NCBI GenBank assembly: GCA_000004695.1 | Contig: CM000153.2 | Coordinates: 96,001 to 160,000 of the forward strand | Reading direction: 5' to 3' | DNA: 64,000 nt | DNA from: Dictyostelium discoideum | Taxonomy: Eukaryota | Shown: in pieces, positions 1-64,000 of the stretch | Position numbering within the stretch: the stretch's first letter is position 1 | Layout of the letters: every line of letters begins with the position of its first letter | Translations under genes and position numbers: made by a program | The notes under the pieces: model-generated | Databases searched by the model: none | Told to the model about the DNA's origin: nothing | What the model saw: only the letters and a program-made list of their open reading frames with translations

Positions 1-2705
1 ATAATAATAATAATAATTTTAATAATAATTTATCACCAACATTAAATAGTATTTTACCAAATTTAAATAATATAAGTATAAATAGTGGTAGTAATACAAT
101 TGGACCAAATTCTTCAATGTCATCAATTTTATCGCCAAGAATTGGAGAATTTGATGAAAATGGTGTTGATGTATCATCACCTAATAGTAGTAGTTTATCA
201 TCATCATCATCAAATAATCAAATTGAAGAAGAGAAATTTATTGGTTCATGGAGATGTCAAATGGTTGTACCAGTTGGTGTTATACCTGGTCAATTTACAA
301 TCACATCACATTATTTAACATTTGATAAAGATATTCAAATTGTTGATCAACGTACTGGTAGAACATTTTCACCATCATTAAATGGTATTCAACAACAGCA
401 GCAGCAACAGCAAGATCAAGATTTTGGTAGTGTTAAAATTAAAAATACTTATATTTGGAAAGTTAAGGATTTAGTTGAAATTCATAGAGTTAGATATTTA
501 TTAAGATGGAATTCAATAGAGATCTTTTTAAATCATAAATCATATATGATCAATTTTAGTAAGGAACAAGAATCCATTCAAATCTTTAATAAAATCGTTG
601 CATTACATCCACCCAATTTAAGGGTGAAATGGTCTGATCATCCATCGAAAATTATAAAGAAATCAAAGTTAACAATGAAATGGAAGAATAGAGAGATTTC
701 AAATTTCGAATATCTAATGTCATTGAATACTATCGCAGGTAGAACCTATAATGATATCTCTCAATATCCAGTTTTCCCACAAATCATTTCAGATTATAAA
801 TCTGAATTTTTAGATTTAAATGATAGTCGTTCCTTTAGAGATTTATCTAAACCAATGGGTGCATTGAATCAACAAAGGTTAGATACATTGATTAAACGTT
901 ATCAATCGATGCAGTCTGCTCAAGATCCAACTATGCCTCCATTCCTCTATGGTTCTCATTATAGTAATTTCGGTATTGTAGCTTATTATCAAGTTCGTTT
1001 AGAACCATTCACTTCCTTTCATCTGTCATTGCAAAGTGGTGTTTTCGATCATCCTCAAAGAATGTTTGAATCGATGGATAAAATGTGGGATGGTGTCTCT
1101 GGTAATAATTTAGCAGATGTAAAAGAATTGATTCCAGAGTTTTTCTATATGCCAGAGTTTATAAACAATGGTGAGGGTTTTAATTTTGGTTTCACAAATT
1201 CAAAGAGTGGTGATTTAATATTACCAAATTGGGCTCATCAATCACCTGAACTATTCATTCAAATCAATAGAGAGGCATTGGAATCTGAATATGTATCTAT
1301 GAATCTTCATCATTGGATTGATTTAATATTTGGTTTTAAACAAAATGGTCCAGCTGCTCAAGAGGCTAATAACGTATTCTTTCATCTTACCTATGAGAAT
1401 AATGCTGCATTACAACGTGATGATCCTGATGAACGTCAATCTATTGCTTCACAAATTAAAGAGTTTGGTCAAACTCCACCACAATTATTTTCAAAACCAC
1501 ATCCAATTCGTAAAACTCTTCAAGAGATTTCAAAACCACAAAAAGATTTATTTGCAAGAATTGCTCAAAATTTATTTAGTCCTTCAAATAATGGTACGAT
1601 TAATTCAAGTTTCTCATCGACTTCGACATCAACATCGACATCATCACCACCACCATCAACATTGAATTCACCACAAGGTCCATCACTTCAATATCCATTT
1701 AAAGTTTTAAAAACTAAAAGTAGTTTACCATTAGTTCATATTAGTAGTTGTCAAGATAGTGATATTGTTGTTTTAGTTTATAGAGATGGTGTAATGGCTG
1801 TTAATCAATTCGTACCATCACCAAATGGTAATTTACCATTCACTTTTGATATTGATAAAACTTTATCAACCTATAAAGAGAAACAAATCGATACTTTATT
1901 CATGTCTGATAGTGTAACTTGTATATCAAATTGTTTTGCAATTACACCCGATGGTAAATTTATGTTTTCTTGTGCCACTTGGGATAGTGTATTCAAATGT
2001 TCAAATATTCAAAATGGTCGTGTTCATAGATTGTATCGTGATTTTCATCATGATATGGTCACTTGTATTTCATTGGGTTCAAATGGTAAACATTTTGCAA
2101 CCGCTTCAAGTGATACAACAATACTGGTTTGGAATGATGTTGATCATTTAATTAAAGATTCAAAAGCAAAACCATCCTATCGTCTTTGTAGTCATGATGA
2201 ACCAGTTCATTGTTTAGATATCAATGAGGAATGGGATCTAATCGCTTCGGGTTCAATGGATAAGAAATTAATACTTCATTCATTGGGTAAAGGTCATTAT
2301 CAACGTTCAATGATTCATAATGGTGCTGTGGAAATCGTTAAGATCTCTACTGTCGGTCAAACAATTATAAGCTATTGTTCAATGTCTTTTCTTTATGTTC
2401 ATTCTTTTAATGGAAAATTATTAAAGATTCAACAATCTGATGAAAAAATTTATGATGCAAAGTTAACTGGTGAATCTGTCAAAAAAGGTGGGGTTTTAGG
2501 TGTTGGTTCTTCAACTCAATATCTTGTTACTGGTGGTACTCGTGGTGTTAAAGTTCGTTCTTTACCAGACTTAAATATTGTTCATGCTTTCGATAGTCCT
2601 GCTGCAATTAAAACAATTGAATTGGTTGCTCATGAAAAATATATGTTAATTGGTTTAAATGATGGTAATTTAGTAATCATTCCATTTGATGTTAAAGATT
2701 TATAA
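1..2705 (+). CDS. BEACH-domain protein (Lvs/LYST/neurobeachin family), C-terminal part: PH-like, BEACH and WD40 domains. The 5' end lies upstream of the window.
   Basis: The frame is open from base 3 (NNNNNFNNNLSPTLNS...) through the ATG at 117 to the stop at 2705. BEACH motifs are present: NREISNFEYLMSLNTIAGRTYNDISQYPVFPQII, GSHYSNFGIVAYYQVRLEPFT, LIPEFFYMPEF, HWIDLIFGFKQNGPAA. A PH-like region precedes them (GSWRCQMVVPVGVIPGQFTITSHYLTFD) and WD40-like repeats follow (TCISLGSNGKHFATASSDTTILVWN; LIASGSMDKKLILHS). There is no intron in this stretch. I cannot say which lvs paralogue it is. Confidence 0.85.
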   Translation, partial: NNNNNFNNNLSPTLNSILPNLNNISINSGSNTIGPNSSMSSILSPRIGEFDENGVDVSSPNSSSLSSSSSNNQIEEEKFIGSWRCQMVVPVGVIPGQFTITSHYLTFDKDIQIVDQRTGRTFSPSLNGIQQQQQQQQDQDFGSVKIKNTYIWKVKDLVEIHRVRYLLRWNSIEIFLNHKSYMINFSKEQESIQIFNKIVALHPPNLRVKWSDHPSKIIKKSKLTMKWKNREISNFEYLMSLNTIAGRTYNDISQYPVFPQIISDYKSEFLDLNDSRSFRDLSKPMGALNQQRLDTLIKRYQSMQSAQDPTMPPFLYGSHYSNFGIVAYYQVRLEPFTSFHLSLQSGVFDHPQRMFESMDKMWDGVSGNNLADVKELIPEFFYMPEFINNGEGFNFGFTNSKSGDLILPNWAHQSPELFIQINREALESEYVSMNLHHWIDLIFGFKQNGPAAQEANNVFFHLTYENNAALQRDDPDERQSIASQIKEFGQTPPQLFSKPHPIRKTLQEISKPQKDLFARIAQNLFSPSNNGTINSSFSSTSTSTSTSSPPPSTLNSPQGPSLQYPFKVLKTKSSLPLVHISSCQDSDIVVLVYRDGVMAVNQFVPSPNGNLPFTFDIDKTLSTYKEKQIDTLFMSDSVTCISNCFAITPDGKFMFSCATWDSVFKCSNIQNGRVHRLYRDFHHDMVTCISLGSNGKHFATASSDTTILVWNDVDHLIKDSKAKPSYRLCSHDEPVHCLDINEEWDLIASGSMDKKLILHSLGKGHYQRSMIHNGAVEIVKISTVGQTIISYCSMSFLYVHSFNGKLLKIQQSDEKIYDAKLTGESVKKGGVLGVGSSTQYLVTGGTRGVKVRSLPDLNIVHAFDSPAAIKTIELVAHEKYMLIGLNDGNLVIIPFDVKDL

Positions 2706-2814
2706 AAAAAATAAAAAAATAAATAAAAATAAAAAAAAAAATAATAATAATAAATTAAAGGATTAGATTGGGGGAGGGTTATATAGAAAAAATTAAAGAT
2801 AGTTATTTATTCAT

Positions 2815-3660
2815 TTATTGTTTTTTTTTTAAAATATTTGAAATGAATAATGAAATGATTATTAAAATTGATAATAGATTTTGAAAGATATTTCTGGCAT
2901 CAGAGTATTGATGAACATCATCAGATTGAGTTAAATATTTGAATACTTTTGATTTGCCACTTTTACCATTGGCTGAAACATTGATAAATATCATTTCACC
3001 ATTTTTTATATTATTATTGGTTGTTTGAATAAAACATGTTATCATTGTATCATTAATATAATTTGGTTCATTACAATTTAAAATATCAATACCACTACTA
3101 TTACCACTACCATTACTACAAATTATTGTAACTTTATCAATTGGATAATAGAAATCATTACCAATAATTGTTAAAATACCTCCTTGTTTTAAATTAATTA
3201 TACTATTTTGATTAATTGATGGTTATTTATAGATTATATTAAATGTTGATACTATTTTATTATTATTGTCAAATTGAATCACCAACTGTTATTGATATAT
3301 TAATATTATTTGACGATGGTGATCAAGTTAATCTATTACCATTAATTATTAATAAACCACCTTTTAATTTTGGAATACTATTTACACTTGTTGGAATTGG
3401 TGGACATGTAATTTGAAATTTATTTGGCCAATAATCACAACAACCAACTTGAACATTTAATTTTGATGAGAATGGATCTGAATAATTAAATTTTAATTTA
3501 ATATTTTCAAAATCAACTGAAATAATATCATTTGGATCAAAAGTATTATTATCAATTTTAACAGCAACCAAATTTGATTATTGTATTAATTTGTACCAGT
3601 TATATCAAGTACTGATTCAATAATATCAATATTTTCAAATTTTGGATCTTGATATGTAGT
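2815..3660 (-). pseudogene. Fragment or pseudogene of an IPT/TIG-domain cell-surface protein (tgr-like family). Three coding segments lie in three different frames, with a C-terminal TM anchor.
   Basis: Minus-strand translation gives NTTYQDPKFENIDIIESVLDITGTN*, then (+1) SNLVAVKIDNNTFDPNDIISVDFENIKLKFNYSDPFSSKLNVQVGCCDYWPNKFQITCPPIPTSVNSIPKLKGGLLIINGNRLT*, then (another frame) NQNSIINLKQGGILTIIGNDFYYPIDKVTIICSNGSGNSSGIDILNCNEPNYINDTMITCFIQ...LLSILIIISLFISNIL-KKKQ*. The P.I..S..P..G...GG..I.I.G.N ... C pattern is typical of IPT/TIG repeats. I could not find GT-AG introns that reconcile the frames, so I call it a degenerate copy, or a gene with unusual splicing. Confidence 0.4.
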
Positions 3661-3974
3661 ATTTTATAGTGCTTCGCTGGTCAATGAAGCACTAACTCCT
3701 ACCTGCTTGTGCCTTGAGTCATTAATGACCTAAAATAATTTTTTTTTTTTTTTTAATTATCCAAGAAACTAACCATAGTCATCATTATTTTTTGAGTTTA
3801 AATTTTGGAATAGGCAACTGGTGGTATTAGATTTTTTTTAATTTTTTTTAATTTTTTTCAAATTTTTCTTTTTTTTTATTTTTTTTATTTTTTTTTTTTT
3901 TTTTTTTTTTAAAAAAAAATCTAAAAAATACGATTTATAAAAAAAAAAAAAAAAAAAAAATAATAAAAAAAAAA

Positions 3975-5720
3975 ATGATTTTTAATAAACCAAGTTTAAG
4001 AAATCATTTACCAAAACGTTTAACATTTAAAAAATTAATAAAAAAAGAAAAATATGTTAATACCAATCCAAAATATAATAGAGACAATAATTGTATTCAA
4101 GATATAAAGGTTACCAATGAAGATAGATTATCAAGAAAAATATTAAATAGTTTAGTATTTCATGATGTTTTGGAACATTTAATGGTAAAGATGAAATTTG
4201 AACAACTTTTAGAGCTATCATTAGTATCGAAAACAACATTCAATCTTATTAGGTCTCAACTGTCATTCAATTTTCAACATTATAAATTCAATATTGGATC
4301 ATTCGTTGGTGTTAGAAATTACATATCGGATACATTAGAAAAAGAAATGGATGATCCAAACATATATCAATGTAAACTTTTACCATTCAGAGAAATGGAA
4401 TATATTGCAATGGAATTTGATTCAGATCAACATAAAACCGAAATTTACAATGACTCACATGGTTATGTGTTTAGACAAACAAAGAAATTTAAAAAACTCT
4501 TTAGCTCAACTTGTACAAATCTAAAGAAAGTTCATATTTTAATGAATATTTGTGCACATTTTATAACGGCTCAAGAAATAGATTTTGAAAGAAAATCAGT
4601 ATCCGATCAATTTAAAAGTTCAACATCAGTTGAAATTAAAAAGAAGGCAAGAATGGAATTAATTAGAGATTACTCTCATAACGGATTCTTTACCTATGAA
4701 ACATTAATATTTAATTTAAACATGACATCAATTCCAGTTTCAGATGAACAAGAATTTTATGAACATAGAACATATAAACAACAACCATTTGAACAACCTT
4801 TACCTGCTTTTAAATTTTCATTTAAATTAATTAATAAATATCAACCGAGAGTACTTATAATTAGATATATTCCACCAGCATCATCATCACCACCTGAAGA
4901 AGAATTGGATGTACAATATCCAATATCAGTTTTTAATTTAATAAATTTTGAAAATATTTTTAATTTCCCATCAATTGAAATCGTCAAATTCTTTGATGTG
5001 CCAATTTCAAAATCATTTATAAGGAAACTTTTCACACAAAAAACATGTAAAATTAAAAAATTATTTTTAACAGGTTCTGAAGTTTCCCATTCGATTATTA
5101 GTGAAATCTCATTGGCTTTGGTTGAAAATAAAACAATGTTGAAACAACTTTGTTTAAATACAAATTCCCCAAGAAAGATTTTTCTATTTCAAGCAAATTC
5201 TTTACAACAAAGTTTATTATATCATAAATTTGCATATAAAGATGAAAGAGAAACTTTAGATATAATTCCAAATGATTTCTTTGAAAATTTAAAAATTTTA
5301 ACTCATTTTCATTCTTTAACTTGTATGGATTTATCAAGTCTTACTTTTAATTTAACTAAACTTTTACCTTTAAAACAAATTTTATCACTAGAGAAATTAA
5401 AATATCATTTTCGTTCAAATTATGATGTCTCTCTTTTAAATATTCTATTAGAATATTGTAGAGATCAAAATAATGAAATCATTCAATTAAAATGTATTTT
5501 CGATGATATAAAATCAGTTGGTGATTACTTTAAAGCATTCATTCAATTCTTTTATAATTATACTCTACCAGATAATTATCCACCTTGGTACTTTACTATT
5601 AATATTAAAATTATTGATAAATCTTTCCAAAAAAAAGAATATTTTATTGATTATTTAGAATTAAAATATAAATTATTAAATTCTTCTGAAAATAAACAAA
5701 TTAATGTTATAATAAAATAA
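3975..5720 (+). CDS. Hypothetical protein, 581 aa, with an N-terminal F-box-like motif and C-terminal leucine-rich-repeat-like region.
   Basis: Single long ORF with typical codon usage. An F-box-like stretch is VFHDVLEHLMVKMKFEQLLELSLVSKTTFNLIRS. C-terminal LRR-like segments include LKILTHFHSLTCMDLSSLTFNLTKLLPLKQILSLEKLKY. Family assignment is from motif resemblance only. Confidence 0.55.
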   Translation: MIFNKPSLRNHLPKRLTFKKLIKKEKYVNTNPKYNRDNNCIQDIKVTNEDRLSRKILNSLVFHDVLEHLMVKMKFEQLLELSLVSKTTFNLIRSQLSFNFQHYKFNIGSFVGVRNYISDTLEKEMDDPNIYQCKLLPFREMEYIAMEFDSDQHKTEIYNDSHGYVFRQTKKFKKLFSSTCTNLKKVHILMNICAHFITAQEIDFERKSVSDQFKSSTSVEIKKKARMELIRDYSHNGFFTYETLIFNLNMTSIPVSDEQEFYEHRTYKQQPFEQPLPAFKFSFKLINKYQPRVLIIRYIPPASSSPPEEELDVQYPISVFNLINFENIFNFPSIEIVKFFDVPISKSFIRKLFTQKTCKIKKLFLTGSEVSHSIISEISLALVENKTMLKQLCLNTNSPRKIFLFQANSLQQSLLYHKFAYKDERETLDIIPNDFFENLKILTHFHSLTCMDLSSLTFNLTKLLPLKQILSLEKLKYHFRSNYDVSLLNILLEYCRDQNNEIIQLKCIFDDIKSVGDYFKAFIQFFYNYTLPDNYPPWYFTINIKIIDKSFQKKEYFIDYLELKYKLLNSSENKQINVIIK

Positions 5721-6022
5721 ATAAAAAAAAATAAAAAAATAAAAAAATAAAAATAAAAGTTGTAACTTTAAAAATTTAAAATAAAAAGGTTGGAGGTAAA
5801 AAAAAACTCAAACATCACCATCACCATCGTCATCTCACTATATATATTTTACTATTTTTGATTAATATAACTAATAGTTGGTAATAAATAATTGATAATT
5901 TCTTAAAAATTAATTTTTATTGATTTTTTTATTTTTAATTGATTTTTAACTTTATTTAAATTAAACATAAATCGTTTATTTTTTTATTTTTTATTTTTAT
6001 TTTTATCTTTTTTTTATTGTTA

Positions 6023-8770
<2,748 letters not shown>

Positions 8771-9575
8771 TTTGATACTTGTGGTAAAATTTTATCTTTT
8801 GGTCAAAAATAAAAAAAATAAAAAAAATAAAAAAAATAAAAAAATAAAAAAAATTAAAAAAAATAAAAAAAAATTAAAAAAATAAAAAAATAAAAAAAAC
8901 TCTTGGTATTAATTATAAAAATAAAAAGATATAGAATCTACAACTATCATATTAATATATGTCTACTTATTTATAAATAATTTTAAAAAGAATATTTAAA
9001 AATTAAAAAAAAAAAAAAAAAGACAAATTCGCTCAATATTCCGAAATTACAAAATTCACCATATAAGGGGACCGACAAAGTGTTTTAATTTTTACAAATA
9101 TTTATATTGCGAAACATTTTAAAAGAATATATTTTTTTTTTTTTGCATAAAAATTTCTTTATTATTTATTTTTTTTTTTTTAATTTTAATTTTTTTTCAA
9201 AAATGTATACCATAAAAATAGTAGCATAACTAAATTATAACTAAAGTTTGCTGTGGAGATGGAACATTTAATTTGTTCTTGCCAGATCACAACACCTATA
9301 AGTTAATAGATTATCTGATTACGGTGGGAAAAAATGATTTGGCGTTGATATAGTAAAGATTATAAATGAAAAATATTTTTTTTTCAAGGTTAATAGTATA
9401 TTCACACATTTATGGGTCTTTTTTTTTTTTTTTATTTTATTCTTTTTTTCATTTTTTCAATTTTTTTTTTTAGAAAAATTTGAATTATTCCAAAAAAAAA
9501 AAAAAAAAAAAACAAAGCGGGAAGGCAACACTTTTTTTTAAAAATTATTTCAAATAACAGCTAAAATTGTAAAAA

Positions 9576-10310
9576 ATGGGAAAAAGAGATAAAAAAATAA
9601 TAATAGAAGAACCAGAAGAACTAGAGGAAGCAGAAGATGTTTTTGAAGTTGAAAAAATTTTAGATAAAAGAGTTCAGCATGGAAGGATTCAATATAATGT
9701 AAGATGGATAGGATTTTCATCAGATTATGATACATGGGAAGATGAAGATAATGTTGCAGGTTGTCCAGAACTAGTTAAAGAATTTGAAAGTTCAAGACAA
9801 CAAGAAAAAAAAAAAAGTAAAAAAAGAAAACATACTATAATTAACGACGATCCAACTGCAGTAGAAATATCATCATCATCATCACCACCAACCACCAAAC
9901 CTTCATCATCAACAACAGCAGCAGCACCAGCATCATCATCAGCATCAGTAACAACAAAAACAGCAACAGCAACAGTAACAACAGATACATATTTTTCTAA
10001 TAATACTACATCAACACACCAAAAAACAAATCATTCAGTTGAGGTTGAAGAAAATATAAAAAATGAATATATAAAATTTGGTGTACCTTATATTGAAGGT
10101 GTTGGTTTTGAAAATGGTCATTGTGTTGAGGAGGTTATAGGTTGTAAACCCTTTGGTCAAGATAATACACTATTTTTCTTTGTTAAATGGAGAGACCAAG
10201 AAAAATTATCTTGGGTACCAAATGAAATCCTTAAACATAAAGAACCATTACAATTAATTGAGTTTTATGAAAGTAGACTTAAATTTGGTTATAGTGGTCA
10301 GCCAAGTTAA
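9576..10310 (+). CDS. Heterochromatin protein 1 (HP1) homologue with an N-terminal chromodomain and C-terminal chromoshadow domain, 244 aa.
   Basis: The chromodomain is EDVFEVEKILDKRVQHGRIQYNVRWIGFSSDYDTWEDEDNVAGCPELVKEFE. The chromoshadow domain is CVEEVIGCKPFGQDNTLFFFVKWRDQEKLSWVPNEILKHKEPLQLIEFYESRLKF. A Ser/Thr/Ala-rich hinge separates them. Dictyostelium has HcpA/HcpB/HcpC, and I cannot tell which paralogue this is. Confidence 0.85.
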   Translation: MGKRDKKIIIEEPEELEEAEDVFEVEKILDKRVQHGRIQYNVRWIGFSSDYDTWEDEDNVAGCPELVKEFESSRQQEKKKSKKRKHTIINDDPTAVEISSSSSPPTTKPSSSTTAAAPASSSASVTTKTATATVTTDTYFSNNTTSTHQKTNHSVEVEENIKNEYIKFGVPYIEGVGFENGHCVEEVIGCKPFGQDNTLFFFVKWRDQEKLSWVPNEILKHKEPLQLIEFYESRLKFGYSGQPS

Positions 10311-11110
10311 AAAATAAAAAAAAAAAAAAAATAAAAAACGAAGGATAAAAAAAAAAAAATAAAAAAATAAAAAAAAAGAAAACATCTGTACTTTATTAAT
10401 CTTAAATCTTCAAACAATTTCTTTTTTTTTTTTTTTTTTTTTTTAAATCTTTCAATAAAATATATTTCCTCATTTTTCTTCAAAACAAAAAGATAATTAC
10501 AAAAAATGAATGACAAATAATTAAATTCTAAAAATAAAAAAACATTCATTTTATGTATTTTATATTTTGTGTATTTTATGGGTATTCTATTTTTTTATAC
10601 AAAATCGATATTAAAATAAAAAAATTAATTGATTATTTTTTTAAAAAAAAAAATAAAAATAAAAAATAAAAATAATTTAAAAATAAATCAGATTCTCATT
10701 GTTTGGATGGGGTAATTTTTTTGATTATTTATTTTTTTTAATCAAATTTTAAAACGAATAATAAAAACAAATAAATTAATCCAATAAAAAAAATATAAAA
10801 TATAAAATAAAATTAATTATAATATCAAACCTTCTATTTTTTTATTTTTTTTTTTTTTTCTTTTTAAAAGAAAAAATTTAATAAAAACATTTATATTTTT
10901 TTTTTTATTAACAAAAAGAAATCCTCAAAAATATGAAAAAAAAAAAAAATAAAATAAAATTTAAAAAATATCTTGAACATCAAAGAAACTAAAATGTCAA
11001 AATGTTCGTTAATTTCCCAATGGACCATATTTTTTTTGTATTGGGGTGGTTTTTTTTTTTTTTAAAAATAGAATTTTTTTATAAAAAAAATAAAAAAAAT
11101 AAAAAAAAAA

Positions 11111-11145
<35 letters not shown>

Positions 11146-11174
11146 CCTTTTTACTAAAAATATAATAAAGAAGT

Positions 11175-11750
11175 ATGGTTATAAATAAATTAATATTATT
11201 AATTTTATTATTTTTTTGTAAAATTTCATATGTTTTTACACAAAAATTACCAGATGGATTTTGTCCATCACCTTTAATTTATAAAAATTCAACTGACAGA
11301 ATTAGTGATATCAATAGAGGTTATCAATTTATTGGAGAAACAAATTGTGTACAACCTTGTCCATCTTTGGTTTATTCAGAATCTGATTGGAAAAATTTTT
11401 TTGATGCTAGTTTATATGGTGGAGCAATTTCCATATTTTGTTCATTATTTTTATTAATAACCTATAGTCCATTAGTAAATAATAAACATAATAGACATAC
11501 TATTTCAATTATGTTTTTATTTTCTGGAATTTTTATAATGTTGGCATCAAATGGAAGAGTTTTTTGGAATAATAATGAAGGATATTTTGATAGAATTTGC
11601 CCTGAAAAAGGTAGATTTGCAAGACAATCTGATAGATATTGTTTAGCTATGGGAATATTTTATCAATTTGGTTGTTTAACTGGAATGATGTATGTAATTA
11701 TTGATCAATTATAAAAACAAGAAAATAGTAAATTATTAATAAATTATTTT

Positions 11751-11792
<42 letters not shown>

Positions 11793-12589
11793 GGTGGTGG
11801 ACAACATTATCTGTTGATGTATGGATGACAATTAAAAAGATTAAAATTTCAAATCGTCAAATATTTTATTATGCTTGTATTGTTAATTTTTTAGCGATTT
11901 TCTTAACATTTATACCAATTGCAAGAGATCAATATGGTGCTTCAAATTTTGGAATTGGTTGTTGGATTTTAGGTTTGTGGGATCAAGTTTTTGGATTTTG
12001 GGCACCATTAGGTATTTGTTTAACAATTGGTTGTATATTTATTACTCTTATAATGTATGAAATTTATAAAGCAACAGGTCAAATTAAAAAGAAATTATTA
12101 TTAAAATATTATAAACCACTCGTTTTGATAATTTTAATGTTTTTTGAATTTTTTTATATGTTTATTTTCATAACATATATTATTGATCATAGAAATAAAT
12201 ATAATGATGAAGTTGCTGAATATATAGTTTGTATATTAATAAATTCTGGAAATCCAAATTATGATGAAATTTGTAAAATTAAAAGATCAATTCCTCCTGC
12301 AGCTCAATTTTTATTCTTTTTATTTTCTAGATTAATGGGTTTTGAAGGTGTAATTTTCTATGGATTAACTAATCAAACTAAAAGAATATGGTTAAGATCA
12401 TTTTGGTTTAATAATAGAATTTCATTAAAATTTAGATCTTCTTTTAATATTTCTTCAAGTACAAATAGTAGTACAAATACATTTGAAAAACAAACTCCAT
12501 CACATTTAGTTGACCCAATTGATCAATTTGATAATATTGAAATTTCAAATAATCAAAATATAGAATTATCTCAAATCGAAAACAAATAA
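11175..12589 (+). CDS. Frizzled/smoothened-like 7TM receptor lacking the CRD (Fsl family). Two exons, 11175-11689 and 11794-12589, about 436 aa.
   Basis: Exon 1 has a signal peptide, a Cys-containing linker ([10 protein letters not shown]...[10 protein letters not shown]) and TM1-3. It ends ...GMM with the GTATGT donor at 11690 in phase 2. The acceptor is tag|G at 11794. Exon 2 (G|[15 protein letters not shown]...) carries TM4-7, followed by a frizzled-like K-T-x-x-x-W type motif ([15 protein letters not shown]). The junction is supported by the 7TM topology continuing across it. Confidence 0.6.
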
Positions 12590-13029
12590 AAAAAAAAATT
12601 AAAAAAAAATTAAAATAATAAAAAAAAAAAAAAATTAAAAAAAAAAAATAAAAAACCAAAATGTAGTTTTAGACTATCATTAGATGATTTAATTTGAAGA
12701 GAAAAAAAAATATCTTTTGTTGATTTGATTTAAAAAAAAAAAAAAAATTTGATTAGCAAAGCAAAGCGGCAGTGGTTTACAAAAAAAAAAAATTTTGTAA
12801 AGGGGAAGATTAAAAAAAAAAAATAATTAAAAAAAAAAAATATATTTTTGATCTTAGGTTTTGTGATTTTTAAAAATTAAGTACCCCATATTAAACAAAT
12901 TTTAACTAAATTTTGTAGTATGATGGTTTTTTTTTTTTTTTTTTATTGATTACTTTTACTTTTTTTTTTTTTTTATTACTATTATTTAAATTATTCTGTA
13001 TTTAATTATTTTAAAAAATATAAATAAAA

Positions 13030-14049
13030 ATGAAATTATTAATTCTTTTAATAATTTTAATTATAAATTTAAAATTGTATTTATGTAATTTAGAAATTGA
13101 AAATTTATTTATTGAATGGACAAATAAATATAATAAAATATATAGTAATAAAGAATTTTATATGAGATTTAATAATTTTAAAAAGAATAAAGAATATGTT
13201 GATCAATGGAATGAAAAACAATTGGAAACTATTTTAGAATTAAATTTTTTTGCTGATTTATCAAGAAACGAATATATAAATAATTATCTTGCAAGTTTTA
13301 TTGATATTTCAAATATTGAACAAAAGAATACTAAATATGAAGGAAATTTAAAAAATAATTTTAACAATTCAATAAAATCAATTGATTGGAGAAATTTTGA
13401 TGCAGTAACACCTGTAAAAAATCAAGGTTTATGTTCTGGAGCTGGTTATTCATTTTCTGCAATTGGAGTAATAGAAAGTTCACATTTTATTAAAAATAAA
13501 GAATTAATAACATTATCTGAACAAAATATTATTGATTGTACAACTGATATGGGCAATAATGGTTGTATGGGTGGACTTGCTTTAATTGCATTCGACTATA
13601 TTATTAAACAAAAAGGAATTGACAGTGAATTTAATTACCCATATGAAGGATACCTAATAGAACCATATGAAGGTAGAGGAAGATGTCGTTATAATTCATT
13701 CTATTCAAAAGCTTCAATTAGTTCATATATTGAAATTGAAAGATTCAATGAGAATGAATTAACTCAATCTCTAATAAAATCTCCAGTATCTGTAATGATT
13801 GATGCTTCACAATTATCATTTATGCTTTATAAATCTGGTGTTTACAAAGATCCATCTTGTTCAAGTACAATATTAAATCATGGAATATTAAATATTGGAT
13901 TTGGTGTGACACCTGAAAATGGTAATGAATATTATATTTTAAAAAATTCTTTTGGTTCGAAATGGGGAATGAAAGGTTACATTTATTTATCTAGAAATTT
14001 TAATAATCATTGTGGTATATCTTCAGTTGGAATTTCTGTTGTTATTTAA
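13030..14049 (+). CDS. Secreted papain-family (C1A, cathepsin-L-like) protein with the catalytic Cys replaced, a predicted pseudoprotease, 339 aa.
   Basis: It has a signal peptide (MKLLILLIILIINLKLYLC) and an I29-like propeptide (EWTNKYNKIYSNKEFYMRFNNFKKNKEYV). The active-site region reads QGLCSGAGYSFSA where papain has QGxCGSCWAFS, so the catalytic Cys becomes Ala and the following Trp becomes Gly. The His (NHGILNIGFG) and Asn (YYILKNSFGSKWGMKGYI) regions are conserved. Confidence 0.7.
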   Translation: MKLLILLIILIINLKLYLCNLEIENLFIEWTNKYNKIYSNKEFYMRFNNFKKNKEYVDQWNEKQLETILELNFFADLSRNEYINNYLASFIDISNIEQKNTKYEGNLKNNFNNSIKSIDWRNFDAVTPVKNQGLCSGAGYSFSAIGVIESSHFIKNKELITLSEQNIIDCTTDMGNNGCMGGLALIAFDYIIKQKGIDSEFNYPYEGYLIEPYEGRGRCRYNSFYSKASISSYIEIERFNENELTQSLIKSPVSVMIDASQLSFMLYKSGVYKDPSCSSTILNHGILNIGFGVTPENGNEYYILKNSFGSKWGMKGYIYLSRNFNNHCGISSVGISVVI

Positions 14050-14199
14050 ACAAAATAAAAAAAAAAAATAAAAAAAACTAATAAATTTTAATTTTAAATA
14101 AATAAATAAATAAATAAGTGTTTTTGTTTTATTATTATTATTAAACTTTCTAGGATAAATCAACTAAAACAAAAAAAACATTGATTTTTTTTTTTTTTT

Positions 14200-15283
14200 T
14201 TAAAGCAAAGCAAAGATAATTGAGAAAATAATTAAAGCAAAGAATGGAATAACAGTTGATGATGAACCTGGTTCATTGTCGTTATAACTTTCACTGTTCA
14301 TACTTGTTGACATATCACCATAGTATGAACCATTTGCACAAATGACATCCCATTTCCAATCCATTGGAAGATTTAAACTGTAATCAGCATCTTGAATTAA
14401 AGCAATGACACCTTGACCACAACGAGAACCACCAACATCACTATTACCTTTATCAGTAAAGTTATGAACGGCCATACCTCTACCAATGACTAAAGCGGCA
14501 GTGACATGATCAGTCTCATAATAATAGTAACCAGTATCCATCATATCTTGAGAGAAAGCACAGAAATTACCAAAATCACCATAATGTCTAGTTCCAGATG
14601 GTGGGAGAGAATGTTCTTGACCAGTCTTTAAGAAATGACCACCAATTGAAGTACCATTATCCGATGAAACATCACCAAATTGATGAACATGGAAACCATG
14701 AGCTTGATAAGATAAACCGGAAACTTTAGCAGATACTTGAATGAATGAAGAATTGAGTGCTTTGAATAAAACTCTACCTTCAATGTAATCACCTTTGGTG
14801 ATGGTAGTATTGTAAACTACTGCTAAACCAATTGCATTCTCTAAATTTGAATAGGATGATGCAGTGTTGACACCTGTTAATTTAGATTTATCAAATGATG
14901 AATAATCGATATTACCAACACCAATAGTACAAAAACTAATCATATCACCAATTACTGATTTACTTGGATCTGAACAATCATAACTACCACCATAGATTGC
15001 AATTGAACGACCAATAATTGAATTGGCATCATCTTTAATATTTGGAATGTTTAATGAAATTGTTTGTGCTTCAACATTACCACCATTTGCTTGAATATTA
15101 CCAATATCACCTGCACGTGGTGTTCCACTTGGACATCCTGCTGTCTTTACATTGGTTGGATCAAATACACTTCCTAAATTGGTCATTGATGATGGATTAT
15201 AACCATATGTTAAAATTTGTGCAGCAAATTGTGTATTTTGTGCATATGATGTTGTAAAATCAAATGTAATATTTAATGTTGTT

Positions 15284-15326
<43 letters not shown>

Positions 15327-15541
15327 TAAAATAATTTAAATAAATAAATAGTTAATAATTATTCCAAATTTTTTTTTGGAAAATATTATTTTTAAACACT
15401 TACATCAGTACTTAAAAGATGAGCAATACCTTCAACACCACCAATTGATAATTCATTGAATTTACAAAAAGCATATTGGTAATCGGCTTTTGCAATGGAA
15501 ATAACTGAAATCAAAAATACTAATACAGATAAAAGTCTCAT
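14200..15541 (-). CDS. sodC: Extracellular GPI-anchored Cu/Zn superoxide-dismutase-like protein with two SOD-like domains, possibly SodC. Two exons, 15541-15404 and 15285-14200, 407 aa.
   Basis: Exon 1 is MRLLSVLVFLISVISIAKA DYQYAFCKFNELSIGGVEGIAHLLSTD with the GTAAGT donor at 15403. The acceptor aag|GGA is at 15286, and the reading continues GTTLNITFDF... into the track ORF. The second domain has the Cu/Zn-SOD signatures GFHVHQFGD...GGHF and GRGMAVHNFTDKGNSDVGGSRCGQGVIAL. The upstream domain is degenerate (GRSIAIYGG..., His ligands missing). The C-terminus SSSTVIPFFALIIFSIIFALL looks like a GPI signal. The sodC symbol is a guess from a recalled 407-aa GPI-anchored SodC. It could be another extracellular SOD paralogue. 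Confidence 0.7.
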
Positions 15542-15918
15542 TTTTTATTTTGAGATAAATAATCAATCAGACTGTAACTTGGAGGAGAAAAAAAAAAAAA
15601 AAAAAAAAAAAAATGGCTATACGGAAAAAAAATTTTTTTAAAAAAAAAAAAAAATAAAAAAAAAAATAAAAATAAAAATAAAAATCAGAAAAGATATTTT
15701 TTTTTTTTTTTTTTAATAACAAACCAACTGCCTGCCACTTGGGTATTATTTGAAAAATAACAATCAAATAATTTATGAACTAATTTCTTGAAAATATCTA
15801 AAAAAAAAAAAATAAAAAATAAAAATAAATAAAAAAAAAAAAAATATTTAGACACTTAAGATAAAAACCAGATTTGTGAATTTAGGGATTTTTTGGTTGT
15901 AAATTTAGGGATTTTTGG

Positions 15919-15958
<40 letters not shown>

Positions 15959-17296
15959 AATAAAAAAATAATCACTTCATTTTTTTTATTCTTATATGAC
16001 TTTGTGTATTTTTGAATGTTCTATTTATCTAAACTAAATTGATATTAAAAATTAAATAATTGTTTTTAGTGAAAAATAAAAAAAAAATAAAAAAAAAAAG
16101 AAAATTTTCATTTTTTTGTGTTAAATTTTTTTTTTTTCAACTTTTTTTTATTTTTAACAATTTTCCCAACACATTCAATGTCTCGTCTAAATTTAAACTT
16201 TTTTTTAGAGTGGTCGTCTGATTTTATATATTTTAATAGATGGACTTCAACTTCACCAGGTAAAACTATTTTTCTTGTAAGTTCCCAATGATAATAATAA
16301 TAATAATAATAAAGATTTAAGAAATTGACTAACATTCACAAAAATTAAAAAAAGGAAAAGGATAATTCCCTTTCATTAACAAGGGATTGGTATGCATCAA
16401 CTTCATCTATTCCCTCCCAACAAATACTTTATTGTATTATATTTATTCTATTTTATTATATTGCATTTTGTTAAACATAAGAGTTGAACAATGGATTTTT
16501 TTAAAAGAAAAAAAAAAAAAATAAATAAAAAAATATAAAATAAATTGTAAATAATCCTTATCTTTTTTTTCAAACCACAATATCGATAATAAACTTATTT
16601 TCATAAAAAAAAAAAAAGATTTAAAAAAAAAAAAAAAAAATATCTTATTTGTTGTAAAAACTTGGAAAATAAAAAAAATAATAATAAAAATAATAGTAAT
16701 ATTAATAGTTCATCTTTGGAATAGTTTTTTTATTTTTTTTTTTTTTATTTTTTTTTTTATTTATTTTTCTACATATATTATATTTTTTTTTTTTTTTGAA
16801 TTTTTTAGTAATTTCTCCTCTTTTACCTTCACTTTATTTTTATTATTTTTCTTATTTTTATTATTATTATTTTTTTTTTTTTTTAAAAAAATTTTTAAAT
16901 TAATTTAGATCTCTCTCTAAATTCTTAAAATAGTTTTTTAATTTTGGATAAAATCTAAAAACAATGAAAAAAAAAAAAATTAAAAAATTAAAAAATTAGT
17001 TTCCAAAAAAAGGAATTTTTGTTTTTTTTTTTTATTTATTTTTTTATTTATTTTTTTATTGTTTTTTTTTTTTATTTTTTATTTTTAAGAGATTCAATTA
17101 AATTGCCTTCACAAAATTGTGTGATTTATTAAAATTTTAAAAAAAATAAAATAAAATAAAAAAAGTAAACCAAAAAATAATAATAAAATAAATAAAAAAA
17201 AAAAATAAAAAAAAATAATCTTTTCTTTATTTTATTTTTTTATTTTTTATTTTTTAATTTTTTGTATAACAAACTTAAAGATACAAAACAGTTGTA

Positions 17297-17344
<48 letters not shown>

Positions 17345-17430
17345 TATTATAAAAATAATAAATAATAATAAATAATAAATTACAAATAATAAATAATAAA
17401 TAATAATAAATAATAAATAATTTTTAAAAA

Positions 17431-18507
<1,077 letters not shown>

Positions 18508-19314
18508 TTAATAAATATTTATTTTAAACTTTAAAGAATTCTTTTTTCCTTTTTTTTTTTTTTCTTTTTTTATTTCTTTTTTTTACAAATCTTTTTTCGC
18601 AAAAAATTAAAAACAAACCCAAAGAATTCCTTTTTTTCCATTTATTTTAATTGTTTCCAATAAAATAATAATACAATTTTGAATTATTAATTAAAGAATA
18701 TTAAAGGCAAATTAAAATGTAGGTAAACTTATTATCTTTATTATTTTTTTTTTTTAATAATTTTTTGCCTAATTCAAAAAAACTAATCTTGGTCTAGACT
18801 TTTACCTTTAAATTTTAAAAAAATAAAAAAGAATTTTTTTATGTTTGGAAACAATGAAAAATGTAGTTTTATAACATATAAAACCAATTTTCAATATTAT
18901 TTTATTAAATAAAGATTTATGTTGTAAACTAATTGACTTTGACTGATATTTTTGACTGTTTATAAAAAAAAAAATTTATAAAAAAAAAAAAAAAGGTACT
19001 GATACACGACTACTGTTAATTTACTATTGTTGCGTTGTTGTTACAACATAATAAATAGTTGCTGTTGTTACCAATGAAGATGACTAACCATTTAATTAAG
19101 AAGAAGAAAGGGGAAGGGAGGGGGAGAAATGGATTATAAATAGCCATTATTTGAAGTAATTGATACCACAAAGAAAAAAGCCATAACTTTACCATTTAGA
19201 GATATTGAAATAACTAAAATGTTCCACTATCACCACCACCTCACCTTTTACCTATTCGTGCGAGTAGTTAAGGTTGGGTGTTGAACATTTCAAGTTACTC
19301 CAATGTTATTCGGG

Positions 19315-19671
19315 TTAATGCGACCCAGCTACAACAGTAGAACTAATGTTTAACAACATCTTGAGTTGATTCGACATTGCTTCAAGATTTTGTTGTTGTT
19401 GTGGTAGAACTGGTGGTGGGACAGGTGCGACATCTTCTTCATTTGAGAAAAAGTCATCAAAATTAAGAACTGGTAATGCAGTTGGATTTGGAGAGTTGCT
19501 CCAACTTCCACCAGCATAATTTCCAGTTGAAGGTGAGGTAATTACTTTTCCTTTAGTTGGCGAAGTTGATCTTGGTGGTGTGTTTATTTTGTTATTTGAT
19601 GTATTTAATTTTTTTGGTGAAAAATTATTATCATTATTTAAATTTGTTTCCTTTTGTATGAATTAAAAAAA

Positions 19672-19710
<39 letters not shown>

Positions 19711-19718
19711 AACTAATT

Positions 19719-19769
<51 letters not shown>

Positions 19770-19772
19770 TAC

Positions 19773-19819
<47 letters not shown>

Positions 19820-20295
19820 ACTTTAATTAAAGGTGTTAGAAGTATACTAATATCATTTTGTTGTTGTTGATTTTGTTGTTGGAATTGTTGATGATATTGT
19901 TGATGTCTATTTTTAATTTGCATATATTGTTGTTGTTGTTGTTGTTTTAAAGCTTTCATATCCATATTGGTTTCTTCACTATTATTATTTAATTGGTTAA
20001 CATTTGGTAATCTCTTTCTTTGTGGTGAGTATTTGCTTTGAGAAATTGGTTTCTTTATTTTTTCATTTTCGTTTGGAGACATTATAAAGTAACCACCTTG
20101 AAATTCACCAACATCTGACTTGGCTACGACGGCATCTTGGAAAACGGGTTTTTTTGGTGTATTTGATAAAGGAGCTCTTTTGTTATTATTGTTGTTATTA
20201 TTATTATTATTATTATTATGGTTATGATTATGGTTATGTTGATTATTATTATTTACAACAACTCTCTTGTTATCGGTGTAATGTGTGTTATTCAT
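19315..20295 (-). CDS. Hypothetical protein of about 270 aa in two exons, 20295-19824 and 19647-19315.
   Basis: Exon 1 (MNNTHYTDNKRVV...QQQNDISILLTPLIK) ends at the GTATGT donor. The intron consists almost entirely of A(25-40) and T runs around (AT)8. The acceptor aaag|GAA leads into ETNLNNDNNFSPKKLNTSNNKINTPPRSTSPTKGKVITSPSTGNYAGGSWSNSPNPTALPVLNFDDFFSNEEDVAPVPPPVLPQQQQNLEAMSNQLKMLLNISSTVVAGSH*. The tail of track ORF 19663-20295 (FFFFF...) is intron read-through. Confidence 0.5.
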
Positions 20296-21130
20296 TTTAT
20301 TAATGTTTGAGTTAAATTTTATATATAAAAAAAATTATTAATTGAAATTTTTGTTGTTTAAAATTTATATACAAGTGTTTAATTAGGTTTAAAGTGTATG
20401 AGTAGGTGTGTATATGATATAAAGTTTGCCTTTAAAAAAAAAAATCGGTCAAAATTTTAATATCTTTAGAAATTATTATTATTATTTAATAAATTGCTAT
20501 TATTATTTACTATTATTTTTTATTTGTCTATTAATTATTATATATTATATATTATCTATTGGATATATAGTATTTTTTTTTTTTTTTTTTTTATAAACTT
20601 TTTTTTTTTTTTTTTTAATATAAAATTTTAATATTTAAAAAAAAAAGAAAAAAGATGTTGGAGAGAAAAAAAAAAAATTATTTAAAGAGATAAAATATTT
20701 AATTTATATGTGGTTGAAATTTATAAAAAAATGTACAAAGAAAAAAAACAATAAATAAAAAAAATTGTTATTGTTATTAGTTTACTTGGTTACTTGTTTT
20801 TAATTATTATTATTATAATTATAATTATTATTTTTATTATTATTTAACCCCTTTATTTATTATTATTATTTTTTAAAAGTTAAGTGGGGAGTAAATATTA
20901 TTACTATGTTATTTATTTTTTTTTTTATTTTTTATTTTTTTAATGTGTGTGAGTGTGTTGAGAAAAAAAAAAAAGAAAAACAATAAAAAAAAAAAATTTT
21001 TAAAACCCAAAAAAAAAATAAAAAAAAAATAAAAAAAAATTTAAAAAAAAATAAAAAAAAATTTAAAAAAATTAAAATAAAATTAAAATAAATTTTTTTT
21101 AATTTTAATTTTTTAATTTTTTTTTTTTTT

Positions 21131-21165
<35 letters not shown>

Positions 21166-21201
21166 CTTTGGTGGTTTGTTAGTTTATTAATAATAGTGAG
21201 C

Positions 21202-21238
<37 letters not shown>

Positions 21239-21497
21239 AAATTTAAAATAAAGTTTAAAAAAAAAAAAAAAATCACACAATTGCAATTGTTGTGCATGTG
21301 TGAATGTTACCATAACGTGATATAATCTAATGTGTGTGAGTTAGTGGTGGTGGAGGTGTGGTGGTTATTGCAACAATTGAAATTTATTTGTTTTATTGTT
21401 ATCATAATACCTGCAAAAAAAAAAAAAAAAATGGTAGGGGGGTGTGTAAAAAATAAAATAAAAATAGATTTAAGATATGTAATATGAATGTAGATAA

Positions 21498-21530
<33 letters not shown>

Positions 21531-22730
21531 ATTAAAAAAAAAAATTAAAAATAAAAATAGAAAATAAAAAAATAAAAAAAATAAAAAAAATAAAAATAAA
21601 AAAATTTTATGGAGTGTGGCTACTAACTAGCACATCTCGATAATTAATTCTATTAAAATAATTTTTATCCCCATAGTTTTTTTTTTATTTTTTTTTTTTT
21701 TATTTTTTTATTGTATATCTAGATATTATTACCATTTTTTTTTATATTTTATTTTTTTATTTTTTTTTTATTTTTTTATAACCCTAATTATTTTACAGAC
21801 TTAAGTGTCTTTACTTTTTTAACTATTTAATAAATATAATAAATATTTTTCACTATTTTTCAAATAGTTTTTTATTTATTTTTTTTATTTTTTTTTTTTG
21901 TCATCATAGATTTCTTTTTAAGGTTATGATGTAAATATGAATATATTTGAATAAAAAAAAAAAAAAAAAAAATTAAAATTAAAATTTCTTAATATTACAA
22001 AGTAACCTTTTTCAAATAAATATTTTAGGTTATTGATTATTTTATTTTTTATTTTTTAAAATTATTATCATTTGACTTTAATTTTTATTACCTTTTTAAT
22101 TTCCCAAATTTGTTTTCAAAAATTAAAAATTAAATATTTTATTTGGAGTTTTTAACAATTTTCTTTGATTCAGATCCATTATGGGTTGGTTTATAATATC
22201 CTATAATCATAAAAAAAATCAAAACATAATTATAATAAAATAAAACTATTTTTATTTTAATTGTCTTAAAATTATTTTATTTATTTATTATTTAAATAAT
22301 TAATATTAATTTAAATTACAAATAATAATTTCTTATCTATCTAAAGAAAAAAATAAATAAATAAATAAATAGTTGTATTTCAGTAAAAATGTGAAAAAAA
22401 AGAAACAAATCATATTTTTACAGAAATACAACTATTTCTAGGAAATTTTAAAAATCGTGGGAAAATTTTTTTTTATTTTTTATTTTTTTTTTTTTTTTCA
22501 TTTTTTTTTTTTTTTTAATATTTTTTTATTTTTTTAATTTTTTAATTTTTAATATATATAATTGTGTAACATTGTATACTTACAAAAATAATAATAGAAT
22601 AACTTAATTGTTTTTTTTAATATATATTTAAATTAAGTCACATACAAAAATAAAATAAAAAAAAAAAAAAAAAAAAAAAAAAATATTAAAAAATAATAAA
22701 CAAATCTATAAATATATAAATAAATAAAGA

Positions 22731-23131
22731 ATGAAAAGAAGTTTAGCACCAAGTGCAATTTATGAAAATAAAAAATTAAAATACGATTTACCAGATATAG
22801 TTGAAACAACTCCAGATGATAGTGATAAAGGTAAAAGAGGTAGAAAGAAAGCACCTATACCAACAGTTAATCATTTAGAGAAATATTCAATAAAGAAAAA
22901 GGTTGAATTAAAAGATGAAGATAATAAAAGTGATGATGGTAGTGTTAGTAGTGGTAGTAGCAATGGTGATAAAATTAGAGAAGAAACAAAAAAAGGTAAA
23001 AATCAAAGAATGAACCCAGATTCTGACCCATATTACTTTTTAATTAAATATAAAAATACAACAAAAAATGATGAAGAAGATGGTTTAGGTTTGTATTTTA
23101 TTATTATTTATTATTTATTATTTATTTATTA

Positions 23132-23166
<35 letters not shown>

Positions 23167-25607
23167 AAGGTATTTTAATATTATATTATGATCAAGCAAT
23201 TGTTCAATCAATTGAAGGTAGACAAATTGGTAAAACTGGTTTAACAAGAAGTAATGATGATGATGATGATGGCAAAGGTCAATATCAAAAAGTAATGATT
23301 AAAAAGAAGGAAGTTTATTTTCAAGAGGATTTTGCAATGGCAATTGGTAATAAATGGATAAAGATTATTTTATCAGTTGGTGAAGAAGAGTTTAAGAATG
23401 GTTCAATCTTTTTGAAGACAGATAGTATTATAAAAAAGAAAAAAGAGGAAAAAAAAGAAAAAAAGGCACCAATTCTAGCAGCAGCTCATAGACCAAAAGG
23501 ATTTCAAGTACCAGTGAAGGGATTGGAGAAAGCAGTACGTCTTTCCAAACCATTACATAACCCATTGGCACCCAATTCATTGGTATTGTTTACACCAGTC
23601 GATATCACTGGTGAGAATAGAATTCATTGTGTTGTAGATCCTATATTATCACAAAAACTTAGACCACATCAAAGGGAGGGTGTTCAATTCATGTTTGATT
23701 GTTTGTTGGGATTTAGAGGTGGTTTCAAAGGTAATGGTTGTATTTTAGCCGATGATATGGGTTTGGGTAAATCAATTCAAGCGATCACTATCCTTTGGAC
23801 ACTCTTAAAACAAGGTCCTAAGGGTGAATCGACTGCAAAGAAGGCTGTAATCGTTGCACCATGTACTTTGGTTGGTAATTGGGGTCAGGAATTAAAGAAA
23901 TGGTTAGGTGATGGTGTAAATACGGTTGCAATTGGTGAGAGTACAAAAACAGGTCGTGCCAAATTGACAGAGTTGGAATTTGGTAAAGCAGATGTACTCA
24001 TCATTTCCTATGATCAACTTCGTATCTATTGCGAGGATATTTGTAAGATTACATCGATTGGTTTGGTAATTTGTGATGAAGGTCATCGTTTGAAAAATGC
24101 AGAAATTAAAACCACCAAAGCAGTATCGATGATACCAACAGCTCGTCGTGTTATTCTCTCTGGTACACCAATTCAAAATGATTTAACCGAATTTTATGCA
24201 ATGGTTAATTTCGTTAATCCTGGTGTATTGAAAAATGTTGCAACCTTTAAAAATGTTTATGATGCTCCAATTGTTGCCTCGAGAAATCCAGATGCTTCCG
24301 ATGAAGAGAAGGAGATTGGTCGTCAACGTTCTTTAGAGTTGAGTAGATTAACTAGTCAATTCATTTTACGTAGAACTGCATTTGTAAATACTCAATATCT
24401 TCCACCAAAGGTAGAATACGTTATCTTTTGTAAACTTACACCTCTTCAACTTTCAATCTATAAACATCTCATTAAAGAAGCAAAAGATTCTGCATTTGCA
24501 TCGACAACTGGTGCCTTACCATTAATTACCACATTGAAAAAGTTATCAAATTGTGCAGAGTTGGTTTACACACCCGATAAAGAGACAGATGTTGGTACCT
24601 CCATATTAAAGTTATTCCCAAAGGAATGGAATCCAAAAGTTTTCCAACCACAATACTCTAGTAAGTTATTGTTTGTAGATCGTTTACTTGCAAATATTAG
24701 AAACTCAAAATCTGGTGATAAAACTGTAATCATTTCAAATTATACTCAAACCTTGGAAGTATTGGCAACAATGTGTAAAACTCGTGGTTACGCATACTTT
24801 CAATTGGATGGTTCGACAGCCAATGCTAAACGTCAACAATTGGTCAATCTTTATAATGACCCAGCCAGACCAGAGTTTGTATTTCTTCTTAGTTCAAAAG
24901 CAGGTGGTGTTGGTTTGAATCTTATTGGTGGTAATCATTTGGTTTTATTCGATGCAGATTGGAATCCAGCAAATGATGCCCAATCTATGGCTCGTGTTTG
25001 GAGAGAAGGTCAAAAAAAAATCGTATCCATTTATCGTACCTTTACAACTGGTACCATTGAAGAGAAAATCTTTCAAAGACAATTAACCAAACAAGCACTT
25101 TCAACAAGTATCACTGAAGGGGATTCTGATAATTCACCATCTTTTGACTCAAAGGATTTAAAAGATATTTTTACACTTCGTGAAGATACACTTTGTGATA
25201 CTCATGATATGTTAAGTTGTAAATGTGCACCTACTGTTGGTGGTAAAATCCCAAAACATAAAAGAGATACCATGTCTATTAGTGAACTTAATTCATGGCA
25301 TCATTTCCATCAAATGGAAAAAATTAAAGATCAAAAAGTTGCTTCAGCATGTCAAGATATTGCAACATTTGTTTTTGTAAATGATAAAGGTCCAGTTGAT
25401 AAAAACAAATCAAAAGAAAAAACTTCAAATACTACTACAACTACTACAACTACCACTTCAACTTCAACTTCTAAATCTGAAAAATCATCACCACCACCAT
25501 CTTCATCAAAACATAAGAAAAAAATTATTGAAGAATCAAGTGATGAAGATGATGATACACCAGATGAAGCTTCAAGTGATGAAAGTTATAATTCTGATAG
25601 TGATTAG
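22731..25607 (+). CDS. rad54: RAD54-like SWI2/SNF2 DNA repair and recombination ATPase. Two exons, 22731-23088 and 23170-25607, about 930 aa.
   Basis: Exon 1 ends ...NDEEDGL G with the GTTTGT donor in phase 1. The acceptor aag|GT gives G-ILILYYDQAIVQSIEGRQIGKTG..., continuing into the track ORF. SNF2 motifs are present: LRPHQREGVQFMFDC, ILADDMGLGKSIQAITILWTLL, DEGHRLKN, LSGTPIQNDLTEFYAMVNF, LSSKAGGVGLNLIGGNHLVLFDADWNPANDAQSMARVWREGQKK. The region HNPLAPNSLVLFTPVD...HCVVDPILSQKLRPHQ is close to the human RAD54 N-terminal region. Confidence 0.85.
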
Positions 25608-25744
25608 TTAAAAAAAAAAAAAAATTTCAAAATAATAATAATAACATAATAATAAACTGATGATTTTGTAAATGTACATAAAAATTTCTTTTTCAATTTT
25701 TTTTTATTGATTTATTTAAACTTTTTCTTATTATTTATTTTTTT

Positions 25745-25767
25745 TATATATTTTTTTATTTATTTTT

Positions 25768-25826
<59 letters not shown>

Positions 25827-25830
25827 TATT
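25745..25830. repeat. (TTTA)n of about 20 units downstream of rad54.
   Basis: Direct reading. Confidence 0.9.
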
Positions 25831-25849
25831 AATGGTTGAGAATATTTCA

Positions 25850-26400
25850 AATGGTGGTAAATAACATGACAAGGTTGTATCATTAAAATATTTTGTATTT
25901 AAACATTCACCATCATTGTATTATTATTATTATAAAGACAAAACCATTCACCATTCATTGTGATAGTACTATCAATTTTGAAATTGAAATTGTATCATAT
26001 TTTTGTTTAAATATTAAATTTTGATTAGTAACCCGAGTTACATTTATTAAACAGCTTCCACTTGGTAATTTAGTTTGAAGAGTTCTAATTATACCACTTT
26101 TTTTCAGTACTATTATTAATTGAATAATTAGAATTTGTAATATTAATGTTGTCGAAATAGTAAATCTGTATTATTTTTATTTAAACCACCACATTTTATT
26201 TATTGATCCACAAGCATAAACTAAAGGGTTGTAACATTAACTGTTAAATAAAATATCTTGGATTAATTAAAATTGAAATTTTATCATAAATTTTTACAAA
26301 TATGATTATCATCATTAACTTTTAATATAATTAATTCATGGTCAATAGAGAATATTTTATAGTTTTTATTGTTAACAGTTACTAATCACCAATTTTACAC
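25850..26400 (-). pseudogene. Degenerate paralogue of the IPT/TIG (tgr-like) fragment at 2815-3660, with stops in every frame.
   Basis: The base composition is coding-like, unlike the flanking A/T desert. The minus strand shows remnants such as FNFKIDSTITMNGEWFCLYNNNN. Nucleotide similarity to 3120-3330 is visible, for example actattattaattgaataattagaatttgtaatattaatgttgtcgaaatag against actattttgattaattgatggttatttatagattatattaaatgttgatactatt. Confidence 0.35.
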
Positions 26401-26510
26401 TTTACATCATGTTGGAGATTTTAAAACTTTCTTCACAGAGCAACAACAAAATACAGATAATATCCTTGAATTATCAATAAATAAATATATTTTTTTAAAA
26501 ATATTTGAAA

Positions 26511-26589
<79 letters not shown>
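26511..26589. repeat. (AAT)26 microsatellite in the 3' flank of the kinase gene.
   Basis: Direct reading. Track ORFs 26369-26608 and 26407-26670 are translations of this repeat. Confidence 0.9.
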
Positions 26590-26591
<2 letters not shown>

Positions 26592-26740
26592 GAATAATAA
26601 TGAAATGATTAATAAATAAAAATAATAATTTTTTTTGAAATAATAAATAAAATAAAAAATTAAGTATCAATTTATTTATTTATTTATTTTTTAATTTTAA
26701 AATTAATCTTCAATGATTCTTAATTCTTGGTTATTAATAA

Positions 26741-27537
26741 TTAATTAATTAAAAAATTTTTGGGTGGAAAATTATCATAATCAGTTGAAATTTGATTAGA
26801 GAATGGTCTTGTAGCAAATGATTGAATTAAATGATCAATGAAATCAGTATCATTTGGATATTTTTGTTTTAAATTTGGATTTGTTTTTAAAACTGATAAA
26901 GATTTCTTTAATTTTGATAAAGTTGTTGAACGTTCCATAGTTGTTTTAAATTGTGATAACATTTCAAAGAAAATCACACCAACACTATATAAATCAGTTT
27001 TTTGATTATAATTATCACCTTGTTCTTGTTCATTACTACTATATAAATAAGTGCCTAATCCACCCACCTTTTTATTGTTATTATTGTTATTGTTAATGTT
27101 ATTGTTATTGTTATTGTTACTATCTACTGTTAATGATTCAATCGTAGTTGCTAAACCGAAATCACCAATTTTAATACCAAATGGTGATTGACAAACAAAT
27201 ACATTATCAGGTGTAATATCACGATGAACGAAACCTTGTGAATGAATATATTTCAATGCAACTAAGATTTGTCTAGTTATCTCTCTACATTGTTTAATAT
27301 CCAATGATATCAATATATTGGTTCCAATTGGATTTGCAATGGATGATGTTGATTGAATTGATGTTATTGATTTAATATTATTAATTTCATTTATTAAATT
27401 TCTTAATGTACTATATTTACATAATTCCATTTGTATATATAATGAAAATTTCTTTTGTTTTAATTGATTATAATTATTATTATCATCATTTGTGCATTCA
27501 CTTATTGATAAATTTCCATTACCTATACTATAACTAC

Positions 27538-27568
<31 letters not shown>

Positions 27569-28654
27569 GTTTGAAATATATGTTGCTTTGTTATTTGAAT
27601 AACTATTTGATGAATTTGAAACTAATGATGATGATGATGCTGCTGCTGATACTGATGAATAAGAAGATGATGGAAATGAATCAATATTCTCAAATAAGTT
27701 ATTATCATTTTCACCATAATGATCAATTGAGTTATTTGTTATAATTTCTTCTTCAATCCAAGAACCATAATATCTTACGATATTAGGATGATTTAATCTT
27801 GCCATTGCTCTAACTTCCATTAATTCTTTTGTTGGAATTTTTTGATTTACTTTGATTCTTTTTACTGCATATTCCATTTGGTCAAATATATTACAACATT
27901 GAAAAACAATACCAAACCCACCTTTACCAAGTACTCTTACATCATTAAATTCATTATTAAATCTACTATTATTATTATTATTATTGTTATTTAAAGATTT
28001 TGATGATACTGACGATGATGACGATAATGTTGATGATGACGATGATGATGCTGATGATGATGCTGATGATAAAGTTTGTGATGACTCTGATAATGATGAA
28101 GAAGATGATGAAGAAGATATTGAATCATTGTTATAATTATCATTATTATTATTATCAATAAGATTATTATTATCATTATTATTATTACTATTAGTTAAAC
28201 TATTATTAATACTATTTAAGTGAAGTAAACTTGAATTTAATTTATTTAATGTATTGATTTTTGAAGCTAGTGAAATCTTTTTATTACTAATTTTTGAAAC
28301 AGATATACCAGAATCTGCTAATAAATTGGTCATTTGACTAATATCCTTATTGTTAATAGCCACTAAAGTAATGTTACTTCTATGTGATGCTCTATTAAAT
28401 TTGTTATTATTTTTAATATTATCATTATTATTATTATTGCTATTGCTATTGTTAGTATTATTATTATTATTATCTATTGATTTTGTTGTGCTATTGTTTT
28501 GTGTATTGGCAGCAGTGATTGGTTTTGAACTTTCATTATTATTATTATTATTTGAACCATTAAAATTTAAACTGAACAAAAGACTTCCATTATTATTATT
28601 ACTCGAAAGTGAATTTCCAATTCTTTTGGTTGCACTCGAGGTAAACTTCCACAT
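26741..28654 (-). CDS. Ser/Thr protein kinase with eIF2alpha-kinase-like features and long Asn/Ser-rich regions, 637 aa.
   Basis: Kinase motifs are LGKGGFGIVFQC, YAVKRIKV, HRDITPDNVFV, IKIGDFGLA, GTYLYSSNEQ and DLYSVGVIFFEML. There is a long insert between subdomains IV and V and an activation segment of the GT.LY.SPE type, both characteristic of eIF2alpha kinases. The catalytic loop has Thr where the HRDLKPxN Lys is expected. Confidence 0.7.
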
Positions 28655-28797
28655 CTTTTTTTTTTTTTTTTTGAAAAAAAAGAAAAAATAAGTGGAAGGT
28701 GTTTTTTTTTTTTTTTTTTGTATAATAGATTGATTGTTCTTGATTGATTAATTAATCTCTGATTTTAAAACCCAAACTCTATTACTAATTAATTGTT

Positions 28798-28829
<32 letters not shown>

Positions 28830-29456
28830 TATAATTGAGAGGAAAAATGATCCGTAACACGTGGAGATTAATTCTCAAAAATTTCAAAATTTTTTTTTTC
28901 AATTTTTTTTTTTTTAATTAATTTTTTTTTTTTTATTATTTTTATTTTTTTGGGCAACGCTAAATAATTTAACCATTAAAAAAAAAATTTATTAATGACA
29001 CCTTAGAAAAAAAGAATTGATAAAATCGGAAATCCTTTTCCACTTTTTACCGATCTACAATTTTTGTCCAAAAAAGAAATTTGATTTTTTTTTTTAAAAA
29101 AAAAAAAAAAAAACCACACATATAGAAATCACCGAATTTGTTCATTTTGGTAATAAAAAAAAAATGATAAAATGAAAAAAAATCAAAAAAAAATAAAATT
29201 GGGTTCCATTTTACAATTATTTTGATCAGACAAATTTTTTTATTTTTTTTTATTTTTTTTTATTAATATTTTCAATTTAATAAAAAAAAGAATAAAAAAA
29301 AACCACAATATTAATATTGAGAGGGCGAGTATTTATTAAATCACAAATTTCTTTTTATGATTATTTTTTTTGTATCACTGTTTAGATTATTATAATATTC
29401 AATGTGGTTTCATCTTTTTAAAACTTGATATTTATCAACAAAAAAAATCTTATTTT

Positions 29457-29496
<40 letters not shown>

Positions 29497-31873
29497 TTTA
29501 ATTTTTTTTTTTATTTTTTTTTATTTTTTTTTATTTTTTTTTATTTTTTTTTATTTTTTTATTTTTTTATTTTTTTTTTTAATATAATTATTTTTCATTT
29601 ATCAATATTATTAATAAATAAACAAAAATAATTAGGGTTATTACTAAAATAAAACTATTTTCAATCAATTATTATTGTATTTTTTTACTTGCAATTTAAA
29701 TCTTTTTTTTTTTTTTATTTTTTTTTTTTATTTTTTTTTTTTCCCTAAAAATTTAAAAAAAAAAAAAATTTAAAATTTTAAAAATAAAAACAATTTTTTA
29801 AAGGTAATAGTTTAAACAATAAACCAATCAAAAAAACCATAAATAATTTTTTAATAGCAAGACAAAAAAAAAAAAAAAAAAAAAAAAAGTTGTGTGAAAA
29901 CTTAAAAGGTTTTTTTTTTTTAATTTATTTTTTATTATTTTTTTTATTTTTTTTTAAAATTACTTTTTTTTTTTTCTTTTTAAAATTTTATTTTTTTAAA
30001 TTAAATAGGAAAAAAAAAAAAAAAAAAAAAAAAAAACCAAAAACAATAATAATATGTAGATATTTATTTCATATATTCATTTTTTTTAGTTTTTTTAAAA
30101 AATATTATTATTATTTTTATTTTATATTTTTTTTTTTAAATTTTTTTAATATTATTTTTTTTAATATTATTTTTTTTTTTTTTTTTTTTTGTATAAATAT
30201 AGAAATAAATAAAATTTATATTATATTTATTTAAAAAAAAAAAAAAAACCGTAATATTTTTTTGTTTTGTTAAAGCTGGAAATCAATTGGCAGATTTTCC
30301 CTTTTTAAGAATTTTGACCTCTAAGCCCATATAATCAACTATATATGCGCAATTACAATGCTTAAAAAAAAAAAAATAATAAATAAAAAATAAAAATTAA
30401 AAATAATAATAATAAAAAAAAAATTAAAAAAAAAAAATAAAACGAAAAGAAGAAAGAAAAAAAAAAAAGTAGGAAAAAAAAAAAACAATAATTATTTCAT
30501 TTTTTTTTTTTTTTTTTTTTTTAAATTTTGTAATTATTAAGCGATAAAAACAAATAAACTAGGTAATTTTAAGATTTTTTATAATTATCCAGATTTTTTT
30601 AATTTTTTTTTATTTTTAAACATAATTTTAAAATAGTAAAATTAATTTTGGAAAACAAAAGAGTAAACTTCAAATACTAAAAATAATATACACATTTTTT
30701 TTTTTTTTTCCAAAATTATTTTATTCTTAAGAATTCAACAACAAACCCTTTCACATTTTTCCTTTTTTTATTATTTTATTTTATTTTTTTTTATTTAAAA
30801 TTTTTTTTTTTAATTTAATATTTTATTTATTTTTTTATTTTTTTTTTAAAATTTTTTTTTTATTTTTTTTAATTCAAGTCATTTTAAAAATTATTTCTTT
30901 AAGATTTAAGACAAAATAAATAATAAAAATAAAAATAATAATAATAATAATAATAAAACACATTGTTTTCTCTCATTAAATAACCCCTATCTCACCCCAT
31001 TTTCGAAAACAAAACAAAAAGTAGTGTTTTCAGAATACACACTTTTTTTTTTTTTTTTTTTTTTAATATTTATTTTTAACAAAAAAAAAAAAATAAATAT
31101 TTATTTAGCGCATTTATAAATGCTGCCACCCACTACGAATTATACACGAATATACAAAAAAAATAAAATTTTAAAAAAAAAAATAATAAAGCAAAAATAA
31201 ATTAAAATATACATTTATAAGTTTAAATAAAAGTATATAGGTTTTTTTTTTTTTTATGTGTAAAGGTAAAAAGAGGTTTTTTTTTTAATTATTATTTTTG
31301 GTTTTTTATTTATTATTATTATTATTTAAAAATTATTCATTATATTTTATTTTTTAAAAAAAAAAAAAAAAAAAAAATTTTTACTCTATTTTATTATTAT
31401 TTTTATCATTATTTATTTATTTTCCATCTATATACCCCCAAAAAAAAAAAAATAAAATAAAATAAAATAAAATAAAAAAAAATAAAAACTATAGTTTCGA
31501 AAAAAAACAAAAAAGCATGGATTTTAATGAATGGAAATACTAATTATTTATCATATATAATTTTTTTTTTTATTTCTTTTATTTTTTTTAATTTTTAAAA
31601 ATTTGTTTTTACAATTATATTTTTAGAGTACCATTATTAATTTAATAGTAGTGAAATTTAAAAAAGAGTAAAAAAATAAAAAAAAAAATAAAAACAATTA
31701 AAAAAAAATAAAAAAAGAAAAAAAAAATAAGAAAGAAAGAAACAAATATAAAGTTTTTTCAAAAAAAAAAATAAATAAATATAAATTATTTTATTTATAG
31801 GGATAATAAAAATAATTAATAATAATAACTAAAAAAAAAAAAAAAAAAAAGTCAAAAAAATAGTATAAAAAGA

Positions 31874-37086
<5,213 letters not shown>

Positions 37087-37100
37087 AAAAAAAGAAAAAC

Positions 37101-37137
<37 letters not shown>

Positions 37138-37294
37138 AGAAAACTTTTACATAATACATTTTAATTAATTATTATAGTTTACTTTTTTTTTTTTTATTAC
37201 AAAGAAAAAGAAATAAAAAATTTAATAAAAATAAATTTTTTGAATTTGTACAAATTAATAATTAACATTGTTTATTAGATTATTTTTTTATTTT

Positions 37295-37387
37295 TTATTT
37301 TTTATTTGAATATAAATTAAAAATCAAATAAAAACAAAATGTTAACATTGAAACTATTATAATAATTGAATTTAAAAAACCAATTTT

Positions 37388-37452
<65 letters not shown>

Positions 37453-38839
37453 GATTAATTAAAGGTTTATAATTTGGAATAAATTTTGGAATGATTTCAT
37501 TTGAAACTCTTTCAGCAGATTCAAGTGCTCCCTCCATATATCCAGACCACTCAGTTGAAGTTTCAGTACCAGCGAAATGAATATTACCAATTTGTTTTCT
37601 TAAAGATTCATTGTATTTATGATAGTTTTTATTTGAACCAATGATACAACCATAACCACCTTTTGACCATTGATTTTTTGTCCAATCTTTATCTATGTAA
37701 TGTTTTGGAGTTAAAGCTCTTTGATCAGAGTTGAAACTTTTATAAATGATTTTAATTGCTTCTTCTTTTCTTTCAGATTCCGATTTCATTGACCATTCAT
37801 CTGTATAATCACCCTCAAAGAAACCAATAATCGATGGTTTCGAACCATCCTCGAATGAACCATCATAACAAAATGAAATTGAACTACCATCATTAACGAT
37901 TTCACCACTAAATCCCAATTCTCTCCACCAACATTGATCATAAAATATAATGAATTTTATAACTTTACCCATTTCCATTGATTTTGTTAATAATCTTCTT
38001 TCATTTGGTAATTCAGGTTGATAAATTATTGAATCTGCTAAATTTGGTGGTACTGTAATCACTAAATTTTTACATAAATAATATGATATTTCATTTGTAA
38101 TTACATTTTTACTTGATATTCTAATTAAATTATTTTCATTATTTTCATTATTTTCATTTCGATTTTGATTTTGATTATTATAATCTTGTTCAACTTTAAA
38201 AACTTGAGAATTTAATTTGATATTACCATTATTACCATAAAAAAAAGTGCCAGAATTATTTGTTAATTTTGAAGGGAATAAAAGTTTTTTTGATAAAATT
38301 TTTGAAAGATTATGTGAACTACCAAATACTCTATCTTGTTGTGCACCACCTTCAACTTCCATTGCTTTAACTACACCACCAGAACTTTTAAAATAGGTTA
38401 ATACAAATAACATTGATAGATTTTTAGGTTGACTTGAAAATATGGCTAAAATAGTAATTTCAATTAATTTCTTTGAAGTTTCAAAGAAAATATTTTGATT
38501 AATCCAATCTTGAAAACTTATTGAATCATAATATTCACATTTCTTCCATTGTGATATATTTTTTAAATCTTTGATTTGGTTGGCTAAATAATCAATTCTC
38601 CACATTACAATTTGAATTTCAATTATATATTGTAATCCAACTGGTGGTATTAATGATGAGTATCGATATAGTTTACCATTGATTTCTAATACTTTTTTAC
38701 CTTTTTGTTGTTGTGGAAATATACTTTGATTACATTCTTTAATTAATTCATTAATTCTATATTGTGTTGGTCCAACCCATTGACCACCAATATCCCATGA
38801 ATAATTTTCAAATTGAATTGAATCTGTTCTACCTCCAAC

Positions 38840-38870
<31 letters not shown>

Positions 38871-39115
38871 ATATAAAAAAAAAAAAATAAAAAAAAAAAA
38901 TTTTAGTAAAAAGATAGAGATAGATTTGGTGTGGTCGAATGAAAATTAAAAAAAAAAAAAAAAAAAAAATTATTTTATTTTTATTAATAAATACATACAT
39001 CTTTTGCCTCTAATACCAAAACATTTATATTTTGATTTTTTAATAGATTTGCTGTTTTTAAACCTGATAATCCTGCTCCAATAACAATACAATCAAAAAT
39101 AATATTTTCTTCCAT
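37295..39115 (-). CDS. Flavin-containing amine oxidase (MAO-like) with a C-terminal poly-Gln tract and tail anchor. Two exons, 39115-38995 and 38838-37295, about 554 aa.
   Basis: Exon 1 (not in the ORF track) is [40 protein letters not shown], carrying the dinucleotide-binding GxGxxG motif. It ends at the GTATTT donor in phase 1. The acceptor aag|TT gives [35 protein letters not shown], comparable to human MAO LEARDRVGGRTYT...GGAYVGPTQNRI. Later comes [25 protein letters not shown], then Q22, then the hydrophobic [30 protein letters not shown]. Confidence 0.8.
37389..37453. repeat. (GTT)n of about 21 units, encoding the poly-Gln of the amine oxidase on the minus strand.
   Basis: Direct reading of the sequence. 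Confidence 0.95.
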
Positions 39116-39185
39116 TTTTTAAAAAAAAAAAAAAAAAATTGAATTTTGAAATTTTTTTTTATTAAAAAACAATGAAATAAAGATA

Positions 39186-39230
<45 letters not shown>

Positions 39231-39728
39231 TATTGTGAATAAAATTTCTGTGTGTGAAAAAAAAAAAAATAAAAAATAATTTTAAAATAAAATAATTATT
39301 TTTTTTTTTTTTTTTTTTTTTGGGGTTGGCAACAATTAAACAATTTTCATACCAAAACCCATTAAAAAAAAAAAAATATAAAAAATTTTAAAAAAAATTT
39401 AAAATAGTGTGTTTTAAACAAAAATAATAAAAAAAAATAAAAAAATAATAAAAAAAAAGTATTTGAAGCAATGAATGAGTGATAATTAATTTATCTCATA
39501 ATCAAAAGGTAAAAATGGGTCCCCGCATTTTGAAAAGTGATCGAAATTTGAATCGGATTTTTGAATATTTTTAATCATCCCAAAGATATTTTTTTTAAAA
39601 TAAAAAAATAATTAAAAATAAAAAAAAATAAAAATATAAAATAAAAAAAAAAAAAAAAAAAAAAAAAAAAGATTTTTTTTTATAAAATTTTTTTTTTAAA
39701 AATTTTTATTTTGATTGCACCGTTGCAA

Positions 39729-39759
<31 letters not shown>

Positions 39760-40002
39760 AAAAAACGCAACAAAAATAATATCAATAGTAACAACAGAAG
39801 TAATAATAACAATAACACTATTTATTATTTTAAATAAATTATTTTAAAGGAAAAAAATAATCAAAATAAGGTAAAATTTATGTGATATCAACATTTTATT
39901 GTGATATTGTGTGTATGTGTGTGTATATATACATATTCATTTTAGTATTATATATAAAATTAAAAATAAAAATTATCTTTTAATTTTTTTTTTAAATCAC
40001 TC

Positions 40003-40036
<34 letters not shown>

Positions 40037-40531
40037 CGGGGAATAATAATTTTTTAAAAACCCTGGAATTTATTTAGAATAAAATAAAATAAAATAAAAT
40101 AAAATAAAATAAAATAAAATAAAATAAAATAAAAGGATTAAAGAAACTAAAGACTAAACCACCATCAATATTTTTTTGTTTTTTTTTTTTTTTTTTTTTT
40201 TAGATTGCTTATTCTCTTAAATAAATAAAAAAAAAAAAAAAAAGGAAAATGTTTTTTTTTTATTTTTTTCCATGGATATCTTGTGTGTCAAAAAAAAAAA
40301 ATAAATAAATAAAAAAAAAATAATAATAAAACAAGATTTGGGGTGGTGGGGTGTGACGATAGTATGTGTACACCAACAGTATCAAAAAATTGTATTTTAA
40401 TTTAATTTATTTATTTTTTATTTTTTTTATTTTTATTTTCTATTAAAAAAAAAAAAAAAAAAAAAAAATTATCACGATACTACTTCCACCACCGTTATAT
40501 CACTACTAGTATTTTATTTAATTAAATTATT

Positions 40532-40566
<35 letters not shown>

Positions 40567-40588
40567 TTATTTATTTCCACCCATCAAT

Positions 40589-40623
<35 letters not shown>

Positions 40624-40751
40624 ATAAAAAAACAAATTGTTTTTTTTTATTTATACTTTATACAGCTAAATATTTAGTCTGTTATCATAATAAAAAAACA
40701 TAAAATTGTTAATGTTGTTTAAAATAAAAAAAAAAAGAAAAAAGTTTAGAG

Positions 40752-40792
<41 letters not shown>

Positions 40793-41390
40793 CAAAAATC
40801 GTAGAAAAGAGGAAATCATTTACAAATTATTTTTACAAATAAATAATTAGATCTATAATACCAAATTAGAATATAAATTATTTTTTAAAGAAACATACAC
40901 GCAGAGGAGCACTATTTATGTGTTTATAATTCAAAAAAAACAATCAACAATTGTGTGTATCCAATATGTTTTTTTTTTTTTTTTAAAAATTTTCAAATGT
41001 TTAGAAAATTCCACCCCCCCACAAACAATTAATACTTTTTTTTTTATTATATTATTTTTTTATTTTATATATATTAGGTTTATTTTATTTATTTTTTAAA
41101 TTTTTTTTTTTATTATTTACCACTCTCAATAATAACAATTAATTAATCACAAAAAAAAAAAAAAAAAAAAAAAAGAATAAAAAAATACACCCTTTGTCAA
41201 ATTGTTTGATATTTAGTTATAAATAATCAATTCAATTTGGTAATAGTTTTATCATTTAAAAATAATTTTTTTTATTTTTTTTTTTTTTATTTTTTTTTTT
41301 AAAAATATTATATTTATTTAAATTTTTTAATTTTTGTTTTAAATACACACACAAACACACACAACTTTTATCCAAATACATATAAAATCA

Positions 41391-41394
<4 letters not shown>

Positions 41395-41447
<53 letters not shown>
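41395..41447. repeat. Homopolymer T of about 53 nt followed by (CTTTT)n, in a 3-kb divergent intergenic region.
   Basis: Direct reading. Nearby are (AAAAT)10 at 40081-40134, an (AC)-rich stretch at 41341-41368, (AACAACC)n at 41916-41950 and (TTA)19 at 41990-42047. Confidence 0.9.
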
Positions 41448-41981
41448 CTTTCTTTTCTTTTCTTTTCCTTCGTACTTTTTTTTTATTTTTTATTTTTTAT
41501 TTTTTTTATTTTTCTAAATATCAATCAACAAATTTTTTATTTTTATTTTTTTTTAATTATTAACAGAAATAAAAAGTTCAAATCAAAAAAATCAAAAAAA
41601 ACTTTTTTTTTTAAAACAAAGATTTTTATCAAATTTCAAATAAAAATCTTTTTTTATTTTAATTTTATTTTTTTAAAAATTTTTTTTTTATTCCATCATC
41701 ATTTTTTTAAAAAAAAAAAAAAATTTTTGTTAACACAAAAAAAAAAAAAATAAAAATAAAATTTAAAAAACTAAATAATTTTTATAGAAATAGGAGAAAG
41801 AGTGTAAAAGTGAAAAACGAGAGATAAAAATTAAAAAAACAAGATAGGGATAACAATAACTAAAAGAAATATAATTTAAAATTATTAACGAATACTTTAA
41901 CGATAATAATAATAACAACAACCAACAACCAACAACAACCAACAACAACTGTATATTTTAATTAGTAGTGGTAGAAGTATA

Positions 41982-42045
<64 letters not shown>

Positions 42046-42074
42046 GTACAATATTATTTATAAATATTTATGAA

Positions 42075-43277
42075 ATGGGTACATGTGGATCGAAACCATC
42101 AAAAAATAAAAACAACAAAACAAATATAAAAAAGAATAATAAAAATAATAAAGATACAAAGAGATTAAGTTCAAATCTATCAAAGAATGGTGGTAGTACG
42201 TCATCATCATTACAACAATTTGATAATGGTATAAATGGTGGAGATGCAAAGAAATTTCATGACGAACATAAGAATAATTTAAATCAAGTTGCATTGAATT
42301 GGAAACCAAATACCATTGGAATTTGGAAGAGATCACATGAAAAGTTAGCAATTCATACCGATATACCAAGATTAGGACACAAGATTGAAATTATAGATAA
42401 AATGGATAGACTTCAAAATATTAGTTTTTCAAATGTTACTTCAATCTCTTTAAATAATAATATTATACCACCAAATAATAATACTGATATAAAGAGTAAA
42501 GATGATGGTGGTAATGATAATGATAATAATAAAGAAAATGAAGAACAACAACAAGAACAATTAGAACAACAAGAAAAACAATCAATTGAAGTAACACCAA
42601 AATCTGAACAATTAATTGAACATAATTCAAAATATACATCATTGACAACGTTAACATCACATGGTACATTTTCAACAGCACAAGTATTGAAAAAAGAAGA
42701 GGTAGTATATCAAGTTTTAACCAATTTAGCTCATCTATTAGATGGTGAGGAGAAAGAAAAGAGAATAAAAAGTACATTTTCAAACTATATTAAAGGATCT
42801 GGTGATATGTCACAACAACTATTGGCATTATTGGGTCAAGAAGTTGGTGAGAATAGTAGATTGATGCAATTGTTGAAAGTTTGTCATCAGAAAATCATTC
42901 TTCCAAGTTATTATTTCATCAAGGCAAATCTATTTGAAGAATTACCATTCAGAGATAAAAGAGGTAGTTGGAGAATGAGAATCACCTTTGAAACTGATGG
43001 ATCTGTGATTGCATCTCATTCAAAACGACAACAATCAACAGCTGGTGCTGAAAATGATCCTGAATTCGAATTTGAATGGTGTCTCTCCATTATCTTTGAT
43101 AAAGATATGGTCATTAGTGGTCTAAAGGTTGAAGTGACCGATTTAATCATTAGTAAAAATATTTCAGACGATAAAAAACAAGAAATTCAACGTGCTTTCC
43201 AAGTTTTACAACAAGCTACAAATAATACAAATAGTAATAATAATTCTGAACCAATACCATTAAATAAAGTCGATTAA
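42075..43277 (+). CDS. Hypothetical 400-aa protein with an N-terminal myristoylation/palmitoylation motif (MGTCGSK).
   Basis: Continuous ORF. Gly2, Cys4 and Ser6 fit the MGxxxS/T N-myristoylation consensus, with an adjacent Cys for palmitate. The C-terminal 200 aa (LLKVCHQKIILPSYYFIKANLFEELPFRDKRGSWRMRITFETDGSVIASHSK...) look globular, but I cannot assign a domain. Confidence 0.55.
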   Translation: MGTCGSKPSKNKNNKTNIKKNNKNNKDTKRLSSNLSKNGGSTSSSLQQFDNGINGGDAKKFHDEHKNNLNQVALNWKPNTIGIWKRSHEKLAIHTDIPRLGHKIEIIDKMDRLQNISFSNVTSISLNNNIIPPNNNTDIKSKDDGGNDNDNNKENEEQQQEQLEQQEKQSIEVTPKSEQLIEHNSKYTSLTTLTSHGTFSTAQVLKKEEVVYQVLTNLAHLLDGEEKEKRIKSTFSNYIKGSGDMSQQLLALLGQEVGENSRLMQLLKVCHQKIILPSYYFIKANLFEELPFRDKRGSWRMRITFETDGSVIASHSKRQQSTAGAENDPEFEFEWCLSIIFDKDMVISGLKVEVTDLIISKNISDDKKQEIQRAFQVLQQATNNTNSNNNSEPIPLNKVD

Positions 43278-43923
43278 ATTAATAAAATAAATTAATAAAA
43301 TAAATTGAAAATAAAAATAAAATAAAATAAATAATAAAAAAAAAAAAATAAAAAAAAAAAAAAAAATAAAAAAAAAAAAAAAAACAAAAGTCGATCGTAA
43401 TAATAATAATAATAATAATAACAACAATACCAATAACAAATAATATAAACACATTACTACCATAAAAATATACAATACTACTACCACTACAACTTGCAAC
43501 AACACAATTTCTTTTCTCTTTTTTTTTCTCACTCTTTTTTTTCAAAAATGTCTAAAAATAAGAGGCATCTATTTATTAAAAATTAATTAATATTTAAAAA
43601 TAAAAATGTAATAAATAATAAAATTTTATTAAAATAAAAAAAAAAAAAAAAATGAATAAAAATAGAATAATAAAAAAAAAAAAAAAAAAAAATCTAGATT
43701 AAAAATAGAAAATTCGATTGTTCGATTTGATTAGAAAAAAAAAAAAAAAAGTGTAAAAACGAATTTAGATATCTAAACCAGAGAGATCTTTTAAAAATTA
43801 TTCTTCTAATAAATACAACTATATCTTTTTTTTATTTATTAATCATTATTATTCATAAAAATTGATAATAAAAGGTTTTTTTTTTTTTTTTTTTTTTTTT
43901 GGTTTCAAAATTAAAAATATGTA

Positions 43924-44716
43924 TTAATTTGATGGGGGTATTTGTTGTTGTTGTTGTTGTGGTTTTTTAGTTGAACCAAATAAAGAAGTGATTCTATCAG
44001 AAACTGATTTTTGTTGTTGTTGTTGTTGTAATAAATTTTGTTGTTGTTGAATTGATTGTTGTTGTTGAGTATTTAAATTATTTGAAAGTTTATCTAATCT
44101 TGTCATAATGATTGCTAATTTACTATTGACTGCTAATAATTTACCCCTTGCATTTAATAACTTTTGAATATGTGGAAGTAATGGTGGTATTTGTGTAAGA
44201 TTATTGAATGAATCAAGTTCTAATTTTTATTTTATTCAATATTCAGTAGTTTGTGTATATATTTTTTGTTTAAAATTTCAATTTAAAAAATTAATTGATA
44301 AATAAATTGATTTACAATAATATTGATATTAATAATAGTAAAAGTAGTGGTAGTCATGGTGGTAGTGGTAGTGGTAGTGGTAGTGGTAGTGGTAGTGGTA
44401 GTGGTAGTGGTAGTGGTAGTGGTAGTGGTAGTGGTGGTAAGTATTTATTTTTAATAATATCTAAAAATATTTGAGAATAAAATGAAAAATAGAGGGAAGA
44501 AAAAGAAAAAAAAATAAAAATAAAAATAAAAAAGGGGCGGTGTGGGTGATAAAAAATGAAATTTAATTAATCCTTACCATGTGATAAACTATCAATTTGA
44601 TCTGAAAGTGTTTTTTGTGAATAATAAACTTCTTGAATCTTTGCATCACATTCCTTTACAACTGGTGATAATAATAAATAAAGTCCACTGGCTAAAATTG
44701 CTTTTGGATCTTGTGG

Positions 44717-44753
<37 letters not shown>

Positions 44754-44755
44754 GG

Positions 44756-44796
<41 letters not shown>

Positions 44797-44950
44797 GCTG
44801 TGGTTGTTGTTCTTCAACTTTATCTGTATTTATATTATCGTTATTATTTTGTTGTTGTTGTTGTTCATCTTTATTAATATTATTATTATTTATTTCCTCT
44901 TTTGGATTATTGTTTTCTTCAATTGCTGTATTAATTTCATTTTCACTCAT
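43924..44950 (-). CDS. Snapin (BLOC-1/BORC subunit) homologue. Two exons, 44950-44578 and 44219-43924, 222 aa.
   Basis: Exon 1 ends ...DQIDSLSH G with the GTAAGG donor in phase 1. The acceptor ttag|AA gives E-LDSFNNLTQIPPLLPHIQKLLNARGKLLAVNSKLAIIMTRLDKLSNNL, comparable to the human Snapin LDPYVKKLLNARRRVVLVNNILQNAQERLRRLN coiled coil. The 358-nt intron carries (GGTAGT)n. Confidence 0.65.
44344..44438. repeat. (GGTAGT)n hexamer repeat of about 15 units inside the snapin intron.
   Basis: Direct reading. This is a G-containing tandem repeat in an otherwise A/T intron. Confidence 0.9.
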
Positions 44951-45271
44951 TTTTTATTTTTTTTATTTTAAAAATAAATTAAAATAAAAAATAAAAAAAT
45001 AAAAAAATAAAAAAAATGTTCTATGGAAGCATTTATGAAAAAAAAAAAAAAAAAATAAAAATCTTACAGCAAATTTTTTTTTTTCATTTTTTTTTTCTTT
45101 TTTTAATTTTTATTTTTTTTATTTTTTATTTTTTATTTTTTATTTTTTATTTTTTTTAAAGAAGTTAAAAAACCCCACAAAGAAAAAAAAAGAATAAAAA
45201 TAAAATAAAGTACACAATCCACACACACACACCTCAAGTAAATACATCATATAAATTTAGAATATTATATA

Positions 45272-45856
45272 ATGAATTCAATGATTAGAAATGTACTTAA
45301 AACTACAACAAATGTTGGTTTAAAAAATACAAGTGGTTTAGTTTTTAGACAAACAAATGTTAATTTTTTAAAATCCTCAACAACCACAACAGCAATTAAA
45401 AGTGGAATTTTTGGAGAACTAATTACAAAAAGAAATTATCATGAAAGAGTATTGGATCATTATAATAACCCAAGAAATATTGGGTCATTCGATAAGAAAG
45501 ATATCGATGTTGGTACTGCAACCGTTGGTGCACCAGCATGTGGTGACGTTATGAAAATTCAAATCAAGGTAAAGGAAAACATTGTTGTCGATGTTTGTTT
45601 CAAAACTTTTGGTTGTGGTTCTGCAATCGCTTCAAGTTCATTGGCAACTGAATGGGTAAAAGGTAAAACATTAGATCAATGTCTCGAAATTAAAAATACC
45701 GATATCGCAAAACATCTCTCACTTCCACCAGTAAAAATGCATTGTAGTATGCTTGCCGAACAAGCTATCAAAAGAGCTATCTATGATTACAAAGTTAAAC
45801 ATGAAAAATTAAATTCATCTGAACAAACTACAATTGAAACTACTGCATCTTTGTAA
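45272..45856 (+). CDS. iscU: Mitochondrial iron-sulfur cluster scaffold protein IscU/Isu, 194 aa.
   Basis: An N-terminal presequence is followed by HYNNPRNIGSFDKKDIDVGTATVGAPACGDVMKIQIKV...CFKTFGCGSAIASSSLATEWVKGKTLDQCL...LPPVKMHCSMLAEQAIKRAIYDYK, which carries the three conserved Cys and the LPPVK motif of IscU. The symbol is the generic family name. Confidence 0.9.
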   Translation: MNSMIRNVLKTTTNVGLKNTSGLVFRQTNVNFLKSSTTTTAIKSGIFGELITKRNYHERVLDHYNNPRNIGSFDKKDIDVGTATVGAPACGDVMKIQIKVKENIVVDVCFKTFGCGSAIASSSLATEWVKGKTLDQCLEIKNTDIAKHLSLPPVKMHCSMLAEQAIKRAIYDYKVKHEKLNSSEQTTIETTASL

Positions 45857-46398
45857 ATAATTTTAATAATTTAAAAAAATAAATAAAAAAATAAAAAAAT
45901 AAAAAAAAAATAAAAAAATATATAAAAAAAAAAAAAACTATTATAAATTTAAATAATATTGCCTTCTTTACTTTGATATATACCATTTTTATTATTTATT
46001 TTTTATTTATTCATCCTTTTTTTTATCGGGGTTTGGTTTTTCTTTTTTTTTTTTTTTTTTTTTTTTTTTTCGCTAAAATTTTTACGCCCTAAAAAAAATT
46101 AAAAAAATATCTCGAAATTATCGTTTTTTAATTAATTAATTAATTAATTAATTTAACTTTTTTTTTTTTTTTTTTTTTTTTATTGTATTTCTATTTTTGG
46201 AAACTCTCATAAGGGTTGATATGTAAGTATTTTATTAAATAGAGATTTTTTATAGTCTAATTGTTTTTTTTTTTTATTTTTACATTTTATTTTTTTTTTT
46301 TTTTTAAATTTTTTAAATTTTTTTTTTATTTTTTTTTTATATTTTTTTTTTTTTTAAATTTCTGCTTTGTAAATTCACACATAGAGCAAGTTAAAGAA

Positions 46399-46639
46399 AT
46401 GTTTAAAATAATCAAGATTAGAAATTTAGTGAAAAGTAGTAATTTTTCATTAAACAGATGCAATTTTAATAATAATTATAGGAATATAAATTTCAAAGAA
46501 AATAGGCTTTTTTCAACCTCAAATAGTATTATAGATAAAGATAAAATAAATTTTCAAAATGATATAAATAATAAATCCTTTGATAATAACAACAACACTA
46601 ATAGCAATAATATTAACAACGAAAACAAAAACAACCAAG

Positions 46640-46670
<31 letters not shown>

Positions 46671-46731
46671 CAACTACAATAATAGTAATAATAATAATAA
46701 TAATGATAATAATGACAATAATAACAACACA

Positions 46732-46772
<41 letters not shown>

Positions 46773-47277
46773 TAATAATAATAATAATAATTATAATTAT
46801 AATAACTCATATTATAATAAACGTTTAAAGTTTGATAAAGATTTCCGCATACTATTGCTTAAATCTTTGGGTATTATGTTTTTAGTTAGGACTTATGTTG
46901 TAGAGCTTACATATGTATGTATCTTTATTTTATTTATTTTAATAAAGTAGGAGATGAACAATTTGTTTTATTAATATTATTGTATTTAATTCCCCTCTCT
47001 ATCTATCTCTCTCTATGAATCTTACACATATACACAGTGTCAAGGTACATCAATGGAGCCAACAATAAACACAGGAGATTTCATTTTTATTAATAAATTA
47101 AGTAAAGATTATAAAGTTGGTGATTTAATTACTGCTGCTTGTCCAACTAATCAATTTTCAATTTGTAAAAGGATAAGGTTTGTTGTAAGTATTTCAAAAA
47201 TAATATTATAATTATAATATAAATAATTAATAATTAATAATAATAATAATAATACTCTCATATTTACATTTTATATT

Positions 47278-47314
<37 letters not shown>

Positions 47315-47635
47315 AACAACTAATAGGAAGGTGATAGAATTATATTTGAATCACCAAATGGTTTAGAGGTATATGAAGTTCCAAAAGATTATGTTTGGAT
47401 AGAAGGTGATAATTATGACACTTCAAGAGATTCTAGAATTTATGGTGCAATCCCAAAAAGATTAATAACTGGAAAAGTTTTAATGAGAGTAAGTCTTAAC
47501 TTTATCATTCAATATTTATATATTGTAGACCTTTTACTAATATATTTCTTTTTTTTCTCTCTCCACCTAAAGTTTTATCCACCCTCTTTATTAAAAGGAC
47601 CTGCTCCAATTACATTAACAGAGAAAATAAATTAA
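46399..47635 (+). CDS. Mitochondrial inner-membrane peptidase subunit (IMP1/IMP2, signal-peptidase S26 family). Four exons, 46399-46914, 47038-47184, 47327-47488 and 47573-47635, about 295 aa.
   Basis: Exon 1 is MFKIIKIRNLVKSSNFSLNR...(Asn-rich, about 100 aa)...KDFRILLLKSLGIMFLVRTYVVELTY with the GTATGT donor. Exon 2 is CQGTSMEPTINTGDFIFINKLSKDYKVGDLITAACPTNQFSICKRIRFV with the GTAAGT donor, and it holds the Ser nucleophile in SMEPT. Exon 3 is EGDRIIFESPNGLEVYEVPKDYVWIEGDNYDTSRDSRIYGAIPKRLITGKVLMR, carrying the GDN...S.DSR box, with the GTAAGT donor. Exon 4 is FYPPSLLKGPAPITLTEKIN*. All junctions are phase 0 with good consensus sites. Confidence 0.7.
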
Positions 47636-47761
47636 TAAATAAATTAATAAATATATATTTGGTAACAATATTAATAAGATTTGAGAGAGAGAGAGGGAGA
47701 GATAATATTATATTATTTTGCATTTTATTTATTTATTTATTTATTTATTTGTTTTTTTTTG

Positions 47762-47806
<45 letters not shown>

Positions 47807-47818
47807 ATTTTATATTAT

Positions 47819-47950
47819 TTATAAATCCCATGATTTGATTTGTTTATCGAAACCACCAGAAAATAATAAATTTAAAGATTTTGAAATGTGAATACAATTA
47901 ATTGAAGAATTTAAATGTCCTTGATAAACTTTATCTAATGAATAATTAAT

Positions 47951-47998
<48 letters not shown>

Positions 47999-49181
47999 TG
48001 ATGTTAATTTAAAAGATTTTAAAGAACCATTTTCAAAAGCACAATAAATTAAATTTGTATCACTATCAAATTGTAAATCATTAATTGATGAATTTTCATT
48101 TGTATTGATTTTTAATAAATATTGATTATCATTAAAATTATTTAAATTATCACAAGACCAAATTTTAATTGTACCATCATTTCCACCACTAATTAATTGA
48201 TTTAAATTATCATTATAAATAATCTTTCTAATCCATCCACCTTGATTTCCTTTAATAATATTTAAACACCTACCACTCTTTTTTTTTTTAAAAAATAATA
48301 AAAAATAAAAATAAAATAAAAATAAGAGAATTAATAAAATAATTTATAAATTATGTTATTTATATATGCTTACATTAATATCCCAAAATCTAATTGTACC
48401 ATCATTTGAACAAGAATATAAAGTATTTAAATTTTTATTAATTGCAATTGAAGAAACCCAACCATTATGACCAATGAATACTCTTTTAAAATTAATATTA
48501 TTTAAATCAAATTGTCTAATTGTATTATCATCAGAACATGTAAAGAAATAACTTGAATTTGGGATTACAATCAATTGATTAATTATACCAGTATGTCCAA
48601 TGAATGTTTGAATAACTTGTAAATTATTATCCCAGTATTGAATAGTTTTATCATGTGATGATGTTAATAAATTTTCAAATCCATAATCATTATTGTTATT
48701 GTTGTTACTACTAAAAATAAAAGTACTCCAAATTCCACCTCTTTTATGAATATATTTTGATTTTAGTACTTTAAAAATACCATTATCAGTATCATTACCA
48801 CTAGTATTTTCAAATTTCCAAATTTTAATTGATTTATCAATTGATGTTGTAAATAATTTACCATCATCTGATGAATTTATACTTGTAATTATATCTGTAT
48901 GATTTTTCAACACATTTTTAAATAATTTTATTTCTTTATTATTTTCATCATCATTATTAATATTGCTATTAATATCAATTTCATCATCATTAATATACCA
49001 TAATCCATATTCAATGAATCTATCTTTTTTACTTCTATGACCAATTATACAATTATTATGAATAATGAATGGTGTAATATTATCTCTTTGAGTAATTTTT
49101 AAATTAAAATAATTTGTACCATTTGGAAATAACTTTTTATCTAATAATCTATATCTAATTTTATCTTTTTTATCATTTTCC

Positions 49182-49254
<73 letters not shown>

Positions 49255-49966
49255 TAATTAATTAAATAATAAATTAATTAAATAATGAAAAATAAAAACT
49301 TACAGATAATGATAATAAAATATTTTTTGATTTAATATTAATACCTTGAGATTTTAAAAATAATCTCATTGCAATTTGATCATCAATACATGGGTTTAAG
49401 AAATTGATTGAATCTTGAATAAATTTAATTGTTCTTTGATTTGAACGAATGAAATAGAAACCAGCACAAATATCGTCATCATCTTGTTGAACGTATAAAT
49501 CAATGTCGTCATCGTTAGTGAATTGATTTTCTTGATTAATATCTTGATAGAAATGAATGAATGGATCTCTTTTCCAAACTATATCAGTATCAGTCCATAA
49601 TACATTATAACCTTTTTTTAAAACATCCAATACTACTAATGGTTTTTCATTACAAATCGCTCTAAATCCAATATCACCATATGACTCGGCATTTTCACTA
49701 TAAATTCCTTTATTATCGTTTGTATTATTATCATGAAAAAGTTGTGTTGATGATGTTGAAGAATTTATAATATCATCTCTTGAGAATCTTTGACACTCAA
49801 TACCTTTAAACTCTGCAAAGAATTGATATGCTTTATCATCCATACAATATAAAATGTATCTACTTTTATCAATTGATAACTTTTCAAAACATTTCAATAA
49901 ATTCAATGTCATATCTCTAAATCCATAATTACACATTAATACAATCTTATCATTTTCTTTAATATA
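47819..49966 (-). CDS. agtA: GT77-type glycosyltransferase fused to a C-terminal WD40 beta-propeller, matching AgtA of the Skp1 glycosylation pathway. Three exons, 49966-49304, 49180-48374 and 48277-47819, 642 aa.
   Basis: Exon 1 is MEKKVEYIKENDKIVLMCNYGFRDMTLNLLKCF...VLWTDTDIVWKRDP...FLKSQGINIKSKNILLSLS, a nucleotide-diphospho-sugar-transferase/GT77 fold with a DxD-like TDTD, ending at the GTAAGT donor. After an (AAT)18 intron, atag|GAA gives ENDKKDKIRY..., followed by WD repeats (TTSIDKSIKIWKF, LTSSHDKTIQYWD, FTCSDDNTIRQFDL, SCSNDGTIRFWDIN). A GTAAGC donor and aaag|AGT acceptor lead into SGRCLNIIKGNQGGW...GGNDGTIKIWSC...FSGGFDKQIKSWDL*. The GT-plus-WD40 fusion and the size fit what I recall of D. 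discoideum AgtA, about 648 aa. The ORF-track start at 50020 is a non-ATG artefact. Confidence 0.65.
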
Positions 49967-50069
49967 TTCAACTTTTTTTTCCATGTTTTTTGGGTATAAA
50001 AAAAAAAAAAAAAAAAACAATTACAAAAAAATGATAAACAATTAAATTCTAAAAATAAAAATTTTTATC

Positions 50070-50100
<31 letters not shown>

Positions 50101-50173
50101 TATTTTTTCATCCAAAATGCAAAATTTATATTTTTTTTAAAAAAAAAAAAAAGAAAAAAAAAGAAAAGAAAAA

Positions 50174-50335
50174 ACTCCTCTTTACCAAAAGTAATAAAAA
50201 AAAAATTAAAGTTATTATTAAAAAAAATAATAAACCGATAAAAAAAAAAAAAAAAAAAAAACTCCTCTTTAATTTTTTTTTTTATTACTTTTGGTAAAGT
50301 TATTATTAAAAAAAATAATAAAACGATAAAAAAAA
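50174..50335. promoter_or_regulatory. Tandem duplication of about 87 nt in the agtA upstream region, with the internal 20-nt core inverted between copies.
   Basis: Copy 1 (50174-) is actcctcttta|ccaaaagtaataaaaaaaaaa|ttaaag ttattattaaaaaaaataataaaccgataaaaaaaa. Copy 2 (50261-) is actcctcttta|atttttttttttattacttttgg|taaag ttattattaaaaaaaataataaaacgataaaaaaaa. The core is the reverse complement, between short palindromic ctttaa/ttaaag ends. Confidence 0.5.
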
Positions 50336-50624
50336 AAAAAAAATTCAGACGTTTTGTGTGTCTTTTGGCTTAAAATAAAATTTTCAGTGTAAAAACATTA
50401 TTATTTTGTTAAAAAACATTATTAAAAAAAATCTTTTATCATGTAGCTAAGTTGTGTTGGCATCATTATCGTTTTTTCAGGTAAAAAAAAGCCTTATAAA
50501 AAAAAAAACAATTCTTTTAATTTTATTTTAATTTTTATTTTAATTAAATTTTTATTTTTAATTTTAATTTTAATTTTAATTTTTTTTTTATTTTTTTTTT
50601 TTTTTTTTTATTTTTTTTTTATTT

Positions 50625-50870
50625 TTTTTTTTCATTTAATATATCAATAATAATATTTTATCGAGAAACCACTTTTTAAAATAATTTATTTCTTTTTTTT
50701 TTTTTTTTTTTTTTTTTTTCATTTAATATATCAATAATAATATTTTAATTAAATTTAATTTTTTTTTATTTTTTTATTTTTCTTTTTTTTAAACTATATC
50801 TATCATTTATAAAAACTATTTTTTTTTTCGATTTATATTTATAATTTTAATATATCAACAATTATTTTAA
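50625..50870. promoter_or_regulatory. Direct repeats of the motif TTCATTTAATATATCAATAATAATATTTTA in the agtA/CUE-gene divergent intergenic region.
   Basis: Two copies identical over 30 nt, at 50631-50660 and 50719-50748, each follow a T-run. A third diverged copy is tttaatatatcaacaattatttta at about 50846. Confidence 0.45.
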
Positions 50871-51250
50871 ATTATTTTCCATTAATAATAAGAAATTTTC
50901 CAAATTTAGAAAATCACAAATTTTAATTTCAATTTTTTTTTTTTTTATTTTATTTTTTTAATTACAAAACACCAATTTTTATAATTTTTAAAAATCACTT
51001 TAAACAATTTTATTATTATTATTATTTTTTTTTTAACCACCCCCAAAAAAAAAAAAAATATAATTATTCTCTTTCTTTTTTTTTTTTCTTCAACACTCTC
51101 GCACACATAATTTAATTTATCTGTTATCTTTTCGTGTCATATAATTTATCATTATTAAATAATTAATAATAATAATAAATAAATAATTAAATAAATAAAT
51201 AAATAAATAATAATTTTTTATTACGTATATACACATAATATAAATTTTCC

Positions 51251-51287
<37 letters not shown>

Positions 51288-51312
51288 ATTTAAAAAATAT
51301 AACAATAAAAAA

Positions 51313-52900
51313 ATGGAGGCAGCAACAAATACTTTAAGATCAATGTTTCCAAAGAGTTCAGCAGACCAATGTGTTTCTGCATTAAAAGTTAATAATTGGG
51401 ATTTAAGTGCAACTATTGACTATATGTTAGCACAAACTGCAACTGAGGAACAACAAGTTCAACAACAAGTCCAACAACAAGTTAACCCTTCAATTCCACC
51501 ACCACCACCACCACAAACAATTCCACCACCATTACCAGCCAATGTAATTGAATCTGAAGAGGATAAATTATTAAAAGAATTTTTATTCCTTGAACAACAA
51601 ATACACATTAATAGAATTCCAACTCCACCACCATACAATCCTTCAACAAACAACATTAAACCATCAATTGCTGTAGTTGAAAAGGTTGAGCCAATTTCAA
51701 TTCCACCACCACCTCCACTACCACAACCAATTGTTCATGAACATCAACCACAACAAGAACAACAACAAGAACAACAACAAGAACAACAAGAAAAACAAGA
51801 GGAAGAACCAAAAACTAGAGAAAATAATAGTTTATTAAGAAATATTACAAATACTCTTAAAGAATTGGAAAATGAAGTTAGAAATTTAGTTATGGAAAAG
51901 AAACCACAACCAAATGTTGTTGAAACTGTTGAAACTACTGAAACCGTTATCTCAAATAATAACAACAACAATGACAATGTTGAAAATATTGCTCAAAATA
52001 ATATCGAACAATTAGTTGAAAAAGTTGAACAAGAACAACAAGAACAAGAAGAAGAACAAGAAGAAGAACAAGAAGAAGAACAAGAAAATAATGAAAACAA
52101 TAATAACAACAATAGTCAAATACCAAATGAAGTTAAAGTTGCAATCGATCAATTGGAATCATTATTTAACTCTTCATTAGAAAAAACTGAAAAGATTTTA
52201 AATGAATTAAAAGAAGAAATTACAAGTTGGAAAATTAAAGATAATGTTAAAACTTTCACCGTTACCGTTAGAAATGAATTATCTGATATGTTGGCCTCTT
52301 TAGCAAACTATATCTCACCAGAACAAACTGTAAATACTCAAGAAGAAATTGAAACTGGTTTAATTTAAACTTTGATTTTCAATATCATCATTATTTATTG
52401 TTGTTGTTCTTTTTATTTTCCTCTTTTCTATTTTTTTATGTACCTTTAACTCTTATTTATTTGGATTAAAATAGTTTGGTCTCTTTTTATTTCCTCTTTA
52501 AACTACTTTCTATCTCAACATAAAAAAAAAAAAAATAATAAAAAACTTTCTTCCATATACTACTTTCTATCCACTTCCTTTCTAAACTTTTTTTTTTTAA
52601 GATATAGTTCTCTCCCCTTTATAATTTTCCAATTTTATTGTTCTTTTTTTTTTACTAATAATAATCTTTTTTTTAAAATTTTTTTAGCAAGTTCAAATTC
52701 AAAGAAAGGAAGCAAAAAGACAAGAATTAGAGAATAAATTAAAAGAATTAAAGGAACATAATAGAAATTTAGAAGAGGAAAGAAGAATTGCAATTGAAAA
52801 GATTGAAAATAAATATAAACAACAAACAACAACTACAACCTCTTCTGGTAATCAAATTCCACCACCACCACCATATCCAGAAGAAAATTCTGAACAATAA
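51313..52900 (+). CDS. CUE-domain protein, Pro/Gln/Glu-rich. Proposed two exons, 51313-52329 and 52688-52900, about 409 aa. Alternatively a single exon ending at 52368.
   Basis: The N-terminal CUE-like domain is NTLRSMFPKSSADQCVSALKVNNWDLSATIDYML, with the MFP motif. Proline-rich PPPPPQTIPPPLP and an acidic coiled-coil follow. The segment 52688-52900 is an open, coding-like 71-codon frame: QVQIQRKEAKRQELENKLKELKEHNRNLEEERRIAIEKIENKYKQQTTTTTSSGNQIPPPPPYPEENSEQ*. It is immediately preceded by tttttag and an in-frame TAG, so it must be a spliced exon. The only phase-compatible donor upstream is GTAAAT at 52330 (...ISPEQT|). That would make a 358-nt C/T-rich intron. Confidence 0.55.
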
Positions 52901-53066
52901 ATAATATATTAAGTTTTAAATAAATAGTTTATGTATCTTTTAATATATACATTTTGTGCATTTTTTTTTTTTTTTAATATTATTATTATTATTTACAAAA
53001 AAAATTTATTTATTTATTAATTTATTTACAAGTTTATTTTGTTTATTTTTTTTTATTATTTTTTTT

Positions 53067-55575
53067 TTATCTAGTAATTGTATATTTATTATTACCACTT
53101 TTTAAAATCATTCCTTGATTATTTAAACCTTCTAAAACATCATTAAAATTTTCAAAAGGTAATTTATATTCTTTAACAATTTGTAAGAGTTCTTGTTTTG
53201 AAAAAGTTGATGTACCAGTTTTTGAGGCTTCTTTATTGAAAATTGAAATATATTTTTTAGATAAACCACTTTTACTCATACCAGTGGCTCTTCTAAAATC
53301 AATATTACCATGTTCATCTTCAAAAGTATCCAAAAGTGAATCTCTCATAATCTCTACGATATCGATTGCATCTTGTTCTGTAACGGTTTCACGTAATTCA
53401 AGTTTTGCTCTTGCTTCTGCTAAACGAATTAATGATTCCAATTGACGAGTTGTAACTGGCATTGAATCAGAACCTGTAGATTTTGAACGAAGTTCTAAAT
53501 AAAATTTTTGTATAACTTTAATTGCCTCTTCTGAAAGTCTTGGTGAAACATATTTCTTTGCATAACTTATATATTTTCTAAGGATAACTGTTGGAATTAA
53601 ATTAATCTCTTGACCATGAGTTATTAATAATTTTTGTTTTAATGGTAATGATTTATCATGATCTTCTTCATGAGTATATTGAGATGAATTTGTTGTTGCC
53701 GAGGATGATGATGATGATTGTTGAGGTTTTCTTTTTTTAACGCCTGATCCATTTGAATGAAGATTTAAAATATTATGAGAGATAATATGATCCTTTTCAG
53801 TGTTTGGTTTATCCATTAAAATGAAAATTAAATCGAATCTACTGAGTAGTGGTGCACTCATTTTGATATTTTCTGAAACTGTCTTTGCACGATTATAATG
53901 ACCCCCGACTGGATTAGCAGCAGCAACTACAGATGTACGAGCTGGTAAATTACAAACAATACCAGCCTTTGCAATACTAACCGATTGTTGTTCCATTGCT
54001 TCGAGTAGAGCAGGATGTTCATCTGTCATCTTATCGAATTCATCTATACAACAACAACCTTGATCCGCCAATACCAAAGCACCAGCTTCAATTGCAAAAT
54101 CACCTGAACCTTTTTCTCTTAACAATGTTACAGTTAAACCTGTTGTACTTGAATAGCCACCACAAACATAAACACCACGAGGTGATAAATGATAGATCGA
54201 TGTTAACATTTGACTTTTACCTAAACCAGGATCACCAACAATTAAAACATGTGGATCCGATCTAATTGATAGTTTATTCTTGTCGGATCCATTACTACTT
54301 CTATTTGGACTACCACCAAACAAAGCCAATGTTAAACCTGCTTTAACCAATTCATGCCCATAGATGGTTGGACAAATTGAATTTGAAATTAATTTGAAAA
54401 TATTTGGATGTTCAGCAATCTCTTTAATACCATACATATCCTTTAAAGAGAAGGAGGTAGTTTCAATCTTTCCTCCATTGCCACTAGTTCTCTTTGGGGA
54501 ATCTATAGAGTTTACATCTATATAAATGAGGAAAACAGGTTTATTTTGATTTTGAAAACCTGTTTCCTCTGCTCTTAATACTTTTACAACACCACTAATG
54601 GTCACAATATCGCCAGGTACAATAGTTTCAACCATTTCATCGGTGATTTCACATTCAAATGCTTTTGGTATACCACTTGATTCCTTTTGGTCGGCATCCT
54701 CTTGAATTCTAATTTTTTGCCAATCTATAGTGACGGCGGTTGATCTATCCGGTTCGAATATTTTACCTCTACAACCATGATTTAAACAATTTGAAGGAAA
54801 TGTAACTTTTCCCTCTGTAAAATATTGTGTTGGTGTACGTGTTGAACATTTATTACAAATGAATTGCATTTGAGTTACCAATGGTTTAACATTACCAACA
54901 CGAATTACAGTACCTTTTAATGAAACAAATTTATCAATAAGATTTGCTTTCAATTTCTTTAATTGTAATAATGGTTCAAAATGAAATATCCTTATATTTA
55001 TCTTTTTCTTTGGTCTTTGACTCTCTGAAACATTTTCATATAATACTTGATAAATTACAACACCTAAACAATTAATTACCATTTCTGAATCATCTCTTAA
55101 TCTAATTTCAAATTGATCTTCTACTCTATAAATTTGATTTTTTAATAATTGATAATCTAATGGTATTGTATTATTTTCATCTGGTGCATAAAGTGTCTAA
55201 AATAATAATTTTAATTAATTTAATAAATCAATTAATAATTTTTGTATTATTTAATTTTTATCTTACCTCATTACAAACATCTCTAAAAAGTGGAAGTGAT
55301 AATTGAATGAATTGATGTCTCTTTTCAAGTATTGCCTCTTGATTTAATTTTTCATCACCATTTTCAATAATTTTATTTGTTTTTGGTGGGAAATATAGTT
55401 TATATCCAATTAACTCATCCAATTGCGGATGTTGTTGTTGTTGCTGCTGTTGTTGACTTTGTTCTCTTTGTATAGTTTGTTGAGATTTAAATTGGACATA
55501 GTCATCACCTTCACTATTATTTCTTCGAATAATTTGTGTATTTGTGTTATTATTATTATTATTATTATTATACAT
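53067..55575 (-). CDS. mcm8: MCM8 (MCM-family AAA+ helicase, MCM8 subtype). Two exons, 55575-55267 and 55196-53067, 812 aa.
   Basis: Exon 1 (ORF 55258-55575) ends ...LFRDVCNE at the GTAAGA donor. The acceptor ttag|ACA gives TLYAPDENNTIPLDYQLLKNQIYRVEDQFEIRLRDDSEMVINCLG..., continuing into ORF 53067-55082. The MCM8-specific Walker A is GDPGLGKSQML, where MCM2-7 have GDP(G/S)(T/V)(A/S)KSQ. Long matches to human MCM8 include FAIEAGALVLADQGCCCIDEFDKM, ALLEAMEQQSVSIAKAGIVCNLPARTSVVAAANPVGGHYNRAKTVSENIKMSAPLLSRFDLIFIL and TTRQLESLIRLAEARAKLELRE. The zinc finger is CNKCSTRT...CLNHGC. Confidence 0.9.
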
Positions 55576-55836
55576 TAAACAAAAGAAATGAAAATAAAAA
55601 AAATTAAAAAAAATAAAAATAAAAATGAAAAAATAAAAAAAAAAAATTCAAAAAATAAAAAAAAAAAGTTTCTTTTCTAAGAAATATATTTGTTCCAAGT
55701 TTGTGTGTTTTTTTTTTTTTTTTTTTTTTTTTGAAAATAATTATTTATTTTTTTTGTACAGAGGAGATAAAAATCGGATTATGATTATAATTCTCCTTTA
55801 TTTATCGGAAGAGGGAAGAGGTTTTCGATTGTGAAT

Positions 55837-55869
<33 letters not shown>

Positions 55870-55993
55870 ATGGAGACGGGGCACGATTTAAAATATATTT
55901 TATTGAAGGTGGTATTACTTGATAAAAAAAAAAAGGTGAAATTATATTTGAAATATTATTATTATTATTATTATACTGTTATTGTGATTACTA

Positions 55994-56273
55994 CTACTTT
56001 TTAACAAAGAATTTGATTGATGCACCAATTACAACGGCAAGAATTAATAAAATCACAACGACTAAAATTATTATTCTCTTTTTTGATCTTGATTTATAAA
56101 CATATGCCTTTTCCAATTCTTCTACACCATATTCAATCTCTAAATCTGCTGTTGTAACATTATTATCTGCTTGAACTAACATTTCACCTTGTTCATCTAC
56201 CATCATTCTATATATTTTTTTTTTATTAATAATTTATTTATTTTAGGAAATAAAAAAATAAATAATAAATAAA

Positions 56274-56335
<62 letters not shown>

Positions 56336-56491
56336 AAATTTTTACTTTAAATCATCCATTGCACCTTTTAAATGATATATATCTTGAGCTAAATGTTTTG
56401 CTTGTTCATTTCTTTCGGATAATAAAGTTTCTTCGTAATCAAAACTCCCATCATCTTCAAGTAATGGTTGTTTTAATGGTACATATGACAT
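55994..56491 (-). CDS. Minimal syntaxin-like Qa-SNARE: a SNARE motif plus C-terminal TM anchor, with no Habc domain. Two exons, 56491-56346 and 56207-55994, 119 aa.
   Basis: Exon 1 (not in the track) is MSYVPLKQPLLEDDGSFDYEETLLSERNEQAKHLAQDIYHLKGAMDDL K with the GTAAAA donor in phase 2. The intron holds (AAT)17. The acceptor atatag|A gives K-MMVDEQGEMLVQADNNVTTADLEIEYGVEELEKAYVYKSRSKKR-IIILVVVILLILAVVIGASIKFFVKK*. The pattern ...MDDLKMMVDEQGEML... aligns with the syntaxin FMDMAMLVESQGEMI zero-layer Gln region. Confidence 0.55.
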
Positions 56492-57181
56492 TATTGTTAT
56501 ATTTTATTTTTTTACTAGTATTATGTTTTTAAAATTTAGCTAAAAAATTTAAATGTATTTTATTTTATTTTTTATGTCTTTTTGATTATTTTTTTTTTTT
56601 TATATTATTGAGAAAAAATAATAAAAAAAAAAAAAAAAATTAAAAAATTAAAAAATTAAAAAAAAAAAAAAAAAATAAAAAAAAAAATTGAAAAATACGT
56701 CACAAGATATTTTTTTTTTTTTTTTTTTTTTTTTAAGGTTAATTTAAATAATTATTAATCGAACAAATAAAAAAGTAATACATTTGACAACTTTACCTTT
56801 ATAAAAAATTTTAAATAAATTATAATTACTTTTTAAATAAATAAAAAATTTTAAAATTTAAAATTTAATAAAAATAAAATAAAATATTGATTAAAATTTT
56901 TTTTTTTTTTTTTAATTTTATATATCTTCTTTTTTTTTTTTTTGATTTTATCTCTTAAAACTATTATTACTTGTTCCACTCCAAATTTTATAAAAAAAAT
57001 AAATAAATAAATAACTTAAAAAAATAAAAAAAAAATAAAAATAAAAAATGTTGTCCTCCTAAAAAATTTTTCGTTTTTTTTTTTTTTTTCATTTTCCATT
57101 TTTTTTTTTATTTTTATTTTTATTTTTTATATTTCATTTTGGGTTGTAAAACGAAAACTTTACTTTCGTTCAAAAATAAAA

Positions 57182-59419
57182 ATGAATAGAAAAAAGCAAA
57201 AGAAATTAAGTTCATTAAATGTAAATATTTTTTATTTTTTATTTTTTATTTTATTTTTTCATAAAATTTAATCATTCCTAATTATGTAAATTATTGAATA
57301 ATAATGTAAATAGTGGAAACTTGAAAAAAATAAGAAAAAAGATAACAACAATGAAAATGAACCATTATCAAATATTGAATATATAGAAAACTTATCATTA
57401 TTTAAATTTAAACAATTAATAAATTCAGCAAGTAGTAAAGATGTTGAAAAAGGTTTATATTCAATTAATAAATTAATTAGAGATGAAAAAGAACGTGAAC
57501 CATCTGAAGACGATGATGATGATGATGATGATGATGACAATCAATTAAATTATAAGAATAAAAGATTATCAATTGTATTTGAATTTTTAAAATCATCACA
57601 ACAATCAATGACAGAAATTTTTAAGATATGGGATTTATGTATTGACAAATATCAAATTTATCAAAATGTTTATTCACTATTATTAGAGTTTATTGCAATT
57701 TTAATTACAATTAATGATGATCCATCACTTTCACATTATTCAAAAATTTTAGCTGATAAAATCCTCTCAAATAAATTTCAAGATTTATTAAAACTTATTA
57801 ATAACTATACTGATGAAACTGTTAATTTAACTTTAAATTGTTTTAGATTATTATCTTCAATTGTACCATTATCTTTAAAAATTGCAAAATCAATTCAAAC
57901 TAATATTGATTTTTCATCACAAGTAAGTTTTTTAAAAAAAATTAATAATTATTATTAAATTTTTTAACTTTTTTTAACATTTTTTATTTTTTTTAGGGAT
58001 TCCAAAAAGCAATGAATGATATTTCAATTAATGGTGCATATCTTGGAACAAGACCATATGTTTTAAGATTTTTATTATCATTTTTAAAACATCATAATAT
58101 TAAACTTAGTGAATTCATTTTGGAGAATGATCAATTACTTGTAAAATATTGTCAAAAATTACAATTGGACCATCATAATGTAATTATTAATTAATTTTAG
58201 TATTTAATTTTAGTATTTAATTTAATTTTATTTTATTAATTATTTAAATATATATAAATATAAATATAAATAAATATAGGTTATATTAGATTTAATTGAA
58301 TCATTAGAAGTTAATGTATTAAAAGTATCAAATGTTTCAAAAATTTTAAAAATTAAATTCTTTTCAACATCATTTTTATCAAAAATTGGTTTAATATTTT
58401 CAAAAGATGATATTGGTGAAGATTGTCGTCAATCAATTTTTAAATTTCTTTCAATTTTATGTTGTTCATCAACTCATGGTATTATATCATCTGATCCAAA
58501 GTATGTAGTAGTTATTATTTATTTATTTGTTATTTTTTATTATTTTTATTAATTTATTATCAAAATTTTTTTAAAAATTTTTTTAGATGGACATGGTTTA
58601 GAGATAATGAAAATCCAAGTTTTGAAAATAAATCATTAGTATCATTAATTTCAGAATTAAATCCAATTGCATATCAAACTCATCAAACATTATTTATAAA
58701 GATTATTAATTCATGTCCAGATTTATTTACATCATATTTGAAAAAGTTGGGAACATGTGAAGTATCGTTATCATTGAATTGGTTAAACAGAACTACAATG
58801 TTAATAAAGACATTATCATCACCAGTACCAAAAGCACCAATCACTAAAATCAGTGATAAACTATTGGACCCAATTCCATCATCACCAATTGTATTAATTA
58901 ATTGTTTAATACCACCACAAGTTACAAATTTACAATTTGGTTTCGATCAACAACATCAATTAGTAATTTATAATCAATTATTAGTTTTATTATTATGTTT
59001 AAAAAGAATAAATCAAGTTTTAAATTCATTAAATATTTATTTTATTGAAAAATCAAATAGTAGCAATAATAATAATAATAATAGCAAGGAGGATAAAGAA
59101 ATTGAAAAATTAAATCAATTTATTATAAATTTAAAAAATGGTATTAAAGAAAGGTTACCACAATTTAGATATTTTAAAGAGAATTATAATCAATTTAAAC
59201 AATCATCAGTATTATATAATCAATTCATTTCAATCATTAGTGAATATTTTAGATTCTTACCAATTAATGATTTCATTTCATTGAAAATGTTTGATTATCA
59301 ATTTTTATTAACATCAGATTTATATACACAAAAACAATTTATTCAATTAATTGGTAATTCAAAATCATTTCATTCAACTTTAAATTTATTTAATCGTACA
59401 AATGATAATAATAATAATT

Positions 59420-59474
<55 letters not shown>

Positions 59475-61165
59475 TGGTGATTCAATTATAACAATGTTAT
59501 TAAAATTATATTTAAATTCAAAATCAATTGAAATTAAAGAATTATATGGTCAATTAATATTTAAATTATTATCAACAAATTCAATATTCTCTGGTGTTGA
59601 TCATGAAATTGATTGTTGGTTAGAATCATTGCAATCAAATGAAAATATTGAATTCTTTGAAGGTACACTTATTAATGCTCATCAAAATAAATTTCAATAT
59701 GTTGATCAATGTCAAATTGAATCAAAGAAATTATTTGGTCAGGATTTAAATCAATTATTAATTAGTCCATTAATAGTGTCAACAATATTTCAACTTTTAA
59801 CAAATTCACAATCTTGTTTAAACCAACATCAATACATTTCAAATTTATTAAATAATATTTCAAATTGTAAAATTAATTCTTTAATAATTTTATCAATTTT
59901 TAATTTTATAATAAAAAAAATGAAAAATCAAGATAAAATGGATGATGATAATGATGATGATCAATCAATATTACCATCTGATTATAATTTACCAATTGAA
60001 TATAATGAAACTTTAAATTATATTTATTATAAAGCATATTCAAAATACCCAAAAGATTATAAAATTTCCTCCTCTTCTTCAAATTTTAAATCTCAATTAA
60101 TTTCATGTTCATCACCAAATGATATTAAATTTATAATTTCAAATAATATTCAACATTCAATTTTATCATTAATAATTTTAGAAATTGAACAACAACAACA
60201 ACAACAACAGCAACAACAAGAATCATTGAATAAATTATTAACAATATTAAAAGTTTCACCAATTAATTTAATTTTATCTCAAATTAATTTATTATCAAAA
60301 AATGAAAAAGAAATTTTATTTAAAAACAATTTAGTTAAATCAATTTTATTAAATTCAATTTCAAATTTATCATTAAAGAAATTATTCATCTTATTCCCAA
60401 TAATTGAAAATTTAATTGAAAATCATGAAAATCAAACTACAGCAACCACAACAACAACAACAGCAACTGAAGATATTTTAGATTTAGAATTTGATTTTTA
60501 TTTTGATTGTCTTGAAAAATCAATTAAAATGATTTTAGATTCAAAATCAATTTTATCATTACGTTTAATTGATCATTTATTTTCAAGTAAATTAATTTTA
60601 AATAATTTCTTATTAAACTTTAAATTTACATTTAGTAAGTATTTTTTTAAAAAATAATTATAATTATTATAATAATTTATTAATAATAGTTTATTAATAA
60701 TAATTTCTTTTTTTATTTCTTTTTTTTGTTTTATTTTAGATATTTCAAAATTATTATTAATAATTTTAAATAATGAAAATTCAAATAATGGTTTTAAATT
60801 TATAATACCATTATTAAAGAAATTATTAAAACAATTTAATAGTAAATCAATTAATAATTTCATTAAAAATAATGAAAAAGAAAATGATAAATTAATAATT
60901 TCAATCAGAGTTTTAGAATTAATATTACCATTTTTAGATTTTAATACTTGTATTGAATTATTAAATTCATTTAAAATTTTACAAATAAATCAATTAGCTT
61001 CAAATGAAATTATTTTACAAATTTATTTAGAAATTATAAATTCAACTTTACAATCAAATAATATCATTGATAATAATAATATTAATTTACCATCATACTT
61101 TAATTTAATAATTCCAAATTCTTCAAACTTGGATAAAAATATTAATAATAAATTATCAATTACAA

Positions 61166-61196
<31 letters not shown>

Positions 61197-61383
61197 TCAA
61201 ATTGACTCATTAAGAATAATATTTAATCAATTAATTCAATTATCAATTGAATTTAAAAATATTTATAAATATTCAACAGCAACAATTTATAGAGTTTCAA
61301 TTGATCAATTTATTTTACAACTTTTATTAATTGATATTAATCAAATTAAATATCCATTAAATTTAATTAATATTTTATTATCA

Positions 61384-61414
<31 letters not shown>

Positions 61415-63690
61415 ATGATGATCAATTATTAAACAAATATTCAAATTATTGTTTAGAGAATTATTCACCAACCACTTCAACAATTTTATCAATTTTATTA
61501 ATGATTAATTATAATAATAATAATAGTAATAATGGAAAAGAAATTAAATTAAATTATAAATTATTAAATTTAGATAATTTATTTAAATTTGATATAATGG
61601 TATGGTTATCATTATTTTATTGGTTAATTGTAATGAATAAGGATAAAGAATTATTATCAAATAAAAAGTTTTTAATTCAATTATTTAATTCAATTTCAAG
61701 TTCAAATATTTTCCAAAGAAAATTAACAACTGATGCCAATACTACTACTACTTTTAATTCAATAATTGAACTTTATCAAATAATTATAAATAATTTAGAG
61801 AAATCATCAAGTAGATCATTATTAATATTAAATTCAAAAGTTAATTATTTCTTATTAATGACAACAACAACAACAACAACATCAACAACATCATTAGATA
61901 AAACAAATGAAAATTATGAATATTTAAAAAATGAACAATTATCAAAATCAATCATTACAAATTATTTAAATAATTTAGAATCAAATTTAAATTTAAATAA
62001 CAAAATTTTATTAAATTTAAATTTAAATTGGTTTAACAATTTTAAAAAGTTATTTAATTTTTCAAGTTTTGATAAAATCATTAAATTAATATTTTCAAAT
62101 AGTAATTTCAATTCAAATGATTCTTTAAAATTAATTGAAAATTTAATTTTTAATTGTAATAGTAAATCTTTATTTAAATATCAATATTATATTGATTTAA
62201 TTTTTAAAGAGATTATAAATAATGATGAAATTTTAAATTTAATTAAATCAACACCAGTTTTAACTGATTTAATTATTGAAAATTTATATAATAATATCAA
62301 TAATATTAATAATAATAATAATAATAATAGTGAAAATATAATTAGATATCGTATACTTAATTTATTATTATCAATTTATAAGAGTGAACCAAATTTATGT
62401 CATTCTGGTAAAAATTTATCATCAATTTATTTTAGTATCTATAATGCAACAACTCATCCAATTGATCAAATTTTATTAAAAATCATTTATCAACATGATA
62501 GTAATAATCATTCTATCCTTGCTGAATCAAATTATCTTTGGGGAAAACATTCAAAAGAAACTTCAAGTATTAATCAATTATTACTTTCAAATACTTTCTT
62601 TTCTGGTATTCAATTTGAAAATTCAATTAATAATTATCCATTTGAAGTTAATACTTTAATTAATATAGAAGAAGAAGAAGAAGAAAAAGAAGATAATGAA
62701 GATAATAATAATAATAATAATAATAATTTAAATATTAATGAAAATTTAATTTCAAAATCATATAATGAATTTTCGTATGATCCATCATTTTTATTAAGAT
62801 TATTTATTTCATTATTGGATAGTTATATTTCAGAATATTCATTGTTAGATGATCAACAAGAAGATTTAAGAAGAGAGAATACTGATAACCTTTTGAAAAC
62901 AATTTGTTGTTTCTTTTATAATGGTCCATTTTCTTTTACTGTACGTTCAACAAGTTCAAAGCGATTATCAATTCGTCAATTGGCTTATTCAATATTTTCA
63001 AAGAATCAAACATTAATAAATATTTATAATAAGCAACTTGAAGCAACTCAAATTTCAAATATTGAAATATTTGGTATTGATGAAAAACAAAAGAAATCAA
63101 ACAACACAAACACAAAGAATAATAGTAAATATTCATTAAGTTCAAATAAATTCAATGAAAATATAATGTTTAAGATGATTCAAGTTTTAAAATCAACAAT
63201 TTTTGAAAAGGATCAATATATTCCATCGATTTTCACTCAATTCTATTGTAGTTCAATTAAAACTGTATCTTCTAAATCTGATTTAAATAGAAAAGCAATC
63301 ACTTCATACTTAAAGGGTATTGCTAGTTTTGATCTATTAGTAATTCCAATGTTTTCTGGTGTTTTTAATTTCACTGCTACAAAAAGCACAATTGTTTGGT
63401 TATTAGATTTATTAACTCAATCATTACCAGATGAACATACTGAACTATTATTAAAAAAGAATAATTACGTTCAATCTTTGTTAGCTCTATTCGATTCTTT
63501 CATTAGTTCAAGTAAAATTAAACTCTCAATACTAAATTGTTTATTAAAATTATCAACAACTTCAACTGGTATACAATTATTAATTAAACAAGGTATTTTA
63601 CCATGGTTATCAATTTTAGTTTCAAATTCAAGTTGTTTAAAATCTTATTTTGATTTAATTTTTAAATTATTTAATAATATTTTAATAACA

Positions 63691-63726
<36 letters not shown>

Positions 63727-64000
63727 TTAATATCAAATAATTTAGAAATTTCACAAATTTCAATTATTTTAAATAATTTATTAAAATTATTTTTAAATAT
63801 TAATTGGGATATTGAATTTAAATCAATGATTAATGATTATTTATTTTCATTAAAATCAATAATTAATTTAAATTCAACATTTATTAGATTATCAAATTCA
63901 GATTTAGTTTTATTAATTAAAAAATATCAACAACAACAACAACAAGAACAAGAAAGTGGTGATAATAAATTATTAGAATCAATTTTATCAATTGTATCAT
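57182..64000 (+). CDS. Very large helical, low-complexity protein of more than 2100 aa with at least 7 exons. The 3' end is beyond the window. It may be a nucleolar pre-ribosomal (URB1/Npa1-like) scaffold, but this is very tentative.
   Basis: Exons reconstructed: 57182-57220 (MNRKKQKKLSSLN|GTAAAT), 57314-~57926 (WKLEKNKK...DFSSQ|GTAAGT), ~57997-~58185 (GFQKAMNDISING...QLDHHN|GTAATT), ~58279-~58498 (VILDLIESLEV...SSDPK|GTATGT), ~58591-60638 (continuing into ORF 58738-60657, ...FTFS|GTAAGT), then ~60739-64000+ open to the window edge. Frames are conserved across all GT..AG junctions. The track lists only the ATG-initiated pieces (57608, 58012, 58738). There are no catalytic motifs. The URB1 guess is from size and architecture only. 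Confidence 0.55.

Follow-up and report, generated by a model that had tools for sequence, protein, structure and literature searches.

A tgrI-type gene fragment, very probably a dead partial duplicate, and candidate older Tgr relics about 23 kb away in Dictyostelium discoideum

AX4 carries 38 tgr genes alongside 26 pseudogenes, and many tgr homologues are truncated fragments (PMC12745789). The tgrAHIO clade duplicates at a rate near that of transposons, with arrays of partial genes being gained and lost, and the function of the TgrA, TgrH, TgrI and TgrO proteins is unknown (PMC12745789). Birth-and-death dynamics have also been described for clusters in which tgr genes and pseudogenes lie together, and where the pseudogene content differs from strain to strain (bioRxiv 10.1101/2025.10.22.684067). 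The tgr pseudogenes of AX4 and other Dictyostelium are truncated, internally deleted and stop-ridden (PMC12745789; bioRxiv 10.1101/2025.10.22.684067), and the same features are found in the fragment described here, which lies at 2815-3660 on the minus strand (region 1) of a 64,000-nucleotide stretch of D. discoideum DNA (the window). The closest described proteins, TgrI3 (Q54RE1) and Q54R85, share with region 1 the order of Ig-like/TIG repeats, the hydrophobic tail ...LLFISNI and a protein identity of 88-91% in its upstream part (block A) and 82-85% in its downstream part (block B); in DNA, the AX4-lineage L008 gene is 83-91% identical to it. Neither the signal-peptide exon nor either of the Ig_TgrO1 domains of TgrI3 and Q54R85 is left in region 1, which also lacks about 440 internal residues and carries three stops plus frameshifts. 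The genes tgrB1 and tgrC1 belong to the same superfamily and share with it the TIG/Ig E-set repeats and a membrane anchor (putative in region 1), but they form another clade, and region 1 does not have the head-to-head B/C pairing. In this sense, the kin-recognition role implied by the original prediction belongs to tgrB1/tgrC1; the family here is tgrI, of the tgrAHIO clade (PMC12745789), and the role does not transfer to region 1 because of the unknown function of that clade's proteins. We consider, with a probability of roughly 0.88, that in region 1 a tgrI-type gene was partially duplicated and is now dead, and that the relics found about 23 kb away (region 2) are older debris of the same turnover.

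Three coding-like segments were found on the minus strand of region 1, from about 3658 to a stop at 2817-2815. As intact reference we used L002 14732-17312 from D. cf. discoideum, a gene model of 836 aa in which the main exon accounts for 820 aa, and the lesions were mapped base by base against this gene and the AX4-lineage L008 gene, with the following result:

3580-3658, minus strand: pseudogene segment 1, frame -2, reading ...TYQDPKFENIDIIESVLDITGTN, stop, YN; aa ~168-194 of the 820-aa exon
3270-3579, minus strand: pseudogene segment 2, frame -1, reading VAVKIDNN...CCDYWPNKFQITCPPIPTSVNSIPKLKGGLLIINGNRLT, stop, SPSSNNINISITVGDSI
2815-3267, minus strand: pseudogene segment 3, frame -2, final TIG-like domain and hydrophobic C-terminus
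about 3658: 5' truncation, where tgr homology gives way to a GC-rich 70-nt element
3660-3730, no strand: GC-rich 70-nt element abutting the 5' breakpoint of region 1, where tgr homology ends in the alignment
3588-3586: TAA stop in segment 1
between 3580 and 3579: 1-nt deletion
3325-3323: TGA stop in segment 2, ancestral TCA
3266-3271, minus strand: internal deletion junction, where ~1.13 kb has been lost out of frame (L002 15742 to 16872, in adjacent blastn blocks)
3225-3223: TAA stop in segment 3, ancestral TCA
about 2832: 4-nt deletion that abolishes the ancestral stop and adds LKKKQ, with readthrough ...NILKKKQ to the stop at 2817-2815

A search with the joined translation returned Dictyostelium proteins only, with six matches of the region-1 segments to Tgr proteins (E 1e-42 to 1e-74), and one of them, P0003, has the Pfam domains Ig_TgrO1 (PF24612) and TIG (PF01833). 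When the 820-aa exon was the query, 38 family members were recovered, including the AX4 proteins Tiger protein I3 (TGRI3_DICDI, Q54RE1) and Q54R85. Tiger protein I3 is among the closest relatives (84% to the intact query) and is the closest named protein to region 1, and Q54R85 (XP_639162.1) is the intact AX4 protein closest to the fragment. A family HMM of 28 members scored segments 1, 2 and 3 at 25.6, 185.7 and 234.9 bits, respectively, with no other match in the window. IPT/TIG-type repeats had been predicted in region 1, and a Tgr-superfamily TIG profile matched it with 60.8 bits (3222-2974) and 10.1 bits (3391-3197). The Pfam TIG model passes at the homologous positions of intact relatives and stays below threshold at region 1 itself, where the joined translation gave no match and a 152-aa public model reached 15.3 bits for a cut-off of 20.9; PF24612 (Ig_TgrO1) had no match on the region-1 locus. 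The hydrophobic C-terminus reads ...NLLSILIIISLFISNILKKKQ before the stop at 2817-2815, and the tail, ...NLLSILIIISLFISNIL-KKKQ and stop, is homologous to the family tail ...LLLSILIIIIISLLFISNI and stop, being a putative membrane anchor, as foreseen. Taking homology, HMM and the Ig_TgrO1/TIG domains of the relatives together, region 1 is with high probability a fragment of a tgr-family pseudogene belonging to the tgrI subfamily. The frameshifted tgr-family (IPT/TIG) fragment of the original prediction is thereby borne out, and its coordinates are accurate, since the homology with intact genes begins at about 3658-3667 and continues to and past the stop at 2815; three segments are indeed present, though not in three frames, the frames used being -2, -1 and -2.

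Compared with intact relatives of 820-850 aa, region 1 is shortened at its 5' end by the whole signal-peptide exon and about 500 nt of the main one. Block A (3658-3270) covers the equivalent of aa 168-298 in the intact exon; therefore it begins just past the first Ig_TgrO1 domain, which at aa 84-170 lies upstream of the 5' breakpoint (aa ~168), and ends 42 residues into the TIG domain, segment 2 keeping ~42 residues from the start of the Pfam TIG domain that intact relatives have at aa 257-335 of the exon. Its DNA identity is 89.5% to L002 15353-15742, 92.4% to the P0003 gene and 91% to the AX4-lineage L008 gene, and segment 2 shows 89.5-92.4% to L002 15353-15742 and 10675-11057. Block B (3267-2815 plus ~45 nt of 3' flank) corresponds to aa 675-820 of the intact exon and is 82% identical to L002 16872-17437 and 83-88% to L001, L003 and L008. 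The ~1.13-kb deletion between the two blocks removed the second of the Ig_TgrO1 domains along with several Ig-like repeats, and small in-frame indels are also present. Region 1 is left without a signal peptide and without a full-length uninterrupted ORF. Given the lost exon, domains and internal sequence together with the stops and frameshifts, it therefore cannot give a secreted, membrane-anchored Tgr protein. Versus the intact gene, dN/dS is 0.36 in block A and reaches 0.58 in block B, compared with 0.18 for intact or near-intact pairs. These values are pairwise, come from ~130 codons per block and are still below 1, and these small samples are consistent with relaxed constraint.

The sequence of the window is also present in assembly GCA_054883475.1 (chromosome CM142510.1, 5.58 Mb), with 0 mismatches in positions 1-15748 and 13 in 16706-38673. 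Over 2600-4100 and 25500-26800 the sole difference between both assemblies is the length of an A-run at 3939-3942. The stops and frameshifts of region 1 are not sequencing errors, because they are identical in this independent assembly; it is of the same strain lineage as the window, and the allele comparison covers that lineage only. Exact look-ups of four window proteins found only GCA_054883475.1, and the 90% clusters of three window proteins had no further strain among their members. For the 152-aa model P0001, the BEACH ORF and P0016, exact look-ups gave no record. On that chromosome region 1 is at about 5,451,742-5,452,587, and an intact AX4-lineage tgrI gene (P0012) at 5,059,521-5,062,100. 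Region 1 and the region-2 relics are thus placed some 390 kb from the located intact tgrI gene, and they sit among unrelated housekeeping-type genes. Region 1 is tail-to-tail with a BEACH-domain gene, and the ~10 genes between regions 1 and 2 are unrelated and single-copy. The following neighbours served as landmarks:

3975-5720: F-box protein XP_639295, exact match to a D. discoideum AX4 protein
9576-10310: chromo-domain protein XP_639297, exact match to a D. discoideum AX4 protein
ORF stop at 25607: SNF2-family helicase gene, convergent with the kinase gene (stop 26741)
26741-28654, minus strand: kinase DDB_G0283065, exact match to a D. discoideum AX4 protein

The window as a whole has a GC content of ~20%. 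Raw blastn and tblastx searches of region 1 against the window, and permissive tblastn of region 2, were flooded by A/T-rich, low-complexity matches.

About 23 kb from region 1, a recognisably related and more decayed copy had been predicted at 25850-26400. What we found there is of another kind:

25850-26470, minus strand: exon-like GC island between two convergent genes (SNF2-family helicase and kinase)
25813-25985, minus strand: decayed Tgr-type TIG relic, reading NFKIDSTITMNGEWFCLYNNNN, frameshift, ECLNTKYFNDTTLSCYLPPFEIFSTININK, stop
26499-26612, minus strand: tgrI 3'-end relic with the C-terminal hydrophobic tail ...IISLLFISNI

The 3'-end relic is an exact 34-mer, TTAATCATTTCATTATTATTCATTTCAAATATTT, that is interrupted by a ~73-nt (AAT)n microsatellite at 26519-26591, so that the stub consists of the pieces 26499-26518 and 26592-26612, ~130 nt downstream of the point where kinase DDB_G0283065 stops (26741). 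The first piece is the 20-mer AAATATTTGAAATGAATAAT, whose only occurrences within the window are those at 2832 and 26499, with a chance expectation of 0.07 even when two mismatches are allowed, and which was found at the 3' end of all family genes and fragments checked (3/3: L001, L002 and L003). The second piece, the 21-mer GAATAATAATGAAATGATTAA at 26592-26612 (chance expectation 0.01), is also found exactly at L001 10539-10559, and in L001 the 20-mer and the 21-mer overlap to give the single 34-mer; the corresponding site of region 1 misses one ATT unit with respect to L001 and region 2. In view of these matches, the 34-nt stub is almost certainly a real tgrI relic. It falls outside 25850-26400, and on the minus strand its position is upstream of the TIG relic; for this reason the two cannot be one colinear gene. 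Most likely they go back to a short tandem array or to separate insertions.

The TIG relic calls for more caution. The GC island has 21.4% GC, while its flanks have 3-11% and typical intergenic DNA here has 12-15%. In region 2 (25850-26400), blastn gave nothing at E<1e-10, nhmmer with the intact gene gave microsatellite matches only, tblastn with the intact 820 aa gave a best E of 10, the same as background, and the tgrI family HMM scored -5.9 bits. Pfam found nothing in any of the minus frames, with TIG at E=0.54 solely on a hand-joined reading. These uniformly negative DNA, HMM and Pfam tests mean that the predicted recognisable copy is absent, leaving minor Tgr relics in its place. A frameshift-aware Smith-Waterman alignment was written for region 2, with shuffles and real 680-nt windows as controls. 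It placed 26199-25858 colinear with aa 678-778 of Q54R85 at a score of 70, higher than in all 200 dinucleotide shuffles and in 198 of the 200 protein shuffles, but only at the 85th-93rd percentile when ranked within real 680-nt windows from this sequence. With 145 queries the top score was 83 (D. citrinum P0066), a value equalled or exceeded by 10 of 100 real controls. This signal was discounted, not being significant versus real Dictyostelium sequence or after best-of-N correction.

TIG profiles were built with jackhmmer over 188 Tgr-superfamily proteins, a set of earlier matches supplemented by representatives, one profile being seeded with the last TIG-like domain of Q54R85, picked independently of region 2, and another with P0066. 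Across the six frames of the window, the Q54R85-seeded profile matched 25908-25813 on the minus strand with 7.6 bits (i-E 0.0012, profile positions 40-72), ranking third in the window behind the two region-1 domains, and the P0066-seeded profile gave 4.1 bits (E 0.016) at the same site, with the N-terminal half of the domain colinear in the adjacent frame at 25973-25887. For the Q54R85- and P0066-seeded profiles, respectively, the best scores were -0.1 and -2.6 elsewhere in the real window and -2.1 and -5.2 in the reversed window, and the rest of the window (62 kb), locally shuffled 100 times, gave maxima of 3.0 and 1.1, none of the 100 reaching the observed values. The relic aligns best to Tgr proteins of another type (P0066, P0055 and P0054), P0054 being an AX4-lineage gene on a different chromosome. 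We had to weigh whether the island at 25850-26400 is not tgr-derived at all, being the remnant of another gene or a non-coding element with a TIG-like match arising by chance. The negative searches and the best-of-N test would agree with this, and so would the fact that only ~170 of the 620 nt of the island, at its 3' end, are assigned (the TIG relic). However, a match that tops the rest of the window outside region 1, all shuffles, the reversed window and the real background, that continues as a colinear half-domain in the adjacent frame and that has an unambiguous tgrI relic ~500 nt off on the same strand makes such an origin unlikely, and the weak 7.6-bit profile match probably marks a genuine Tgr remnant.

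Region 1 has itself been annotated twice as a protein-coding gene in public data, and these models suggest a different possibility, a live short gene in which splicing gives one frame and a 203-aa tail-anchored mini-Tgr without signal peptide:

3722-3707, 3647-3597, 3516-3340 and 3182-2815, minus strand: exons of the 203-aa model P0045 (KAM9943576.1)
3706-3648 (GC...AG), 3596-3517 (GT...AG) and 3339-3183 (GT...AG): its proposed introns 1, 2 and 3
3385-3203 (GT...AG): the one intron of the older 152-aa model P0001 (UniParc UPI00004E3E11)

Besides the models themselves, the GT...AG ends in two of the three introns of the 203-aa model and in the sole intron of the 152-aa model would speak for such a gene, as would the region-1 dN/dS below 1. 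Against it, introns 2 and 3 of P0045 are ancestral coding sequence, codon-alignable to intact genes, with lesions inside, and the same is true of the single intron of P0001, which holds lesions as well; in the intact L002 relative a single contiguous 820-aa exon spans the entire equivalent of region 1. Intron 1 of P0045 has a GC donor and joins an ATG at 3722-3720, supplied as start codon by the unrelated GC-rich 70-nt element, to the beginning of tgr homology, the first 24 residues of P0001 are out of the ancestral frame, and neither model has a signal peptide or a complete Pfam domain. Splicing that restores one frame, which the original prediction would have taken as evidence against a frameshifted gene, is in this sense found only in annotation models whose introns are ancestral coding sequence. 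Judged from the sequence, the 152-aa and 203-aa models are pseudogene artefacts that splice around defects, and a live gene at region 1 is very improbable. Equally slight is the chance that the fragment is not inert in a broader sense, acting either as a spliced, signal-less, tail-anchored mini-Tgr or, together with the region-2 relics, as recombination or gene-conversion donor to the tgrI array 390 kb away, a donor-sequence mechanism having been proposed for partial tgrB/C duplicates (PMC12745789).

The least probable explanation, suggested by the original prediction, is that a single segmental duplication has its ends in regions 1 and 2, or that the two are gene-conversion partners. It would draw on their common minus strand and on what both have at the C-terminal coding end, an exact 20-mer with a closely related stretch next to it, but it is contradicted by the 20-mer also ending L001, L002 and L003, by the 21-mer that is exact in L001 and lacks one ATT unit in region 1, by the resemblance of the TIG relic to another Tgr type, by an unequal decay (82-92% identity to intact genes in region 1, undetectable DNA similarity in region 2) and by the absence of any other similarity between the regions or their flanks. 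The dust-filtered self-BLAST of the window gave no match between 1-6000 and 23000-29000, and the DNA common to both regions is only the ~34 nt of the C-terminal relic at 26499-26612. The 20-mer does not link the two regions specifically, because it is at the 3' end of every family gene or fragment checked. Lack of similarity between the regions had been named beforehand as an outcome that would count against relatedness; at the DNA level this lack is observed across 25850-26400, and the ~34-nt relic is shared just outside it. The orientation and distance anticipated for the second site do agree with the Tgr-type debris found there, TIG relic and 34-mer stub both being on the minus strand.

If region 1 is a dead partial duplicate, a tgrI-type gene would have been partially copied, the 5' end and ~1.13 kb would have been lost, and stops and frameshifts would have been acquired as well. 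Region 2 probably holds two much older Tgr relics in the same orientation, the 3'-end stub and the single TIG domain. All three relics are probably debris of tgrAHIO birth-and-death turnover, with its duplication, partial copying, deletion and decay, instead of the two ends of one segmental duplication, and they would be without function of their own. The pattern of regions 1 and 2 fits an instance of this already published turnover.

The GC-rich 70-nt element that adjoins the 5' breakpoint has no homology with tgr genes, and no second copy of it was found. Scans for tRNAs and Rfam families had no match in the window or the element, a literature search on its sequence, the tgrI names and DDB_G0283065 retrieved nothing relevant, and its folding z-scores are weak.

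The relevance of these findings is mainly one of annotation hygiene, as UPI00004E3E11 and KAM9943576.1 should not be counted as tgr genes or put in family trees. Additionally, Tgr debris, down to 34-nt and single-domain relics, appears scattered hundreds of kb from arrays, which fits the transposon-like duplication of tgrAHIO genes, and such relics could date old array positions via syntenic loci in 12 published genomes. Comparable partial tgr copies are L001, L003 and L008 509-950. The L001 fragment (P0002 locus, ~1 Mb away) is C-terminal, and its 5' end reaches further than block B; it was weighed as a truncated ancestor in common with block B and dismissed on account of that longer 5' end, from which we infer that both arose separately. 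L008 509-950 is another C-terminal tgr fragment, unannotated, and L003 (P0006) is a C-terminal fragment that adjoins transposon genes.

The 5' breakpoint of the tgrI-type pseudogene coincides exactly with a short GC-rich element, which together with the neighboring BEACH gene frames this fragment of the window:

117-2705, an 862-aa ORF with PH_BEACH, BEACH and WD40 domains, extending upstream beyond the window
3660-3730, a unique GC-rich element of 70 nt, defined by its GC content, a hairpin and a palindrome

The GC content of the element reaches 38% within 50 nt vs about 20% in its surroundings, and its sequence comprises the hairpin AGTGCTTC-N10-GAAGCACT as well as a palindrome, GTCATTAATGAC; a T16 tract comes next on the + strand. 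Searches for tRNA genes, Rfam families, repeats and literature descriptions returned no match to it. The element also supplies the ATG of the 203-aa annotation model (KAM9943576.1), and the ATG of the F-box gene is located about 250 nt downstream. At the other end, the pseudogene is arranged tail-to-tail with the BEACH ORF; in the other assembly, this ORF forms the 3' portion of a BEACH-family gene encoding 2122 aa. The stop codons of the BEACH gene and the pseudogene (2705 and 2815, respectively) are separated by a gap of 110 nt, in which we also observed a G-run, GATTGGGGGAGGG, at 2766-2785, unusual in the D. discoideum genome.

The Tgr relics, in turn, are interrupted or flanked by long microsatellites:

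26519-26591, an (AAT)~24 run interrupting the tgrI 3'-end stub
25740-25830, including a (TTTA)n run directly downstream of the TIG relic

Read in the ancestral frame, the (AAT)~24 run would encode poly-Leu. The tgrI fragment of locus L001 is likewise microsatellite-ended, in this case by (TAAA)n.

Separated halves of tgrI genes were found in an array of D. cf. discoideum:

L003, 7401-8705 and 17848-21489, and L002, 10001-17312, tgrI array with two half-genes

The N-terminal half corresponds to P0003 and the C-terminal half to P0006; about 80 kb lie between them, and their ends share overlapping sequence. Both are near intact tgrI copies and adjoin a DDE_Tnp_4 transposase gene and an RVT/integrase retroelement. 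Also, an unannotated tgrI C-terminal fragment (L008, 509-950) shows 80% identity to window 2780-3247; it is on the opposite strand, at a distance of about 9 kb from P0012, an intact tgrI gene of the AX4 lineage.

Elsewhere, the strongest repeat internal to the window pairs 18002-18315 with 35228-35567 (341 nt, 76.5% identity). Each copy lies within a separate long ORF (17431-18507 and 34705-37086, respectively), suggesting a common coding domain or a partial duplication.

Follow-up and report, generated by a model that had tools for sequence, protein, structure and literature searches.

Our analysis revealed that DDB_G0282991 of Dictyostelium discoideum AX4, currently annotated as a hypothetical protein only, is very probably a cathepsin L homolog (papain family, C1A) that is catalytically dead and has been kept by selection for a non-proteolytic job. 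This reading is supported by the replacement of the nucleophile Cys25 by Gly, a residue with no side chain, by the preceding Ser136, and by the exchanges of Ser24 for Ala, Trp26 for Tyr, and Trp189 for Phe. These changes suggest that the product would be inactive as a protease; it may instead bind a ligand or an inhibitor, or act as a decoy. The same motif pattern was found in eight Dictyostelium assemblies, representing the D. discoideum complex, D. citrinum, D. firmibasis, and D. dimigraforme; these orthologs are hereafter called the clade.

The gene lies in the window, which is the whole stretch of 64,000 nucleotides analyzed, as a complete and intron-less coding sequence on the forward strand. 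The open reading frame list places it at exactly 13030..14049 (+), with 339 codons followed by a stop and no internal stops. Its translation matches UniProt Q54RQ2 and XP_639299.1 exactly and contains the Pfam I29 and Peptidase_C1 domains, and the product is a full-length pre-pro-cathepsin-L homolog. The N-terminus is hydrophobic (MKLLILLIILIINLKLYLC), and hydropathy suggests a putative signal peptide, MKLLILLIILIINLKLYLCN, at aa 1–20 (13030..13089, +). The mean Kyte-Doolittle hydropathy of aa 3–14 is 2.9–3.5 in all eight orthologs, and the sequence there varies freely. The inhibitor domain I29 of the propeptide spans aa 27–82 (13108..13275, +; Pfam PF08246, E 2e-11), and an ERFNIN-type pattern (E42..R46..F50..N53..V57..N61) and a GNFD-type motif (ELNFFAD) can be read from its sequence. 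The linker between the pro and mature parts (aa 95–115; 13312..13374, +) is variable and indel-rich, with a pLDDT of ~54, a dN/dS of ~1, and only 5 invariant columns out of 28 in the ortholog alignment; it carries the sole N-glycosylation sequon, N112-N-S, which is kept in seven of the eight orthologs.

The papain-family Peptidase_C1 domain occupies aa 116–333 (13375..14028, +; Pfam PF00112, E 1.5e-62), with a match of 212 bits against a cut-off of 20.7 that covers profile positions 3–215 of 220. The PDB contains 174 sequences that match the protein at E <= 1e-3, the best being procathepsin L (9.8e-61). Six disulfide cysteines are present and invariant in all eight orthologs; they would pair as in cathepsin L, with Cys135/179 corresponding to Cys22-Cys65, Cys170/219 to Cys56-Cys98, and Cys277/328 to Cys156-Cys209. 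These conserved cysteines and the hydrophobic N-terminus are the features from which secretion is predicted. A clade-specific insertion of seven residues, YLIEPYE, lies at aa 208–214 (13651..13671, +), in the loop that connects the YPYE motif to Cys219, the counterpart of Cys98 in cathepsin L. It is found in all clade members, has a lower pLDDT of 66–83, and is absent from human cathepsin L and from the other relatives among the first 20 rows listed of a 62-sequence alignment.

The AlphaFold model (mean pLDDT 92.6, pTM 0.89) predicts the two lobes of the papain fold, preceded by the I29 propeptide. The best Foldseek matches were procathepsins L, S, and K (E ~1e-31), with TM-scores of 0.88–0.92 when normalized by the target and 0.82–0.84 when normalized by the query, and mature cathepsins S and L can be superposed on the model to about 0.9–1.4 Å. 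A previous sequence-only reading had claimed a clean open reading frame of full length, an intact propeptide, and a papain-fold product, and our results agree with it on these points.

The altered active-site motif, QGLCSGAGYSFS, is located at aa 132–143 (13423..13458, +). HMMER alignment to procathepsin L and MAFFT alignments with 15, 62, and 242 sequences placed Ser136 as an insertion straight after the Cys22 equivalent, so that the motif exceeds the canonical QGxCGSCWAFS by one residue. Gly137 then corresponds to Gly23, Ala138 to Ser24, Gly139 (codon GGT, 13444-13446, +) to Cys25, Tyr140 to Trp26, and Ser141-Phe142-Ser143 to the Ala/Ser-Phe-Ser stretch. The sequence-only reading correctly recognized the motif as non-canonical, but its ungapped alignment misplaced the following FS and led it to propose Ala at the nucleophile position and Gly at the adjacent Trp. 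Because the Ser136 insertion shifts the motif by one, the residues at these positions are Gly139 and Tyr140, respectively. Tyr at the Trp26 position is also seen in active relatives. A GxSxG-type serine-hydrolase motif at Ser136 was considered and rejected, since the G-L-C-S-G spacing does not fit.

The nucleophile itself is missing, as had been claimed. Cys135, the only Cys in the motif, aligns with Cys22, its disulfide partner Cys179 (equivalent to Cys65) is conserved too, and in no alignment did a Cys of CSGAG fall at the catalytic position. Active C1A enzymes require Cys25 as the nucleophile where the central helix begins; the clade has neither Cys nor Ser in this column, and Gly was found in all nine clade protein sequences, which derive from the eight genome assemblies and the Logan read assemblies. 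The column is Cys in 229 of the 233 relatives outside the clade, and the Ser insertion occurs in none of the 233. Judging from these alignments, which are also the basis for equating Gly139 with Cys25, the Gly139/Ser136 pattern is not a matter of chance. DSSP of the AlphaFold model assigns a helix from residue 133.

The His and Asn regions are intact, again as claimed: Gln132, His284 (codon CAT, 13879..13881, +; His159 of papain, His163 of cathepsin L), and Asn306 align at the Gln19, His159, and Asn175 positions and are invariant in the clade. This retention is statistically uninformative because the divergence within the clade is short (dN ~0.1) and chance alone would lead us to expect it. 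The triad Asn is part of Asn306-Ser307-Phe308 (13945..13953, +), in which Phe308 replaces Trp177 of papain (Trp189 of cathepsin L), the wall of the S1' site. This column is Trp in 227 of 242 sequences and Phe in every clade member. Further cleft residues, namely Gly-Gly (181-182), Leu183, Leu282, Gly285, and Trp312, are fixed in the clade. At aa 333, the bottom of the S2 pocket, six different residues occur in the eight sequences, and the C-terminal strand varies as well; S2 is therefore less likely to hold a peptide ligand that is substrate-like and tightly conserved. The change of W189 to F, Ser24 to Ala, the variable residue 333, and the inserted Ser136 indicate a modified cleft.

The recurrence of the motif across strains and in three further species, at a syntenic position, rules out a sequencing or strain variant of an active gene. 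Besides AX4, the assemblies FIR, FIW, FIY, and FIZ of the D. discoideum complex carry it, as do short-read assemblies (Logan) of at least six sequencing runs. Comparison with dictyostelid paralogs had been proposed as a check, and the substitution proved to be conserved in four named species. The orthologs always adjoin the same Cu/Zn-SOD (Sod_Cu) gene. The neighbors of DDB_G0282991 encode an HP1-like chromodomain protein, a multi-pass membrane protein, the Cu/Zn SOD, and an SNF2 helicase; a functional gene cluster was rejected, since these neighbors have no thematic link, as expected on a eukaryotic chromosome. Searches of D. purpureum, P. violaceum, H. album, and T. lacteum yielded no annotated ortholog. 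The best match in D. purpureum (P0011) was rejected as an ortholog, since it has an active motif and no SOD neighbor; it is 50–53% identical to other active cathepsins versus 40% to the DDB_G0282991 product.

The open reading frame is intact in all eight orthologs, with no frameshift or stop over lineages separated by dS up to 0.6. By the Nei-Gojobori method, dN/dS among them was 0.17–0.32 for the whole gene, 0.11–0.24 for the mature domain (Fisher p 2e-5 to 1e-19), 0.18–0.44 for the propeptide, and ~1 for the linker. dN was significantly lower than dS in every interspecies comparison for both the whole gene and the mature domain (p down to 1e-22). The neighboring genes gave 0.04–0.35, and DDB_G0282991 is similar to the adjacent SOD gene; its dN/dS of 0.2–0.3, which exceeds that of three of the four neighboring coding segments used as controls, reflects moderate, not strong, constraint. 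The intact reading frames and a dN/dS that is SOD-like and well below 1 bear out the earlier statement that this is not a decayed gene. In a neighbor-joining tree on Kimura distances with bootstrap, the clade has 100% support and sits within the amoebozoan cathepsin L radiation on a long stem of 0.47 substitutions per site, a placement in which long-branch effects are likely. The clade lies at a distance of 1.25 from animal cathepsin L, versus 0.82–1.05 for active dictyostelid paralogs. Nineteen of 91 family-conserved columns are changed in the clade, and the clade-specific substitutions are fixed, not scattered. The lineage thus changed in a burst on the stem and has since been under purifying selection in no fewer than four named species.

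Expression was examined in published data. In additional file 7 of PMC4403905 (Rosengarten et al. 2015), DDB_G0282991 is listed in the UP_Hr04_gradual and DOWN_Hr06_rapid columns, which refer to the suspension experiment with cAMP-pulsed starvation at FDR <= 0.01. According to this listing, the mRNA peaks transiently at ~4–6 h of cAMP-pulsed starvation. The sequence-only reading had asked whether the protein is secreted during development; the listing documents early regulation of the mRNA. Logan contigs were rejected as RNA evidence, since they are collinear with genomic DNA and end at homopolymer runs. The gene was not found in the available supplementary tables of a 2026 life-cycle proteome (PMC12821622), nor in those of PMC6830349, PMC6198379 (cell-type RNA-seq), and PMC7078664 (response to bacteria); several of these supplements list selected genes only. 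No paper on DDB_G0282991 turned up in full-text searches under this name or under Q54RQ2, DDB0204828, or XP_639299, and nothing relevant was found on a Dictyostelium pseudoprotease.

We propose that the protein would enter the ER via its signal peptide and fold with the I29 propeptide as chaperone. Papain-family zymogens cannot auto-activate without the nucleophile. Because self-activation would be impossible, the protein may persist as a propeptide-capped zymogen or be trimmed in trans by active Dictyostelium cathepsins. The endolysosomal or extracellular protein could then bind, without cutting, ligands of the papain cleft. Two classes of ligand would be likeliest. With cystatin-type inhibitors, the protein may tune the active cathepsins as an inhibitor sink; with particular peptides or proteins, it may be a substrate trap or receptor. 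The transient mRNA peak points to a role at the early aggregation stage rather than in bulk digestion.

Other explanations were weighed against this proposal. The protein may have been neofunctionalized in the D. discoideum species group as a lineage-specific binder and not be a mere inhibitor sink, and in that role it might serve as an extracellular receptor or carrier for a small-molecule or peptide signal in early aggregation, at the time of the mRNA peak. The burst of change on the stem, the Gly-lined cavity by His/Asn/Gln, the seven-residue loop, and the hypervariable S2-bottom residue are the reasons for considering this, and we judge it rather unlikely; if true, the gene would encode a developmental factor of recent origin, restricted to this taxon and derived from a digestive enzyme. 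Alternatively, the functional unit could be the I29 propeptide, acting as a cathepsin inhibitor either free or in a stable zymogen, with the mature domain as a scaffold for folding and delivery. The I29 domain retains its ERFNIN- and GNFD-type motifs, is under purifying selection, and could not be released by auto-activation, and a need for processing in trans was demonstrated for TrCB1.6 (PMC7054455). However, we consider this explanation quite improbable, since the mature domain is more constrained than the propeptide, which a scaffold would not predict, and since the fixed clade-specific changes and the new loop sit in the mature domain. Moreover, the known free-standing I29 inhibitors have lost the whole catalytic domain and possess none of it.

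There is very little probability, in our view, that the protein is still a hydrolase, in which a relocated or different nucleophile (Ser136, water, or a thiol in trans) would act with His284/Asn306/Gln132 in a changed chemistry, as in silicateins. Such a reading could appeal to the invariance of His, Asn, and Gln19 in the clade, to the equally invariant Ser136 three residues before the old nucleophile position, and to the fixed cleft-forming Gly-Gly and most S2/S1' residues. Yet Ser136 directly follows the disulfide Cys135 and, according to the alignments, lies in the pre-helix loop and not at the His-facing helix start, and retention of three residues over so short a divergence is expected by chance. 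To our knowledge, no papain-family enzyme with Gly at position 25 has been reported to be active. TrCB1.6, in which Cys29 is Gly, is inactive, and it becomes active again only upon reversion of Gly to Cys (PMC7054455). Just as improbable is a dispensable paralog decaying toward a pseudogene, with the constraint being residual or caused by selection against misfolded secretory protein. Its dN/dS relative to the control segments, the 19 changed family-conserved columns, the variable S2-bottom residue and C-terminal strand, the absence of the protein from the available proteome supplements, and the lack of a recovered annotated ortholog in the four species named above would fit decay. In contrast, eight intact reading frames, dN significantly below dS in all interspecies comparisons, clade substitutions that are fixed, an mRNA listed as regulated, and a constraint equal to that of the adjacent SOD gene argue against it. 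We favor the dead cathepsin L retained for a non-proteolytic function.

Papain-fold pseudo-cathepsins lacking the Cys are already well known, and no new category of biology is opened here. DDB_G0282991 adds a clean and evolutionarily dated example to these pseudoenzymes, with a clade restricted to the D. discoideum species group and fixed in chromosomal position. D. discoideum is amenable to genetic work and has cystatins of its own besides many active cathepsins, and an easy knockout and Gly139Cys reversion could reveal the role of a dead cathepsin in a phagocytic cell. DDB_G0282991 would be better annotated as a non-peptidase homolog than as a "hypothetical protein" or a domain-transferred "cysteine protease".

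The active dictyostelid cathepsin L-like proteinases share the family, the I29 and C1 layout, the length, and the disulfide pattern with DDB_G0282991. They are its nearest homologs, at 39–44% identity, and include D. firmibasis RB653_001417 "cysteine proteinase", D. purpureum DICPUDRAFT_153222, and H. album "cysteine proteinase 3". Unlike DDB_G0282991, the active relatives have the canonical QGxCG[SG]C[WY] and NSW motifs and neither insertion; they are 45–53% identical to one another and only ~40% to its product, which lies on a long separate branch. In silicateins (silicatein-M2, P0095) and Plasmodium SERA5 (PMC5500368/PMC4671257), the nucleophile Cys is likewise replaced, with His and Asn kept, and their role is non-proteolytic. 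However, these proteins carry Ser, a potential nucleophile, where DDB_G0282991 carries Gly; for silicatein, the alternative chemistry is defined and serves silica deposition, and SERA5 is a large multidomain protein of the parasitophorous vacuole. Membership in the silicateins was rejected on account of Gly instead of Ser and of the neighbor-joining tree, in which silicatein-M2 falls outside the amoebozoan sequences and the clade among them.

Soybean P34/Gly m Bd 30K also has its catalytic Cys replaced by Gly, and it has been reported to bind a small-molecule elicitor. PMC2292165, citing Kalinski et al. 1990, describes P34 as a vacuolar papain-family protein with no catalytic Cys and no enzymatic function. 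On that description, P34 resembles DDB_G0282991 as a pre-pro papain-family protein of the secretory pathway without the catalytic cysteine, retained in its case as a stable protein; it differs as a plant seed storage-vacuole protein of independent origin. The cathepsin B1 paralogs TrCB1.5 and TrCB1.6 of Trichobilharzia regenti have Cys29 replaced by Gly, and TrCB1.6 is transcribed, inactive, processed in trans by active paralogs and legumain, and able to bind cystatin (PMC7054455). Like DDB_G0282991, they are papain-superfamily pro-enzymes with the nucleophile Cys changed to Gly and the rest of the triad and the fold kept. They are of the cathepsin B type with an occluding loop, belong to a parasitic flatworm, lack a pre-nucleophile insertion, and are recent paralogs of highly similar active isoforms, whereas DDB_G0282991 is of the cathepsin L type, is only ~40% identical to any active relative, and has the extra fixed Ser insertion, W189F, and the seven-residue loop. 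It shares with TrCB1.6-type pseudo-cathepsins, a functional class and not a clade, Gly at the nucleophile position in an otherwise intact, though modified, cleft. By analogy, TrCB1.6 would be the best functional model for the DDB_G0282991 product.

The gene DDB_G0282991 is a single open reading frame of 339 codons without interruption (window 13030–14049, forward strand), flanked by extremely A/T-rich intergenic DNA, as is usual in Dictyostelium. Its translation is identical to D. discoideum AX4 XP_639299.1/EAL65939.1 (UniProt Q54RQ2), and the product is named only "hypothetical" or "uncharacterized" protein in every source. Pfam detected the cathepsin propeptide inhibitor domain I29 (amino acids 27–82, E = 2e-11) and the papain-family domain Peptidase_C1 (amino acids 116–333, E = 1.5e-62), which agrees with the sequence-only reading of a clean, full-length ORF. 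Among proteins of solved structure, the best matches were human procathepsins L, S, and K (E ~1e-60), aligned from residue 22–29 to residue 333. Direct reading of the sequence revealed an N-terminal Met-Lys followed by approximately 17 hydrophobic residues and, in the propeptide, an ERFNIN-type pattern (E42, R46, F50, N53, V57, N61) and a GNFD-type ELNFFAD motif. Judged from its sequence, the protein belongs to family C1A by homology and lacks the catalytic feature that defines an active peptidase.

The active-site motif QGLCSGAGYSFS, read directly at amino acids 132–143 (nucleotides 13423–13458, forward strand), is 12 residues long, compared with 11 in the canonical QGxCGSCWAFS. Every alignment made (HMMER against procathepsin L; MAFFT with 15, 62, 33, and 242 sequences) placed a one-residue insertion, Ser136, directly after Cys135, the equivalent of Cys22. 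With Ser136 gapped, the subsequent S-F-S is in register with the canonical motif, and Gly23, Ser24, Cys25, and Trp26 correspond to Gly137, Ala138, Gly139, and Tyr140, leaving neither Cys nor Ser at the nucleophile column. Cys135 is a disulfide cysteine whose partner, Cys179, is conserved. The loss of the nucleophile proposed earlier was thus confirmed by both HMMER and MAFFT, while the proposed replacements, Cys25 by Ala and Trp26 by Gly, were off by one because the motif had been read ungapped. Gln132 (Gln19), His284, and Asn306 are all retained, and the His/Asn triad regions are intact, as previously stated. Among 242 relatives, the nucleophile column holds Cys in 229, Ser or Phe in four, and Gly in nine, all of which belong to one clade of the D. 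discoideum species group; the Ser insertion was also restricted to this clade. Non-Cys residues outside the clade were observed in cathepsin-L-like proteins of Drosophila eugracilis (P0112, Ser) and a JGI metagenome (P0233, Phe), and in a protein of the leafhopper Macrosteles quadrilineatus (P0020, Ser, with Cys one position earlier). Including silicatein, 4 of 233 non-clade relatives lack the Cys nucleophile, a rough base rate of 1–2% among close relatives.

The AlphaFold2 model, based on a 62-sequence alignment, had a mean pLDDT of 92.6 and a pTM of 0.89, with low confidence only in the linker and a clade-specific loop. In a Foldseek search of the PDB, the leading hits were procathepsins L, S, and K (E ~1e-31; TM 0.82–0.84 query-normalised and 0.88–0.92 target-normalised), and the model superposes on mature cathepsins S and L at 0.9–1.4 Å. 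Active relatives share 91 columns with a conservation of 85% or more; the protein keeps 72 of these, and nearly all of the 19 changes are fixed in the clade. Among the changes are Ser24→Ala, Cys25→Gly, Trp26→Tyr, Trp189→Phe (cathepsin L numbering; NSW to NSF, in the wall of S1'), and Tyr/Trp positions of the beta-barrel lobe. A seven-residue insertion, Y-L/V-I/V-E-P-Y-E (amino acids 208–214), lengthens the loop after the YPYE motif. Within the clade, most of the positions that line the cleft do not vary (Gly181-Gly182, Leu183, Met256, Leu282, Asn283, Gly285). The exception is amino acid 333 (14026–14028; Ala214 of cathepsin L) at the base of the S2 pocket, which has five to six states in eight orthologues (V, N, I, I, I, M, F, M), differs even between strains of the D. 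discoideum complex, and lies in a variable C-terminal strand. This variability, seen in eight sequences only, may reflect either a relaxation of constraint or a ligand pocket under diversifying selection.

With A138S or S143A as the sole variation, the motif was found in four further D. discoideum/D. cf. discoideum assemblies, in short-read assemblies of at least six sequencing runs, and in D. citrinum, D. firmibasis, and D. dimigraforme; it is therefore not a sequencing or strain variant. In D. citrinum (GCA_054859145.1, L003:6001–7011), the gene model P0008 has 314 amino acids, 22 codons being taken out as an intron that is almost certainly an annotation artefact, since the full 336-codon frame is open and aligns throughout. 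The coding sequence is intact in all eight orthologues. By the Nei–Gojobori method, these eight sequences gave dN/dS of 0.17–0.32 for the whole gene, 0.18–0.44 for the propeptide, 0.11–0.24 for the mature domain (dS ≤ 0.63; Fisher dN < dS, 2e-5 to 1e-19), and ~1 for the pro/mature linker, which also has indels and low model confidence. As local controls in the same genomes, the adjoining Cu/Zn superoxide dismutase (SOD) exon gave 0.22–0.35 and three other neighbouring exons 0.04–0.25. Measured against these, constraint is similar to that on the secreted or membrane-anchored neighbour and weaker than in typical housekeeping genes. Sequence comparison and the predicted model together show a complete, foldable, selected pre-pro-cathepsin-L homologue without a nucleophile.

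A neighbour-joining tree recovered the clade as monophyletic (100% bootstrap), nested in the amoebozoan cathepsin L radiation on a stem 0.47 substitutions per site long. The clade lies 1.25 from animal cathepsin L, compared with 0.82–1.05 for active dictyostelid paralogues. The pattern is one of rapid change, following or accompanying nucleophile loss, and then of purifying selection, as is usual for a pseudoenzyme with a newly acquired role. The nearest non-clade relatives, at 39–44% identity, are active enzymes: a metagenomic amoebozoan protein, D. purpureum DICPUDRAFT_153222, and P. violaceum CYY_004435. DICPUDRAFT_153222 was rejected as an orthologue because it is not syntenic and shares more identity with other active dictyostelid cathepsins (50–53%) than with the DDB_G0282991 protein. 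The annotated proteomes of D. purpureum, P. violaceum, H. album, and T. lacteum yielded no orthologue; an unannotated copy may exist.

In every genome assembly examined, the orthologue and the SOD gene (14200–15186, reverse strand; Sod_Cu, E = 7.6e-31) lie tail-to-tail, and the pairing is kept in 8/8 assemblies; in the window, the stop codons are 150 nt apart. The SOD homologue carries a long extension at its N-terminus and ends in a hydrophobic tail (…VIPFFALIIFSIIFALL), features that suggest an extracellular SOD with a membrane or GPI anchor. Upstream, a two-exon gene (11175–12589, forward strand) encodes a multi-pass membrane protein of ~436 amino acids with no Pfam match, conserved in D. 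citrinum, D. dimigraforme, and the D. discoideum complex. It had no tblastn match at the D. firmibasis locus (L001), where a different opposite-strand gene precedes the cathepsin-like gene, which points to a local rearrangement there. Two genes upstream lies an HP1-like gene (9576–10310, forward strand; chromo and chromo-shadow domains, E = 1e-20 and 1.5e-10), syntenic in D. discoideum-complex assemblies. Compared with AX4, DDB_G0282991 in ACTFIR, ACTFIW, and ACTFIY (L006–L008; labelled D. discoideum/D. cf. discoideum) differs by dS ~0.12–0.13 and 4–6% of residues, and the SOD exon of ACTFIZ by dS 0.125. Since such values are large for one species, divergent lineages or cryptic species within the complex are suggested.

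A full-text search of papers found no mention of DDB_G0282991. The gene occurs four times in additional file 7 of Rosengarten et al. 2015 (PMC4403905); the first two occurrences, assigned to columns from the tab layout of the text, are in suspension_UP (UP_Hr04_gradual) and suspension_DOWN (DOWN_Hr06_rapid). In that study, up is defined backward and down forward from the reference hour (FDR ≤ 0.01); thus, in cAMP-pulsed suspension, the mRNA is up by 4 h and down after 6 h. It is absent from both filter-development sheets of the file. DDB_G0282989, presumably the immediate chromosomal neighbour, stands directly below it in the same two columns, so the two genes appear co-regulated in cAMP-pulsed cells. 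DDB_G0282991 was not found in the partial supplementary files of a 2026 life-cycle proteome and three other data sets, a weak negative because the files are partial.

From established knowledge of the family, the protein would enter the secretory pathway, its propeptide aiding folding. Since Cys25 is missing, it would not auto-activate; either the propeptide cap would stay or active cathepsins would trim the protein, and the processed form, with a largely intact cleft, could bind without cleaving. A selected pseudoprotease with a non-catalytic role is, in our judgement, probable. Slow decay of the gene is less likely: eight intact ORFs and the low mature-domain dN/dS bear out the earlier view that this is not a decayed gene. 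A relocated nucleophile is also less likely. A propeptide-delivery role, likewise, seems less likely than the pseudoprotease reading. Given the precedents of TrCB1.6 and P34 and the lack of a nucleophile, we favor for this pseudoprotease a role as a non-catalytic binder of cleft ligands in early starvation, either as an inhibitor sink or as a substrate/ligand trap. The specific decoy mechanism, argued by analogy, is doubtful.

DDB_G0282991 merits corrected annotation and offers an easy genetic test case; pseudo-cathepsins are already known, and this uncharacterised new one will not surprise a specialist. The closest worked example is TrCB1.6 of Trichobilharzia regenti, a cathepsin B paralogue that likewise has Gly for the nucleophile Cys (Cys29→Gly) and is inactive; the Gly→Cys reversion restores endopeptidase activity, the protein is processed in trans by active paralogues and legumain, and complexes with cystatin form only once the propeptide is removed (PMC7054455). 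Soybean P34, likewise a papain homologue of the secretory pathway, has neither the catalytic Cys nor any enzymatic function (PMC2292165). By analogy, the DDB_G0282991 protein probably belongs functionally with the scattered pseudo-cathepsins P34, TrCB1.5/1.6, SERA5, silicatein, and others, each of independent origin. What sets it apart is the combination of Gly at the nucleophile with a one-residue insertion before it, W189F with a new seven-residue loop, and a fixed locus confined to the D. discoideum species group.

Follow-up and report, generated by a model that had tools for sequence, protein, structure and literature searches.

A three-exon GT77-WD40 gene of Dictyostelium discoideum AX4, most probably agtA, encodes a predicted cytoplasmic Skp1 galactosyltransferase

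Do the GT77 glycosyltransferase domain and the WD40 propeller encoded on the minus strand of this stretch of DNA belong to one spliced gene, and is that gene agtA? The window, by which we mean the whole 64,000-nucleotide stretch analysed, has a GC content of ~20% and consists of coding islands amid extremely AT-rich spacers, as is typical of Dictyostelium. A bacterial-style ORF track is misleading here. The mechanical ORF list gives one frame at 49274-50020, which it opens at a TTG within a poly-T stretch, and another at 48356-48913, opened at a GTG; for exon 3 it holds no ORF whatever. The first-pass annotation had remarked that the track fragments the gene and mis-starts exon 1, which is true on both counts. 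It had also proposed a protein of AgtA type. AgtA is a CAZy GT77 α3-galactosyltransferase that acts twice, adding the fourth and fifth sugars, and completes the Skp1 pentasaccharide (PMC8724618).

Splicing the minus-strand sequence in silico (49984-49304, 49180-48374 and 48277-47819) gives 1947 nt with an open frame of 648 amino acids. Exon 1 (49304..49984, minus strand, 681 nt) starts at the ATG 49984-49982 and encodes residues 1-227, which include most of the GT77 catalytic domain. Exon 2 (48374..49180, minus strand, 807 nt, residues 228-496) continues in an unbroken frame from the C-terminal 55 residues of that domain through a linker to WD blades 1-4. Exon 3 (47819..48277, minus strand, 459 nt) encodes residues 497-648, with WD blades 5-7 and a run of 15 Asn, and ends with the stop codon TAA at 47821-47819. 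The two introns are short and begin and end with GT and AG. Intron 1 (49181..49303, minus strand, 123 nt, GTAAGT...TATAG) is mostly an (ATT)n run with a GC content of 3.3%, and intron 2 (48278..48373, minus strand, 96 nt, GTAAGC...AAAAG) has 7.3%, against 18-25% in the exons. Introns of 96-123 nt with very low GC are Dictyostelium-like. Reading through the exon ends leads to a stop within nine codons in intron 1 and within five in intron 2. An alternative acceptor AG at 48277-48276, from which exon 3 would run from 48275, was rejected, as it shifts the frame by 2 nt.

The junctions proposed earlier, 49304/49180 and 48374/48277, proved exact to the base in the spliced sequence, as did the stop coordinate 47819. 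The upper boundary did not hold: 49966, which gave a protein of 642 residues, is off by 18 nt, and the ATG at 49984-49982 adds the missing first six. Position 49966 itself falls on a TAT codon (Tyr7), and the ATG that follows it, at 49953, lies in another frame. The start codon at 49984-49982 lies in the context AAAAAACATGG, and in-frame stop codons are found upstream of it. Extending the frame up to the TTG at 50020 was rejected too, as it would read the poly-T run as poly-Phe, again with in-frame stops further upstream. The same ATG in the same context is present at a syntenic comparison locus, L001, from the assembly GCA_054859355.1, which is labelled D. discoideum.

Both domains are recognised in the 648-residue frame, and the joining of a glycosyltransferase to WD40 repeats in a single three-exon protein, as first annotated, is borne out. 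The Pfam profile PF03407 (Nucleotid_trans) matches residues 41-282 with an E-value of 4.9e-27 and 95.7 bits against a cut-off of 22, covering profile positions 4-208 of 208. The corresponding nucleotide-diphospho-sugar transferase domain occupies 49016..49864 on the minus strand, with intron 1 inside it. The profile PF00400 (WD40) matches in five stretches, with an E-value of 1e-44.

The position of the first intron bears directly on whether the fusion is genuine. The junction between exons 1 and 2 falls between residues 227 and 228, inside the PF03407 match, and the GT domain is therefore complete only after removal of intron 1. A GT77 ORF that ended at 49274 would yield a truncated enzyme, lacking the part of the domain with the motifs FPNGT and HNNCIIGH. 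The two ORFs listed separately at 49274-50020 and 48356-48913 could be taken to mean that there are two genes, a GT77 ORF that stops at 49274 (TAA) and, downstream of it, a WD40 gene of its own, the fusion being an artefact of in-silico splicing. We give this reading a vanishingly small probability. The ORF to 49274 lacks the last quarter of PF03407 (residues 228-282), and these missing residues share a continuous frame with WD blades 1-4, in a frame of exon 2 that has no start codon before 48913. Intron 1 has the GTAAGT...AG signals and 3% GC, and it carries indels that are not multiples of three between flanks that are 98% conserved. Two orthologues, from Physarum polycephalum (named as a transcript) and Arcella, have both domains, and published work makes use of a complete AgtA cDNA (PMC9485057).

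The pattern of differences between the window and L001 follows the proposed exons and introns. Exons 1, 2 and 3 are 98.1%, 98.6% and 99.5% identical, and all exonic indels are multiples of three (3, 3 and 3 nt in exon 1, 6 and 12 nt in exon 2, 27 nt in exon 3). Intron 1 shows 89.6% identity, and its indels, of 44 and 2 nt, are not multiples of three; intron 2 shows 85.4% identity, its indels measuring 4, 20 and 19 nt. The start codon, the stop codon and the GT..AG ends of both introns are all kept in L001. Co-linear, full-length homologues with both domains were found in D. dimigraforme, D. purpureum, Tieghemostelium, Heterostelium, Cavenderia, Acytostelium, Physarum polycephalum and Arcella; the Physarum polycephalum homologue is an entry named as a transcript, with both domains present.

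On four independent lines, the GT77-WD40 fusion is real. The evidence that a single spliced transcript joins the three exons is indirect but strong, and comprises the domain that extends across intron 1, the conservation of exons relative to introns, the intron signals, the orthologues and the published cDNA. A GT77 ORF terminating at 49274, with the WD40 exons on a separate transcript, was the outcome that the first-pass annotation had set against its own reading; it is contradicted by PF03407, which spans intron 1 and whose final 55 residues are encoded by exon 2, the unbroken exon that also encodes WD repeats 1-4.

The neighbours of the fused gene place it in a defined strain. Two single-exon ORFs on the plus strand match proteins of D. 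discoideum AX4 exactly: the one at 45272-45856, of IscU type, equals XP_639309.1 (DDB_G0283003), and the GlfB_C-like one at 42075-43277 equals XP_639307.1 (DDB_G0283067). In the homology search each amoebozoan species gave at most one GT77-WD40 protein, with the exception of the EukProt entries P0005 and P0006. Because the two neighbours equal AX4 proteins exactly and each named species gave a single GT77-WD40 protein in the search, we take the gene as agtA itself. Its dictyBase identifier, which we take to be DDB_G0283005, would fit the neighbouring identifier DDB_G0283003, and the length of AgtA, which we assume to be 648 residues, would fit the length found. The identifier DDB_G0283005 is not mentioned in the literature searched.

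Our 648-residue product has no exact match in the protein collection searched. That the gene is a paralogue, built like AgtA but acting on a different substrate, rather than the Skp1 enzyme itself, we consider very unlikely. The product is 95-98% identical to its orthologues under the name D. discoideum and 81-87% identical to those under the name D. dimigraforme, and no second, lower-identity D. discoideum-like hit appeared in the homology search. The exact matches of the neighbours make the window AX4, and the length agrees with that presumed for AgtA. AgtA is described as the single such amoebozoan enzyme (PMC8724618; bioRxiv 10.1101/764241).

We therefore conclude with high confidence that the locus is agtA of D. 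discoideum AX4, encoding a 648-residue cytoplasmic GT77-WD40 Skp1 α-galactosyltransferase. The identification rests on neighbours, architecture, orthology and published descriptions. The earlier "AgtA-type" assignment is thus sharpened to agtA by the architecture, the AX4 neighbours, the occurrence of a single GT77-WD40 gene and the literature. This gene shares with D. discoideum AgtA its organism (AX4), the GT77 domain at the N-terminus, the WD40 propeller at the C-terminus, a cytoplasmic topology and a distribution in amoebozoa; among the features compared, no differences from published AgtA were found. The gene agtA is already known, both for its GT77-WD40 architecture and for its part in the O2-dependent glycosylation of Skp1. 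D. discoideum AgtA, the UDP-Gal:fucoside α-3-galactosyltransferase of the Skp1 pathway, was reportedly described by Ercan et al. 2006 and Schafer et al. 2014, and its architecture and role in O2-dependent Skp1 glycosylation are said to have been in print since 2006-2014.

The N-terminal domain is predicted to adopt a retaining GT-A fold. An AF2 model of residues 1-294 (pLDDT 78.7, pTM 0.80) has its best Foldseek matches in glycogenin, LgtC, XXYLT1, a PBCV-1 glycosyltransferase (2p6w/2p72/2p73), the blood-group enzymes GTA/GTB and Gat1 (6mw5), at ~10% identity. The Foldseek probability is 1.00 for glycogenin, LgtC, XXYLT1 and GTA/GTB. Searching the PDB with the sequence of the domain returned chance-level matches only (E about 0.8), and no GT77 structure was found by sequence.

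Conserved acidic residues point to the probable active site. A candidate DxD motif, D132-T-D134 (49583..49591, minus strand), stands just after a core β-strand formed by residues 127-131 in the AF2 model; W130, T131, D132 and D134 do not vary among 10 sequences, and in a set of 16 they are at least 90% conserved. An acidic cluster, D168-D169-D170-D171 (49472..49483, minus strand), lies within an invariant QxDDDxxCAGF block, of which Q166, D168, D169, D170, C173, A174 and G175 are invariant in 16 of 16 homologues. Exon 2 adds the invariant motifs FPNGT (residues 245-249) and HNNCIIGH (residues 268-275). Together, D132xD134, the DDDD cluster and the HNNCIIGH block may form the metal and UDP-sugar site. 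The assignment of the catalytic DxD is taken over from GT-A enzymes, and which of the motifs binds the metal is inferred.

Residues of about 312-648 form a predicted seven-bladed WD40 β-propeller (47822..48928, minus strand, with intron 2 inside). The AF2 model of the whole protein has a mean pLDDT of 76. Between residues 316 and 647 it contains 28 β-strands, equivalent to seven blades of four strands, mostly with pLDDT 85-93. Within this region the Asn15 run (residues 592-606, window positions 47954-47998) is 27 nt shorter in L001 and falls in a low-confidence segment of the model, residues 592-603. The Asn runs of exon 2 differ from L001 by 6 and 12 nt; all these differences are in frame.

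The 648-residue product contains neither a hydrophobic anchor nor a signal peptide: the maximum Kyte-Doolittle mean over 19 residues is 1.29, reached within one of the propeller blades. Residues 1-19 are hydrophilic, with a mean of -0.55. The lack of a hydrophobic segment together with the hydrophilic N-terminus indicates that the agtA product is cytoplasmic.

The published work gives the two domains of AgtA distinct roles. Its C-terminal WD40 β-propeller modulates Skp1 independently of glycosylation and aids the addition of the second sugar (PMC8724618). Unmodified Skp1 is bound by AgtA and buffered through sequestration (PMC13278062), and trisaccharide-Skp1 accumulates in the agtA knockout (PMC3515798). 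AgtA is regarded as a dual-function, amoebozoa-specific enzyme that replaces Glt1 and Gat1 (bioRxiv 10.1101/764241). Its cDNA was cloned and an anti-AgtA antibody raised, and both are routinely used (PMC9485057).

In the mechanism proposed from this literature, the propeller would dock on Skp1, and the GT77 domain would transfer α-1,3-linked Gal from UDP-Gal, first onto fucose and then onto the first galactose. The acceptor would be the Fuc-Gal-GlcNAc trisaccharide on hydroxyproline-143 of Skp1. Binding of Skp1 by the WD40 domain would confer specificity for Skp1 and help with the second galactose. This binding is described as persisting whatever the glycosylation state, which would give the enzyme a non-enzymatic role in sequestering Skp1 in O2-dependent culmination. 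The donor, acceptor, linkage, Skp1 binding and role in O2-dependent development are drawn from the literature, and our analysis contributes the gene structure, domains, domain continuity, orthology, AX4 origin and lack of a membrane anchor.

The spacer upstream of agtA (49985-51312), 1.3 kb long with 11% GC, also belongs to a divergent gene on the plus strand, which begins at 51313. Within this spacer lies a tandem duplication of 88 nt (50207-50255 and 50295-50343), with 98% identity over 49 nt. Adjoining each copy is a 33-nt core, CTTTACCAAAAGTAATAAAAAAAAAAATTAAAG, which has CTTTA/TAAAG at its borders and points in opposite directions at the two copies. The plus-strand occurrence of the core is at 50180-50200 and the minus-strand one at 50279-50299, where chance would give 0.01 matches; L001 has only one copy, at 9717-9737. 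This looks like a lineage-specific duplication with a small inversion in the shared divergent promoter (window positions 50170-50345).

Beyond the two AX4 genes named above, the plus strand carries a multi-exon signal-peptidase S26-like gene at about 46261-47211, assigned from the L001 annotation, and a Gln/Glu-rich, unannotated ORF at 51313-52368, the exact sequence of which is absent from the protein collection. A long minus-strand ORF at 53067-55082 is putatively MCM-like. None of these neighbours (42075-47211 and 51313-55082) is related to the Skp1 pathway.

The window from 46500 to 51500 is syntenic with L001 positions 8543-13450 and 87.6% identical overall, with many indels. AX4 and L001 differ by 1-2% in exons and by 10-15% in introns, which is more than expected within one species. 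In a cluster look-up, 'Dictyostelium cf. discoideum' turns up as well, together with another assembly of D. discoideum, and the proteins differ in length. Deposits under the one species name D. discoideum thus seem to represent several diverged lineages.

The orthologues of Heterostelium album, Cavenderia fasciculata and Acytostelium subglobosum contain an additional B-box-like Cys/His insert (P0007 residues 74-102, P0008 residues 78-106 and P0009 residues 101-130). The insert sits in a variable loop of the GT domain; in D. discoideum AgtA this loop, at residues of about 70-108 (window positions of about 49660-49775), is disordered. On the inserts of P0007 (Heterostelium) and P0008 (Cavenderia), the profile PF00643 scores 27-29 bits, above its gathering threshold of 24.1. 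The orthologues of Dictyostelium, Tieghemostelium, Physarum and Arcella lack the motif, and the searchable papers make no mention of AgtA together with a B-box. It is possible, though somewhat doubtful, that the insert is a B-box zinc finger forming a third module within the catalytic domain of the Skp1-modifying enzyme in Heterostelium, Cavenderia and Acytostelium. If so, it could offer an extra protein-interaction surface tied to ubiquitin-ligase biology. There appears to be nothing new in D. discoideum agtA itself, and novelty, if any, looks to lie in these orthologues.

Each half of the protein has counterparts in known systems. RACK1/Asc1 and G-β are the best matches of the propeller among solved structures (TM 0.84-0.86, normalised to the target). 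They share the seven-bladed fold with residues of about 312-648 at 17-24% sequence identity. Unlike the agtA product, RACK1/Asc1 and G-β have no enzymatic partner domain, and they bind other partners. The plant rhamnogalacturonan-II xylosyltransferases RGXT1/2 belong, like AgtA, to PF03407/GT77 and add an α-linked sugar onto fucose (PMC2793385; PMC8724618). However, they are type-II Golgi membrane proteins without a WD40 domain, whereas the agtA product is anchorless and carries a propeller.

In the non-amoebozoan protists Toxoplasma and Pythium, the step that AgtA performs at the end of the Skp1 pentasaccharide, addition of the terminal α-Gal, is carried out by Gat1 (CAZy GT8; PDB 6mw5). Gat1 also binds and sequesters Skp1 non-enzymatically, as AgtA does (PMC13278062). 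It is a glycogenin-like GT8 enzyme that adds the fifth sugar only and has no WD40 domain, in contrast to the GT77 and WD40 domains of AgtA, and the two have been called evolutionarily unrelated (PMC13278062; bioRxiv 10.1101/764241). In the Foldseek comparison, the model of residues 1-294 matches Gat1 (6mw5) with an E-value of 6e-5 at 12% identity. Judged by this predicted structure, AgtA and Gat1 would be convergent in function within one broad fold, that of the retaining GT-A enzymes.

Follow-up and report, generated by a model that had tools for sequence, protein, structure and literature searches.

A probable terminal coiled-coil/PPxY exon of a Dictyostelium discoideum CUE-domain gene, separated from the first exon by an unusually long pyrimidine-rich intron

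The locus described here lies in a 64-kb window of Dictyostelium discoideum DNA, i.e. the whole stretch of 64,000 nucleotides that was analysed. It carries, on the plus strand, a gene that begins with a predicted ubiquitin-binding domain. Exon 1 (51313..52329) has 339 codons and ends in ...ANYISPEQT. It is followed by a 358-nt intron in phase 0 (52330..52687, GTAAAT...TTTTTTTAG) and, very probably, by a short terminal exon (52688..52900, 70 codons and a TAA). An AATAAA is found 19 nt past the stop codon of this second exon, and a convergent MCM8 gene ends at 53067. Two criteria fix the end of exon 1, the GTAAAT donor in phase 0 and the colinear match to orthologues without the intron; exon 1 is covered at 100% by the orthologue models P0001-P0003.

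Residues 1-42 (51313..51438) are predicted to form a CUE-like (UBA-fold) ubiquitin-binding domain with an MFP motif. The isolated N-terminus scores 15.2 bits against the Pfam CUE family (PF02845, E 0.018), i.e. below the cut-off of 21.1 bits, and UBA_4 and UBA_8 score about as well as CUE on this sequence. PF02845 is matched by four of the eight orthologues, the best with an E-value of 6.1e-8. M11, F12, P13 and L39 are invariant in the eight-sequence alignment, and AlphaFold2 places three helices at the N-terminus (2-11, 17-26 and 31-52, pLDDT 70-81), so that the MFP motif, the downstream leucine and a predicted three-helix bundle are found together. The top Foldseek matches are the CUE domains of CUEDC1, SMARCAD1 and Tollip, with E-values of at least 0.96 that are not significant. 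A D. discoideum 'CUE domain-containing protein' that is not named further, and need not be the one described here, is reported to be enriched on the proteasomes of ATG16-null cells (PMC10252828).

Two further features are located in exon 1. A PPxY motif (PPPY, residues 105-108, 51625..51636), picked up by a regular expression search of the spliced product, is restricted to the window, D. discoideum and D. citrinum. Conservation within the protein is highest in a family-specific helical domain (…LEKTEKIL…SWKIKDNVKTFT…, 52120..52314) with dense invariant columns, which AlphaFold2 models as helices 272-305 and 308-334 (pLDDT 85-93). Pfam gave no significant match for this domain.

The frame at 52688..52900 translates as QVQIQRKEAKRQELENKLKELKEHNRNLEEERRIAIEKIENKYKQQTTTTTSSGNQIPPPPPYPEENSEQ*, i.e. 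70 amino acids and a stop, 71 codons in all. The bases just upstream of it read ...AAAATTTTTTTAG, and the 3' splice site TTTTTTAG (52680..52687) is conserved in the orthologous loci L001, L002 and L006. The TAG at 52685-52687 serves twice, as the AG of the acceptor and as the in-frame stop by which the frame is closed upstream. No in-frame ATG was found within 52688..52900, nor was any ATG-bearing mini-exon found upstream of it: the sole ATG in the preceding 358 nt is at 52438 and opens an ORF of three codons. The original prediction had pointed to just such a 71-codon open frame, directly after an acceptor and bounded upstream by an in-frame stop, and had argued that it cannot stand alone. 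All of these elements are present, and the missing start codon agrees with the view that the frame belongs to the CUE gene.

The length of the open frame is not informative in itself, as shuffled copies of the window contain about 13 stop-free runs of at least 70 codons. We regard exon 2 as coding because of its codon usage (score -3.17 in frame vs -4.3 out of frame), its nucleotide identity to D. citrinum (90-92%, vs 58-66% in the flanking non-coding DNA) and the conservation of its protein across Dictyostelia. In the first 44 codons, five codon differences from D. citrinum are synonymous and two are non-synonymous.

The junction is defined by several signals. The GTAAAT donor at 52330 stands in codon phase 0 of the ORF that starts at 51313. 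Read past the donor, this ORF continues for 12 more codons (VNTQEEIETGLI*) to 52368 and yields 351 amino acids, and phase-0 splicing at 52329^52688 yields a product of 409 amino acids. An exact look-up found neither product in the protein collection. Of the 43 GT..AG pairs that keep the frame, a GTAA donor, a T-run acceptor (TTTTTTTAG, ending at 52687) and a CTAAY box 29 nt upstream come together only in 52330/52687, and the alternative pairs were rejected on these grounds. The GTAAAT donor and the T-run before a TAG acceptor recur in L001, L002, L006 and L004, and each of the five loci with the intron has a CTAAY motif 24-39 nt before the AG. In the window we infer the branch point to be TACTAAT at 52653..52659, with its branch A 29 nt upstream of the acceptor. 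In the AlphaFold2 model the junction falls in a short loop between confident helices.

Comparison with sister genomes leads to the same gene structure. Four independent public gene models, from two other D. discoideum assemblies (P0001/P0008) and two D. citrinum assemblies (P0002, P0003) at NCBI, match the spliced product over 100% of its length, and each of them results when a single GT..AG intron (388-389 nt, at the homologous codon) is spliced out. These models (KAM9973946.1, KAM9976012.1 and the products of ACTFIV_003318 / ACTFIU_000021) represent the same gene, with 90-98% protein identity in a MAFFT alignment. They have the single phase-0 intron at the same codon, the last exon with coiled coil and PPPPPY, and the convergent MCM8 in common with the window; they differ in that the window intron is about 30 nt shorter, owing to indels in the T-rich variable parts.

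Four genomic orthologues lack the intron, namely L005 (Heterostelium album), L007 (an environmental dictyostelid), and L008 and L009 (assemblies GCA_000787575.2 and GCA_000203815.1). In all four, one ORF runs through the CUE domain, the helical domain and the coiled coil. L007 encodes 441 amino acids and, like the window, has MCM8 convergent downstream. The junction is colinear with it residue for residue (ISPEQT|EES... vs ISPEQT|QVQ...), i.e. ISPEQT|QVQIQRKEAKRQ aligns without gaps to ISPEQTEESMRKKEEKRK of L007 and likewise to the single-exon genes L005, L008 and L009. Inspection of the tails of orthologues had been proposed earlier as a check, and its outcome is positive since the intron-less genes keep the domain order in a single ORF. 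The H. album protein PPL_09299 ('CUE domain-containing protein' in UniRef) belongs to the same family and has the same domain order, a single exon encoding both its coiled coil and its Pro/Tyr-rich tail; it differs by having neither the intron nor a strict PPxY.

The intron of D. purpureum measures 338 nt and is of like composition; it starts with the same GTAAAT donor and is followed by an exon with ELENKLKQLKEYNRQLEEERRIAIE and PPTY. The public D. purpureum model (P0006; DICPUDRAFT_91085 in UniRef, 345 amino acids), of the same family and domain order, ends within the intron. When the gene is re-spliced at 3994/4331, with exons at 3001..3993 and 4332..4608 of L004 (GL870946.1), the tail is restored. 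At least one annotation pipeline has chosen the unspliced reading here, an observation that counts against the gene model. An exhaustive profile search of 1.84 billion representatives returned only nine proteins, and all those that could be traced are dictyostelid; the family is small and, apart from two weak untraced matches, appears restricted to dictyostelids.

One may ask whether the gene simply ends at 52368; the frame downstream of it might then have arisen by chance, be a relic in decay, or belong to a transcript that is antisense or independent. In favour of this, the ORF of 351 amino acids is complete on its own, the public D. purpureum model is of that type, and about 13 chance runs of 70 stop-free codons occur in a window of this composition. 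However, the downstream frame has coding codon usage and a conservation of the purifying-selection type, it has neither an ATG nor an ATG-bearing mini-exon upstream, and in the four intron-less genomes the exon-2 sequence directly continues the protein. The minus-strand frames over the intron and the exon are not conserved ORFs, and the end of MCM8 leaves a normal 3'-3' spacer of 166 nt after 52900. The sequence comparisons thus already contradict an end at 52368, which we consider extremely improbable.

We therefore return to the spliced gene, with exon 1 at 51313..52329, the intron at 52330..52687 and exon 2 at 52688..52900, as by far the most probable structure. The sister gene models and the intron-less orthologues support the proposed joining of the frame to the CUE gene through the GTAAAT donor at 52330. 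These comparisons establish the membership of the exon and the position of the junction, and they show that in the D. discoideum/D. purpureum group the intron has kept its place, its size and its composition. The structure is an ordinary one and is already present in the newer annotations of sister genomes. The group-4 lineage may have acquired the intron, or the other lineages may have lost it.

Exon 2 is predicted to encode a leucine-zipper-like coiled-coil helix (…ELENKLKELKEHNRNLEEERRIAIEKIE…, 52688..52825) and a C-terminal tail with PPPPPY, a PPxY motif (52859..52876). In the AlphaFold2 model of P0001 a single continuous helix extends over residues 340-390 (pLDDT 86-96), and L353, L357, L360, N364 and L367 are invariant with 4-3-4-3 spacing, in line with a hydrophobic heptad a/d pattern over at least four heptads. 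The segment is found in every full-length orthologue, and the coiled coil suggested from the window sequence is borne out as a prediction. From residue 391 the pLDDT of the tail drops below 50, so the PPPPPY lies in a segment that is predicted to be accessible. A strict motif of the [PL]PxY type is present in the tails of the window, D. discoideum, D. citrinum, D. purpureum (PPTY, re-spliced), P0004 (PPQY) and L007 (PPPY and PPVY). H. album, L008, L009 and P0011 lack a strict PPxY in the tail; the tails of H. album and L009 are Tyr-rich. The strict tail motif thus occurs in about half of the lineages.

A link of the C-terminal half to a known family was sought and rejected. The Pfam matches (CENP-U, ScpB, PDCD7 and others) are marginal noise of the coiled-coil type, with CENP-U just over its cut-off (21.6 vs 21.0 bits) and the remaining ones below theirs. 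Foldseek with the whole model retrieved only the CUE/UBA fold, at non-significant scores; the pTM of the AlphaFold2 model is 0.21 and its global arrangement of helices is not to be trusted. Taken together, the 409-aa protein would consist of an N-terminal CUE-type domain, low-complexity linkers and the helical domain, followed by the zipper-like helix and the disordered Pro/Tyr tail with PPPPPY encoded by exon 2. Such a protein may be a ubiquitin-binding scaffold that dimerises through the exon-2 helix, and its tail could recruit a reader of proline motifs (a WW, SH3 or similar domain). The 351-aa ORF ending in EEIETGLI* would be the outcome of reading on into the intron.

These findings are chiefly of use for annotation, where the 409-aa spliced form should stand as the protein of this locus. 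DICPUDRAFT_91085 is truncated in the same way as the unspliced reading of the window and is therefore without the conserved coiled coil and the PPTY tail. All family members have a zipper-like helix at their C-terminal end, in many cases with PY motifs after it, and this provides a starting point for experiments.

The intron is composed of 50.8% T, 14.5% C, 29.1% A and 5.6% G, i.e. 65% pyrimidine. For strand asymmetry it ranks among the highest ~3% of windows of 358 nt, and it contains about two times as much C as the other T-rich non-coding windows in this DNA (C 5-8%). Introns of D. discoideum have a median length of 104 nt and a mean of 132.6 nt (PMC4683709), so at 358 nt this intron is 3.4 times the species median, and its description as unusually long and C/T-rich was correct. 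The homologous introns measure 389 nt (L001), 388 nt (L002 and L006) and 338 nt (D. purpureum, L004), the last with 51% T and 13% C. D. discoideum and D. purpureum are said to have diverged about 400 Myr ago (PMC4683709). Conservation of sequence between the two introns was considered and rejected: they have few 8-mers in common, most clearly the donor GTAAATAC, and at 9 nt or longer only T-rich low-complexity k-mers. It is composition and length that are conserved, not sequence.

Two blocks of the intron match the exons in conservation. Next to the donor, block 1 (52330..52395) is 98.5-100% identical to D. citrinum, compared with 83-92% in the exons and 42-57% in the rest of the intron, and a perfect run of 65 nt spans 52324-52388. 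Block 2 (52451..52520) is 91% identical without gaps, includes a perfect run of 45 nt, and ends at the first copy of the 13-mer ACTACTTTCTATC (52502-52514). This 13-mer has just two copies in the 64-kb window, at 52502 and 52559, where 0.11 are expected. Between the two copies is an A-rich island (52519..52545) with the sole AATAAA of the intron (52537-52542), a speculative candidate for an intronic poly(A) signal. A single AATAAA is found in each intron-bearing orthologue, 194-228 nt from its donor; with about 0.37 per intron expected, as estimated from composition, this is weak evidence.

The two conserved blocks within an otherwise fast-evolving intron, as well as its unusual composition, might suggest that it hosts a non-coding RNA gene (a snoRNA, a class I RNA or similar) or a stable RNA structure. 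We hold this to be highly unlikely. Rfam gave no match in 52330..52687 at E-values up to 10, and the fold is no stabler than that of shuffled sequences. Reading of the sequence revealed no C/D or H/ACA box arrangement on either strand, and the D. purpureum intron has no k-mer of 9 nt or more in common outside low complexity, and few 8-mers, the donor GTAAATAC included. With an empty Rfam result and minimum-free-energy z-scores of +0.95 (window intron) and -0.78 (D. purpureum), a non-coding RNA was rejected. A minus-strand gene within the intron was also rejected, its three antisense frames being full of stops and unconserved in five loci.

The read-through extension of exon 1 (VNTQEEIETGLI*, 52330..52368) is a possible alternative C-terminus if the intron is retained. 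Its codon-usage score is -3.04 in frame, against -4.2 to -4.6 out of frame and about -4.1 in the rest of the intron, which places it in the top 2.4% of non-coding 36-mers, and it shows zero differences from D. citrinum. The D. purpureum read-through (VNTNEPQPIPTDLL*) follows the same pattern (-3.52 vs -4.1). We note that these coding-like and fully conserved codons count against the gene model in that the unspliced form may be used as well.

This leads to a reading that is compatible with the spliced gene model and adds to it rather than replacing it, namely that two isoforms exist: the 409-aa spliced form, and a 351-aa form ending in VNTQEEIETGLI that would arise by intron retention or by poly(A) cleavage at about 52540-52570. 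The shorter form would be without the coiled coil and the PPPPPY tail, and the intron with its conserved blocks would be the regulatory element for the choice. We see this as possible, though the spliced form alone is the likelier outcome. In its favour are the coding-like read-through and its independent counterpart in D. purpureum, but a sample of 12-14 codons is very small, a composition like this one should yield a stop within about 16 codons (an estimate), and the shared 'VN' is dictated by GTAAAT itself. The first 66 nt and the 70-nt block resist change while the rest of the intron diverges like intergenic DNA; however, conservation in block 1 does not exceed that of the exons next to it, where perfect runs reach 83 nt. 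The one AATAAA per intron, at a similar distance from the donor, is only about three times the chance expectation. The 13-mer that is unique to the intron and stands on both sides of the A-rich island, and the retention of intron size and composition from D. discoideum to D. purpureum, also speak for two isoforms; the intron-less species have no equivalent short form. The original prediction that the C-terminus EEIETGLI* is replaced thus stands for the spliced form, which ends in exon 2, and holds less strictly where a second isoform is possible.

A more specific and more doubtful idea is that the intron could be a regulated switch, by retention or intronic polyadenylation, that sets the presence of the dimerisation helix and the PPxY tail. 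It is suggested by the preserved position, size and composition of the intron, the blocks conserved at exon level, the coding-like read-through and the single AATAAA island between the 13-mer copies. If true, Dictyostelium would have here a rare case of alternative 3'-end processing that is functional. Introns of this organism are usually about 100 nt long, and the conserved elements of this atypically long one offer a modest lead on the regulation of splicing or 3' ends.

Finally, the 409-aa protein had been proposed to be an adaptor of HECT ligases. The motif part of this proposal stands, as PPPPPY lies in the disordered tail and a second motif, PPPY, is in exon 1; the functional reading is weak. 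A WW/HECT adaptor is unsupported beyond the presence of the motif: the tail PPxY occurs in only about half of the lineages, and exon 1 already has a PPPY. A survey of HECT ligases, which sampled three Amoebozoa, places all C2-WW-HECT (Nedd4-like) families in Holozoa, Fungi and Apusozoa, lists none for Amoebozoa, and infers that the C2/WW Nedd4-like group originated in the ancestor of Apusozoa and Opisthokonta (PMC3673628). This distribution counts against a WW-domain HECT ligase in the organism.

Among known systems, human CUEDC1 is likewise a small CUE-domain protein, and its CUE domain is the top Foldseek match (E 0.96, not significant). CUEDC1 is reported to bind the WW-HECT ligase Smurf2, in a paper that does not attribute the binding to a PPxY in CUEDC1 (PMC7655170). 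This pair connects a CUE protein to an E3 ligase in the way that had been proposed for this locus. Outside the CUE fold, no sequence relation to human CUEDC1 was detected. The PY-motif partners of yeast Rsp5 that have ubiquitin-binding domains include Rup1, which combines a UBA domain with a PPxY, and Vps9, which undergoes CUE-dependent mono-ubiquitination by Rsp5. These yeast proteins rely on a Nedd4-family WW-HECT ligase and are not homologous to the protein described here; the likeness is that a ubiquitin-binding domain of the UBA fold is combined with a disordered region that holds a PPxY-type ligand.

The frame at 52688..52900 (+) consists of 70 open codons followed by TAA and translates as QVQIQRKEAKRQELENKLKELKEHNRNLEEERRIAIEKIENKYKQQTTTTTSSGNQIPPPPPYPEENSEQ*. 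It is shut directly upstream by the TAG at 52685-52687, at the end of ...TTTTTTTAG, there is no ATG inside the frame, and the single ATG in the 358 nt ahead of it opens an ORF of 3 codons. The CUE-gene ORF, if read through, occupies 51313..52368 (+) and encodes 351 aa, and the GTAAAT donor at 52330 is in codon phase 0 of this ORF. As all these features were found again on re-reading the sequence, the coordinates of the original prediction (frame, acceptor, upstream stop and donor) are correct. The length of the frame by itself has little meaning, since in shuffled versions of the window (A+T 78.5%) about 13 stretches of 70 or more codons are free of stops. The codon usage is coding-like, i.e. 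-3.17 in frame vs -4.3 in the other frames. Identity to D. citrinum is 90-92%, as compared to 58-66% in the flanking non-coding DNA, and the first 44 codons show 5 synonymous and 2 non-synonymous codon changes.

Used as the query of a homology search, the spliced 409-aa product matched 7 proteins. The four nearest are 412-421 aa long (two models from D. discoideum and two from D. citrinum) and span 100% of the query, tail included. The loci of three of these models were retrieved, and in each (3/3) the protein is recreated by excising one GT..AG intron at the homologous codon: 4018-4406 (389 nt) in the D. discoideum locus L001, and 4024-4411 and 4045-4432 (388 nt each) in the D. citrinum loci L002 and L006. 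Four genomic orthologues are intron-less and hold the full architecture in one ORF, namely Heterostelium album PPL_09299 (L005 3001-4401), an environmental dictyostelid (L007, 441 aa), L008 (assembly GCA_000787575.2) and L009 (assembly GCA_000203815.1); we take the last two to be Acytostelium subglobosum and Cavenderia fasciculata, respectively. The L007 contig is genomic DNA, as MCM8 lies convergent downstream in it, just as in the window, and its protein is colinear with the spliced window product over the junction, with zero gaps. There are 43 in-frame GT..AG combinations in the window, and 52330/52687 is the sole pair that combines a GTAA donor, a T-run acceptor and a TACTAAT box, whose putative branch A is 29 nt from the AG. 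Every one of the five loci with the intron has a CTAAY box, at 24-39 nt from the AG. Because the spliced models, the intron-less orthologues, the splice signals and the conservation of exon 2 concur, we take it as established by comparison, with high confidence, that exon 2 belongs to the CUE gene and that the junction is 52329^52688. The proposal that the frame is the terminal exon of this gene, joined through the GTAAAT at 52330, thus agrees with four spliced models and four intron-less orthologues. In other words, the comparison supports a terminal exon that is itself ordinary and follows an intron of atypical length, a structure already present in the annotations of sister genomes.

The JGI contigs L003 (1465-1480) and L007 (1470-1681) belong to one and the same environmental dictyostelid and disagree by a single base in the length of an A-run. 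As a result the L003 protein P0005 is truncated at 380 aa, whereas L007 runs to 441 aa with PPPY and PPVY; the probable cause is an assembly error at this homopolymer in L003.

The public D. purpureum protein P0006 (DICPUDRAFT_91085) is 345 aa long and ends ...ISPSQEYQS-VNTNEPQPIPTDLL. Its locus (L004, GL870946.1) has the same phase-0 GTAAAT donor as the window at 3994 and a TTTATAG acceptor with its last base at 4331, after which 92 codons read EEGLNKRELKRIELENKLKQLKEYNRQLEEERRIAIE...APPTYYYH...*, so P0006 runs on into a 338-nt intron and is truncated there. When 3993 is joined to 4332 (3993^4332), the product is 422 aa long and regains the conserved coiled coil, together with a PPTY motif (region 3994-4608). 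Ending the window CUE gene at 52368 would be the same mistake.

The intron was also correctly described as unusually long and C/T-rich. Relative to the D. discoideum median of 104 nt and mean of 132.6 nt (PMC4683709), its 358 nt correspond to ratios of 3.4 and 2.7, respectively. It contains 50.8% T, 14.5% C and 5.6% G, with a strand asymmetry in the top ~3% of windows. The distinguishing feature is C, at about twice the level of other T-rich non-coding windows (5-8%). The D. purpureum intron is a near-match in composition (T 50.9%, C 13.3%, G 3.6%). The two have no sequence in common beyond a handful of short 8-mers, among which the donor GTAAATAC stands out most. What the D. discoideum/D. purpureum group has conserved in this intron is thus its length and its C/T-rich composition. 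The intron is absent from the other dictyostelid lineages sampled; it would have been gained in this group, or lost elsewhere.

Two intron blocks are conserved at exon level with respect to D. citrinum, 52330-52395 (98.5-100% identity) and 52451-52520 (91%, gap-free). The remaining intron (42-57%) diverges like intergenic DNA (58-66%), the exons being at 83-92%. The 13-mer ACTACTTTCTATC has two copies in the 64 kb, both intronic (52502-52514 and 52559-52571), on either side of an A-rich island holding the intron's sole AATAAA (52537). Its core ACTTTCTATC is retained at both positions in D. citrinum. Each orthologous intron has exactly one AATAAA, 194-228 nt from the donor. The read-through stretch of 12 codons, VNTQEEIETGLI, is built from preferred codons (in-frame score -3.04 vs about -4.1 in the remaining intron; top 2.4% of non-coding 36-mers), and the D. 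purpureum read-through has the same coding-like pattern. Within the intron, an Rfam search gave no match, folding was no better than that of shuffles and no antisense ORF was found. In our reading these elements are candidate splicing or 3'-end regulatory elements. A short isoform, intron-retained or intronically polyadenylated, is a tentative and rather doubtful suggestion from small samples. The one remaining lead is that a regulated second isoform may lie behind the conserved elements and the coding-like read-through.

The gene is followed by convergent MCM8 (53067-55082, -; Pfam WHD_MCM8 in the orthologous loci), and synteny of the two genes extends to D. discoideum, D. citrinum, D. purpureum and the environmental dictyostelid (L001, L002, L004, L006, L007). 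The CUE gene is instead followed by a small gene of the FlK family (PF22636) in H. album, L008 and L009. On the 5' side, 50875-50920 (46 nt) and 50976-51006 (31 nt) are perfect runs against both D. citrinum loci in a 5' intergenic region otherwise 58-61% identical, and are possible promoter elements of either the CUE gene or its divergent upstream neighbour. The 5' intergenic region also has direct repeats at 50598-50771 (87-nt unit, 79% identity, containing TTTCATTTAATATATCAATAATAATATTTTA twice) and 50207-50343 (49-nt unit, 98% identity, 88 nt apart). In L001 the model of the upstream neighbour (1-1727, -; 646 aa) matches Nucleotid_trans (PF03407) and many WD40 beta-propellers, and the window ORF at 49274-50020 (-) resembles its glycosyltransferase part only; the L001 model may be a fusion, or the gene may have several exons. 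Between 50021 and 53300 the divergence of the window from L001, gaps counted, is about 6% for exon 1, 14% for the intron and 17% for the 5' intergenic region. This seems high for one species; either the window or those 'D. discoideum' assemblies may come from a divergent lineage of the D. discoideum complex.

The N-terminus of the window protein is CUE-like. It scores 15.2 bits against Pfam CUE, below the 21.1-bit threshold, and PF02845 is matched by 4 of 8 orthologues (best E 6e-8). The MFP motif is invariant in the alignment of orthologues, AlphaFold2 predicts three helices, and the best Foldseek matches are CUE/UBA domains, not significant. Residues ~270-334 (…LEKTEKIL…SWKIKDNVKTFT…) are the most conserved part of the family and are predicted to form two confident helices, with the exon junction placed by the model in the loop that follows. 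Exon 2 is predicted as a single helix (residues 340-390 of the D. discoideum model P0001, pLDDT 86-96) with an invariant, leucine-zipper-like L-L-L-N-L at 4-3-4-3 spacing; the PPPPPY tail is predicted to be disordered. The family is small, since a profile search run exhaustively over 1.84 billion representative proteins returned 9 members only, and all traceable ones are dictyostelid.

The coiled-coil tail expected in other dictyostelids is present in the intron-less orthologues, with a strict PPxY only in some. Strict PPxY tails occur in the window, D. discoideum, D. citrinum, D. purpureum, the orthologous protein P0004 and L007, and are missing from H. album, L008, L009 and the orthologue P0011. 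Exon 1 already has a PPPY (IPTPPPYNPS, 51625-51636, +), so the combination of CUE and PPxY was not created by exon 2. The exon-1 motif is shared by D. discoideum and D. citrinum but missing from D. purpureum and from species further away. A eukaryote-wide survey places the C2/WW Nedd4-like HECT ligases in Holozoa and in fungal and apusozoan clades, puts their origin in the Apusozoa-Opisthokonta ancestor, and reports none for its three sampled Amoebozoa (PMC3673628). The PPxY motif is therefore real, but the suggested role as a HECT E3 adaptor is weak, given the patchy tail motif, the PPPY in exon 1 and this distribution. The most we would infer is a ubiquitin-binding, dimerising scaffold recruiting some proline-motif reader. 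Human CUEDC1, a CUE protein with no homology to the window protein detected beyond the CUE fold, has been reported to bind Smurf2 (PMC7655170) and is the nearest functional analogy.

Follow-up and report, generated by a model that had tools for sequence, protein, structure and literature searches.

Syntaxins as textbooks define them have an Habc bundle, which auto-inhibits the SNARE motif and is also a platform for SM proteins and tethers. The need for Habc is still debated, on the basis of deletion constructs. SM-binding N-peptides of the DRTxxL/F type, in which an Arg is followed by Leu or Phe four residues on, lie at the extreme N-terminus. Small tail-anchored SNAREs with no folded N-terminal domain are exemplified by Bet1 and Sft1 (GS15), proteins of ~110–120 aa with one SNARE motif and a TM anchor that belong to the Qc class and to the ER–Golgi.

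Among Qa-SNAREs, a comparable design has been built artificially. In the work of Shen et al (2010; PMC2911676), the syntaxin-1 N-peptide was joined directly to the SNARE motif, and the resulting protein was reportedly still activated by Munc18-1 in liposome fusion. Such a design (short N-peptide, SNARE motif, and TM without Habc) can, according to that study, be fusion-competent and remain regulated through its N-peptide, which there is the DRTxxL-type SM-binding peptide of an exocytic Qa.IV syntaxin. Yeast Vam3 is sorted via AP-3 by the acidic dileucine NEQSPLL, which restricts its site of action, and the Glu at position −4 of this signal is essential for AP-3 sorting (Darsow et al, 1998; PMC2132875). 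For Dictyostelium discoideum, Kienle et al (2009) count two Syx7-type and three Syx1-type SNAREs in their Additional file 5, without accessions. In the literature that we searched, we found nothing on the protein encoded by DDB_G0283011 or on natural Habc-less Qa-SNAREs.

Results

DDB_G0283011 is a two-exon gene encoding a 119-aa tail-anchored Qa-SNARE

DDB_G0283011 is a genuine two-exon gene of the expressed type and encodes a 119-aa tail-anchored Qa-SNARE. Within the window (the whole stretch of 64,000 nucleotides that was analyzed), its CDS lies on the minus strand and occupies exactly 55994..56491 from stop to start. Exon 1 (56346..56491, minus strand, 146 nt) runs from Met1 through the second base of the Lys49 codon, and exon 2 (55994..56207, minus strand, 214 nt including the TAG stop at 55994–55996) extends from the last base of that codon to Lys119. 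They are separated by a phase 2 GT...AG intron of 138 nt (56208..56345, minus strand), very AT-rich and bordered by AAA/GTAAAAAT...TATATAG/A, that falls within the SNARE motif, separating heptad layer −2 from layer −1. An (AAT)28 microsatellite is located inside this intron at 56249–56333.

When splice sites were enumerated, a single donor/acceptor pair combined typical signals with a 119-aa product, which is the spliced protein that an earlier note on this DNA had put forward. The product includes the string ...LAQDIYHLKGAMDDLKMMVDEQGEML... quoted in that note and ends in KKR-IIILVVVILLILAVVIGASI-KFFVKK. It is identical to D. discoideum AX4 XP_639314.1 (DDB_G0283011, UniProt Q54RN7), and what had been called a cryptic first exon is therefore the annotated exon 1: The exon is real, but it is not cryptic, the gene model having already been deposited. 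Databases already list both the gene and its SNARE domain, with Q54RN7 annotated as an uncharacterised "t-SNARE coiled-coil homology domain" protein.

Orthologues of 118–119 aa were found in four other dictyostelids. In both D. firmibasis and D. purpureum, exon 1 matches that of D. discoideum in length and phase, and the intron lies at the conserved position (109 and 56 nt long, respectively). With a dN/dS of 0.17 at a dS of 0.51 against D. firmibasis, and of 0.19–0.31 for the other pairs, DDB_G0283011 is under purifying selection.

The SNARE motif has all sixteen layers and matches Qa-SNAREs

The protein matched the Pfam SNARE profile (PF05739) over residues 63–108, scoring 29.4 bits (E 8e-7), above the gathering cut-off of 26.8; PF05739 scores reached 56 bits in other members of the short family. 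The N-terminal half of the motif, residues 28–49 (56346..56410, minus strand), was delimited by alignment with syntaxins 1A, 13, and 7, and its layers in the short-form layer table are A31 (−7), L34 (−6), I38 (−5), L41 (−4), M45 (−3), and L48 (−2). The C-terminal half, residues 49–84 (56102..56207, minus strand), was delimited by the Pfam SNARE match and PDB alignments and comprises V52 (−1), Q55 (0), L59 (+1), A62 (+2), V66 (+3), A69 (+4), I73 (+5), G76 (+6), L80 (+7), and A83 (+8). All 16 heptad layers are thus present in DDB_G0283011, with Gln55 (codon CAA, 56189–56191, minus strand) at layer 0. Syntaxin-1A in the PDB was matched with an E-value of 6.5e-8, and Gln55 aligned with the Gln of its ...VESQGEM... 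segment. The predicted SNARE likeness of DDB_G0283011 is beyond chance. Across 15 short forms, all 16 layers were conserved, and layer 0 was Gln in 14 of them; layer −3 was Met, not Phe, in 14 of the 15, as it also is in syntaxin-7B.

PDB searches with the single sequence and with a profile of 15 short forms both returned Qa-SNAREs (syntaxins 1A, 13, 7, and 17, Tlg2, Sso1/2, and the Chaetomium Vam3-like protein) and a few engineered constructs. No natural Qb, Qc, or R-SNARE was among the matches to the single sequence or, down to E = 0.01, among those to the family profile. The short form also shares the consensus pattern QGE-x-L...NV-x-x-A...G-x-x-x-L-x-x-A with 93 long syntaxins. We considered whether the protein might be a divergent Qc-SNARE of the Bet1/Sft1 type or belong to another small SNARE class, as a length of 119 aa without an N-terminal domain is typical of Bet1, Sft1, and GS15. 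This is extremely improbable, given that Bet1, syntaxins 6 and 8, Vti1, SNAP-25, and natural R-SNAREs were all missing from the profile matches to E = 0.01, that the pattern is the one seen in the long syntaxins, and that the protein is 52% identical to syntaxin-7B. With Bet1/Sft1, we detected no sequence relation beyond the generic SNARE motif, and no Qc chain appeared among the PDB matches.

The TM anchor, residues 94–113 (IIILVVVILLILAVVIGASI; 56015..56074, minus strand), was identified by direct reading of the sequence as a 20-residue hydrophobic stretch between the basic linker KSRSKKR and a tail of six residues. Linker and predicted TM aligned with the corresponding linker and the TM helix in syntaxin-1A (2m8r/3hd7), and the AF2 model consists of one continuous helix from residue 17 to residue 118. 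The syntaxin-type motif with a zero-layer Gln and the C-terminal TM anchor described in the earlier note were both recovered in these alignments, and PF05739, the profile that it had named for a check, matched above its gathering score.

Syntaxin-7B is the closest full-length relative

The closest full-length relative was D. discoideum syntaxin-7B (DDB_G0279133, "Probable syntaxin-7B", 286 aa), with 52% identity over 91 aa comprising the SNARE motif, linker, and TM (E 3e-29); the best full-length match was the syntaxin-7B orthologue group. In both proteins, layer 0 is Gln and layer −3 has the unusual Met, and each begins with a short peptide of the form x-x-x-P-L-[LI]. Unlike the short protein, syntaxin-7B contains a Syntaxin_2/Habc region of ~130 aa and an Asn-rich linker, and its dileucine is the canonical acidic one with D at position −4, where the short form has Leu. 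The syntaxin-7B gene is intronless, whereas the short gene has a conserved intron; a shared intron, considered as a sign of DNA-level partial duplication, was accordingly rejected.

Among the best 150 profile matches, 93 were long proteins, of which 83 contained Syntaxin_2 (PF14523) and four the Syx1-type Syntaxin domain (PF00804); syntaxin architecture was found in 92 of these 93 long neighbors. The broader nearest group is that of the endosomal Qa.III.b syntaxins (Syx7/Syx13/Pep12/Vam3). By these comparisons, the predicted protein is probably a naturally Habc-less paralogue of endosomal syntaxins of the syntaxin-7/Pep12 type. The probable endosomal (Qa.III.b) assignment rests on these nearest neighbors: At matched coverage, the PDB profile separated syntaxin 7 from syntaxin-1A (49.8 vs 42.6 bits) and syntaxin 13 from syntaxin-1A (53.7 vs 52.7 bits) only marginally, and a neighbor-joining tree (reduced set, 72 columns, 100 bootstraps) had most supports below 50 and gave no resolved placement. 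With supports this weak, we make no claim on one versus several origins of the short forms; the Leu at position −4 common to them is only suggestive of a single origin.

The 119-aa protein and its upstream DNA contain no sign of an Habc domain

Neither Pfam Syntaxin (PF00804) nor Syntaxin_2 (PF14523) matched the 119-aa protein, in which only 26 residues lie ahead of the SNARE motif. Its AF2 model had no three-helix bundle and consisted of a single helix and a disordered N-terminus. In tblastn searches, seven Habc regions detected nothing in the 64-kb window or at the orthologous loci; as a positive control, four queries from other species recovered the syntaxin-7B locus. In-frame stops occur 3–12 codons upstream of the conserved MSY start in four species, and in D. 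discoideum this is a TAA 5 codons upstream of the ATG. The 5′ intergenic region (56492..57181, no strand assigned), between the short gene and a divergently transcribed Npa1/URB1-family gene, has no coding potential: Its G+C content is 10%, and its longest open frame has 54 codons and is of low complexity. In the upstream DNA, the G+C content is 10–12% for the three Dictyostelium species; P. violaceum has 26% and only 346 bp upstream. Ahead of the gene, D. discoideum and D. firmibasis have Npa1, whereas D. purpureum has MCM8 because the gene is inverted in place there. Candidate flanking inverted repeats that might have caused the inversion proved to be only A/T homopolymer tracts in opposite orientations, such as are typical between Dictyostelium genes, and were rejected.

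We therefore asked how far the data leave room for a truncated gene model with Habc exons upstream, or for a decaying duplicate or pseudogene of syntaxin-7B. AT-rich Dictyostelium DNA can hide first exons, and the Pfam SNARE score is barely over its threshold. Against this stand the upstream stops in four species, the neighbors that differ by in-place inversion, and the failure of tblastn with a working control to find Habc-like sequence. Decay is opposed by the dN/dS range of 0.17–0.31 and the intact splice sites, and derivation from the intronless syntaxin-7B gene by the conserved intron. Transcript-derived ORFs of the same length, flagged as complete, moreover exist in distant Amoebozoa. 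We regard this reading as close to refuted. The absence of Habc remarked on in the earlier note is borne out at the level of protein and genome, and the additional 5′ exons that it had named as a counter-indication left no genomic sign.

A conserved N-terminal peptide precedes the SNARE motif

Conservation among the short forms delineated an N-peptide, MSYVPLKQPLL (residues 1–11; 56459..56491, minus strand), with an L6-x-x-P9-L10-L11 motif. In 15 amoebozoan short forms, P9 and L10 were invariant and L6 was at least 90% conserved, and across Amoebozoa the conservation of the N-peptide equals that of the zero-layer Gln. AF2 pLDDT values below 50 for residues 1–14 predict that the segment is disordered. 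The description of the protein as essentially a SNARE motif was therefore right as to the motif and wrong in implying that there is nothing else.

Yeast Vam3, an endolysosomal Qa-SNARE, shares an x-P-L-L motif with the short forms, and recognition of this motif fixes where Vam3 acts. The Vam3 signal, however, lies between Habc and the SNARE motif, whereas the short-form peptide is N-terminal and has Leu at position −4. The long amoebozoan paralogues (ERTPLL, ERQPLL, DRQPLI, and ENEPLL) match the Vam3 signal well. Position −4 was Leu in 15 of 18 short forms and Asp or Glu in all 12 long paralogues. DDB_G0283011 has the Leu-Leu/Ile pair in a predicted disordered segment (P9-L10-L11), but with Leu6 at −4 it lacks the Asp or Glu required by the acidic dileucine consensus [DE]xxxL[LI], and a canonical acidic dileucine was rejected for residues 1–11. 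As the acidic −4 residue is essential in Vam3 AP-3 sorting, the N-peptide is not a canonical adaptor signal. With its L-x-[EQ]-P-L-L pattern, the short-form peptide is an apparent variant of the acidic dileucine with which the long paralogues begin. An SM-type N-peptide (DRTxxL) was likewise rejected for residues 1–11, since MSYVPLKQPLL has no Arg; Arg is present in the N-peptides of other short forms with variable spacing. The natural amoebozoan peptide thus differs from that of the syntaxin-1 construct in being LxxPLL and, in D. discoideum, free of Arg.

The peptide might also be read as a packaging signal. LxxPLL would then load the short syntaxin into carriers, as for the small tail-anchored Bet1 and Sft1, and its single helix would join a three-helix acceptor complex on the target membrane from the vesicle side, in the manner of a v-SNARE. 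In size and topology, the short syntaxin matches the small tail-anchored SNAREs; its N-terminus, predicted to be disordered, contains a conserved linear motif, as would be expected of coat- or adaptor-recognized cargo, and long paralogues have a canonical acidic dileucine at the same place. This reasoning is purely architectural, however, and Leu rather than Asp or Glu at −4 makes the motif non-canonical for adaptors; we consider a vesicle-borne Qa-SNARE unlikely.

Short syntaxins recur across Amoebozoa

Short forms were found in Trinity transcriptome assemblies of Ceratiomyxa, Echinostelium, Difflugia, Rhizamoeba, Flabellula, and Mastigella, and three of these ORFs are flagged "type:complete". 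What is new is that the predicted Habc-less architecture of ~119 aa recurs in transcriptomes across Amoebozoa, in a family of ~115–140 aa that spans several lineages. From N- to C-terminus, its members comprise a disordered L-x-[EQ]-P-L-L peptide, an acidic spacer of ~10–15 residues, a complete SNARE motif of 16 layers whose layer 0 is Gln, a basic linker next to the membrane, and a predicted TM anchor. A word-indexed protein search with the family profile returned no further named genomes, a result that gives no ground for inferring absence in Acanthamoeba, Entamoeba, Physarum, or other dictyostelid groups. Since the short design occurs in many amoebae and its N-peptide is conserved, it looks like a natural "stripped-down" syntaxin and not a fragment or annotation error. 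The suggestion that the D. discoideum protein is a separately encoded fragment or a species oddity did not hold up, there being short syntaxins in several amoebozoan lineages.

Discussion

We infer that DDB_G0283011 functions as an open endolysosomal Qa-SNARE, either fusogenic or inhibitory. The best joint explanation, which we favor by a modest degree, is a constitutively open endolysosomal Qa-SNARE that is sorted by its N-peptide and is competent for fusion. The short protein would take the Qa position in a four-helix Qa–Qb–Qc–R bundle on endolysosomal membranes. Without Habc, it would presumably be unable to fold back into a closed, auto-inhibited state and would offer no Habc platform for SM/HOPS-type factors; lacking both, it would therefore be constitutively "open". 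Sorting would be the main determinant of where it acts, and the conserved N-peptide may be a sorting or partner-binding signal derived from the [DE]xxxL[LI] found at the same place in the long paralogues. We read the protein as fusion-competent, since selection acts on the linker and the TM as well as on the complete set of layers.

Deletion of Habc impairs the in vivo function of several syntaxins (Sso1, syntaxin-1), and a Qa-SNARE without Habc could therefore be a poor fusogen. As an inhibitory SNARE (i-SNARE), the short protein would bind the same Qb-, Qc-, and R-SNAREs as syntaxin-7A/7B, in complexes that SM/HOPS cannot template or proof-read, and by titrating these partners it would damp or spatially restrict endolysosomal fusion. 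Its SNARE motif is of the same type as that of syntaxin-7B, it has no Habc domain, and the Habc domains of Vam3 and syntaxin-1 aid HOPS/SM-assisted assembly. In the dictyostelids examined, a full-length paralogue coexists with the short family, and the substitution of Met for Phe at layer −3 (14 of 15 short forms) is common to syntaxin-7B. The sequence, however, bears no non-fusogenic mark, as the zero-layer Gln, the hydrophobic layers, the basic linker, and the full-length TM are conserved, and the conserved N-terminal peptide is not obviously needed by a pure decoy. The engineered syntaxin-1 consisting of N-peptide, SNARE motif, and TM was reportedly fusion-active with Munc18-1 in vitro (PMC2911676). 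We regard an i-SNARE as a serious candidate but a rather doubtful one.

Returning to the open, N-peptide-sorted Qa-SNARE, a broader proposal can be put forward tentatively, as a possibility that we lean against: The short forms may constitute a dedicated, ancient class in Amoebozoa in which a derived LxxPLL replaces both the auto-inhibitory domain and the canonical adaptor signal, and whose members would be controlled purely by delivery or would compete with syntaxin-7.

There is an ordinary side to these findings, since we saw no sign of chemistry outside the SNARE paradigm. Several amoebozoan lineages nevertheless keep under selection a syntaxin-7-type Qa-SNARE reduced to an N-peptide, a SNARE motif, and an anchor, and this natural short design is the same as that of the artificially built syntaxin-1 construct. 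If a dedicated Habc-less class is real, it would provide a natural test of whether a physiological fusion step can do without Habc and Habc-dependent SM/HOPS templating. Dictyostelium combines easy knockouts with well-assayed macropinocytic, phagocytic, lysosomal-exocytosis, and contractile-vacuole pathways, and the in vivo role of an Habc-less Qa-SNARE and the reader of LxxPLL are therefore directly testable there.

Gene model, neighbouring genes and orthologues

The ATG at 56491 on the minus strand opens a 49-codon frame. We enumerated all GT...AG pairs that keep a single open frame to the stop at 55994 and obtained several in-frame splice models, only one of which has typical splice signals (donor AAA followed by GTAAAAAT, acceptor TATATAG followed by A). 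Its 119-aa product, MSYVPLKQPLLEDDGSFDYEETLLSERNEQAKHLAQDIYHLKGAMDDLKMMVDEQGEMLVQADNNVTTADLEIEYGVEELEKAYVYKSRSKKRIIILVVVILLILAVVIGASIKFFVKK, is an exact match to the deposited XP_639314.1 (DDB_G0283011, UniProt Q54RN7), so that the spliced protein proposed in the earlier note is borne out to the base; the first exon described there as cryptic is exon 1 already annotated in DDB_G0283011. Public databases already list the gene and annotate its SNARE domain, under the names "hypothetical protein" (NCBI) and "t-SNARE coiled-coil homology domain-containing protein" (UniProt). In the literature that could be searched we found no paper on this gene, on syntaxin-7B (syn7B) or on Qa SNAREs that lack Habc by nature. 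Kienle et al (2009) counted two Syx7-type and three Syx1-type SNAREs in D. discoideum without giving accessions, and the gene may therefore already be included there (PMC2639358). Most of the AT-rich, 138-nt intron (56345-56208, minus strand) is an (AAT)28 microsatellite at 56249-56333.

Downstream, on the minus strand, lies an MCM8 orthologue (53067-55575) made up of a main ORF of 671 aa and, upstream of it, an exon rich in Asn and Gln (55258-55575). It is 79% identical to the MCM8 region of D. purpureum, and its start codon is just ~420 bp from the SNARE-gene stop. On the upstream side, divergently transcribed, is a large gene for ribosome biogenesis of the Npa1/URB1 family (NopRA1; 57182 onward, plus strand). 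Several of its exons at the 5′ end are small, and matches to Npa1 of D. purpureum fall in its ORFs at 57608-57958 and 58738-60657. The order MCM8(-), SNARE(-), Npa1(+) is common to D. discoideum and D. firmibasis, and D. purpureum has the same two neighbours with the SNARE gene inverted in place (MCM8(-)/SNARE(+)/Npa1(+)). This single-gene inversion of ~1 kb is seen by comparing window positions 55576-57181 with 5393-6805 of the D. purpureum locus and 5328-6807 of the D. firmibasis locus. The "inverted repeats" flanking the gene in the window are merely opposed A-runs (55577-55667) and T-runs (57067-57140).

Orthologues of 118-119 aa are found in D. citrinum, D. firmibasis, D. purpureum and P. 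violaceum; the comparison with D. purpureum that the earlier note had called for finds the short form kept. The Nei-Gojobori dN/dS between D. discoideum and D. firmibasis is 0.17 at a dS of 0.51, and it is 0.19-0.31 for more distant pairs, where dS is saturated. The intron falls at the identical nucleotide and phase (146 nt, phase 2) in three Dictyostelium species while its length varies (138, 109 and 56 nt in D. discoideum, D. firmibasis and D. purpureum). A pseudogene or chance ORF is ruled out by the orthologues, the dN/dS values and the conserved intron position, and we regard an artefact or pseudogene as exceedingly improbable. The annotated P. violaceum intron (6167-6280 of that locus) instead follows nt 166 in phase 1, within the Gly56 codon right behind the zero-layer Gln, reflecting intron sliding, loss-and-gain or a choice made in annotation.

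A Qa-type SNARE motif and membrane anchor

The Pfam SNARE profile PF05739 scores 29.4 bits against the protein (curated cut-off 26.8). Its best matches among all PDB sequences are syntaxin-1A (E 6.5e-8), syntaxin 13 and syntaxin 7, and the syntaxin-1A alignment extends through the linker and TM segment. In this alignment Gln55 pairs with the Gln of the VESQGEM segment, which we take to be Gln226 of the zero layer. Counting heptads outward from Gln55, all 16 layers are present, from A31 to A83; in 15 members of the short family hydrophobic or small residues occupy the layers, and layer 0 is Gln in 14 of them. Two metagenome/Logan members of this short family (P0135 and P0139) have Gly in place of the zero-layer Gln (YEGRE, DEGRE) and keep an LKQPLL/LRQPLL peptide; they are possible 0-layer variants.

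A profile of the 15 members gave 36 PDB matches at E ≤ 0.01; three of these are engineered constructs and the others are Qa SNAREs (syntaxin-1A, 13, 7, 17, Tlg2, Sso1/2 and a Chaetomium Vam3-like protein). No Qb, Qc or natural R-SNARE was among them, and assignment to a class other than Qa seems very improbable. After the motif come KSRSKKR, a stretch of 20 hydrophobic residues and a tail of 6 residues. The syntaxin-type Q-SNARE motif with zero-layer Gln and the C-terminal TM helix recognized in the earlier note both hold. Every tested feature of a SNARE and of a Qa-type motif is present in the protein. In the AlphaFold2 model residues 17-118 form a single continuous helix, and pLDDT is below 50 at residues 1-14.

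Absence of an Habc domain

Six independent lines argue against upstream exons encoding an Habc domain, which the earlier note had named beforehand as the finding that would count against a short form. In D. discoideum an in-frame TAA precedes the ATG by 5 codons, and the in-frame stop before the conserved MSY start is 12 codons away in D. firmibasis, 8 in D. purpureum and 3 in P. violaceum. The 690 bp that separate the gene from its upstream neighbour have 10% G+C and contain no open frames other than low-complexity ones. With the N-terminal regions, Habc included, of seven closely related full-length proteins as queries, tblastn found no Habc-like sequence anywhere in the 64-kb window or at the three orthologous loci. 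The positive controls worked: the queries of four other species retrieved the locus of syn7B, and the SNARE segment of syn7B retrieved the short gene. A conserved upstream exon is impossible because the upstream DNA differs between species: after the inversion the D. purpureum 5′ side faces MCM8, not Npa1. The P. violaceum orthologue has other neighbours and just 346 bp upstream. Finally, ORFs of the same length occur in Trinity transcriptome assemblies of distant Amoebozoa, three of them flagged complete by TransDecoder. The protein, as read from these data, lacks the defining architectural feature of a "syntaxin".

A short family related to syntaxin 7

We searched 1.84 billion representative proteins exhaustively with a profile and obtained 2892 matches at E ≤ 1e-3. 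The top full-length match is a 287-aa D. citrinum protein (E 9e-26), orthologous to DDB_G0279133 of D. discoideum ("Probable syntaxin-7B"). Over 91 residues that span the TM, the linker and the SNARE motif, the short protein and syn7B are 52% identical (E 3e-29). Close full-length relatives combine Syntaxin_2 (PF14523) with SNARE, and among 93 long proteins in the best 150 matches, 83 have Syntaxin_2 and 4 the Syx1-type Syntaxin domain. Nearest neighbours would place the protein near the endosomal group that is named Qa.III.b in the nomenclature of Kienle et al (Syx7, Syx13, Pep12 and Vam3; PMC2639358); a neighbour-joining tree has no resolution on this placement, and at matched coverage the PDB scores of syntaxin 7/13 differ only slightly from those of syntaxin-1A. 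The syn7B gene (2001-2861 of its locus) is intronless, so the two genes have no intron in common.

Interspersed among the long syntaxins are many 115-140-aa proteins aligned from the first residues of the profile. Named species are all Amoebozoa (Eumycetozoa, Tubulinea and Archamoebae), namely Ceratiomyxa fruticulosa, Echinostelium bisporum, Difflugia compressa, Rhizamoeba saxonica, Flabellula baltica and Mastigella eilhardi (163 aa); other members come from metagenome or Logan contigs. The aligned proteins have a single architecture, with columns invariant or ≥90% conserved both in the SNARE motif (including R27, N28, L41, M45, Q55, L80 and A83) and in an N-terminal peptide (L6, P9 and L10). 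Long relatives start with a like peptide (DRQPLI, ERTPLL, ERQPLL, ENEPLL and others), a canonical acidic dileucine [DE]xxxL[LI] with Asp/Glu four positions before the Leu pair in 12 of 12, whereas 15 of 18 short forms have Leu at -4 (LKQPLL, LKEPLL, LTEPLL and others). They differ in this from yeast Vam3, which is routed by AP-3 via NEQSPLL with an essential Glu at -4 (PMC2132875). On this evidence, the short proteins look like a syntaxin-7-type protein minus Habc that kept its N-terminal sorting-type peptide in derived form, and the Leu that they have in common at -4 may point to one ancient origin. The syn7B N-terminus, MTDRQPLI, is ambiguous: it fits the acidic dileucine consensus and also, less strictly, that of the SM-binding N-peptide, DRTxxL.

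Possible function

The short protein has a complete Qa-type SNARE motif, a membrane anchor, no Habc and a conserved disordered N-terminal linear motif, and is under purifying selection. We somewhat favour a fusion-competent open Qa SNARE that would fill the Qa position of a Qa-Qb-Qc-R bundle in the endolysosomal system. It would have neither a closed auto-inhibited conformation nor an Habc surface for SM proteins or HOPS, and would therefore be constitutively open. Trafficking would set its place of action, with the LxxPLL peptide as the recognized element; candidate partners are an AP complex or an SM protein, and the peptide does not strictly match the consensus for either. A fusion-competent role is plausible because an engineered syntaxin-1 of precisely this design, an N-peptide joined to the SNARE core, still responds to Munc18-1 in the liposome fusion experiments described (PMC2911676). 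The main rival, that the protein is an inhibitory SNARE competing with syntaxin-7A/7B for partners, appears unlikely although it deserves weight, and a vesicle-borne, Bet1-like single-helix role on the vesicle side is more doubtful still.

The protein stays within the SNARE paradigm. What goes beyond the first reading is a short family across Amoebozoa with a conserved N-terminal peptide, whose D. discoideum member offers a natural and tractable case for testing the purpose of Habc.
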